Shown: piece by piece, positions 1 to 64,000 of the stretch
Numbering within the stretch: the first letter of the stretch is position 1
Layout: each line of letters begins with the position of its first letter
NCBI RefSeq assembly: GCF_009914755.1
Contig: NC_060938.1
DNA from: the human T2T-CHM13v2.0 reference genome, Homo sapiens
Length of the DNA: 64,000 nucleotides
Direction: 5' to 3' (one strand)
Position numbers and translations under genes: made by a program
Notes under the pieces: model-generated
Told to the model about the DNA's origin: nothing
The model's database searches: none
What the model saw: the letters and a program-made list of their open reading frames with translations, nothing else

Positions 1-738
1 CCCTGGCTTGCCCCAGCGCCCGCCGCGGCCTCCAGCTGCCCCCGCCCTGACCACCGGCCCGGACGTGCCAGCGGCCGCCGCTGGCAGCACCTGTGCCATG
101 GGGCTGCCCACTCTGGAGTTCAGTGATTACTACTTGGACAGCCCGGATTTTAGGGAGCGCTTGCAGTGTCACCAGATTGAGCTGGAGCGAACCAACAAGT
201 TCATCAAGGAGCTCATTAAGGACGGCTCTCTGCTCACTGGGGCGTTGAGGACAGGTAATGTTGATTGCCTGCCCAGTTCCCTTGCCCTTTCATCCTTTCC
301 AAAGGAACCCTGAGTTCCTTCAGTAACACACCTCTACCCAGGTTGGAGATCTGTCTATGGCAGTGCAGAAATTTTCCCAGTCATTACAAGATTTCCAATT
401 TGAATGTATTGGTGATGTTGAAACAGATGATGAAATTAGTATTGGTCAGTCACTAAAATAATTTGCAAGACTACTCATTGCAGTAGAAGAAAAGCGAAGA
501 CTGATCCAAAACGCTAATGATGTATTAATTGCACCACTTGAGAAACTTCAAAAAGAACAGATAGGTGCAGCAAAAGGTGGAAAGAAGTTTGACAAAGAGA
601 GTGAAAAATATTACTCTATCCTTGAAGAGCATTTAAATTTATCTGCAAAGAAAAAGGAGTCTCATTTGCAAGAGGCAGATACACAAATTGATTGAGCACA
701 TCAGAACTTCTATGAAGCATCATCAGAATGTCTTTAAA

Positions 739-1066
<328 letters not shown>

Positions 1067-2136
1067 TCAAGAGGTTCAAGAAAAACAGAAGTTTGAATTT
1101 GTTGAACTGCTTTTGTCATTTCTTCAGGATTTATTTACTTTTTTACCCCGAGGGATATGAACTTGCCCAGGAATTTGCACCAAATAAGCAACAGCTGCAG
1201 TTCGACTTGCAGAATACAAGGAATAATTTTGAAAGTACTTGACAAGAGGTAGAGGGGTTGATGCAAAGGGTGAAATCTGCAAGGCTATCTGCATGTCCAG
1301 GAGAAATGACCACTTGGTTTTACATGGATTAAACAGCCTTGTTACTAGCTCACCGGAAATGTTCAAAATCTTGTATCCAACAAAAGACAGATTCAATTGA
1401 CAAACAATTCTGCTTCGACATACAAGTAGTTGAAAGCCATGGGATCATCACATTACAGGCCTTCTCAGAAGCTAATAGGAAACTCTGGCTTGAAGCCACG
1501 GATGGGAAGGAACCAATTTATACTCTGCCTGACATTATAAGCAAGAAAGAAGAAATGTATTTGAATGAAGCAGGGTTCAATTTTGTGAGAAACTGCATTC
1601 AAGCTGTGGAAACCAGTGGTATCACCATTTTAGGCCTCTACTGAATAGGAGGAGTGAACTCCAAAGTTCAAAAACTCGTGAATATCATATTTTCTCCTAA
1701 ATCCCCTCCTGATATTGATATTGAACTGTGGGACAATAAGACAATAATGAGTGGGCTGAAAAACTACCTCAGGTGCTTTGCAGCACCTCTGATAACTTAC
1801 AAGTTACACAAAGATTTGTATCACTGCTGTTAAATCTGATGACCAAAACTACAGGGTGGAGGCTGTACATGCATTGGTGTGCACATTGCCAGAGAAAAAC
1901 AGAGAGATGCTGGACATCTTAATAAAACATCTGGTCAAAGTATCACTGCACAGCCAACAAAATCTCATGACTGTCTAAAATCTTGGTGTCATATTTGGCC
2001 CAACTCTAATGAGAGCACAAGAATAAACTGTGGCTGCTATGGTGAATATTAAATTTCAGAATATTGTGTAGAAATTCTGATAGAGCACAGTGAAACGATT
2101 TTTCATACTGCTCCAGACCCAAGCATTCCTCTTCCT

Positions 2137-2200
2137 CAGCCTCAGTCTCGATCTGGATCCCAAAGGACAGCCTCAGTCTCGATCTGGATCCCAAAGGACA
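2137..2200. repeat. 31-bp tandem duplication inside the pseudogene CDS
   Basis: cagcctcagtctcgatctggatcccaaagga twice in tandem (2137-2167, 2168-2198). Confidence 0.95.
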
Positions 2201-4738
2201 TGAGCAATCTGCCTCTCTACAGGCTCTAGGAAGCCCAGAGGGATGTGTACTCCATGCCTGGCTGAACTTGATAGTGATTCCTATAGCAGCAGCACAGACA
2301 GCACCCCCATGGGGAGCATCAAGTCACTCTCTTCTCTTTCCTCAGAACAAAATAGCACTACAAAGTTAGCTTTCTGCCAGCCCAGGGAGAAATCTGGAGG
2401 GATTCCTTGGATTGCAACCCAATCTTCCAATGGACAGAAAAGCCTTGGTCTCTGGACAACTAATCCTGAATCAAGTTCTAGAGAAGATGCAACCAAGACA
2501 GATGCAGAATCAGATTGCCAGAGTGTTGCTTCGGTCACTAGCCCAGGGGATGTTTCCCCACCCATAGACCTAGTCAAGAAAGGGCCTTATGGGCTTTCAG
2601 GACTGAAAAGAGCTTCTGCTTCTTCTCTCAGATCCATCTCTGCAGCTGAAGGAAACATTAGCTACAGTGGATCTATTCAAAGCTTAACTTCTGTAGGTTC
2701 CAAGGAGACACCCAAAGCTTCAAACCCAGACCTGCCTCCAAAAATGTGCAGGAGGTTAAGACTAGACACCACCTCAAGCAATGGCTATCAGCGTCCTGGC
2801 TCAGTAGTGGCAGCAAAAGCTCAACTGTTTGAAAATGTTGGTTCACCTAAGCCAGTTTCTTCTGGGCACCAAGCCAAAGCCATGTACTCCTATAAAGGAG
2901 AGCACAGCGTGAGCTTTCCTTCCCACAAAGAGCGATATTTTCCAGTGTGGACCCATCAGTGGAACCAGGATGGTTAAAGGCAGCTTATGAAGGCAAAACG
3001 GGACTAGTTGCAGAAAATTATGTTGTCTTCCTCTACTACTATTTAGTGGATGGCAGTATCTTCATGGTATCCGGTAACAAATAATAAGTGCTATGATTTT
3101 ATCTGACACAGATACAAGGGGATCAGCCCACTAAGTGAAAACAGTCAATTTCTATCAAGTTCTTCACCAGCAGACTATGTAGCTCCTTATTAATGGAAAA
3201 AAAGGTTTAAATGGTTGGCCATTCTTTTTTGGTTGGTTTCTTATTTTAAAATTTCTTGCTTCTGAAAAATTTATTTTTGGATAATACGTAACTCTCCAGA
3301 ATGTCTCTTCCATAGCAATTGTAGAGTTTCAAATACTTTATTAAGTACTATATCCCATAAACTTGGAAACCAGAAATCTGCTGTATGGATTTTGAGATGT
3401 GTCCTTTACTGCCTGGCATTCTCTAAGGATCTCTGAAACTGCTACTTAAAAATGTTACTGAAAAGCTGGTTACCTGCCCTTTGAGTGCCACAGTCCTGAC
3501 CTGCTTGTTCTTGACACCTTACATATTACTTCGGAGTTCCCCACTGTGCAGACTCTCAGGTATTAACTGTATAAAACTCTTTACATGCTATTATAATCTG
3601 CAATCTCAATCTCTTCTACTTTAAATTAATGTTTCTAGAATAGGTTAAATACACATATACACACACAACTATGCCTGAGAAAAGTTATGCTTTTACAAAT
3701 AAAAAGAATAGATTAGCATTAACAAGTAGGGTGAATAACAGTAGGCAGAGTCAGAATCAGAAATAAATACCAGTGAATCAAAATAAAAGAATGAAAAATA
3801 TTCTGTATTAAAAATTATCAATGTAATGTAAAAGTCTGATAAAAGATTATTCTTTTTCTTTTACCTCTGACTGTTGACCTCTGTACACTGTAATAAGGTG
3901 TTGCTGGATGGAACTTCTTGATCTAGGTCCTTGGTGACCTTAGTAGTAATAACAGCATTGCTGGCACCCTAATTACCCTCTGCTGAAACAGAAGGTAGTT
4001 TATCAATGTACCAATCCCTTAGTCTATACTTGGTTTAAACACGCTTGCCATCATCTGGTATCCTGCTAGATTAGAACCTCTTAAAAGCAAATTGGTTTTC
4101 TTTCAAAGACCAACCTGACTCCAAAGACAGATACGGAATCCTGCTTCTTCTGCTGCATAAAGAAATCTCAACCTTCATTTTACTTGAACACAGACCGAAG
4201 TGTTCCTACTTCTGCGTTGTCTGTGAGCTAGTTCTACGGATGTTCCACTCAGATTTAAAGCTTTTTATTGCACAGGACATGGATATGAAGCCTAACTCTT
4301 GTATCTGATGGCAAGGCATATGTTGTAGCCACAGTACTGGCTATGGTCCCTTTGCTGAAAGAAGCTACAGAAGCACTGATTCAAGCTGTGTTTGTGCTAG
4401 AAGTTTTAATCTTGTAGATTTGTGAGGATGGCTCTTTTTCCTTCATAATAGATTACATGTACAAGCAAGTCAGGGCCATATACTGGAGACAGGCTAAAGC
4501 TGCTTTTCCCTTAAAGAAAGTTTCCTACAGATAAGGTATTTATGAGCATTGAGAAAGTCAGGACGTGTACTCTAAATCACACAGAGTGTTAATTCCACAG
4601 GAAGGCAATGCCAGACATTGGAAGAGGATCACATTCAACTTCTAATAGTAGTTCAATAACAAAACCTTAGCTTTTCAGAAAAAAATGTGAAGAAATGGAA
4701 ATCTGAATCATAATATAAACTTTCTCTACAAGATACTT

Positions 4739-5002
4739 GGCCTGGTGCAATGTCTCATGCCTGTAATCCCAGCACTTTGGGAGGCCAAGGCTGGTGGATC
4801 ATGAGGTCAGGAGTTCAAGACCAGCCCGGCCAAGATGGTGAAACCCTGTCTCTACTAAAAATAAAAAAATTAGCCGAGTGTGGTGGTGGGCACCTATAAT
4901 CCCAGCTACTTGGGAAGCTGAGGCAGAAAATTGCTTGAACCTGGGAGGCAGAGGTTGCAGTGAGCTGAGAATGTACCAATGCACTCCAGTTAAAAAAAAA
5001 AT
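4739..5002 (+). mobile_element. Alu (AluS-type) with 3' deletion
   Basis: ggcctggtgcaatg...tgtaatcccagcactttgggaggcc; ends gcactccag followed by an A-tract. Confidence 0.92.
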
Positions 5003-5014
5003 TAACCATTTAGA

Positions 5015-5212
5015 TCAATGCTGTCTGGTTAAATATTCTGTGATAATGGAAATATTCTATACTTGCCCTGTCCAATAAAGTAGCCACTCGCCAAGTGTGT
5101 CTATTGAGCACTTGAAATGTAGCTAGTATGACGGAAGAACTGAATTTTAAATTTCATTTAATTATAACTGATTAAAAGTTAAGTAGCTAGTGGCTACTAT
5201 ACTGAATACCAC
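5015..5212 (+). mobile_element. MER3 (hAT-Charlie) DNA transposon fossil
   Basis: gtagccact...ctattgagcacttgaaatgtagctagt...gaactgaatttt matches the recalled MER3 consensus. Confidence 0.75.
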
Positions 5213-5514
5213 AGATATATACAACAAATTTTAAAAATTTTCCAAACATGGGAATGGGTCACCTAAATGATTTTAGATACCAAGCTAAATAAAAACATCT
5301 GGAGATGATACTATTTTGACTCTAATAATTTTTTTGTTGAAAGCAATATATATATTATATATACACACATATACATATAAATATATACACATACATGTAT
5401 ATATAATCTAGAGGTTTCTTTCCTTTCAAAAATACTTCATACCTGTAACTTAAAAAATATAATTTTATCTTTCTTGTCTTTATTTTGAATTTTCAGTCAT
5501 TTCAAAGTTAATAT

Positions 5515-6308
5515 GAGCAATAATATCATTAAAAAGTGGGCAAAGGATATGAACAGACACTTCTCAAAAGAAGTTGGCCAACAAACATATGAAAGAAAGC
5601 TCAACATCACTCATCATCAGAGAAATGCAAATCAAAACCACAATGAGATACCATCTCATGCCAGTCAGAATGGTGATTATTTAAAAGAGTCAGGATACAA
5701 TAGATGCTGGTGAAGCTGTGGAGAAATAGGAATGCTTTTACACTGTTGGTGAGGATATACATTAGTTTAATCATTGTGGAAGACAGCATGGTGATTCCCC
5801 AAGTATCTAAAACCAGAAATACCATTTGACCCTGCAATCCCATTACTGGGTATATACCCAAAGGAATATAAATCATTCTACTTATTGCAGCACAATTTAC
5901 AATAGCAAAGACTGGAACCAACCCAAATGCCCATCAATGACAGACTGGATAAAGAAAATATGTCACATATACACCATGGAATACTATGCAGCCATGAAAA
6001 ATGAATGAGAGCATGTCCTTTGCAGGGACATGGATGAAACTGGAAGCCATCATCCTCGGCAAACTAACACAAGAACAGAAAACCAGACACTGCATGTTCT
6101 CATTCAGTGGGAGTTGAACATTGAGAACACATGGACACAGAGAGGGGAACAACATACACCACGGTCTATTGGGGGATAGGGATGAGGGGAGGGAACTTAG
6201 AGGATGGGTCAATAGGTGCAGCAAACCACTATGGCACACGTATACCTATGCAACAAACCTGCACATCCTGTACATGTATCCTTTTTTTAGAAGCAGCAAT
6301 AAAAAAAA
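5515..6308 (+). mobile_element. 5'-truncated L1 3' end (L1PA12-like)
   Basis: ORF2 C-terminus ([14 protein letters not shown]), 3'UTR ending tttttttagaag plus poly(A). Confidence 0.85.
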
Positions 6309-6539
6309 TGATCACTTCATTTCAGGAGGTAGACTTTTCCTCTTAAAGCTTTTCAGATTTTTATCCCAAGGGTTTGGCTTTTTATGCATCTCAATACGTG
6401 TAATTTGCAGTTAATACATCAATGCCTTCTGCTCTTGTTACTTCTCTCCTTAAAACAGTACATCTTTTTGATTAACTAAAGTGGTGACTCTCTCTCTCAT
6501 TTTTTTTTTTTTTGTCAGTTCCTATTGCATTTTTCCCCA

Positions 6540-7330
6540 CTTCGCACTCTGGTATTATAACCTGACACCGAGAACGTTTGTCTCAAGAAAAAAACTGGAA
6601 AAACAATGTTTTTCTGGTATAGATTAATTCTGTACTCTTGGCTTTTCCTGATGTATCCAGATTGTTCTATGTAACCAGGAAATTTCACATGCTCTTTCTT
6701 TTTCTAAAAAGCCATCCATTCCACCTGGTGGAGGTACTACTTGTTTGTGTGTGTGTGTGTGTGTGTGTATTATTATTCTATAATATGGTTTACATATAAC
6801 TTTAGACATACACTCTTCCAGCGTCTAGTTGAATTAAAGTAGTTTTTCATGGGGTTTAATTTCCAGTTTACTCAAAAGGGCATATACCAAGAGAAATGGT
6901 CATATTACAAAAGGTTTTTTTTTTCTCTCTCTCTAAGTAATCCACCTAACAAGCAGATATTTTATGTTTTAAGATAGCTTCTTGTGGTTTGGGCTGTCTT
7001 TATTCGGGTTTTGACCTCCTGAAAAAACTAAGTCATCTCTAACACAGGTCTAAGTATTTTTTTCTCTTGACCAGGTAACTTTTGAATTTGTTTTTGAAGT
7101 CTTTCCATTATTACTCTGGTTAAATAAGTGACCATTATCTCTCAAGGATATGTAATTCTACTTTAATTAAATATTTTTAGGCTTTTTGCATCCAAACAAA
7201 TGACAAACTTCCACAGAATCAAATTCAAATTTAAGTCTTTTTCACTTAAAATTGACTAAGGGATTTTATAGTTGGGCTCCTGGGAAGTCTCAAAAGATTT
7301 GCCTCCCATTAGGCTTGCTTGATCAGCTCC
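6540..7330. mobile_element. ERV1 (MER4-group-like) internal fragment
   Basis: Resembles recalled MER4/MER34-type internal sequence (attctgtactcttggctttt...gtaaccaggaaattt); family uncertain. Confidence 0.4.
6746..6768. repeat. (TG)n microsatellite
   Basis: Directly visible. Confidence 0.95.
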
Positions 7331-9974
7331 CAAAATCTTCTCTAGTGTCCGTGTGCTTTCTTTCAAAACAATATATAGCATTTCCCTTGCTAGTAAACCC
7401 CCAATCTTCTCTTTGTCCTTCACACATATAGAAGACCACCGTGGTTTTCAGTTTTGTTCAGAACTACAATTCTGTGATTCCCAAATAAATTGTATAATTT
7501 AGAGATCCATCTTTATTTTGACTTCAATAGTGGTGATAAATTCTGATACAATATTCAAGAATATGTTTTATAACAATACTAAGTCAATTTAGAAATGCAT
7601 TTTAGTGTGATATAAAATCCTTAACTTTTCTCCTCCACTGACATTATGTATGATTTTGTTATTATTTTACAAGCACTTAAAAATTCTCTATTTTACATAA
7701 GGTTTATATTAGATATAATTTTGTGAGGAAAATAAAAGTTCGGTTTTCTATTTGCATTGTGCTAATTCAGACTGCACTTGGTTCTTCATGCACACTGTAT
7801 AAGCTAAAGTTTAGACAAATTGTTGTAAAAACTGATACACATATAGACCATTATAGTGTTATTTTTAAAAGCACAAGAAACTACTTTAAAAGATCACAAG
7901 GAGATTACAGCAAATGAATCTTCATATTCATTACCTCAATGAAATATAATTTAACACTAGTTTCGATTTTTTTCCAAAAGACTAATTTTCAAGTGAAAGC
8001 TTTAGATCTTTGAAAGTAATAGAATTAAAGATAAAGATAGAAAAGATACATAATTCATTTCAGCAGTTTTCTGAGAAATACCATATTTTCCAAAATATAT
8101 ATGTTCTTATAAGAAATGGATTCTCTTTAGGCTATTAGATTATCAATCTTCTACAATAGGCCAATTTTCAAAGCACTAGGCCTATGTTCACTCAACCAGT
8201 CTCATGAAGCAAAAACTGAATTAAGATATTGCATTTATTTTAGTCCACATATTTATCAAGCAAAGAAACTATGGAACAAAGACTCTTTCTTGCTGAAGTT
8301 CTTGGGATTTCCATGGTGCTTAATGCATATTTTTTTAAATTGTGAGATCAAAGAACACAAATCTTGAGCCATTGTGTATGTTACCTGGGTAAAAAAAATT
8401 AAACTTGATCTTTTCAAATATCTAATGGAATCCCAGGCATTGTGATTTATTAAAATATGAAGTTAAATATTTAAGAGAAAATTAATCACAATGAAATGAG
8501 TTGACTTTCTAAGAAAAGCAAGTATGTAATTAAGGAATCATTAGCAGACACTCTCAAAACAATTACAACATTTAAAAGCAATCAACATTACAACTCTTAG
8601 GTTGTGTTTTAAATTCCTCATAACCTAAACATATATATTCACTAATTATTCACTTGCCAATATGAACAATGAAAGATGAGTTAGAAAAACCAGAGGCTTT
8701 AGTTCAAAAATGACAATCTTTGGTACTGCAGCAAGGAAATAACTAGCTGGTGAAATTAATGACTCCACCTGGCTTTATCTCGGTAATGTTCTGAAATACA
8801 TGCAATGAACAACTTGACATTGTTTGATGTTCTTAATTCTTTACAGCCATCTCTATTGGTGGTCTTAATAGATCAGATCAATCAGAAATGATCATATTAT
8901 GAAATGTAAATCACTTCACATGACTTATCTGGAAAATGTGCTTGTACTTACTTGCACCATCTCAAGTTCCAAGAGCCAAAAACATACACATGCTCATGGA
9001 GGAGAATTTCCTTTCTGATTTTAGAACAGTCTGAAAGGGTGTGAAAAAATGAAAAAGAAGGGGGAGCTTACAAATAACAAAAATGTATATCCAAATGAAA
9101 GTTAGAATGTCTATGGAACTAGTAGTAGTAACAACAGTAGACAAAAGATAGGATGTAGATGTTAAGAAGATGTCTACAAGGGAAGCACAAGACTCCAAAT
9201 GCTCTTGCTACTAAAATGCAGATTCAAGGTTTACCATCTGTAATATTCTGCTGCCATGTACATCTATGGCCACTAGTACTGTCTAAAAGGAGGATATATA
9301 TTAAGAAATCATCAAAAAGGACTGCATAGCAGAAACTTTCCTGATATCAAGGGATCAACTTAACTACAATTATATACAGGTGCCAATTTCCTCTGGAGTA
9401 AACTACCACACTGGGCCTCATGTACCAGTTAGATAATCCAAGTCAGCCTTTATTGCATAACCTATCTAAAAGATTGGACTCTACATTTTGGCTCTGCAGA
9501 ACTGAGAGAAGAAATGTATAAATAGGATAGTGATATTGCCTTTGTCTATGGGAATTCTTGAGTCTAATAAAAAAATCTGGGAAAAATCTAACTTCATGAT
9601 TACACTCGGGCACATAGATGATTAATACGAATGAAGTAACAACCATAAATACAATCATAACCACAAGAACAACAGTAATTCAAATTTTCTCACTTCATAG
9701 ATGTTCTTACAATGCTTTATTGGTATCTCGTAGGTGCTCTCCCCAAGCCTCAGGTGTTATTCCACAATCTCAGTTGATGCAAAGGCAAACACCACACTCT
9801 CCTCTGTTCAATGTCTGCCATCCTTGTCTTTTTGGCCTCTGACTCTTCCCTATACTACTGTCTATGCACTTGAGATCTTCACTGATATAGCTTGGCTCTG
9901 TATTTATTGATAAGAATATCTCTTTTCTCTTAGACTAGGCATGACCAAAAGGTTAATCTGGATTCAAAGATTAA

Positions 9975-10183
9975 TGACAATGACCACTCAGTTTTTATTC
10001 AAGATCAATTTTATTTGTTGTAAAAACAAACATGGGTTATGTTCCAGACAAACAGATATAAGTGAGTAGACTTATGCCTTTGTGCCTCCTTGACTCTTCA
10101 CAGGTTGCAAAAACAAATCCTGCCAGCAGGAGGTGGCAGGTTGCTGAGGTGGCTGGTTGCTCTTTGAGCCATCTTGGCCTTGT
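9975..10183 (-). other. Candidate terminal exon of a minus-strand spliced transcript
   Basis: Acceptor ...gcatgccag|ACAAGG at 10184/10183; TAA at 10074-10072; two AATAAA signals at 10015-10010 and 9999-9994. Confidence 0.6.
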
Positions 10184-10335
10184 CTGGCATGCACAGTCCC
10201 TGGCACTGCAAAATATTCAGGGAGTAAGAGTGTTGCACAAAGGATTTTACCAACCTCGTCACATTAAGCAGCGTTCAAGGATTTGCTGACCACCACTTAA
10301 ACAAATTTTGTGTTATGCTATAGCAATGAACTTAC

Positions 10336-10417
10336 TTGTTCTATTTCTAAACACAACATTGGGTTCACACACAGGCCTGGACAAAGCTTCCCACTTCTGA
10401 ACTATTTACTGATCTTC
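10336..10417 (-). other. Candidate 82-nt cassette exon
   Basis: Acceptor catcttgcattctttgagaacag|GAAG; consensus donor CAA|gtaagt. Confidence 0.45.
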
Positions 10418-11821
10418 CTGTTCTCAAAGAATGCAAGATGAATGATGTGCAATACCATGGCTATGGCATGTGACTTTTCTAGACCTGGATGGTTAGTGTC
10501 CCAATATTTAACTGATTTTTTGGGGGGTGAAAATATGCCAACAGTTCTTCCTTCTATCATCCCCATCACTACCATACATGTAATGACATAATCATGTCAA
10601 AGTGTGTCCTCAGAATCACTATTCCTAGCTGAGTATACTAAGGCTTTCTATCTAGGTCAGTTCATTGTGTCTGTGTCTCCTCTAAACCCTCCTTCATCAT
10701 GCCTACCTTGAGGAATTCAGCAAGTGATCATTCACACAAGCTAAAGGATTTTAGCTTTCTCTGCCATAAAGATTATTGCTAAAATACACACCATACAACA
10801 AACCAACCCATTTCCCACAAATCTTACTGTCTGACTTCTCACAAAATACATAATGACTTTTATTGTGTCTCTTCCTTCTGTGTTTCTCTTTCCTAACTGA
10901 ACTTTGTTCTTTATCCATGCCTTCTTCCAATCCTGACATATTTTAAAACCTTTAGCATTTCTGCCTATAATATTTGGGTTTTCTCCTTTTCCTATCTTTA
11001 TTTAATAAGTCCCATACAAATATTTTCCCCGTAATCACAATGTTTTCTTTTCACTTTGCCCAAGAACTGAGTTATGAGTTCCAAATTTGGATAAACTCTA
11101 CATTGGCTAAGTTTTAGTCATTTGCACTGCTAAGAAAGATGGCAATTCAACATGCTGAAGATGACTTCCTCCCTTATAAAGGGGCTAACACAGAGGGCAA
11201 TACTGTTCATGCCTCTGAGTCTTGATCACAAGAATTGCTTTAGGCAATTACAATCATGTCTCCTCTGACACATCATATTATTCAAGTGAGACAGAGAAAG
11301 AATATGTCCTATGTCACACAGCTGGGTGGTGACAGCTGCTTTAGCATCAGCACACTGCGTTCCCTCTGATTTCTTCATTCATCTCTAAGTAGCAGTAAAT
11401 CCGGTCCTGAATACTGACTTTGACACTCAGCTTTCTCCACATCCTTCCTGTCACTGCCTTTGAGACTACTTCAGATTCTTCCCTTAGCTTCTATTTCTCC
11501 ATTTGTAAAATGGGTTGATGAGGGTATCTTCATCAGTAGCTGTGACAATAAAAATGGGATCATCATGCATCCTCCTTAGCCCCATGAGTAAGCTCCCAGT
11601 AAGTGAGGTTGTCATCATTACTGGATATTTAAGATTATCTACCTATTTGAAAAACCCTAGTGACAGCGTCTCAGTTGCTTTTCTTTTTGCGTGAATGATC
11701 ACTTGCTGAATTCATCAAGCAGGCGCTTTAACATTTACCTTCCTTTATTATGCTGGAGCATTTTTCATGTAGGAAGCTTCTGTGGCTTCTCACTATGACT
11801 GCTTTGTTTGTTCAAAACTTA

Positions 11822-12190
11822 TACAGGTTGAGTATCCTTTATCTGAAATGCTTGGGTCAGAAGTGTGTTGGGTTTCAACTGTTTTCAGATTTTGGAATAT
11901 TTTCTTCTATGTAATGAGATATCTTGGGAATGGGACCCATGTCTAAACACAAAATTCACTCATGTTTCATACACACTTAGCCACATACACATAACCTGAA
12001 GGTAATCTTATACAATATTTTAAATAATTTTATGCATGAAACAAAGTTTTGAATATGTTTTACTGTGACCCATCACATGAGGTAAGATGTGTGGAATTTT
12101 CCACTTGTGGCATCATGTCAGCACTCAAAACATTTTGGATTTTGGAGAATTTCAGATTTTGGATTTTCGAGTAGGTGTGTTCAATCTGTA
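11822..12190 (+). mobile_element. MER46C-like (Tigger) MITE
   Basis: Starts ta-caggttgagtatcc..atctgaaatgcttggg, ends ttcaatctg-ta (TIRs and TA TSD). Confidence 0.8.
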
Positions 12191-12309
12191 TATATGGGCC
12201 AGATTAAGTTGTTTCCTTTAATCCTTGGCTGAAGGAAGCACAGAAGACTTTGGGGCCTCAATCTCTCATATGCAGTGACATTCTCAAAGCCATTGACTCA
12301 GCTTCTCAC

Positions 12310-12484
12310 CTGGGTTTCCTTCCAGTGAGCCACAGATAGAAGTCACAGGTGATGACAGGGGCCTGCTGGCTGATGGCATTCCAGTACTGGGTTGTGAAGT
12401 TGCTGGTGGTGAAATCAGCATATGGCCTCATCAAAGCTCTCTCAAATGGAATTGGAATTTCAAAGGTTGCCAAGACCTGGAATC
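12310..12484 (-). pseudogene. Isolated unprocessed FAR2-like exon (fatty acyl-CoA reductase 2 pseudogene fragment)
   Basis: 175-nt exon with acceptor tctctttttttccccag| and donor CAG|gtgaga; open frame (G)FQVLATFEIPIPFERALMRPYADFTTSNFTTQYWNAISQQAPVITCDFYLWLTGRKP(R), aligning to the recalled FAR2 exon [58 protein letters not shown] with a one-codon insertion. Confidence 0.88.
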
Positions 12485-13429
12485 CTGGGGAAAAAAAGAG
12501 AGTAAGTGCTAGAGGAGAATAGGAGAATATATGCCCATCATAGTGGAAGGTATTTATAATGGGTCACAACAATAAAGATGAAGGATTTGCTGTGTAGAGT
12601 CAAGAAACAATTTCTGAGAACAAGGTAAAGATTTTTATGCTAGGCAAGTGGTTATCTGCAAAATGAAACAATGTGAATGGGTTAAGAATTGGACCATTTA
12701 TTTGAAACATCTACTCTAAAACAAATTCTTGGGGAAACACATGTAGTCAATAAAAGGGGGTACTGTTCAGAAAAACATAAATCCACATTTAATTCTAAGG
12801 TTATCTAGTTTATTCTGAAAGCCCCAAGACAGAGGCTAGAAACTTTATTTTCCTGACTGGACCATTACTGTCAGAACCATTTAGAAAGTTTCTTAACATT
12901 TTATTTGAATCTTTATTAAAAGTTTAACTAAAGAATTCTAAAGGCAAGATTTTCTTGTGTTACCTTACTTTAAATATTTCTCTGGGAATATGTCAGACTC
13001 AATTGTCCACTCTGGTATCCAGGGTTTTATTCATAATAGTGTTTTTCTTTTTATATTAATACTTACATTAAGCTTAATTAAGAACATTTTACATACATTT
13101 GTGAATTCAGTAGTTCTTTCAAAAAGATACTCATTTGAATTCAATTCTATTTAAGGTATGTAGGTTTTTGCAAAGCATATGCCTAAGCTCATTATTCAAT
13201 TATGATGTCAGTTATTATAGTAAAATGATTATTGTCCTACTTAAAAAAATGCCAGCTAAAAATCTATCTGAAAAACATAACTCCTCTTCAGAGAAGATTC
13301 TCAAGAATCATCTGGTCCATATTGATTTATACTTTAAAAAGATGGGGGTAAAAAAAAAAGTTATGTACAGGTTGATAGCATAAGAGATTCTGATCTCAAC
13401 ACTGATGTTCTGATCTATATATCCATATA

Positions 13430-14410
13430 CTTGTTCAACATTTCCACCTGGAGGTGTAATAGACATTCACATTTAACAGCTCTAAAATGGGCCTCCTGAT
13501 ACACCCACTGCTAACCACCCCCTTCCCAATACATACACAAACTTGCTATTTCACCAGTCTTCTACCTCTAACCAAATGCTAATTCAATTTGTTTAGTAGT
13601 TCAGCCAAAAGCTTTGGGGTTATCCTTGATTCATCTCTTTCTTTAACAACCCACACACAGTTGAACAAAATCTATCAGCTCTCTGCTTGAAAAATATCCA
13701 GAATCATAATTTCCACCTGCTATCTCTCTGATCCAAACGACTACTGTAGCCTGGAATGTTGCAATACTGTCCTAAGTGGTCTCTGCCACTACCCCTGTAC
13801 CCCTAGTCGGACCTCCATGTAGCAGCCAGAGTGATTCTTGTAAAATGTAACTCAGAGTATATTACAGGAACTTCCCCATTCAGAACACTTCAATGGAATC
13901 TCTTCTCATTTAGAGGCAAAGCCATGGTCTGCAAGGCCTTGCACTCTCTGCATCCTCACTCTCTCTGCCCACCACTCTGACTTCATCTCTTACCGCCCTC
14001 CCTCTCAGTGCTTCTGGTGCAGCCATACTGGCCTCCTTGCTGTCCTTGAATATGATTAAAGAACTTCAGCACTTACTGTTTCTTCAACTTGGAATATTTC
14101 ATCCACAAGTCTCTCTGATTTGCCCTCTCACTTCTTTCAGGTCTCTACTAAGATGACACCTTATCAGAGAGACTTTCTTTGGCCATCACATATCAAATAG
14201 CAGCCTTCCCACAATACTATTTACTTCTTTAATCTGTTTTATTTTTCTGCAATCACTCAACCATATCTAATGCATATTTCTCCTTTCTAAGATTTAAGTA
14301 CCATAACAAAATTTTGTCTGTTTTGTTTGAACCTATACAGTACCTTGAAAAGTGGCTGACAGGTAATCAGTGCCTAATAAACATTTTTTGACTAAACGAA
14401 TCAATAAATG
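13430..14410 (+). mobile_element. L2 element, 3' portion
   Basis: Typical L2 body (ctactgtagcc...ctaagtggtctc) and 3' end gtgcctaataaacattttttgactaaacgaatcaat. Confidence 0.8.
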
Positions 14411-14449
14411 TCTCAGCAACATACACTTACTTTCCTTTTCTGAAATCTA

Positions 14450-14960
14450 TATCAATCCTTCAATCCTTCCTTTAGCCATTTCAAATATATTTATTTAGCA
14501 TTTAACACTTGCCAGGCACTGTGGTAGATGCTGAGGTAAAAAAAATTACATATGATATATTGTCTTTAGAGAACTGGCAATCTGGTGGGAGATGTGGACA
14601 ATTCGTGATTACAATATTTTGCCTGAGTATTCTGCTAGAGGCCAGTACAATATGCACTGGAGGAATACAAAAGAAGCATCTAGCTCTGTCTGGGTGCCAG
14701 GAAGGGGAGGGGTGGGGCTGGGTTAGGAAAGGCTTTCTGAGAAAGCTGTCCAAATGGTAATAGCAAGCATTTACTAAAGTGTTCACTGTTCTAACCACTG
14801 TACTAAGCACTTTATCTCACTACATTCTCCCAAGGGCTCCCTAGAATAGAATAATTATTATTCTCATTGACAGATAAAAAAATTGATTTACAGGGAGAAA
14901 CTGAGAGACTTTTTCAAACTGATACAACTAATAAGTAGTGGAGTCTAGTAAATGGTGGGA
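14450..14960 (-). mobile_element. L2 3' end followed by a MIR fragment
   Basis: atttatttagc...gccaggcactgtggtagatgctg (L2); attattctcattgacagat...actgag (MIR core). Confidence 0.65.
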
Positions 14961-15189
14961 CACATACCAGCATGTAACATCTATGTGAGCATGGATTTCT
15001 GTTTAGTGATATATCCTCAGCACCAAGAATAATGCCTATTTAATGAATACAGGAGTGAGTGAATGAGCTATGATGTGAATCCAAGTCTATTAGATCTCAA
15101 AGCCCAAGACTTTTAACAATCAAGCTACTGTCTGTCTGATGTGAGGGACAAGTAGAAACTCATGCACATGTAGAAAATGTAATTTGGCA

Positions 15190-20865
<5,676 letters not shown>

Positions 20866-21060
20866 GGTAGGTATCAAAAACATAACAATTCAAACTCTCT
20901 TTTAATTAAAGTTGGTTCTTGTATTGGTAGTAAGTAGGGAGCTTGGCTGGAGAGATGTGTACAAGTGTAGATGGAAGTCCCCGGGTAAAGCTCTTGTTTG
21001 GGAAGATTCATTTGATTGTATGACATGTTCCTCCATTCTCTCTCTCTCTGTCTCTGTCTT

Positions 21061-21093
<33 letters not shown>

Positions 21094-21098
21094 TTGTT
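21061..21098. repeat. (GTT)n microsatellite
   Basis: Directly visible, one interruption. Confidence 0.95.
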
Positions 21099-21814
21099 CT
21101 AAGAATCTAGAATGAAAACCACAAGGCCAGGGTTTGCTACCATGGACCACTCTCTCCTTTGCAGAAAGAGCTGCTTCTGAGTGAAATAGAAGGACAAGGG
21201 TGCCAAATTAACTCCTCTCCACAAAGTGACGCCACGTGGAAAAGTACTTGAGAAACTCTGTAAAGACGTGGTAAAAGCTTACCAAAGACAGTAGCATTAT
21301 CCTTTCCTTACACACAAAGTGGAGGGAAAGCGTGGGTAAGTGGTGTGTCTAAAAGCATTGCTTTAAATTATACATCCATTTGTAAACATTCATTTTTTCT
21401 TAACTACATGTCGTTTGTAAATTGGACAAAAAATGCATATTTGTCATGGAAAAATTAGGAAATAAAGATATTAGCATAAAAGAGGAAACAACGAATCTTA
21501 ATTACCCATAATCCCATGACTTCATGTTTGTGTGAGATTATATAATAATATTGTTTCATGATCTGTCATTTTCACTCAGTGACATATTTTGCACGTGAGA
21601 TATATTTTACTTAAATATTTGTATAATTTGAGTAGTTATTACCTTAAGACTACTGGAAAGAAATCCCTTAGTTCTTCTACTGCACTCATTTCTTCTCTAC
21701 AGCATTAATTTCTGGGGTAAATCCAGCTCTTTGGCTTGCATGGCCGTGTAGTTCTGAAGTTAGCTACGCAGAACTTAGCCACATTTCCCAGAATAGGATG
21801 TATGGTACAGCAGA

Positions 21815-22030
21815 ATTCTTATTGAACTTGAAGTCAGAAGAACTTGCTCCTTCACTTACTATGGGTGACCTTGGACAGTATACTTGATTTCTTTGAATCT
21901 CATCAGTGAAATGAGTATGGGAATGTCTACCTTAACTGTGTGATGACAGAATTTGTGAGGATGAACTGAACAACTATATAAAAGTGGGAAATGCTGAAGA
22001 GCTCTACAAATGAAAGACATTAATAATATT
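21815..22030 (+). mobile_element. MIR fragment
   Basis: cacttactatgggtgaccttggacag...aatctcatcagtgaaatg. Confidence 0.6.
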
Positions 22031-23607
22031 AACTGAAATAGATTCCATAAATACTATGTGTAAGATCCTACCTTGATTTACCTCATTTATTCATCAAATC
22101 CACTGTCTGACAGAAGTATTATCATTAGTTATATTTTATAGTCTAAACAAATCTAGGCAGAAAGGTCAAATAATTTGCATAAGCTCACACAATCAGTGAC
22201 TTAGATTTGATCCAATCTATTTCATTCTATAGTGTCGGTCCTTTCCCCCGATAGTAGTAAAAACTGTGGGCTCCATTGTTAGCCTGCCTGAGATCAGACG
22301 CCATCTCCAACTAGGCAAGTTACCTTTTCTGCCTGTTTCACTCTTCAAAAATTAGAGATACAATAATACCGACCTGATTTCTTTGGGTTTCATAAGTAGG
22401 AAATAAAATAATACATAGAAAAGACTTGGAATATTGCCTGACACAAAATAGTTGCCTTAAAACGTTAATTATTATTATTTTCAATGTTGCCAAGAGAACA
22501 AACCCTGTGGTGGTGAATTTGCATATGTAAACCTGTTAAACTAATACACAGTCTTTCTTTTCTCATAATATTGTCGCACTTGCACTTTATGTCCTAAGTT
22601 TTCTAGTAATCTTGAATGTACATAATGTTTGGTTGTACAAATAAATTTTCCTTTGTGAGGGAATTAGTTGTAATTGAGGGTAGAGTCAAAGTTTGTTCAG
22701 CTTAGTGAGCATTTAAAGGGAGCTAATAAACACCATGACTTGTATTTGAAAGTAGAAAATACCGACTTTCAATTGTCATTTCCCCCAAGGAAACCATTAA
22801 CCAGCACAATTATTTTTAAATATCAACCTGAAATAACACTGTATTTTTATTGCTATTCTTTCTCTCTCCTTCTCTCTCTTTGGGATACAGTTTGGCTTTG
22901 AAAAAATATGGTATATATGCAGTGTTTGGTCAAATAATTTAGCACTATGGAAAAGGTTGTGAACCAGTCATAGTATTTGAGGTTGTAAGAAGAAACCTTT
23001 GCAAAGGTAGTGGCTGCACAAATGTATTAACTTAGTAATACAAAGTAGGGAGTTCTGAAACTGTGGTGGAAATATTGCCTGCCTTGACTACCTGTTCTTC
23101 TTGAGTCCGTTTGCTGATCAGAACTCAGGTAACTTAAAAGTCATACACCCTGGAAAGGAGTAAAGAAAGAGGAAAGATCCTCAGCGGCTATACAAGTGAG
23201 AGATATGGCAGAGTTCTAATAACATTGAGTAAAAGCTTGATACTGTCTTACATGAAAGGAGCAAATAATTGTTCTACCTGGAATGTCCGGGCCCCAATTC
23301 ACAAATGCATTCTTACCTTTTGAACTGAATAATGATCTCTTTCCCAATAAACTGTTCTAAGACAAAAAATCTGAAAGGAAAATTGTTGCACACACATCAT
23401 ATTCTTATATTCTGTATTTTCTGGGACAGTCTGTTTCAGATTAGATGATGAGTCCTAATTTAGGTTTGCAAAATATTATCAAGGCAAATCTTTATGAAGA
23501 TTTTATTGAGATATTATTTTATAACAAAAAAATGGGATAACTGTAATGTTCAACAAAAAGATTGGTGGTAGAAGGAAGGAAGATGTTGGAGTGTTCAGTA
23601 ACCTTAC

Positions 23608-23742
23608 CCCAGAATGCTGCAGTACAAATTCTGTGAGAAGTCATTCTTGTGTAGTAGAGGCATTCATTTTTCTCCTAATATCCCTTCTGAAAATTCCCTT
23701 TTACTAGTCAGCTCTTAGCTTCTTGAAAGGAAGGCCCTTTGT
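23608..23742 (-). other. Candidate internal exon about 1 kb downstream of OR11H2
   Basis: Donor GGG|gtaagg at 23608/23607; weak acceptors at 23743 or 23687; contains an ATG at 23644. Confidence 0.3.
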
Positions 23743-24769
23743 CTAGGACAATGTTCATCTCACCACATAAAAATTCACAATTCATGGCACATTAGTTCAA
23801 TAAAATATTATGCTTTCTATGAATGATAATTATAAAAACTTGCTATAAATGGGAGCGAGTTTAACATTAAATCACATGAAACAGACATATTAACAAAAAT
23901 AGATACATTAGAGCAATTGAATTATAAATGCTTTTTTCCTTCAAAAATTTTCCTTCATGTTATTTTCACATTCTTTTAGCAGCAAATGACAATGAACTGC
24001 CATTGATTTTATTTTATTTTTTGAACTTAAGTAGTGTATCCACAAGTACACCATTGCCCTGTCCAATCTTTAGGGGAGATATTCTATTATCTAAAACTCG
24101 GTAAATTGACCTATCATGTTGTTGGTGATATCTTATTTAGGTAAAAATATTAGGTATTTAGAACAATGCATTTCTGAATATTTTGACTGATATTATTATA
24201 GATGGATTTAGAATCTGCCCTTTAGGGGTCCAGAAGGAGGTAATGTTTGGATATCATTAGGCTAGAATATTTTATTGTCCTACAAAAATGTTGATAAATT
24301 GCTTATAAGGGCTTATGTATTAGTAATGACCATGTCACCAAAATAATAAACCCAAATATGATAAGAATCACAATCAGAAAATATATTTTTTCTTCTTTTA
24401 TTTACAACCAACCAAACAAAATAACATAGCTATAATTTTGTCAATCTCAGAACAATAAATTTAAGTAAAATAGAACATAAAGAATTTTTATCACAGATGA
24501 ATCAGATGGAAACTATCCAGAAAACACCCAAATATGTGTATTCCTCAGTTAATACTCAGTCTAGGTGCCAAAGGGAAACCACACGCTTCCATTTATCTAT
24601 ATGATTTGGCAACTTTAATTTGTAAGGGGTCCAACAGGTGTTTAATTTCATAGGCTGATATAGTCAATATCACTAGGTCCATATTTTTTAGATTTCAATA
24701 ACTATATAATTCTGATTTCTCTTTGTTAGACTGTACTGATCTGATCATGGAGGAATAATCTAATATGCC

Positions 24770-25750
24770 TTAGATTATGTTGGAACTCCCCAGAACTTTC
24801 CTCAGGGCTGCCTTTATCTCCTTATTCTGGAGGCTATAGATAAGGGGATTGAAGAGTGGGGTCACCATAGCATAGAACAAAGTTTCAATTTTCTGCATCC
24901 CTGTAGAATGTCCGAGTCCTGGGCTCACATACATGACCATAAGAGGGCTATAGCACAGTGATACCACAGCCAAATGAGACCCACAGGTAGAGAAGGCCTT
25001 ATGTCTCCCAGTGCTTGAAGGCATACCCAACACAGCTTTCAGGACAAGAGTATAGGATCCAATAATAAAGAGGAAGTTACCAAAAATAACTAATGAGCTT
25101 AGAGTGTAGCAAAACAGTTGGATTCTTGGGGCAGAAACACAATCCAATGCAAATAGTGGCCCTGGGTCACACACAACATGGTCAATAATGTTTGGGCCAC
25201 AGAAGGGCTTCTGAGAGATGAGAACAATGGGGATCAGGAACCACAGAAATCCACAAACCCAGCACAGTATGACCAGTTTGGCATAGAGATGCCCAGTCAT
25301 GATATTAGGATAGAGCAAGGGACGGCAGATAGCAAGGTACTGATCAAAGGCCATCACAGTCAAAAGCAAGCATTCTGATGTACCCAAAGAGAAGAAGAAA
25401 TAAAACTGGAGAAAACATCCAGCAAAGGAGATGTTTTTTTTCTCTGAAAGGAAGTTGACCAACATCTTGGGAACTGTAGAAGAGACATACCATATCTCTA
25501 AAAAGGAGAAATTTCCCAGGAACATGTACATGGGAGTGTGAAGTCGCCGGTCACACCACAGGACAAAAGCAATGGCTCCATTCCCTGTTATAGTCAGTGC
25601 ATATGTTGTAGTAAAGAGTGAGAAGAGGAAGATCTGAATTGTCCACTCACAAGAGAAACCTTGGAGTATAAATTCATTTACAAAAGCAAAGCTGGAATTT
25701 GGCTCAGAGACATTCATTAGGCCAGTGACATGCAAGGTCAAGGGACACAT
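24770..25750 (-). CDS. OR11H2: Olfactory receptor family 11 subfamily H (OR11H2), 326 aa (315 aa from Met12 at 25717)
   Basis: LHTPMYMFLGNFS, MAFDQYLAICRPL, KAFSTCGSHL, PLFNPLIYS; the N-terminus MCPLTLHVTG matches recalled OR11H2 rather than OR11H1/OR11H12 (LQVTG). Confidence 0.88.
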   Translation of the reverse strand: MCPLTLHVTGLMNVSEPNSSFAFVNEFILQGFSCEWTIQIFLFSLFTTTYALTITGNGAIAFVLWCDRRLHTPMYMFLGNFSFLEIWYVSSTVPKMLVNFLSEKKNISFAGCFLQFYFFFSLGTSECLLLTVMAFDQYLAICRPLLYPNIMTGHLYAKLVILCWVCGFLWFLIPIVLISQKPFCGPNIIDHVVCDPGPLFALDCVSAPRIQLFCYTLSSLVIFGNFLFIIGSYTLVLKAVLGMPSSTGRHKAFSTCGSHLAVVSLCYSPLMVMYVSPGLGHSTGMQKIETLFYAMVTPLFNPLIYSLQNKEIKAALRKVLGSSNII

Positions 25751-27235
25751 TATCAGTCAGGACTCTTTTATAAAATGTGTTCCTTTTTTAAGAATGAAGA
25801 GAAGATAATGAACATGAAGTCATTTTTCAAAAGAATAATTAGGAAGAGAATGTAGTTTACTTTTTCTCGGCTATACAGTATATGAGTTTTGGGCTTCGTA
25901 GGTAGCTGATTGAACAAAAACAAACTTCTGCCATCTTCTAAATCTCTCCTTAATATGCAATCGTGATAGAACTAGGTAAAGTTAAATTCCTTTTGTAAGG
26001 TCATTATTTTGAGACAGAAATGATTGAATATAGTTTCTGGATAGCATACAACTCAAAGTTAGTACTTTGAGAAGGCACAAATGTGTTAGTTTCTTACTGC
26101 AAACCCAACTTATGGTGCAATAGACTCAGTAAAGAAAGTTTTGACCATTTACATTTCAGCTAAACATATTACTTAACATTATTTACATATGCAAAAGAAA
26201 TGCACATATTTTAAAATAAATTGGTAGCAATCACGTTAAAGCCATTATCTCTGAATTTCTATTGCTGCTGTTGTTAGCTTAAGTGATTATCTAATGTTAC
26301 TCACCAATATTGATTTTTAATATTAATATTGTAAAGCTGCAATGTTTTCTGTAGAAAGCAAAGGCTTTAAGCTTCTGATTAATCTTTTACTTTAATTTCA
26401 TAAACTGATATAGTGATTATTATATTGATAAAATCAATATAATATTGATTTAGTCATTATGTACAAAAGTTTGCAAAGATCTAGACATTAAACTTTACTT
26501 TTGAAGGTATTTCATAAAATTTTGAGATTGATTTTCCTTATATGCTTTTTTTAAAATTGAAAATTTTTACCAGATGACAGAAATCAAACACTTATTTTGT
26601 TATAGGTAAACTTCCTTCTTCCTACATTCTTATAAAAATATATTAGGGATTTGAGTTACCTGGAAAAAACTTTTCTTTTCCTCAGAAATATGGAGGGATG
26701 TGAGTCCTAGATATCAAGAGGACATTTTGAGCAGAAACACAAATTTTCAAAAGTTTTTCTTCCAACTTGCTCTCTACACCAGTGCTCTGGGAAGTCTTTT
26801 CGTATGACTAGTTAGAAGTTATGTTTGTGCTTCTTTTAGTAATATATGTCTCTTTAATAGGCTTCCAACCAGAATCATTAATAAACCAACATTAAGAAAT
26901 TATGGAATGAAAAGGGATTGACACAGGAGTGTCATGATTCTCAGCAGTGCTCAAAAGGTGAAGCCATCATCGTTTTGACAGGAACCAAATCTCTAAATGA
27001 TTTATTTTATAAATCATATTATGTCTTCAGCTAGACAGAGTTTTATTGTGGCCCCAAAATTAAAAATGCACTTTATGAAACTCACATTCTCCTGGGATGT
27101 AGCCTCTATAGCATTAGGAAAGTTATCTTCCAAGATGAATCTTTAAAAAGTTAATGATTACATATTCTCTGAAGAATCAGTAAAGAGTAATGACAACTAT
27201 TCTAAGGCATCATTATTTACAAAGAGCTTGCCCAC

Positions 27236-27271
27236 CAGACGGATTCCAGAAAATCTTCTGGAAGACACAGT
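27236..27271 (-). other. Candidate OR11H2 5'UTR exon
   Basis: Strong acceptor ttttgtatcttatttctcctcag|; modest donor CTG|gtgggc. Confidence 0.35.
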
Positions 27272-28154
27272 CTGAGGAGAAATAAGATACAAAATGTTAC
27301 CAAAAGTTTTGACATAATGTTTAGGAACATTTCAAGTGTTACTGTGCATATATTGGAGGATATACAGCCCAGTGAGGAAAATACTGAGGTTCCAACATTG
27401 TCACACATTGAACAAAAACTTACAGAATTTAGAAATAACTTTTAGAAGGATGGCACTTTTTTGCCAGAATCCTTTAGATATGAGAAGAAAGTATAAGAAG
27501 TAGCAACATTTAAGTTAATTAACAGAAATACTTCAGAGGAACATGTGATTTCCCAATTAATAGAGAGAAGTATTTACTTGTATTTATTAGTGTCTCTTCT
27601 ATTTTTACTTTATGACATTTAGGGGCCAACATAGTGTAACTAAACACTCATGTGTGAGTGAATGCTCATACCAAGTGCTGTGAAGTAGTTGAGGACATCA
27701 GGGATGTATGCCCTAGGACCACAGACATCTGTCTAAAAGCAAACTTCCACTTTGAGAGACTACAGAGGAAAATGTTTATTCAGACCTTTATTATCACTTA
27801 GTCATAATACTTAGAAACTTCTAAAACATAGCTTTGATATTCTCGTCTGCTCAAAAGCTGTCAATGATTTCAAGTTCCCAAGTTCTCCACAAATTGACTT
27901 CAAATGACTTTCTTGGTGTTATTTTTCCCTACTCTCTTTTGCAGATAAATTAGACAGTAGACAGCATTTCATTCTCTGAATAGCTTCAGTTTCTTATGTT
28001 CTCTTCTTTGTGATCATTTTCTGTATTTGGAATTCTATTTATCTCCATCTACATCTGTACAAACCCTCCTTCAAGGTCCAGTTCAAAAGACATTTTTTTT
28101 TTTCCCAAAATGTTTTCCTCTCTTCCCCTAACCAAAGCACATTTTCCATTGTTG

Positions 28155-28155
<1 letters not shown>

Positions 28156-28186
<31 letters not shown>

Positions 28187-28464
28187 AGACAGAATCTCGC
28201 TCTGTCCCCAGGCTGAATGCAGTGTCATGATCTCAGCTCACTGCAACCTCTGCCTCCCAGGTTCAAACAATTCTTCTGCTTCAGCCTCCTGAGTAGCTGG
28301 GAATGCAGGCATGCGCCACCACACCCAGCTAATTTTTGTATTTTTAGTACAAACGGGGTTTCACCGTGTTGACCAGGATGGTCTCTATCTCTTGACCTTG
28401 TCATCCACCTGCCTTGGCCTCCTGAAGTGCTGGGATTACAGGCATGAGCCACTGCACCCAGCCC
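28156..28464 (-). mobile_element. Alu (AluS-type)
   Basis: Poly(T) followed by antisense Alu. Confidence 0.95.
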
Positions 28465-28539
28465 CATCCTTGCATTTTTATTTTACCATCTTTGTGTCTT
28501 TGTCATGATACTAATCACAAGCTGCCTTATATCAGTATT

Positions 28540-28950
28540 CATCCATGATATTGGCTTGAAGTTTTTTTTTTTGTTGTTGTGTCTCTACCAGGTTTTGGTA
28601 TCAGGATGATGCTGGCCTCATAGAATGAGTTGGACAGGGGTCCCTCCTCCTCAGTTTTTTTGGAATCATTTCAGCAAAAATGGTACTGGCTCTTCTTTGC
28701 ATATCTGGTAGAATTTGGCTGTGAATCCATCTAGTCTTGAGCTTTTTAAAATATATATATTTTTTGGTTGGTAGGCTATTTATTACAGATGCAATTTTGG
28801 AGCACGTTATTGGTGTGTCCAGGAAGTTCCCCATCTCTTACAGGTTTTCAAGTTTGTGTGCATAGAGGTGTTTGTAGTAGTTTCTGATGGTTATTTTTTA
28901 TTTCTGTGGGGTCAGTGGTAATATGGTCTTTTTCATTTCTAACTGTGATG
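28540..28950 (-). mobile_element. L1 ORF2 fragment
   Basis: ggttttggtatcaggatgatgctggcctcatagaatgagtt (antisense L1). Confidence 0.85.
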
Positions 28951-29908
28951 TTTCTTTCAAAAGATTAGAATAACTAGTAAAAATTATACTTATTCTGAAT
29001 ATGGCTTCTAGGTGTTATTAAATGTTTACACCTTTAATTTACTCTGGTCAACAGTATAAGTTACCTTTGGGGCTTTTTTCTTAAATAATCTTGTCACTAA
29101 ATCACTATACTTAATAAACAGCCTAGTTAAATGAACATGCATTTGAACATTAGACTCTAGAGAGACAAGATTAATTAACCTTTGACACAAGAAGCTCACA
29201 GTGCAACAGGCCACTGTGATAGGACAAAAGTCCTAGGAAGTCTATGTCGGCAAAATCCCACCTAAGGGCTAAACTTTAAGCTCTATTCACGTTTAGCTAA
29301 TTAAGTAAATATACCACCATCCCATGCTGATAGTGATGGGCAGTCAAGGGGGAGGTTGACTTCTACAGGGAGGTGGGAGGAGGATGTGTTTCTGCACTTT
29401 GCTTCTTCAATCAGGCACTCTGTGACTTCTTCATTTCCTTCCTCTCCTCTTTAAGCCCTGGCACGTTGGCTCAGAAGCACAAGAGGGCAGGATAATCCTC
29501 ATTGTCTCATTCACACTGACTGAAGCCCTGGGCTTTGAAATACACACTCACTCCTCCCAAGCTCTACTCACTAATGCTGGGAGCAATTTAGAGCAAATGT
29601 TATCCAAAGTGACATTACCTAGATCACTAGGTTCTTTCTTTCACCCACCTCCAATCCTGCTGTTCTTTCAGTTCTAAGTCAAGGATACTACAAGTTTACA
29701 CTTTGCAGGAGCCCCTGGAATATTTGAGGTTTCATACTGCACATCAAAACTATTTCTCACTGACACAATCATCTATTAAAAATTTTGTTGAATTTCTGCC
29801 ATTTTAATGGCTATCTATCTGCCTTCGTTGAACTTCTTGGTATTATAGTAGTCAGTGTGCTTCCAAATTAATCCCAATTCGTTTACTTTTATTTTAAGAT
29901 GAAATGTA

Positions 29909-30188
29909 GGCCGAGCATGGTGGCTCACACCTGTAATCCCAGCACTTTGGGAGGCTGAGGCGGGCGGATCATGAGGTCAGGAGTTCGAGACCAGCCTGGC
30001 CAACATAGGGAAACCTGGTCTCTACTAAAAATACAAAACAAACTAGCCAGGCATGGTGGCGGGTGCCTGTAATCCCAGCTACTTGGGATGCTGAGGCAAG
30101 GAGAATCATTTGAACCTGGGAGGCGGAAGTTGCAGTGAGCCGAAGTCGCACCACTGCACTCCAGCCTGGGTGACAGTGCGAGACTCCG

Positions 30189-30222
<34 letters not shown>
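29909..30222 (+). mobile_element. Alu (AluS/Y-type)
   Basis: Full Alu, long A-tail, TSD aagatg(a/t)aatgta. Confidence 0.95.
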
Positions 30223-30224
<2 letters not shown>

Positions 30225-30599
30225 TGTAATGTAGCTTAGAAACCATTCTTCCATAAAACCAAAACCATATCTCTTTAAGAGGATGTTGGAAAATCAGCCT
30301 TTCTCATAAAGTGGTTTCCCCCACAAATTTAAACACATTACTCCATTATAAGTTTAGAGACTATTTTAAAAAACTATTATGCTTCAGCTTTTCCTGCACC
30401 TTTCTCTTTCTTGTCTCTTACTTCCTTCTCTGTGATCTGGTCCAACAATTATTGCCATGGCAACAAAGGCTCTGTGACATCTCTAGTAAGCTCATTGTCT
30501 TCTGCCGTATTAAACTTTAATGGGTAGCTGGTAGACAATTAACACTCTGGGAGGGCTCAAACCACATAACCAAATGTGCCAAGATAATCCTGAGCTCAC

Positions 30600-30930
30600 T
30601 CATTGTCAGGTAAGACAAAGTATTTTAGCGCAATAGCAAACAATTAATTAAACAAACAAAAACAGGAAGCCTTTCTTGGGCCAGGAAGCCATTAATTAGC
30701 TAAGCTCAGAGCCACTCATTGAAACTAGGTCCTGACTGGGTTTCTGGATTTGACCACTGGGCAGAAACTAGGACCCGAAACCAATTAGAATGAAATGGTC
30801 CCCAGATATTGTTTTCATGTAAGGATAGGTTTGGAAGTATCCAGACTTAGTGGTGGGCCAGGCCTCCCCTGTGAGCAGTACAGTTCAGGACACCTGGACT
30901 GCCCTTTCCCTCTGCCTTCCCTAGGGTAAT
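30600..30930 (-). promoter_or_regulatory. Candidate OR11H2 promoter / first exon
   Basis: EBF (O/E)-like TCCCTAGGG at 30918-30926, homeodomain TAATTA sites near 30645 and 30693, minus-strand donor-like tga|gtgagc near 30600; about 5 kb upstream of the CDS. Confidence 0.3.
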
Positions 30931-31513
30931 GTGAATGGCTTAGTCTTTCGTGTTCCCATCTGTAACATGGAGGAGGAAGAGAAGAGCCTCATTGCACATA
31001 TTGGGTCATTAAGATTGATCTTAGAACCATAATTTACAATATTTTGAAGTTAGGTTTGATTTTTACCATTCCACTACTCCTCTCTCCCAATATGTTGTGC
31101 CAAATTGTAAGTAATTTGCAATTAAAACACATTGAAGACATATATTTGAGCTGTTAGAGAGTCTCACCTACCTTTGAGGTAACTTTTTGTACTTTAGGTT
31201 TTCTCAATTCAGAGTTTTGAGTCCTTAAATCAGTGTTGGGTACTGATAAAATTTTGACACATAAAGTTAATTGCCTAAGCTTAGTAAATGGGGGACAGGC
31301 TTGCTTATCAACAGTCTTTGCGGTGTTTTATGCTGAAAAAGCCTTGAGGCTCAGACTCAGCCCACAGCTCTCTGCATTCCCTCCACCTCCCTTCTATGTC
31401 TTTCATGTGTATCCTTTACAGCAATTTTTTTTTGTGTGAGTTCTTTTCCTTTTTGAGATCTCTCTTAAGGTTAATGGTGTACAGTAGATATCCAGAACTT
31501 ATTCATCCTTTTT

Positions 31514-33991
<2,478 letters not shown>

Positions 33992-34494
33992 TAGTTAGGG
34001 AAAGCCTCAATGAAAAGGTTGGGATTTTGGGATGCTGATAATATTCAGTTTCTTGAACTAGGTACCTTTACACAGGAGTATCAGTTGATAACAATTCATT
34101 GAGAAATATACTTATGAGCAGAGATATATTTGACTGTTTGGTGAGACATTCTGGAGTTTAAGCTGTCACTTAAACCAGTTACAATTTTCCATAGGGAGCT
34201 ACTCTGTCACTTGGGTCTTTTCCCAATTAAGCAAGGCTACTTTCCATGGAATCATTATCCAGTATATGAGATTAACTTGGCACTTGTTCAATATGTGCTT
34301 GCTTTATAATAGGTGATTGAATATTTTTTATTTTATATTTTAAAAACTGTATGTATTTGTGGCATACAAGATGATTTTTTGATATGTATACATGGTGAAA
34401 CGATTAATTCAAACTAACATATTTATCACTTCCACATACTTTCATTTTATTGTATGAGAACATTTAAAATCTCTTCTAAAAACTTCAAGTATAC

Positions 34495-34830
34495 TTTTGG
34501 CCCTATGTTTCCATGAGTTCCACATTCAGGCATCCAACCAACTGGATAGAAACTATTAGGACAAAAAACCCACAAAAAATACAATAAAAGCAGTAAAAAT
34601 AAAAAAATACGTTATAACAACTATTTATAAAACATTTATGTTTTATTAGTATTATAAGTAATCTATAGATGATTTAAAGTGTATGGAAGAATATGCATAG
34701 GTTACATGCAAATATAAAATTACATCATTTTATATAAGGGACTTGAACATCCCAGGATTTCGGTGTCCTTGGGGAGTCCTGGAACAAATCGCCCCCCAGA
34801 TATTGCAGATATTTAGGGACAATGGTATAA
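34495..34830 (-). mobile_element. MER2 (Tigger) fossil inserted in an L1M 3' end
   Basis: ggggagtcctggaacaaatc...agggacaatg-ta terminus and typical MER2 body. Confidence 0.7.
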
Positions 34831-35231
34831 CACATGACTATTAACTACAGTCACTATGCTGTACAGTAGATCTCCAAAACTTATTCATCCTGTTTAGCTG
34901 AAACATTGTACCTTTTGACCGATATCTCTCAATTCCCCTGGGTGGAATTTTCAATAGCTAGTCAGGAAAGGCCTCACTGAAAAGGTGATATTTGGTCAAA
35001 GATTTGAAGGGAGTGTGGGGGAAAGAAACATAAATATCTGGGAAAAGAGCATTCCAGGCAGAGGAGATGGCATGTATACGGGCCACAAGGCAGGAGCATG
35101 ACTACCATACTTGAGAGACCGTAAGGAATCTTCATCTTTTCCTCATGTCTTTCTCACCTCCAATATATTTAAATATGGCTTCCCCCCACCACACCCTTAA
35201 AATGGCCATTGCATAAATCACCAATAACATT

Positions 35232-35640
35232 TGTTTTAGTCCATTTTACATTGCTATAAAGGAATACCTGAGACTGAGTAATTTATAAAGAAAAGAGGTT
35301 TATTTGGCTCATGGTCCTGCAGTCAGTACAAGCGTGGCATCAGCATCTTCTTAGCTTCTGAAGCCTAAGGAAGCTTTTACTCATTGAAGAAAGCAAAGGG
35401 GGAGCAGGTGTGTCACATGGCAAGAGAGGGAGAAAGGTGGGGAGGGGGTTGTCCCACACTCTTTTTAACCAACAGATCTGATGGTAACTCTACTACGGGT
35501 AAAATGCAAACCCATTCCTGAGGGTTGGGTTGGATACCATCACCATCCCATGAGGGATTCACCTCCATAACACAGACACCTCCCACCAGGCACCCCCTCT
35601 GACACTGGGGATCACAATTCAGCCTGAGATTTGGAGGGTA
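35232..35640 (-). mobile_element. MST (MaLR) LTR, MSTB-like
   Basis: tgttttagtccatttt...gctataaaggaatacctgagactg...aagaaaagaggtttatttggctcatgg. Confidence 0.85.
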
Positions 35641-35644
35641 CATT

Positions 35645-38600
35645 GAGTATAATGTGAGCTGTAGGCTTGTAATACATGGTCTTTATTGTGTTGAAGTATA
35701 TTTCTTCTAAACCAACTCTGTTGAGAATCTTTTCATGAAACAATGTTGAATTGTTCAAATGCCATTTCTGCATCTAATTAGATGATTATATAATTTTGGG
35801 GCTTCATTTTGTTAATGTTGTATATCACATTTATAGATTTATGTATGTTGATCCACCTTGTATCCTTGGGGTAAATCCACTTGAGCATGGTAAGTTATCT
35901 TTTTAATATGCTGTTGAATTCAGTGTGCTAGTATTTGATTGAGGATTCTTGCATCTATGTTCATCAGGGATATTGGCCTGTAATTTTTCTTTTCTTTTCT
36001 TTTCTTTTTCTTGTTCTTGGCTGGCTTTGGTATCAGAGTAATGTTGGCCATGTAAAAAAAGTTTGGAAGTGAAGTATTCCTTCCTCTTAGATTTTTTTTG
36101 GAAGAGTTTGAGGATTGCTAATTATTTAAATGTTTGGTAGAATACAACAGTAAAGCTATTCTGGGCTTCTCTTTGATGGGAGACTTTATTACAATTCAAT
36201 CTTATTCATTTTTGGTCTGTTCGTACTTACTTTTTCTTCATGATTCAGTCTTGGTATCTTGCATGTATCTTGGAATTTATTTATTTCTTCTACTTTATTC
36301 AATTTGTTACTGTACAATTTTTCATAGTACTCTCTTATGAGCTCTTTTTTCTTATGAGCTTTTATATTTCTGTGGTATCAGTTGTAATGTCTCCCTTTTC
36401 ACTTTTGATTGTATTAATATTTGAGTCCTTTCTCCTTTTTCCTTGGTCTGGCTAAAGGCTTGTTGATTTGTTTATCCTTCTGAACTCTTTATTACATTGG
36501 GTTCTTTTCTGTTGTAGTTTTAGTCTCTATTCTGTTTATTTCTATTCAGATCCTTGTTATTTCTTTCCTTCTGCTGACTTTGGGTTTAGTTTGTTCTTTT
36601 TTTATTAGTTACTAGAGTTGTAATATCAGGTTGTTTATCTTTTCCTTTTTAAATTTTTATGGGTACACACTGACTGTATATGTTTATGGGGTACATGAGT
36701 TATTTTTCTACGGGCATACGACGTATAATAATTACATCACGGTAAATGGGGTATCCATCACTTCAAACATTTACACTTTGTTTGTGTTACAAACAATGCA
36801 ATTATGCTCTTTTAGTTATTTTTAAATGTACTATAAATTATGTTTGGCTATAGTCACCTTGTTGTTCTATCAAACACTAGATCTTACTTATTCTATCTAA
36901 CTGTATTTTTATGCCGATTATTAATTCTTCCCCTTAACGTTACTATTCTTCCATCTCTGGTAACCATTACTCTATTCTCTATCTCCATAAATCCAGTTAT
37001 TTTAAGTTTTAGCTCCCACAAATAAGTGAGAACATGGAAAATTTGTCTTTCTGTCCCTGGCTTATTTTATTTAACATAATAACCTCCAGTTCTATCCATG
37101 TTGTTGCAGATAACAGGATCTCATTCTTTTTCATAGCTGTATATTACTCTATTGTGTATATTAACCACATTTTCTTTATTTATTCATCTGTTCATGGACA
37201 CACAGTTGCTTCCAAATCATGGCTATTGTGAATAGTGCTGCAATATGCATGGGAGTGCAGGTATCTCTCAGATATCCTGATTTCCTTTCTTTCGTGTATA
37301 TACCTAACAATGGCATTGCTGGGTCATATGGTAGCTCTATTTTTGTTTTTTTTGAGAAACCTCCAAACTGTTCTCCATAGTGATTGTACTAATTTACATT
37401 CCCACCAATAGCGGGTTCCCTTTTCTCCACATCCTAGCGAGTATTTCTTACTGCCTGTCTTTTAGATATAAGCCATCTTAACTAGGGTTAGATGATTCAT
37501 CTTGTAGTTTTGGTTTGCATTTCTCTGATGAGCAATGATGCTGAGCACTTTTTCACATGCCTGTTTGCCATTTATATGTCTTCTTTTGAGCAAGATCTTT
37601 TGCCCATTTTTAAATTGGATGATCAGATTTTTCCTATAGAGTTGTTTGAGCTCCTTATATATTCTGGTTGTTAATCCCTTGTCAGATGGATAGTTTACAA
37701 ATATTTTCTCCTATTTTATGATTGTCTTTTCAACATCAAGTGAAATGATCCTATGGTTTTTGCTTTTAACTTTATGTGATGAATCATATTTATTGATTTG
37801 CATATGTTGAATCATCCTAGCATTTCTAGAATAAAACTCAATCGATCATGGTGAATTAAATTTTTAATGTGCTGTTGGATTTAGTTTGTTAGTATTTTGT
37901 CGAGGATTTTTGTCTCAGTGTTCATCAGGGATATTGGTCTGTAGTTTACTTTTGTTGATATGTCTCTTTCTGGTTTTGTATCAGAGTAATGCTGGTCTAA
38001 TAGAATGAATTGGGAGGTATTCTGTGTTCCTATATTTTTTGGAATAGTTTGAGTAGTGTTGGTATTAATTCCTCTATAATATTTGGTAAAATTCAACAGA
38101 GAAGCCACCATGTCCTGGGATTTTCTTTGCTGGGAGACTTTTTATTAGGGCTTTGATCTCATTACTTGTTATTGGTTTCTTCAGGTTTTGGATTTCTTCA
38201 TGGCTCAGACTTGGTAGGTTGTATGTATATAAGAATTTATCTATTTTCTCTGGATTTTCCGGTTTATTGGCATATGGTTGCAAGTGATCCTTTTAATTTC
38301 TGCAGTATTGGTTTTATGTCTTAATATTATTTATTTGGGTCTTTTCCCTTTTTCTCTTAGGTAGTTTTGTTGATTTTATCTTTTCAAAAAACAAACTTTT
38401 CACTTTGTTGATCTTCTGTATTGTATGTTTTGTTTCCATTTCATTTATTACTACTCTGATCTTTATTATTTATTTTCTTCTAATAATTTGGGTTTGTTTG
38501 CTTTTGCTTTTTTAGTTTTTAAAGATACATCACTAGATTATTTGGAATTTTTCTACATTTTTGGTGTAGGCACTTGTAGCTATAAACTTTCACTTGCCAG

Positions 38601-41600
38601 GTTTTGGTATCAAAGAGATGCTGGCTTCAAAGAACGGGTTAGGGAGGAGTCCATTCTCCCCATTTTTGGGAATAGTTTCAGTAGAATTGGTACTAGCTCT
38701 TCTTTCTATGTCTGGTAGAATCTGGCTGTGAAGCCATCTGGTCTAGGACTTTTTTGGTTGGTAGATTTTTATTGCTCCTTCTATTTTGGACCTTAATATT
38801 GGTCTTTTAGGGTTTTAATTTCTCCCAGATTCAATCTTGGGAGGTTGTTTCCAGAAATTTATCCATTTCATCTAGATTTAGTAGTTTGTGTTCACAGAGG
38901 TGTTCCTAATAGTCCCTTGGAGGATATTCTGTATTTCTCGGATCATTTGTAATGTCACCTTTGTCATTTCTTAATGTGATTGCTTGAATCTTCTCTCTCT
39001 CTCTCTCTTTCGCTCTCACTCTCGTTCTCTCTCTGTTACTGTAGCTGGCAACCCCTCAATCTTGTTTATCCTTTTAAGGAATCAACTTTTGATTTCATTG
39101 ATTCTTGGTATTAATTTTCTGGTCTGTTTCATTCAGGTCTGCTCTGCTTTTAGTTATTTTTTTCTGCTAGCTTTGTTTTAGTTTTTCTAGCTATTCTGTT
39201 GGATGCTAGATCATTAATTTGAGATATATCTAACTTTTTGAGGTAATTGTTTAGTGCTATAAACTTTTCTCATAACACTGCTTTTGCTGCATCCCAGAGA
39301 TCTTGGCATATTGTGTCTCTGTTTTCAGTCATTTCAAAGACTTTTTTGATTTCTGCCTTAATTTCATTGTTCACCCAGAAGTCATTCCGTAGCAAGTCAC
39401 TTAATTTCCATGTACTTGTGTAGTGTTGGGTGATGTTTTTATGTTGGGTGATGTCTTTATTTTTATATGATATACTATTCTAAGCTGACAACAACAACTG
39501 TACACTTTATTTGCCAACAACAACTGTACAACTTTATTTCTCCTCTCCCACATTTTATGTTTTTGATGTCAAAATTTACATCACTTTCTAATGTGTATCC
39601 ATTGACTATTTTTGCTCTATGTGTTTTAATAGATTTGTCTTTTAACCATTGTACTATAGGAAAAAAATTGCTTTACACATCATCATTACAGTCTTAGAAT
39701 ATTCTGGATATGAATTTGTATTTCTTATACCATTGCATTTGTGTTCTCATATGTTTTATGTTTTTAATTAGCAGCCTTTTAATTCAGCTCAAATAACTTC
39801 CTTTAGTAATTCTCTTAAGACATATTTAGTGGTGATGAACTCCCATAGCTTTTGTTTGTCTGGAAAAGTTTTTGTTTTTCTCTCATTTGCCAAGGACAAC
39901 TTTGCTGGGTTAAGTAGACTTTTTGGCCTTGTTTTTTCCCTTCAGCACTTTAAACACATTATCCTACTCTCTCCTGGTCTCCTGAGTTTTTGCTGAGAAA
40001 TCCAGTGACAGCTATTTTGGTATTCCCTTCTATGTGATATGCTTCTCATGATTTGCTGTTTTCAAAATGTTTTCTTTTTCTTTAATTTTTGGTATTTTGA
40101 TTACTATACATCTTGGATAACTCCTATTTGGCTTAAACTTGTTTGGATAACTCTGCATTTGCTGTGTTTAGATGTTAGCAACTTTCTCCAGATTTGGTAA
40201 TTTTTTAGAATTTCTTCTTCAGATATGCTTTCTGGTCTCTTTTCTATTTATTTTCTTTCCAAAAACTGCTATTAGATGAATATTAGGTCTTAATAGTTTC
40301 CCTTCATATCCAGAGTCTGTCTTTATTCTTTTTCATTCTTTTTATTTTTTCTCTTTTGACTGAATTATTTTAAATGTTTTGTCTCTAGCTTACTGTTTGT
40401 TTCCCTTCTGCTTGACTGAGCCTGTTGTTAGAGCTTTCTATTGCATTTTCCTTTCCATCATTTTATTCTTTAAGCTTACTATATTTTTATTATTTCTATT
40501 TCTTTGTCAAACATCTTATATTGTTTGTGTATTATTTTCCAAAATTTATTTAATTATCTATCCTTATATTCTTGTAGTTCACTAAATTTTTAAAGAGGAC
40601 TTTTCAGAATTCTTTGTCAGTCATTTTGCAAATCTCCATTTCTTTAGAGTCCATTGTTAGAGTTTCATTAGTTTATTTTGGAGGTGTCATCATTCCCCAA
40701 TTCTTCACAATCCTTGTGTTCTTGCACTGGTGTCTGTTCATTTGAGGAGGCAGCTACCTCTTTTTATAGGTATTAGTTGGCAGGGATAGACTTTCATTAT
40801 TTAGTCTAGCCTTTGATTCTAGATTGGCCAGCTGATACCAACCCTAGGAAAGCAGATCTTTCTTTCTGCTTTCAGGTTCTCCAGATGGCTCAGCTTTTGT
40901 CTTTGCTCTGAGTTCAGCTGGGACTACTGGCTGGGTTCTGATTTTTGGTAAAACCACTAAATGAGCTCTGCACTCAGACAAAATTGCTTGCTTGGATGGT
41001 GATTGCCTCTGACTGGGCCAGGCCACAGGATGTATTTCCTGGCTAGATGGTACCACTATTTGAGTTCTGCAGTTGTATGGGGTTGCAGGCTTACTCACAA
41101 AGTTAAGTGGGGACACTGCTCAGGATGGAGAGAACAGCTAATATACTTGGTGGGAATGCACATTTGATGTTTGCCTTCTGCCTGGGTGGGACCTTGGGGT
41201 GGGCTTTGAGATTGAGCCAAATCACTGTTTGGATTCCTTGTTGGGGTATATATAGCCCTTTCACTTTGCCAAAATGCACCGCAGCAGGTATCTCCCTCTC
41301 CCAGTGGGCTTTGGGGATGATTTTGAGGCTGAGTTCAGCCACTGTTCAAGTCCCCAGGTAAGGCAGTTCTAGACCCTACACTGTGCTAAAAATGGGCTGT
41401 GGTATGCATTTCCCTGCCTGGCTGGGTCCCCGTTGTGGGTTTTGAGACTAAGCCAAACCACTGTTTGGGCTTCTGAGTGGGGCAGGTCTAGCCCTTGTAT
41501 TTTACCAAAATGTGCTGTGGTCATCTCCCCCTCTGGGCAGGGCTTTGTGGTGGGATCTGGGGCTGGCATGGAGGCTGATTGTCTAGGGATTCAAGCCAGG

Positions 41601-42160
41601 TAGAACTTCCTATTTCCAGGGGCAACCAGCTTGACTTTGTTGGTTTGTTATACTTTTGGCTAATACCCCTAATCACATACCACTGCTGGCAGTTACATAG
41701 AGCTACCACCAAGATCTGCATGTTTGTCACTATGAGCTCTGCCTTCCTCCTCTGTTTCTACCTGATCACAGGTAGTCTAGCCATGATATTACCCCTATGC
41801 TCCTTGCAAGGTGAGACCAGAGTAGGCTTCCTGGGAAGTATCTTGGAATGCAGGGAACGTGAATGTCCACCTCTAGTTCTCTTTTCCTACTGTAGAAACT
41901 GTGGGCCTAGAAAAATTCTAAGTGGTGTTGTGCTGACTTGAGAGAAAGGGAGAGGTGATGTGGTCAGAGTGAGACTATTCTTTTTACCCTTTTCATGTGG
42001 CATTTTGTTTGGTTCTTTAGTTTACACAGGTTTCTCGGGCTTAATCCTGAGTTTTGAAGTGTTCACATAGGAGTTTTTGTCTGTGTACAGTTGTTAATTG
42101 AACATTCTATGAAGGGTAGGGAAAACTGGGACCTCCTATTCTTCAATCCTCCTGATGTCA
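35645..42160 (-). mobile_element. Nested old L1M/L1MA/L1PB fragments, including an L1MA 3' end at ~36645-37730 and ORF1/5'UTR-like sequence at ~39500-42160
   Basis: Degenerate antisense ORF2 peptides (e.g. [18 protein letters not shown]) and L1MA 3'UTR motifs. Confidence 0.75.
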
Positions 42161-42679
42161 CAGAGAGCCTGCATTTTGAAAAGATCCATAGGTGATGGTG
42201 ATTGATATGGACATTAAAGTTGAGAACTACTAGGTTAAACATCTATTTCATGTGAAATATGAAAAATAAGCTAGATTTTGAGTTGCAGTTATAGGGTAAT
42301 ACACATTTTTCAACTTTTTTGTCTTTACTCTTGTCCATAAGAGGCTGCAACTGATCCAAAAACAACTTATTCCCAGGTTATAGCAAAGGTTTTCAAACTC
42401 AAACAATGTAGAATTACAAAATGTAGAGTTCACATCTTCTCTGGTTAAGATAATGTTGACTAATGAAAATAATGGTAGATTGGAAAATCTATTTGAGTTA
42501 CTATACTTTCTTGTACCTAAGATAAAATACCCATATGATGATTATTGTTAATCCTCTACAGAAACATGATGAAAAGAAGTTTTAGTCAAGCAGAGGAGAT
42601 AGAAAGCAAGATCACAGGGGGTTGGGGAGTGAATATGAAATGAAGAAGTAGGGGTTGACTATACTCTTTCATGTCACTT

Positions 42680-43440
42680 GGCACCCTCCAAAGTAAAAGG
42701 AATTTGATGTAATCAATTTGCCACCCATTGCTGGCTGGTTTTCTCAAAGATTGGTGCCATATTGAGGGCTTAGCATTGGTTTCTCATCGAGGCTGCATCT
42801 TCAGTGGCTCAGTGATTTGTCACCAACCTTGGTAAGATAATGCCTGTATTTTTTGGCTTGTGGATATTTTCCATTTATACAACTTTCTTTGTATTCCCTT
42901 TTATAAGCTCTGAGGTGAATGAAATCAGAGCTGACTGACATTTTTAGATGACTTATTCTTTTCACCTAGGTATTGAGTGCCTCCACTCTGGAGGATACTC
43001 TCTAATGGGCACAGAGTTGAGAAACAAAGATCTGCATACTTTGTGCTTATTCTCATAGGCCCATACATAGGCCTCCACCTCAAATTTCATTAAATCTGAT
43101 TTTTCTGTATTTTGGGGGGGCTTTGCTTAGTGAAGTTTTTTTACAACAATCATTATTCTACACATATCCTTATCTTGCATAGCAAGCTATTTCTCCCAAC
43201 ATTCAAAGTGGACAACTAAGTATATTGCTACCAAATCATTGGTTTATGAGGATTTCCTCCACCACTACATTCTATGGCTACCCTGGAGAGGCGTTAAGCT
43301 GCAGCATTAGTCAGTTTTTATCTTGTCTAAGTGTAGATTCAGACAATCCATTTGTGAGCCAAGCCTGAGGCTGTTTCTTCCTTTATTAGCTGGTTGTGTG
43401 AAATACCATGAAGCCATAGGTATGAACTGAGGAAGAGATA
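42680..43440 (-). mobile_element. ERVL-type internal (pol) fragment
   Basis: ggtgccatattgagggcttagcattggtttctc and ctcataggcccatacataggcctc resemble recalled HERVL/ERVL internal sequence. Confidence 0.55.
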
Positions 43441-44836
43441 TTGTCACAATGAAGGCATGTTTGTATCTTACGGAAATGCTTTTTACTGTATCAAATAGTT
43501 TTCAATTCTTTCTATCAAGTGCCAGCAAGCTCAATATGAGATAGAATTTAATATTGGTAAGATAAGATTGGTTAATGATCAACTTGAAGATAATTACAAA
43601 TATGGGCACTGTGCACATTTATAACAGTTGAAATTATATTTTATTAAGAATTTCTATCATTTTTTCTCATATAATTAAGAAATATAAACAAAACTGGCAT
43701 GGACAGGTGAAACTCAGTGCTAAATTTATCAGCACTTTAAAGAGAGCCCACCGTTGAAGTCAGTTTGAACGAAGTTCTAAATTGTTTGTATTTTCTTCCT
43801 ATATAAAAGAGTTTTTCAGGCAAGTATTTAGCTACTTAATTTACATTTCACATGCGAAGTATAATAAAACAACCACTCTTTTCCCCAGAACTCACATAAA
43901 TCCTTCCTTTCAAACCCAGAAAATATTCTCAACTCAGCTTCCTTGTGACACAAAAACTAATTGCAGTAGCACCTCATTTTGTGGAGCAAATAGCTATGAA
44001 GTCTTACAAATTAAAATTCTGTAAACTACATTTCATATTGTGATTCCTTTTTATTAAGTTTTTGAGAGTTGTATTTGAAAAAATGGCATAGAACAAAAGT
44101 CAAAATTAAAGCAAGATATTAGTCAAATATTTTATAAAATGGATTTTAAGAGTTTTGTTTTAGTACTGTCCAGCAGTACTCAAATAAGTCACACAGTATT
44201 AATACTAAATTAGTTATGATATCAAATCCTGTGTTTAAAGTGGGTTTACAACAAAGCAAGCTATATCCTGAGTAATGCTCACCTTTTTGTTTAGGTCTTT
44301 GCTGCACTATATTCCAGGTAACAAATCTGCTTTAAATTCCTAATTCTTGGTTGTGTACTCTCTGAAAAAACACTGAATATCAAACTAAGGCTATTAGTCT
44401 ATTTACATAATGTAAAGACCACTTGCTACATTTTGACAAGCTGGACTTCTTAAAACTTGGCTCTTTTTCAGCCAGTATCTCCTAGTGGATAATGATTGGA
44501 TTATAGTGTTAATTGTGAGAGCAGTCTATGATATCTGTCACATGTGTTATCAATTGCTTTAGCTCAGTAATACAAAAAGGATGTCTGTATTCTTTTTGAA
44601 AAGTTGAATTACATATACAGGTTCTGATTTTACATACTTATTATTCACTTCAACAGAAAATCTAGTTCACTGTTGAAACATACTTAAATAAGACCACAGT
44701 AATGCAGATTGTGGTGAGTGGTATTTAAGATGTTAATGGCTCATTATTATAGCAGTTGTTAAATAAAACAATAAATTTGTAGACAAATATTCATGTATAA
44801 TAAAGTTACATTTGATAAATGAAAATTGTCTCTTAT

Positions 44837-45793
44837 TTATATTTTATTAACATCTTTTCCAGTCCTGAAGATTTTCCTCAGAGAATCTTTCATCTCTTTG
44901 CTCCTGAGACTATATATTAGAGGATTACAGAGTGGTGTTATCACAGAATAGAACAAGGTAATGATTTTTTGCATTTTTACTGGGTGTGCTGATCCAGGAC
45001 TAACATACATCACCATGATAGAGCCATAAAACAAGGTGACAACTGCCAAATGAGAGGCACAAGTGGAGAAAGCCTTTCGTTTGCCAGCCTCTGAAGGCAT
45101 CTGTATTACAGCCAGAATCACCAGAGCATAGGAACAAAGGATAAAGAGAAAGGTGCCAATCATGAAGATAGAATTGAATGTGGAGTAAATGAGCTAGGTG
45201 ATGATTATGTCTGCAGAACAGGACAGCATCACCAATGGTACAGGATCACAAACAAAATGGTTGATAATATTTGGGCCACAGTAGGATATCTGTGAAATGA
45301 GAATCACCAGAATTAGGAAGATTACAAAGACACATGACCATGCAAAGATGATAAGGCCAGTGCATACTTGCTTAATCATAATGCATGGATAACGTAGAGG
45401 GCGGCAGATGGCAAGATACCTGTCAAAGGCCATGATGCAAAGGAAGAAGCCCTCATCATACCCCAAAGATAAGAAGAAGTAGAACTGTGCAAAACAACTC
45501 ATGAATGAGATGGACTTGCTTGTGGAGAGGAAGTTGGCCAGCAGTTTAGGAACAGTTGTAATAACATAACATATTTCCAGGAGAGAGAAATTTCCCAAGA
45601 GGGTGTACATGGGAGTGTGAAGGTGCTGGTCCCACCACACAGCACAGACAATGGATGCATTTCCCATCAGGGTGAGAGTATAGGCTAATGAGAAGAGACC
45701 AAAGTAGAGGAGCTGCATTTCTGGGCTTGAGGGAAAGCCCATGAGGATAAAGTAGCTAACAAAATTAATCGTTTCCATGCTGGACATATTCAT
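44837..45793 (-). pseudogene. OR11K2P: Olfactory receptor family 11 pseudogene (OR11K2P) with a single in-frame TAG at 45196-45194
   Basis: The two ORF-track pieces are in one frame joined across TAG (..DIIIT*LIYSTFNSIFMIG..); motifs LHTPMY, MAFDRYLAICRPLRY, KAFSTCASHL, NPLIYSLR intact; symbol from its position between OR11H2 and OR4Q3. Confidence 0.85.
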
Positions 45794-48447
45794 TAGTCTG
45801 GAAGACATGGAGATGGCAGAGGTAATTGAAACATGAAATGGAGCATGCTGTTTCTTCTTGGAAACAACCAAAATTCTTTATCATGTATATTATAAAGTAG
45901 TAAACAGTTAGACTTTTGCTTAAACAACAATACTGTGACTTTCATGACTCAATTCCTACATATATTTATTTTGATAAATCACAACAATAGAAAGGAGGGA
46001 AAATATGAATTGTGGAGAGTTTTTTTCTTGCTAAGAACACTAGACTTGAAACCAAGAATGCAAACTTTTGTGATTCCAATAAATTACTTATACACAATGA
46101 GTCTATTCTTTCTTCTGTTTACCTGCATTATTGATACTATATTTATCTGGGTATGTTTCAACAGTACTATGAATACATGATTCATTATTATTTATTAGTG
46201 ATATAAAAATAAAATACAAAACCAAGATATTTAAAAATACTCTTTCTCAATATAGTGCCATGCCAAGGCACAAATTCATATTTACTTTCAATTTCAGCTA
46301 CTCCAGGTTACTTGTAGTGTTTTAAAGTGGAAATAAGAAAGAACTCTGTCATTAGAGGATATATGGTCTTTTATGCTGTTTCATGTATCTGTACCAATGT
46401 TTAGCATAAAAAATACATTCTTTTATTTTTAGGCAGCTGCATACACTATATGCTATGAGGAAGTGTGCCATACTTTGTCTCTTAAATTGCTCTGACTAAA
46501 TATTTTTATATGCTTCCGGGTGAATGTATGAACTTCATATGCCCATTATGACATTGACCTTAGGGAGAACAGCTGGTCTGCATGACTGTGGCCAAGTTCA
46601 ATGTGCTTGTTATTTGTTAACCATGGTCAAGTCAGCTGCAGGAAAATAAGAAAGGCAGATAGAATTTATATTACAAAAGTTTCCATGTTTTTTATTCACT
46701 GCTTTCTTCCACATGTTCCTTTTCTTCCTTTGACCTTTGGTGTTATTTTGCATCTCACTGCGGTTGTTCTCTGAGGCCTTTCCTATCTAGGCAAATGTGA
46801 AACATGAAACTTTTCCCTTCATTACTCTCTGCTTAACTTCTAGCCCAAATAACAACAAAAACAAAAAAAAGTCATATGAGCTGAAGATTTTTGTTTCTTA
46901 AATAATAACTAATTTGTATAATACCAAGTCTTATTAATGTAATGGAACTGAAAATCAGTATTTGGGCTTGAGAAAGAAAATATTGCTGGAGAGAGAAATA
47001 TGCCATATTTCTTCTGCTCACCAAATAACAAAAATTACCAAAATATACCCTTCTCCAGTAATTCATCAGTTAATGTACATCTTCACTTGAAATACTATTC
47101 TTTTTGTCTATATGGCGATTCATGTTTTAAAGGGATATGAACCATAATTGAAAAATATTTTCCAGAATTCAGGGAAACAAGAAGAAAAACTTATATTTTT
47201 CAGCCTCATTCTTTGCCAGCATTTCATTCTGAGATACATTTTTAGTTTTCTCAGAGACAAGAAAAAAACATTTTCTATGATTTTTGCAAAAAAACTGGGT
47301 GACTTACATGTTATATACTTCCCACTCACTCTTTGAGTGAATGCTGAGAAGGTCAGGGACAGGAGACAAAATATTATTCCACAGAGCCAAAGACATGTGA
47401 AGAACTTCCAAGAAATTGCATGATCCTGTTTGTTATCTCTCATGGGTTGCAAAAAGTAAACCCTAAAAGATTTTCCCCACCTTCAAAGCATATATTAATG
47501 GTCAAAATGCAAGCTCAAGTGAGTGTATTATATATATATCTATTTACTTGCATCATACCCTTTTGGGACTTGGAGCTCTGTCTCTCTTGGGATATTTTGA
47601 TAGTGTTTGTTTAAAAGAAGATAACAATTTGAATTTTCACAATCAAAAGCCAGTTCTTACTATCCCCTAAAGAATAGTGAAAATGTAGAAGCAGATCTTA
47701 TCTTTTCTTTTTTCTTTCGTGTTCATGTATTGTCAAAGCTTCCTGAGGAATAATTAAGTAGTAAAAGGGATTGTCATTTAAGCTACAGTGGTAAGCTTTA
47801 CCATAATACTCTCTAGATCTATTTTGAAGAAAAAGAAATCATTCTCTGGTCATCAAATATTTGTACCTGCAGAGTTATTAGAGATATTTGAGTTGAATTT
47901 TATGTAGAGCACAAGAAATTTAATTGGCATTTAGTTATTCCACAAATATTTACTGAATGCCTACTGTATACTTAAACATATACTATATATATTTTTAATT
48001 TTTTGAGGAACCTCCATATGGTTTTTCATAATGACTGTACAAATTTACTTTACCACCAACAGTGTATAAACGTTCCCTTTTCTCTGCATTCTCACTAACT
48101 ATTGCCATCTTTTGTCTGTTTGATCATGAACATTCCGATTGGGCTGAGGTGCTATCTCATTGTGGTTTGATTTGCATTTACCTGATGATCAGTGATGCTG
48201 AGGATTTTTTCATATGCTTTTTGGTCATTTGCACATCATATTTTAAAAAATATCTAGTCAGGTTTTTTGCCCACTTTTAAATTGAATTATTTGGTGGTTG
48301 TGTTGTTTTTTGCTATTGAGTTGCTTGAGTTCCTTATATATTTTGAATATTAACCCCTTATCAGATGTATAATTTGCAAAAATTTCCTCCTATTCTGTAG
48401 GTCATTTTTGGTTCTGTTGTTTCTTTTGAGCAGAAGCTTTTTATTTT

Positions 48448-49100
48448 TTTTTATTTTTTTTTTCAAATACAATTTTATTTTTATTTTTTTTAGCTATTAT
48501 TAACTTTTATGAACATGAATTCCAAAATTTTTATTTTATTTTTATTTATTTTTTTTTAATTTTTTTTTTAATTATACTTTAAGTTTTAGGGTACATGTGC
48601 ACATTGTACAGGTTAGTTACATATGTATACATGTGCCATGCTGGTGCGCTGCACCCACTAACGTGTCATCTAGCATTAGGTATATCTCCCAATGCTATCC
48701 CTCCCCCCTCCCCCGACCCCACCACAGTCCCCAGAGTGTGATATTCCCCTTCCTGTGTCCATGTGATCTCATTGTTCAATTCCCACCTATGAGTGAGAAT
48801 ATGCGGTGTTTGGTTTTTTGTTCTTGCGATAGTTTACTGAGAATGATGGTTTCCAATTTCATCCATGTTGGTGGGACTGTAAACTAGTTCAACCATTGTG
48901 GAAGTCAGTGTGGCAATTCCTCAGGGATCTAGAACTAGAAATACCATTTGACCCAGCCATCCCAATACTGGGTATATACCCAAATGACTATAAATCATGC
49001 TGCTATAAAGACACATGCACACGTATGTTTATTGCGGCTCTATTCACAATAGCAAAGACTTGGAACCAACCCAAATGTCCAACAATGATAGACTGGATTA
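48448..49100 (-). mobile_element. Short L1HS pre-Ta-like insertion (ACG, 3'UTR A) with 5' inversion and 3' transduction
   Basis: TSD agaagctttttatttt (48432-48447, 49101-49116); diagnostic ACG at 48664-48662; minus 48572-48868, inverted plus 48866-49104; extra sequence between two poly(A) tracts. Confidence 0.92.
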
Positions 49101-50541
49101 AGAAGCTTTTTATTTTGATGTAACCTCATTTGTCTATTTTTGTTTTTCTTGCCTTAGCTTTTGCCTACATCAATGTTGTGTAGTTTTTCCCTTATGTTTT
49201 CCTTTCTAGTAGTTTTACAGCTTTAGGTCTTATGTTTCAGTGTTTAAACTATTTTTAGTTGATTTTTTGTATATGGTATGAAGTAAGGGTATAAGTTCAT
49301 TCTTCTGCATATAGATACCCAGTTTTCCCAATACCATTTATTGAAAAGACTGTCCTTTCCCCATTGTGTGTTCTTGGCAGCTTCGTCAAAATATTAGGTG
49401 ACTGTGTATCACCTGCGGATTTGTTTCTGGGCTCTGTATTCTATTCCATTGGTTTATGCATCTGTTTTTATGCCAGTATCATGCTGTTTTGGTTACTATA
49501 ACTTTACAGTATACTTTGAGGTCAGGTAGTATGATGCCTCCAACTTTGTTCTTTTGGGTCAAGACTGCTTTGGCTATTCCAGGTCTTTTGTAGTTTCCAT
49601 ACGTATTTTAGGATTGTTTTTTCTATTTCTCTGAAGGATGTCATTGTTATTTTGATAAATCCATAGCTTGTTTTGGGTAGTGTGAACATTTTAACAATAT
49701 TAATTATTTGAATCCACGAATGCAGGATTATCTTTCCATTTATTTCTGTCTTCAAATTTTTTCATAAATGTTTTATGGCTTCATTGTAGATATCTTCCAC
49801 ATCCTTGGTTAAATTAATTCTTAAGAATTATATTTTTTTATTTTGGAGCTATCATAAATAAGATTGTTATCTTGAATTCTTTTCAGACAGTTGATTATTA
49901 CCACATAAAAGTGCTGCTGATTTTTGTATGCTGATTTTGTATTCTGCAACCTTACTGAATTCACTTATCACTTCTAAGAGTTGTCTTGATAATGTTTTTA
50001 TGTTTTTCTCTATATAAGATCATGTCATCTGCAATGAGAAACAATTTGACTTCTTCTTTCCCAATTCAAATGCCTTTTATTTCTTTCTCTTGCTGATTCT
50101 CTGGCCAAAACTTCCAGTACTATATTAAATAGGTGTTGTGAAAGTGAGAATCCTTGTCTTTTTTCAGTTCTTAGAAGAAGGATTTTCTGTTTGTCCTATG
50201 TCAGTATGATTTTCACTGTGAGTTTCTGATATATGGCCTTTATTATGTTGAGGTATGCTCCTTCTATGCCTAAATGTGTTTAATTTTTATCATGAAGCAA
50301 TGATAAATTTTATCAGATGCTTTTTTTTTGCATCTATTGAAATGATCATATACTTTTTGTCTTTTATTCTATTAGTGTAATGTATCAAACTTTTTGATTC
50401 ATTTATACTGAATAACCCTTGAATTCCTGGAATAAAACCCACTTGGGTGTGGCAAACTGTCTTTTTAATGTGTTGTTGGATTCAGTTTGCTAGTATTTTG
50501 TTAAGAATTTTTGCATTTATGATCATGTTATTGCCTTGTAA

Positions 50542-50986
<445 letters not shown>

Positions 50987-51412
50987 TTTTCTTTTTTTTA
51001 AATTTATGTTAAACTTCGGTATGTATGTGGTAGGTGCATATATTTATTGAGTACATGAGATACTTAGATACAGGCATGCCATGCATAATAATCACATAAT
51101 GGTAAATGGGGTATCCATTCCCCTCAAGCATTTTTATCCTTTGGGTTACAAGCAATTCAATTACATTCTTTTAGTTACTTTAAAATGTACAATTAAATTA
51201 TGATTGACAATAGTCATCCTCTTGTGCTATTAAATACTAGATTTTATTCATTCTTTCTAACTACTTTTTGTGCCCATTAACCATCCCTACCTGCCCTCCC
51301 ATCCCCCTAACCACTATCTTTCTCAGTTTCTGGTAACTTTCCTTCTACTCTATATCTCCATGAGTTCAATTGTTTTAATTTTTAGCTCCCACAAATAAAT
51401 GACAACATACAA

Positions 51413-53882
51413 AGTAGGATTTATCCCAGGGAGGCAAGAATGGTTCAGTATATGCAAATCAATCAATATGATAAACAATCAACAGTATGAAGCAGAATAA
51501 CCATATGATCATTTCAACTGATGCTGAAAAATTTGATAAAGTTCAACATCCATTCATCATAAAAATTCTAAAAATCTGGGTATAGAAGGAGCAAACTGCA
51601 ACATAATAAAAGCCATATATGACAGACCCACAGATAGAATTTTGATGAATGGAGAGAAACTGAAAACCTTTAAAATCTGGAGCACAACAAGAATGCCAAC
51701 TTTTACCACTTTATTGACTATAGTACTAGAAGTCCTAGATAAAGCAGTCAGACAAGAGAAAGAAATAAAAGGCATCCAAATTGGAAAGGAAGAAGTCAAA
51801 TTATCCTTGTTTGCAGATGATGTGATCTTATATTAGGAAAGACCTAAAAACTCCACCAAAACACTATTAGAACTGATAAACAAATTTAGTAAAGTTGCAG
51901 GATACAAAATCAACATATAAAAGTCAGTAGCATCTCCATATGTCAACAGTGAACTGTCTGAAAAACAAATCAAGAAAGTAATCCCATTTACGATAGCTAC
52001 AAATAAAATTAAATACCTAGGAATTAACCAAAAAAGTGAAAATCACTACAATGAAAACTATAAAACATTGATGAAAGAAACTAAAGAAGACACAAAGAAA
52101 TGGAAAGATATTCCATGTTCATGAATTGAAACAGTCATTGTTAAAATGTTATGCTACCAAAAGCAATCTACAGATTCAATCTCTATCAAAATACCAATGC
52201 CATTCTTCACAGAAATAGAAAAATCAATCCTAAAATTGATATAACCAAATGACCCAGAATACCCAGAGCTATCCTGAACAAATAAACCAAAACTGGATGA
52301 ATCACATTACCTGACTTTAAACTACACTATAAAGCTATGGTAACCAAAAGAACATGGTACTGGCATAAAAAACAGACCCATAGGTCAATGGAACAGAATA
52401 CAGAACCCAGAAGCAAATCCGTATATCAATAGTGAACTCATTTTCTACAAAAGTGCCAAGAACATACATTGGGGAAAGAACAGTCTCTTCAATAAATGGT
52501 GCTGGGAAAACTGGATATCCATATGCAGAAGAATGAAACAAGACCCCTATCTCTTGGCATATACAAAAATCAAATTAAAATGGATTAAAGGTTTAAATCT
52601 AAGACCTCAAAAAATTAAACTACTAAAAGGAAACATTGGGGGAAACTCTCTTAGACATTGGTCTGGGCAAAGATTTCTTGAGCAATACTCCACGAACACA
52701 GGCCACCAAAGCAAAAACGGACAAGTGGGATCACATCCAGTTAAAAAGCTTCTGCACATCCAAGGAAAAACAATCAACAATGTGAAGATTCAACCCACAG
52801 AATGGGAGAAAATATTTGCAAACTGCCCATCTGACGAGGGATTAATAACCAGGAAACAACTCTATAGGAAAACAACCTAATAATCTAATTTAAAAATGGG
52901 CAAAGGATCAGAATAGCGATTTCTCAAAAGACAATACAAATAGCAAACAGATATATAAAAAGGTGCTCAACACATTGATCATCAGAGAAATGTACCTCAC
53001 AGCTACAATGAGATATCATCTCACCCCATTTAAAATGGCTTTTATCCAAACACAGGCAATAACAAATGCTGGTGAGGAAGAGGAGAAGAGGGAACTCTCA
53101 TACTTTGTTGGTGGGAATGTGAATTAGTACAACCACTATGGAAAACAGTTTGGAGATTCCCCCAAAAACTAAATGTAGAGCTACTTTATGATCCTGCAAC
53201 CTCATTGCCAGACGTAGACCCAAAAGAAAAAATAGCGGTATAACAAAGAGTTATCTGCATTCTCATGTTTGTTTTAGCTTTGTTCACAATAGCCAAGATT
53301 TGGAAACAACCTAAGTTTCCATCAATAGATGAATGAATAATGAAAATGTGGTACATACATATACAATAGAGTACTATTCAGCCATAAAAAGAATGAGATC
53401 GTTTGCAACAACATGGACGGAAATGGGGATTACTGTGTTAAGTGAAATAAGCCAGGCACAGATAGACAAACTTCCCATATTCTCACTTATTTGTGGGAAC
53501 TGAAAATTAAAACGATCGAATCATGCAGATAAAGAGTAGAATGATGGTTACCAAAAACTGAGAAGGATGGTGGAGGTGTGGGATGGGGAAAAATGGGGAT
53601 AGTTATGGGTAAAAAAAAAAAAAAGAATAAATAATATTTAGTATTTGATAGCACAACAGGGTGAATATAGTCAATAATGATTTAATTGTCATTTAAAAAT
53701 AACCAAAAGAATATAATTGGATTGTTTGTAACACAAAAGATAAATGCTTGAGGGGACGAATACCCCATTTACCATGATGTGATTATTATGTATTATATGC
53801 CTGTACCCAAATATCTCATACTCTATAAATATATACACCCACTATGTACCCACAGAAATAAAAAATAACAAAACAAAAAAAA
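51413..53882 (+). mobile_element. 5'-truncated L1MA element (ORF2 RT to 3'UTR and A-tail)
   Basis: Degenerate RT (LFADDVILY), L1MA 3'UTR, A-rich tail. Confidence 0.85.
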
Positions 53883-54529
53883 TTGTTTAGCAAGCCCAGC
53901 TAAGGGTCATCTGACTCTCTAGCAAATGTGATTTTGTTTAACTTACTATATATGAATTATGGAATCTCAGACATTGTATAATTACATATAGCTAGATGTT
54001 ATAGAAAACTGCTACATTGTATCTTTTTAGCGTGGTAGAAAAGATAATCCCAAAGATTAAGGTCGTATTGCCCCTTTTTAGAGCTGTATGAAAGAATATG
54101 AATATTTTTGTGATGTTGATATTTTTTAACTTTTAAGTTCAGAGGTACACATGCAGGTTTGTTATATAGGTAAATCTGTGTCATGAGACATTAACTGGAT
54201 TACATCAAATTTAACAATTTTATTTTAGTGTTCATTTTTTGCTCTGATTATGTAAAATCACACTTTTCATATTCTTTTTGGAATGGACTTTGTTATCTTG
54301 CTATCCCTCATTAATTAGTTAAATACAGTTTTTGATGCATTCATTATGTATTTGTTTGAGAATTATGTTTTATGATATTTAAAAAATAGACTTTGACAGT
54401 CTATAGAAAATTAAATTACTAATGACAACAGATGTGTTTTCTGGATACGATCCATGAATAAATGCCAGTAGGTAAGCTGCTTGAGGTTTCAAGAAATCAG
54501 GTGTTGTATCAAGACTCTATATTACCTTA

Positions 54530-54597
54530 AAGGATAAATACCAAGCTATCCCTGGAATTATCCCAGAGATAAATACCTTAGCTTGGTATTTATCCTT
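54530..54597. repeat. Perfect 19-bp inverted repeat with 30-nt spacer
   Basis: aaggataaataccaagcta (54530-54548) / tagcttggtatttatcctt (54579-54597). Confidence 0.97.
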
Positions 54598-54779
54598 CAG
54601 CTTCTGCTACTTCAAGGAGCATGATTGAGATAAAAACCAGTGAGAGTCTTCTTCAGATACAGACTGAGGCATGGAAAATGGATGGCATATACAAATAAAT
54701 CAATGACAAATTACAAATTAATCAATCCAAAGTAAGTAAAATAAGTGGGTTCTGATATGCAACATGTCTAATTGCTTCA

Positions 54780-55130
54780 GAGCCTGCAGGTCCCAAGGTC
54801 AACTTCCTAGCAAGAACTAAATTTAACACAACTCAAACAGCAGCAGCCTAGGGAATCCCAGGGCTCATTAAGCTAAGTAGTGTTGTAAGAACCACAGAAA
54901 CCTGATACAGCTAGAGTCCTAGGGATAGGAGATATTTCCAGTTCATACAGCCAGCCCTCAACTAGGGCTTGGCTTATAAGGAAGCAGTTAAGACATGTGC
55001 TGGGCAGCTGCGATGATCATCTGAGGATAGCCCATTTTGCTGGCCTGAGGCTGAAGAGAGGGTTGATAGGATGAATGGCAGGATAAAATCTTCCTTCCTT
55101 GAAACCACATAGCTTCTGACAAGCAAAGAT
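54780..55130 (+). promoter_or_regulatory. Candidate OR4Q3 promoter and first exon
   Basis: Adjacent EBF and homeodomain sites TCCCAGGG-CTCATTA (54856-54870), further O/E-like sites (54847, 54917), TATAA at 54975, donor GAT|gtaggt at 55130/55131. Confidence 0.55.
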
Positions 55131-55542
55131 GTAGGTTTCTCAGATATGTTTATTCAAAACTCCCCTCCCCTTCCTGCTCCTCTGTTTGATGCTATTTTTA
55201 TGTTTACTGTTGTCCTCACTCTTTTTCTCTATATACTCTGGCATTGATCATTTTTAAATTTAAGAGATCATTTGAGTTTTTTGTTTTAAATTTACTCTTA
55301 GAAACATTCACAGAACAGTGAAATTCCTATAGCATCAAGGAATTCTAGGGCTAGTGGCATCTTAGAAGACAGTTGCAATATTTGGATAAGATAGGCCCAA
55401 ATTCACATAATGGAAGGCATGGGTTTCATGGCAATATTTTCTTAAGACTACCTAATTCTGCTATAGTCCCTTCTAGATTCTGTTTTCCATTTCTTTAATT
55501 ATTAAAGTTTCTTTTTACTAAAATCCTCTTTATGTTCCACAG

Positions 55543-55631
55543 GTACAATATAGAATGCAATGTTTCAAACAAGGCCAAAGAAGTTTAGAGCAGAAAGATT
55601 GTTTCTTTCTCAATAGAGAATACCACTGTAG
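55543..55631 (+). other. Candidate OR4Q3 5'UTR cassette exon
   Basis: Branch-like tactaaa plus tcctctttatgttccacag| acceptor; donor position uncertain. Confidence 0.4.
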
Positions 55632-58600
55632 GTACCATCTTCAACTAATGGTGTGTCCACTTCTTGGTTTTCAGGAGAAATTTAAAAATGCATCAAATGT
55701 GTCTAAAAGGAATTCATATGCAATTGAAACTCCAGCTAGCCAATCATTTTCTATTGTTGAGGTAGTCAAATTTCCTCCTCTAATAATGCATTTAGCTCCA
55801 CACAGACCAAAATAAATACAAGACAAACATAATAGCAAAATATGGTATACTGTTATGCTTAAAACACACACATGCACAAGTACCAGGAGAAAAATTTTAC
55901 TCCTTTTCTTCATATTTTCCTCATAAACATCTCCGGTTCCCTGTTTAGAAAGAAGAGAGACCAGCTGCTTAGCTGTACACAAGTAGCCTTTGATATTTAA
56001 GGTGTTTTGGTTTGTCCTCTTCTCTCCAAGCAGGACCCTTCCATGAAGACTTTCATTTTGCATTAAGCATTCTCAATTTTTTTGGCTCATTTTGTGTACT
56101 TAAAAATATTTTTATTGACTTTTTCACATTCTTAGGTTATTTTTAGGATATGAAACATGAAATGCTTGATAAGGTCTCATCTTACTGCTAATGGGATAAT
56201 GAAGCTGGTGTTTTTGAATGTGGCTTTCCAAGCCCTGCAGGGCTTTGGCAAGGGAAATTATGTTGTGACTGGGGTTAGTTTTGGGGTGTAGACATTCCTT
56301 CATGTTGATGGGTGTATTGTTCTTTTCATTCTTCACAGAACAGTCACAGGCTTAATTTCTTATTGTGATCAGACTTCAGAAACACAGAAGCTGGGAGATG
56401 ACTCTACCAAATGTGGAAATGTTACTAAACCTAAAAGGGAGCTTTCTATATTGTTTAGTATTATGTTTCATATTGTCTGAGGATTGCAAATTTATTGTCA
56501 TTAAAAAAATCCAAGAATAACCAGAATCCAGCCCTTACCTTGATTAAAACTCAAATAACTGACATACAGGGCTGCCTATTTTTATCTTATGTGATTGTAA
56601 AGATTTTTATATCATTATTAATCCAAATCTTATCAGAGTAATCACCTAGGAACTGTCCAGAATATTTATAGTACTGAAATTTCCTAATATTAAATCTTAC
56701 TTTAAACAAGTAGGCAATAAACTCAGGCTTATAAATAGTTTGTAGTAATTTGGGTTAAAATATATTTTACATATTCTTCCCTTATTTAATCTATCCTTCT
56801 GATTTATTTAATTTTAATATTGTCTGTTTTAGTATAATCTTTTCTTTCTCAGCATATGTTCGGTGGAAAAAACAAGTGTACCATACACCTTTGGTATACT
56901 ATGCCTTCACATTAGGAAATAATCACTTTGTTTCTCAGCCATATTCTGAGACTAAATTATAACATTGTGTAGGATTATGTGTTCCCATTGTTTTCTGGCT
57001 TCTAGAAACCTTTTTTAATTAAAAAAATAACTTTGGTTTCTCTTTCTCAGACTTTTCCAGTTTTCCCAAGATTATTTTAAAAATTAGATCAATAATTTTA
57101 ATGAGACTTGACCCCTGTTAATTATACATTTTAGATAACTGAAAAGAACATCAAAATGAGATTTTCTTATGGAAATTTACAATCCTTGGTGCATCCAAAA
57201 AAGATTAGAGAATTTTCAATATAGCAGAGCTCAAGTGAGGCTGTACATGTAACAGCAAATCGTTCCCTAACTTGTATTTCTTTCTTTGTTTTATTTTCCA
57301 ATTGACTCTAGAAAGTGAGGTGATTCCTTCTATCAGTTATGAGATTATAGATTTAGATACACCTGTGCACTCGGCTATATAGGCAGATGAAGAGGATGGT
57401 CACAATCATGGTGTGACAGAGGCATCCAAAGGTGGCTTGAGTCCCAAATCTCTCTCTCACTGGCTTATCTTGGAATAACATCCTAGAGAAAGTTTTGTTG
57501 TCATTAGAGGTTTTCATTTTTAGAATTTAAGTACTTTTCTGCATTGTCTATGTAAATACCTGATATCTAGTATGAAGGATTTTATTGGATAACATTCTCT
57601 GAATGACTTGATAGAACCCAGTGCAACATGGATTACAAAGCTTGGGACACAAAATAAAATTTTGTCTTATTTCATATTTTGTCTATAGCTGGTTTTAGAT
57701 AAAAAAATATTCTAGACAGGCATCTACTAATTTTTAACTACTTCAATGGAAGAAATGTATCAATGTTCTCTGATTTTCTGTTTGTAATCCAAGGTACTGT
57801 CATCAAATGTTGGGGATGAATATGAGTGTAGAGCAGGGGAAAATGGATCTAACAATATCTTAGCAAATCTTCTTTATTTTCTTATGTATCTATGGTTGTT
57901 GAAAAGTCCAGAAGCAACACAACTCTGGTTTCTCTTATTACTCTGTCCTGTAAAGGGTCATGGTGGGCTTTTGTGCATGCCTCCGTGATATGGGTCATGG
58001 CTCTTGGTCTCTTCTCTTGGTGATTAGTGTCTTTTAATCATTATCCTACTCATCCCGAGTCTGACGCTTCCCTAAATCTTAAAGATTGAGACTATTGCTT
58101 CTTACCTCATTTTTACAAACTTCCTAATTTCTGTGACCTGGGATAGTAAAGACAAAAAATATGAGCTCTGTTTCAATCCTTCCTAAATGATTTGTTTCCT
58201 AATATATTTATTCATAGTAACTACTAACCTTTGTACAACATAGCAATTTGTTGTTTACAAAACATTCTTCCTTCGATTTGATAAATTATTGAGCTTCTGC
58301 TATGCAGTAAGTATTGTGTTGCGGATACAAAGATGAGTAAGATATTTCCTCATCTTGAGAGATTTAGTTTTTTTTATGGTGCACATAGGCATTACATTTG
58401 ATTCTCAAAACAATCTTGGGAGATATTATTAACTGTGCATTAAATTGAATAACCAAGGAATAAAATTCAGAGAGGTTTATTTTCTTGCCTGAGAGTACTC
58501 CATTGATAATGGTGGAGCTAGGCATTCAATCTAGATACTCCATTCCAGAACTTTTGTCCTTAGAGGACATTATTCTGTCTATTAAAAGAAATGGAAAGAT

Positions 58601-58886
58601 TAGCACTTATCACCTAATGTCCACGTCATTGTGTTTCTTTCTTGTTTATTGTGAATGCAATTTAAAAGCACTACAGGAATAAAGAGTTGGAAGAAATGAA
58701 CAAAATTCCTCATTCTATCAATATAAGAGTGTACTGCCTATATTACCCGATAAAACTTGCTAAAATAATTTTTATGTAATTTATATATTATATACTATAT
58801 GTATATAGTGTACACATATATATCTACCTTAAATCTCCCTTGTTCTGATTTAATTCTTCTTTAGGTCACTTGATATTCTTGGCTTG

Positions 58887-59828
58887 ATGAAAAAAGAACA
58901 AGATTCTAATGTGACAGAATTTGTTCTTCTGGGCCTATCATCTTCTTGGGAGCTGCAGCTATTTCTCTTCTTACTATTTTTGTTTTTTTACATTGCTATT
59001 GTCCTGGGAAACCTCTTGATAGTGGTAACAGTGCAAGCCCATGCTCACCTGCTCCAATCTCCTATGTATTATTTTTTAGGTCATCTCTCTTTCATTGACC
59101 TATGCCTGAGCTGTGTTACTGTGCCAAAGATGTTAGGGGATTTCCTACAGCAGGGCAAGAGCATCTCTTTTTCAGGATGCCTGGCCCAGATCTACTTCCT
59201 CCACTTTCTAGGAGCCAGTGAGATGTTTTTGCTGACAGTCATGGCCTATGACAGGTATGTTGCCATCTGTAACCCTTTGCGCTACCTTACAGTCATGAAC
59301 CCCCAGCTATGCCTTTGGTTGGTTCTTGCCTGCTGGTGTGGGGGTTTTATCCACTCTATCATGCAGGTCATACTAGTCATCCAGCTGCCTTTCTGTGGGC
59401 CCAATGAACTGGACAACTTCTACTGTGATGTCCCACAAGTCATCAAGCTGGCCTGCATGGACACCTATGTGGTAGAGGTGCTGGTGATAGCCAACAGTGG
59501 TCTGCTGTCTCTTGTCTGCTTCTTGGTCTTACTATTCTCTTATGCTATCATCCTGATCACCCTGAGAACACACTTCTGCCAGGGCCAGAACAAGGTCCTC
59601 TCTACCTGTGCTTCTCACCTGACAGTGGTCAGCCTGATCTTCGTGCCATGCGTATTCATCTATTTGAGGCCTTTCTGCAGCTTCTCTGTGGATAAGATAT
59701 TCTCCTTGTTTTACACAGTGATTACACCTATGTTGAACCCCCTCATCTACACACTCAGAAATACTGATATGAAGACAGCTATGAAGAAGCTGAGGATAAA
59801 ACCATGTGGCATTCCATTGCCTTGTTAA
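58887..59828 (+). CDS. OR4Q3: Olfactory receptor OR4Q3, 313 aa (possibly 321 aa with an intron-split ATG)
   Basis: MKKEQDSNVTEFVLLG..., SPMYYFL, MAYDRYVAIC, STCASHL, PMLNPLIYTLRN; acceptor ttcttctttag| at 58864. Confidence 0.95.
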   Translation: MKKEQDSNVTEFVLLGLSSSWELQLFLFLLFLFFYIAIVLGNLLIVVTVQAHAHLLQSPMYYFLGHLSFIDLCLSCVTVPKMLGDFLQQGKSISFSGCLAQIYFLHFLGASEMFLLTVMAYDRYVAICNPLRYLTVMNPQLCLWLVLACWCGGFIHSIMQVILVIQLPFCGPNELDNFYCDVPQVIKLACMDTYVVEVLVIANSGLLSLVCFLVLLFSYAIILITLRTHFCQGQNKVLSTCASHLTVVSLIFVPCVFIYLRPFCSFSVDKIFSLFYTVITPMLNPLIYTLRNTDMKTAMKKLRIKPCGIPLPC

Positions 59829-60783
59829 GGAATGAGCAGAAGAGGTGATTTGAAAAACACACTCTTTCTTGGAAGACTCTTAACTCATCTTGTACATGGG
59901 TAAAAACCACTTTGATGACGTTGGTATAAAAGAGGAGATAGCATAAAGATTATAATGGATCACTCTTGATTACAATTTAAAAGCATAGGTGGCACTCTAG
60001 AAAGCCACCTATGCCTTTTGACCATAATCAAGAGAACTCAGGAACTCAGTAGAATTTACTGGCCACAAACGATAACAAGCATTAATTGAAAGATCAACTT
60101 TTCTATCTTTATGTCTCTAAGTACTGTTCATTTATTCAATTTTTTCCACTTTTTAATCTATTCAAATGAAAGAAGATATATCTCTTTTTGTGTTCAGTTC
60201 CTCCAGCATTTAATGATTCCTAGTGTTAGGAAGTTCCTTCTGATGTCTCATCAGATCCTTTTCTGAAGTAGTGTGAATTTCTTTGTTCTGTTATAACAAA
60301 GCCTGAGAACAGTAACAACCACCTATGTGTAGTATTTACCTCAGAACTGTGTTCCACAGTGTCCCAAGTTTTAGAAATGTAGTCAGGCATCAGTCTAATG
60401 AACATATGCTCTTAACAAAGTTTATGCGTGAGAGAAAGGAAGTCCAGGAGTGCAGGGGTGATGGAAGCTGTTAGTATTCTGTTGTAGAGGCTTCTCAAGA
60501 AGAGGTACCTAGTTTCACACTGAGTTTTACTTTGATTGGAATTACAGTGGGGGTGAATAGATAAGCTGGCTCTTCAACTGACCATAATGTTTAAGAGTTT
60601 TAACCTCTAAAGGAACAGAGGAAGAAATGAACTGTGATTGAAAGCACTCATTTTTGAGATGCTCACAGTTATTACCTCTGAGTCTCAAACATGCTTTGAG
60701 GAATAAATTTACTTAACTTCATTTTTGAGAATGAACTCAGAGTTAAGTGACTTGCCCATGACCACTTAGAAGAAATGCAATCA

Positions 60784-61100
<317 letters not shown>

Positions 61101-61151
61101 AAGAAAGCTAATAATTATATAATTAAGTTAATATTTTATTTCTCCTCAGAA

Positions 61152-61310
61152 AGAGTATTTATCCCAATTATACAGATTGCTTCTTTCTTTCTTTTTCTTT
61201 CTTTCTCTCTCTCTTTCTTCTTTCTCTCTTTTTCTCTTTTTCTTTCTCTTTCTTTCTTTCTCTCTCTTTCTCTATTTCTTAGAGTATTTATCCCAATTAT
61301 ACAGATTACT

Positions 61311-61346
<36 letters not shown>

Positions 61347-61427
61347 TTTCTTTCTTTCTTTCTCTCTCTCTTTCTTCTTTTTTCTCTTTTTCTTTCTCTC
61401 TCTTTCTCTCTTTCTTTCTTTCTTCTT

Positions 61428-61439
<12 letters not shown>
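61152..61439. repeat. TC-rich low-complexity tract with a duplicated ~30-bp unique segment (period 129)
   Basis: agagtatttatcccaattatacagatt at 61152 and 61281, each followed by (TTTC/TC)n. Confidence 0.9.
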
Positions 61440-61750
<311 letters not shown>

Positions 61751-62659
61751 TAGGAGCTTCAGAGCTGGAAAATCCCTAAAAAGGTTAACTTAAGCATTTA
61801 TATTTAAGATTATCCATCTCTGACATAGGATCCTTGCAATATTTTATGGCTATGAAAATGTGTTTATTCTATTTACTATATAATAAGATAATGACAAACT
61901 TTTACAATGTTTTTTATATTTTGTCACTTTATCTCCTAATGAATTGCCATAGAGAGGCTTTTATGATTACTTAGCTGAAAAATATACCTGTGAAAAAAAT
62001 GTCTGAAACTCCATCTAATACTAGGATATACTGGAAAATTGCAATAACCCTGGTCGTGTAAGAGCTTTCTTGATATAGGGACAAAATATGTATTTTTATT
62101 TTTGTGTTGGGAGTTAATGACTTTATATTTAAGAAGCCATATATATGTATGTGTATATGTATATATTGCTATAGAAGGACTCCTCACAGACTAGGAACTA
62201 GGCTGCCATTTGGGAGATTTCTAAATAGTGTGGGTGAGGGTGAGAATGACATACCTGGAACATCATGTTCTTCTCTTTAGCTTCACTCTACTCAACATTT
62301 TCAGGGTTTTTTGCATACGATGAATATCCTGAAGAGCAGTATGATATCCCGAAGATAATATGTTGGATATCCTGAAGTGCAGGAAACTGCCCAAGAGTAC
62401 TGCGTGAGTTACAGAAAGATTTGAGTGGTGCTAGGGATTACCAGGCATGTTTCAAGGACATAGAGCTCCAGGCTTTCTCTTGGTATAAGCCGGCTGCAAC
62501 ATCCCTTTTTTCTGATGTTCTCTTTCATAGCAAAATGTATAGTCTTGGCAAATCATTTTAAATGTCCAGTTGATAGCTGGAATTGGTAGCATTATTTTAA
62601 GAAAAGCAAGAGCTTTTTATATTCCCTTTTGCATTTTCAAGTCTCTGTTTGTTTCCAGG

Positions 62660-64000
62660 AACAAAGCCTACTTGATCGTGGTGAATTAACTTATTGATGT
62701 GCCGCTGAATTTGGTTTGCTAGTATTGTGTTGAGGATTTTTGCATCTATGTTCATCAGGATATTGGCCTGATGTTTTCTTTCTTTGTTTTGTCTCTGCCA
62801 GATTTTGGTATTAAGCTGATGCTAGCTTCATAGAATGAGTTAGGGAGGAGCCCTTCCTTTTTTATTTTTTTGGGAATAGTTTCAGTAGGATTGGTACCAT
62901 TTCTTCTTTATATGTCTGGTAGAATTCAACTGTGAATCCCTCTGGTCCTGGGCTTTTTTTGGTTAGTAGAGTTTTTTTTTTTTAAATTACTGATTCAATT
63001 TCAGAGCTTGATATTGACTTATTAAGGATTACAATCTCTTCCTAATTCAATCTTAGAAGATTGTGTTGTTCCAGGAATTTATCAGTTTCTTCCAGATTTT
63101 CTAATTTGTGTGCATAGAGTTGTTCATAGTATTCTCTGAGGATCTTTCGTATTTCTGTGGGATCAGTTGTAATGTCATTTTTGTCCTTTTTGACTGTACT
63201 CATTTGGATCTTTTTTTTTTATTTTTTAATCTAACTAGCAGTCTAACAATCTTATTTTTTCAAAAGACTAACTCTTGATTTCATTGACCTTTTGTATAGA
63301 TTTTTGCACCTCAATTTCATTAAGTTGTTCTCTAATTTTTGTTATTTCTTTTCTTCTGCTAGCTCTGGAGTTGGTTTGTCCTTTGGTTTCTAATTCCTTG
63401 AGGTGCAAAGTGCAGGAAGATGAAGCTAGACCCTTGCTTTTCAGCATATAAGAAAATTAACAGGATAGATTAAAGATTTAAATATAAGACCACAAACTAT
63501 GAAAATCCTAGACCAAAATCTAGGACATATTTTTCTTGACATTGGCCTTGGGAAAAAAATTAGCTAAGTCCCCCAAAGAAATTGCAACAAAACCAAAAAT
63601 TGACAAGTGGGACCTAGGTAAATGAAAGTGCTTCTGTACAGAAAAAGAAACTATCAAGAGGGGAAACAGACAACTTACCGAATGGGAGAAAATATTTGCA
63701 AACTATGCATCTGACAAAGGTCTAATATCCCAAATGTAAATAGAACTTAAATAATACAACAGACAAAAAACAAATAGCCTTATTAATAACTGGAAAAGGA
63801 CATGAATAGATCCTTCTGAATAAAAAGACATACAAGCAGCCAACAAACATATGAAAAAATGCTTATCATCACTAATCATCAGAGAAATTCATACCAAAAC
63901 CACAATGAGATACCATCTCATGCCAATCATAGTGGCTACTCTGAAAAAGTCCAAAAACAACAGATGCTGGTGAGCCTGTAGAAAAAAGGGAGTGCTTGTA
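62660..64000 (+). mobile_element. Older L1P element with inversion: minus 62660-~63407, plus ~63410 to window end
   Basis: Antisense ORF2 followed by an abrupt switch to sense ORF2 (gatgaagctagaccc...). Confidence 0.8.

What the first reader, a model, noticed from the sequence alone, without database searches (positions are those of the whole stretch)
9975..27271. Possible chimeric minus-strand gene: OR11H2-region exon spliced to an orphan FAR2 exon and a novel terminal exon, with a phase-compatible ~107-aa ORF
Seen: three exon candidates on the OR11H2 strand join in frame. ATG at 23644 to the donor at 23608 gives MTSHRICTAAFW+G (phase 1). The FAR2-like exon 12484-12310 needs phase 1 in and leaves phase 2. 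Exon 10183-10072 continues RQGQDGSKSNQPPQQPATSCWQDLFLQPVKSQGGTKA-stop, followed about 60-80 nt later by two AATAAA. Inference: a segmental-duplication mosaic may have assembled a new transcript or microprotein from an OR locus, one FAR2 exon and non-coding DNA. The FAR2-to-terminal-exon join is better supported than the first exon, whose phase match has a 1-in-3 chance probability and whose acceptor is weak.
Basis: partly seen in the sequence, partly recalled or inferred. Interest (0 to 1): 0.8.

Follow-up and report, generated by a model that had tools for sequence, protein, structure and literature searches.

The report
Stray FAR2 pseudogene exon, chance ORF
The proposed three-exon gene is built around a real but decaying leftover exon of the FAR2 gene inside a patchwork of duplicated DNA near the chromosome 14 centromere, and the reading frame that joins it to two other candidate exons looks like chance rather than a working gene.

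Summary
The arithmetic holds. The three minus-strand pieces (23644-23608, 12484-12310, 10183-10072) join into a 107-codon frame with AG/GT borders.

Only the middle piece has independent support. It is a single FAR2 exon with about 5 kb of flanking intron, copied from chr12 at 88% identity. The "terminal exon" lies in DNA copied from chr8. Its acceptor and first ~18 codons sit in a ~60-nt insert that is one arm of a repeat found more than 200 times. The "first exon" belongs to a separate OR11H duplication module.

The candidate splice signals are no better than chance:
- 11 equally good ATG-to-GTRAG phase-1 first exons lie upstream.
- 52 of 658 downstream AGs keep 36 or more codons open.
- The chosen acceptor has an average pyrimidine tract.

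The frame shows no sign of selection. It is identical in three ~99.5% copies (window, chr14:13.1 Mb, chr22), which is uninformative. It is broken in 3 of 4 older chr2 copies by two separate events. Coding divergence is not below flank divergence.

Verdict: an ordinary unprocessed pseudogene fragment in a segmental-duplication mosaic. Transcription could not be tested here.

The parts
12310..12484 (-). Single FAR2-derived exon (175 nt, phase 1 in, phase 2 out). It keeps a strong acceptor (long pyrimidine tract + CAG) and donor (CAG|GTGAGA).
   Evidence: Identity to the chr12 FAR2 exon is 146 of 172 aligned nt, plus a 3-nt in-frame indel. There is no Pfam hit, because the exon lies between the NAD_binding_4 and Sterile domains.
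10744..16015 (-). FAR2-derived block (exon plus flanking intron), copied from chr12:29186061-29191119 at about 88% identity. An Alu-like insert at 15489-15833 interrupts it.
   Evidence: (blastn of the window against chr12 stretches), plus the hub's repeat mask.
7324..10698 (.). Block derived from chr8:14712150-14715452 (83-85% identity). It holds the candidate terminal exon and both AATAAA motifs, which are already present in the chr8 sequence.
10129..10197 (.). Insert of about 58-69 nt that is absent from the chr8 source. It equals one 56-nt arm of an inverted-repeat element with more than 200 copies. It supplies the acceptor AG (10185-10184) and the first ~18 codons of the candidate terminal exon.
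   Evidence: 218 matches; 91-96% identity to copies on chr9 and chr2; alignment to chr8 and to the chr9 inverted pair.
10072..10183 (-). Candidate terminal exon (36 codons + TAA). Its acceptor is weak and it has no independent support.
   Evidence: No Pfam hit.
9994..10015 (-). Two AATAAA motifs, 57 and 73 nt after the stop.
   Evidence: The background rate is 1.67 per kb.
23608..23742 (-). Candidate first exon in the OR11H duplication module.
27236..27271 (-). AG and GT are present; nothing else was tested.
16016..20869 (.). Rearranged L1 at the boundary between the FAR2P-type module and the OR11H module. Its ORF1 and endonuclease parts are on the + strand and a reverse-transcriptase piece is on the - strand.
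24770..25717 (-). OR11H2 coding exon, which is annotated.
   Evidence: Hub annotation; (7tm_4, E = 5e-52).

Best explanation
The locus holds a non-functional, single-exon relic of FAR2, an unprocessed pseudogene fragment of the FAR2P type. It is carried in a pericentromeric segmental-duplication mosaic.

Shown by the calls:
- A chr8-derived block with a small repeat insert sits next to a 5-kb chr12 FAR2 piece.
- That composite is shared with four chr2 loci.
- In the chr14/chr22 lineage it abuts a rearranged L1, beyond which lies the OR11H module.
- The whole 30 kb then exists in three copies that differ by about 0.5%.

The order in which these pieces came together is inferred from their identities.

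The FAR2 exon is open because it was a coding exon. Its inherited splice sites are still intact. The 107-codon frame arises because one of many ATG/donor pairs upstream and one of many AGs downstream happen to fit its phases.

Nothing indicates selection for a protein. Whether the exon is occasionally spliced into non-coding RNA is not shown either way.
For: Origin and borders of the modules:
- map the blocks.
- The Sterile-domain exons of FAR2 occur only on chr12.
- NAD_binding_4 matches on chr2, chr14 and chr22 cover profile positions 157-212 only, and none lies in the window.
- Only one FAR exon lies in window 3300-24700.

Decay of the exon:
- The exon is 84.9% identical to FAR2, against about 88% for its flanks.
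- With FAR1 as outgroup, 11 of 20 amino-acid differences arose on the duplicate's lineage and 1 on FAR2's. 7 are ambiguous and 1 is a gap.
- dN/dS against FAR2 is 0.68, and against the chr2 copies 0.49-0.89. None differs significantly from neutral.
- 3 of 4 chr2 copies carry a frameshift or a stop.

Chance controls:
- Searches give the counts of alternative first exons and acceptors.
- There is no CpG island between 3 and 30 kb; the highest observed/expected ratio is 0.52.
- The hub's RefSeq T2T table has no gene between 3233 and 24770.
Against: - The frame is intact and identical in all three young copies and in 1 of 4 chr2 copies.
- Identity among the young copies is expected by chance, however. 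About 1.5-1.7 differences are expected in 324 nt, giving P(0) of 0.19-0.22.
- dN/dS point estimates are below 1 (0.49-0.89), so weak constraint cannot be excluded with 14-17 substitutions.
- The FAR2 exon's splice sites are strong, and the donor core of the first exon (GTAAG) is good.
- The chr2 relatives (FAR2P1) are named as expressed lncRNA/pseudogenes in 22 papers. I saw only the search listing, so some transcription of this kind of locus is plausible.
- No RNA, Ribo-seq or peptide data could be examined.
Confidence: 0.85

Rival explanations
1. A chimeric RNA is real but non-coding. The FAR2 exon has intact, strong splice sites and is exonised into low-level transcripts (lncRNA or transcribed pseudogene), as reported by name for the chr2 FAR2P loci. 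Its partner exons need not be the ones the reader chose.
For: - The exon has a strong acceptor and donor.
- FAR2P1 appears as an expressed lncRNA/pseudogene in 22 papers (listing and abstracts only).
- The same composite of FAR2 exon plus chr8-derived block is kept at four chr2 loci.
Against: - The RefSeq T2T table supplied by the hub has no transcript between 3233 and 24770.
- There is no CpG island or other promoter mark in the region.
- Ten stronger-looking acceptors lie further downstream.
- I saw no paper linking OR11H2, OR11H1 or OR11H12 with FAR2.
Confidence: 0.25
2. A young chimeric protein-coding gene: a 107-aa microprotein is translated from the three-exon transcript and is maintained in the three recent copies.
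For: - The frame is intact in 3 of 3 young copies and 1 of 4 older ones.
- AATAAA motifs follow the stop.
Against: - Two independent disabling events occur among the four chr2 copies.
- Coding divergence is at or above the flank rate.
- The FAR-conserved residues are lost on this lineage.
- There is no domain match for either the FAR2 piece or the tail.
- The ATG is third in its exon, behind a uORF.
- The phase matches are expected by chance.
- The first exon is absent from the chr2 loci, so any such gene would be younger than the module junction.
Confidence: 0.02

Closest known systems
FAR2P1-FAR2P4, the FAR2 unprocessed pseudogenes at 2q21. The names come from the literature listings. Equating them with the four chr2 places found here is my inference.
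   Same: The same FAR2 exon and flanking intron, and the same adjoining chr8-derived block with the repeat insert. Identity is about 95% over window ~3893-16015.
   Different: The chr2 loci keep at least one more FAR2 exon about 12 kb upstream (NAD_binding_4 positions 157-210, with 2 TAG stops). In the window the FAR2 homology stops at 16015 against an L1 and the OR11H module, which leaves a single exon.
FAR2, the functional parent on chr12 (fatty acyl-CoA reductase 2)
   Same: Exon borders, phase and reading frame are inherited. Nucleotide identity is 84.9%.
   Different: - There are no other FAR2 exons in the window.
- There are 20 amino-acid differences over 57 residues, 11 of them demonstrably on the duplicate's lineage.
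- The exon has a 3-nt indel relative to FAR2.
- It cannot encode a reductase, because the NAD_binding_4 and Sterile domains are absent.
Chimeric genes born in primate segmental duplications, for example the POTE-actin fusions of the chr2 POTE genes (PMC7073761, passages read)
   Same: Both sit in a mosaic of duplicated modules in pericentromeric DNA. The copy pattern also matches: chr2 x4, chr14 x2 and chr22 x1, the same as POTE groups III and IV in that paper.
   Different: The POTE-actin fusions have transcripts and proteins, and the paper reports signs of purifying selection. Here there is no transcript evidence and no constraint. That paper does not mention FAR2 or OR11H (0 occurrences). 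I did not test physical linkage of this block to the POTE genes.

Membership tests
FAR2 unprocessed pseudogene fragment (FAR2P type) | Nucleotide homology to FAR2 that covers both exon and intron, so it is not a processed copy | tested here: met
   Window 10744-16015 aligns to chr12:29186061-29191119 at about 88%, with a continuous exon-plus-intron match.
FAR2 unprocessed pseudogene fragment (FAR2P type) | Unable to encode the parent protein (missing exons or disabling changes) | tested here: met
   Only one FAR exon is present in the window. The Sterile exons occur only on chr12. No NAD_binding_4 match lies in the window.
FAR2 unprocessed pseudogene fragment (FAR2P type) | Evolution without FAR-type constraint | tested here: met
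   11 of 20 replacements are on the duplicate's lineage against 1 on FAR2's. The exon is more diverged than its flanks. 3 of 4 chr2 copies are disrupted.
Fatty acyl-CoA reductase (functional enzyme) | NAD_binding_4 (PF07993) plus Sterile (PF03015) domains | tested here: not met
   The exon peptide has no Pfam hit at E <= 10 apart from a chance AGOG match at 0.23. Genome-wide family scans place no such exon in the window.
Protein-coding chimeric or de novo gene (microprotein) | Purifying selection or ORF retention across paralogues | tested here: not met
   Searches show two disabling events in four older copies, no deficit of coding changes, and dN/dS not significantly below 1.
Protein-coding chimeric or de novo gene (microprotein) | Splice and start signals better than the background | tested here: not met
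   Only the FAR2 exon's own sites are strong. The first-exon and terminal-exon choices are matched by many alternatives, and upstream ATGs are present.
Protein-coding chimeric or de novo gene (microprotein) | Spliced transcript across the proposed junctions, and evidence of translation | not testable with these tools
   No RNA-seq, cDNA, Ribo-seq or MS data are available here. Literature searches found no description.

The most novel reading that the evidence does not exclude
The three ~99.5%-identical copies (window, chr14:13.1 Mb, chr22:16.1 Mb) carry a very young chimeric gene, possibly specific to humans or great apes. In it an inherited FAR2 exon is spliced to an exon whose acceptor and first codons were donated by a repeat insert. 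It would be expressed in a restricted tissue such as testis or tumours and translated into a ~95-107-aa protein too young to show constraint.
Probability: 0.03. Interest if true: 0.5.

Novelty: new member of a known kind. Interest (0 to 1): 0.1.

Why it matters
The finding matters little in itself. It documents a single-exon FAR2 pseudogene fragment that has no row in the supplied RefSeq table, and it gives its exact mosaic origin:
- a chr8 block;
- a repeat insert;
- a chr12 FAR2 block;
- an L1;
- the OR11H module.

It is also a cautionary example. A relic coding exon with intact splice sites will almost always find phase-compatible partners nearby, so an in-frame join is not evidence for a gene. 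If the chimeric transcript were real and translated, it would be a clean case of gene birth by duplication shuffling. The paralogue comparison argues against that.

Tried and rejected
- Pfam and PDB sequence searches of the FAR2-exon peptide found nothing useful. The exon lies between the two FAR domains, so I established identity by genome-wide DNA and family searches instead.
- Pfam on the 36-aa tail of the terminal piece gave no family.
I mapped FAR exons by tblastx between the FAR1 and FAR2 stretches already held.
- The literature gave nothing on the proposed chimera:
  - FAR2P1 is named in 22 papers as an expression marker (listing and abstracts only).
  - No paper links an OR11H gene name with FAR2P; the listed hits all have 0 FAR2P occurrences.
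  - FAR2P2 and FAR2P4 appear in only one listed paper, a differential-expression list.
  - No paper holds FAR2 + pericentromeric + segmental duplication + pseudogene together.
  - PMC8269103 (one table passage) lists ARHGAP42P4 directly next to OR11H2, with no gene name between them.
- I considered an L1 antisense-promoter origin for a minus-strand transcript. I dropped it untested, because the +-strand L1 segment seems to start too close to ORF1 to hold most of the 5' UTR. That is inferred.
- I could not name the repeat family of the 56-nt arm, because no repeat library is available here.
Full report
**Observation**

On the minus strand the three pieces 23644-23608 (37 nt), 12484-12310 (175 nt) and 10183-10072 (112 nt including TAA) join into a 107-codon open frame. 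Each border carries AG or GT. AATAAA motifs lie 57 and 73 nt beyond the stop. The description is accurate.

**What the middle exon is**

A DNA search of the window's own assembly finds the 401-nt stretch around it at eight places:
- itself;
- chr14:13.118 Mb and chr22:16.115 Mb, at 99%;
- four places on chr2 (130.46, 130.85, 131.14 and 131.74 Mb), at 95-96%;
- chr12:29189258-29189651, at 88%.

The chr12 place is FAR2. The only chr12 matches to the Sterile domain (PF03015) lie 5 and 16 kb downstream of it. NAD_binding_4 exons lie upstream of it. tblastx between the FAR1 and FAR2 loci marks chr12:29189336-29189548 as a conserved coding exon.

The exon peptide has no Pfam or PDB match, because it lies between the two domains. 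In the stated frame it aligns with FAR2 and FAR1.

In window 3300-24700 it is the only match to FAR coding sequence. The other tblastx hits, at 6.1-6.3 kb and 19.8-20.9 kb, lie at or beside the L1-like stretches. "Orphan FAR2 exon" is therefore correct.

**The mosaic**

| Window coordinates | Origin |
|---|---|
| 10744-15494 and 15843-16015 | chr12:29186061-29191119, ~88% identity, split by an Alu-like insert |
| 7324-10128 and 10198-10698 | chr8:14712150-14715452, 83-85% identity |
| 10129-10197 | insert absent from chr8 |
| 16016-20869 | rearranged L1: ORF1 and endonuclease on +, reverse-transcriptase piece on - |
| beyond ~20.9 kb | OR11H module |

- Window ~3893-16015 as a whole is shared with the four chr2 loci, with substitution divergence of 4.0-4.2%.
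- All three candidate exons therefore coexist in only three places: the window, chr14:13.10-13.13 Mb and chr22:16.10-16.13 Mb. These are colinear over 30 kb with 0.47-0.52% substitutions.

**The terminal exon**

It is not FAR2 intron; it lies in the chr8-derived block. Its acceptor AG (10185-10184) and about the first 18 codons sit in the ~58-69-nt insert that chr8 lacks.

That insert is one 56-nt arm of an element found at 218 matched places, in both orientations, many of them in arrays. The places include chr1, 2, 4, 9, 13, 14, 18, 20, 21 and 22. An isolated 337-bp inverted pair sits at chr9:109324607-109324943. Both AATAAA motifs are already present in the chr8 source.

**Are the joins more than chance?**

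First exon:
- In the 17.5 kb upstream, 467 ATG-to-GT combinations are open and leave phase 1. 59 of them have a donor at least as consensus-like and are 30 nt or longer.
- 11 have a GTRAG core, out of 37 GTRAG sites in the stretch. One of these starts at the OR11H2 start codon.
It follows an 8-codon uORF (ATG at 23667) and an ATG at 23663 that stays open to the donor in the wrong phase.

Terminal exon:
- In the 9 kb downstream, 52 of 658 AGs (7.9%) keep 36 or more codons open in the required phase.
- Ten acceptors look much stronger, and four of them also leave 36 or more codons open.
- AATAAA occurs 1.67 times per kb.
- The three frames of the terminal piece run about 48, 36 and 27 codons before a stop.

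Only the FAR2 exon's own inherited sites stand out.

**Selection**

- The three young copies are identical over the 324 coding nt. Only 1.5-1.7 differences are expected, giving P(0) of 0.19-0.22, so this says nothing.
- Among the chr2 copies, one has a 1-nt deletion in the FAR2 exon, two share a TGA in the terminal piece, and one is intact. That is two independent disabling events.
- Coding differences against the chr2 copies are 15-17 of 287 nt (5.2-5.9%). This is not below the flank rate (Fisher p = 0.28).
- Nei-Gojobori ratios are 0.49-0.89 on 14-17 substitutions. None is significantly below neutral (P = 0.16-0.51).
- Against FAR2 the exon is 146 of 172 nt identical (84.9%), slightly lower than the ~88% of its intronic flanks, a difference that is not significant (p = 0.23). 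dN/dS is 0.68.
- With FAR1 as outgroup, 11 of the 20 amino-acid differences arose on the duplicate's lineage, 1 on FAR2's, 7 are ambiguous and 1 is a gap.

**Other context**

- No CpG island lies between 3 and 30 kb; the highest observed/expected ratio is 0.52.
- The hub's RefSeq table has no gene between 3233 and 24770.
- Literature:
  - FAR2P1 is named in 22 papers, mostly as an expression marker (listing and abstracts only).
  - No listed paper pairs an OR11H gene name with FAR2P, and no structural description of the FAR2P loci turned up.
  - A CNV table in PMC8269103 lists ARHGAP42P4 next to OR11H2 with no gene name between them (one passage).
- The copy pattern (chr2 x4, chr14 x2, chr22 x1) mirrors POTE groups III and IV in PMC7073761. 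That paper dates those duplications to within about 2 My, and it does not mention FAR2 or OR11H (passages only). I did not test linkage of this block to the POTE genes.

**Conclusion**

The best reading is a single-exon FAR2 pseudogene relic in a duplication mosaic, with a coincidental open frame (confidence 0.85). The exon may well be exonised into some non-coding RNA (about 0.25). A selected microprotein is unlikely (about 0.02). RNA and translation data, which are not available here, would be decisive.

Noticed in passing
window 10141-10196; also L046 (chr9:109324607-109324943) and L047 (chr2:131097001-131106500): A 56-nt sequence recurs at 218 matched places in both orientations, at 88-96% identity. 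It forms roughly 7-9-kb arrays on chr2 (four arrays), chr14 (two) and chr22. On chr2 each array lies about 30-40 kb from a FAR2P-type locus. It also occurs as isolated ~340-bp inverted pairs on chr9. I could not name the repeat family.
   Followed up: partly
outside the window, about -24346..-16766 (chr14:13863654-13871234; L048): A second FAR2-derived fragment lies on the same strand (84-90% identity to chr12:29178357-29181995). It overlaps the pseudogene LOC100420171. It holds the FAR2 exons that precede the window's exon in the parent gene, yet here it lies downstream of that exon, so the order is rearranged. The same exon recurs at chr14:13151921, chr22:16149590 and two chr2 places.
   Followed up: partly
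L045 (chr11:13806778-13806990 and chr11:13807281-13807458): The FAR1 locus has a second, weaker copy of the homologous exon about 470 nt downstream of the first (40% against 58% identity to the FAR2 peptide). It looks like a duplicated or alternative exon.
   Followed up: no
window 4679-4688: Compared with the window, both chr2 loci that I fetched carry roughly 9.9 kb of extra sequence at this point.
   Followed up: no
window 16016-20869: The L1 between the FAR2P-type module and the OR11H module is internally inverted. The 17475-19993 part lies on + and the adjoining L1 part, 17474-16073, lies on -. The element is cut off at 16016, exactly where the FAR2/chr2 homology ends. The module junction may therefore lie within it.
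   Followed up: partly
window 25717-25750 (-): The OR11H2 frame stays open to an upstream ATG at 25750, giving 326 aa against the annotated start at 25717. A GTGAGT donor inside the coding exon at 25650 would also be phase-compatible with the FAR2 exon.
   Followed up: no
Using it would shift the frame to one that stays open for all 48 codons examined (sequence, frame). I did not score it.
   Followed up: no
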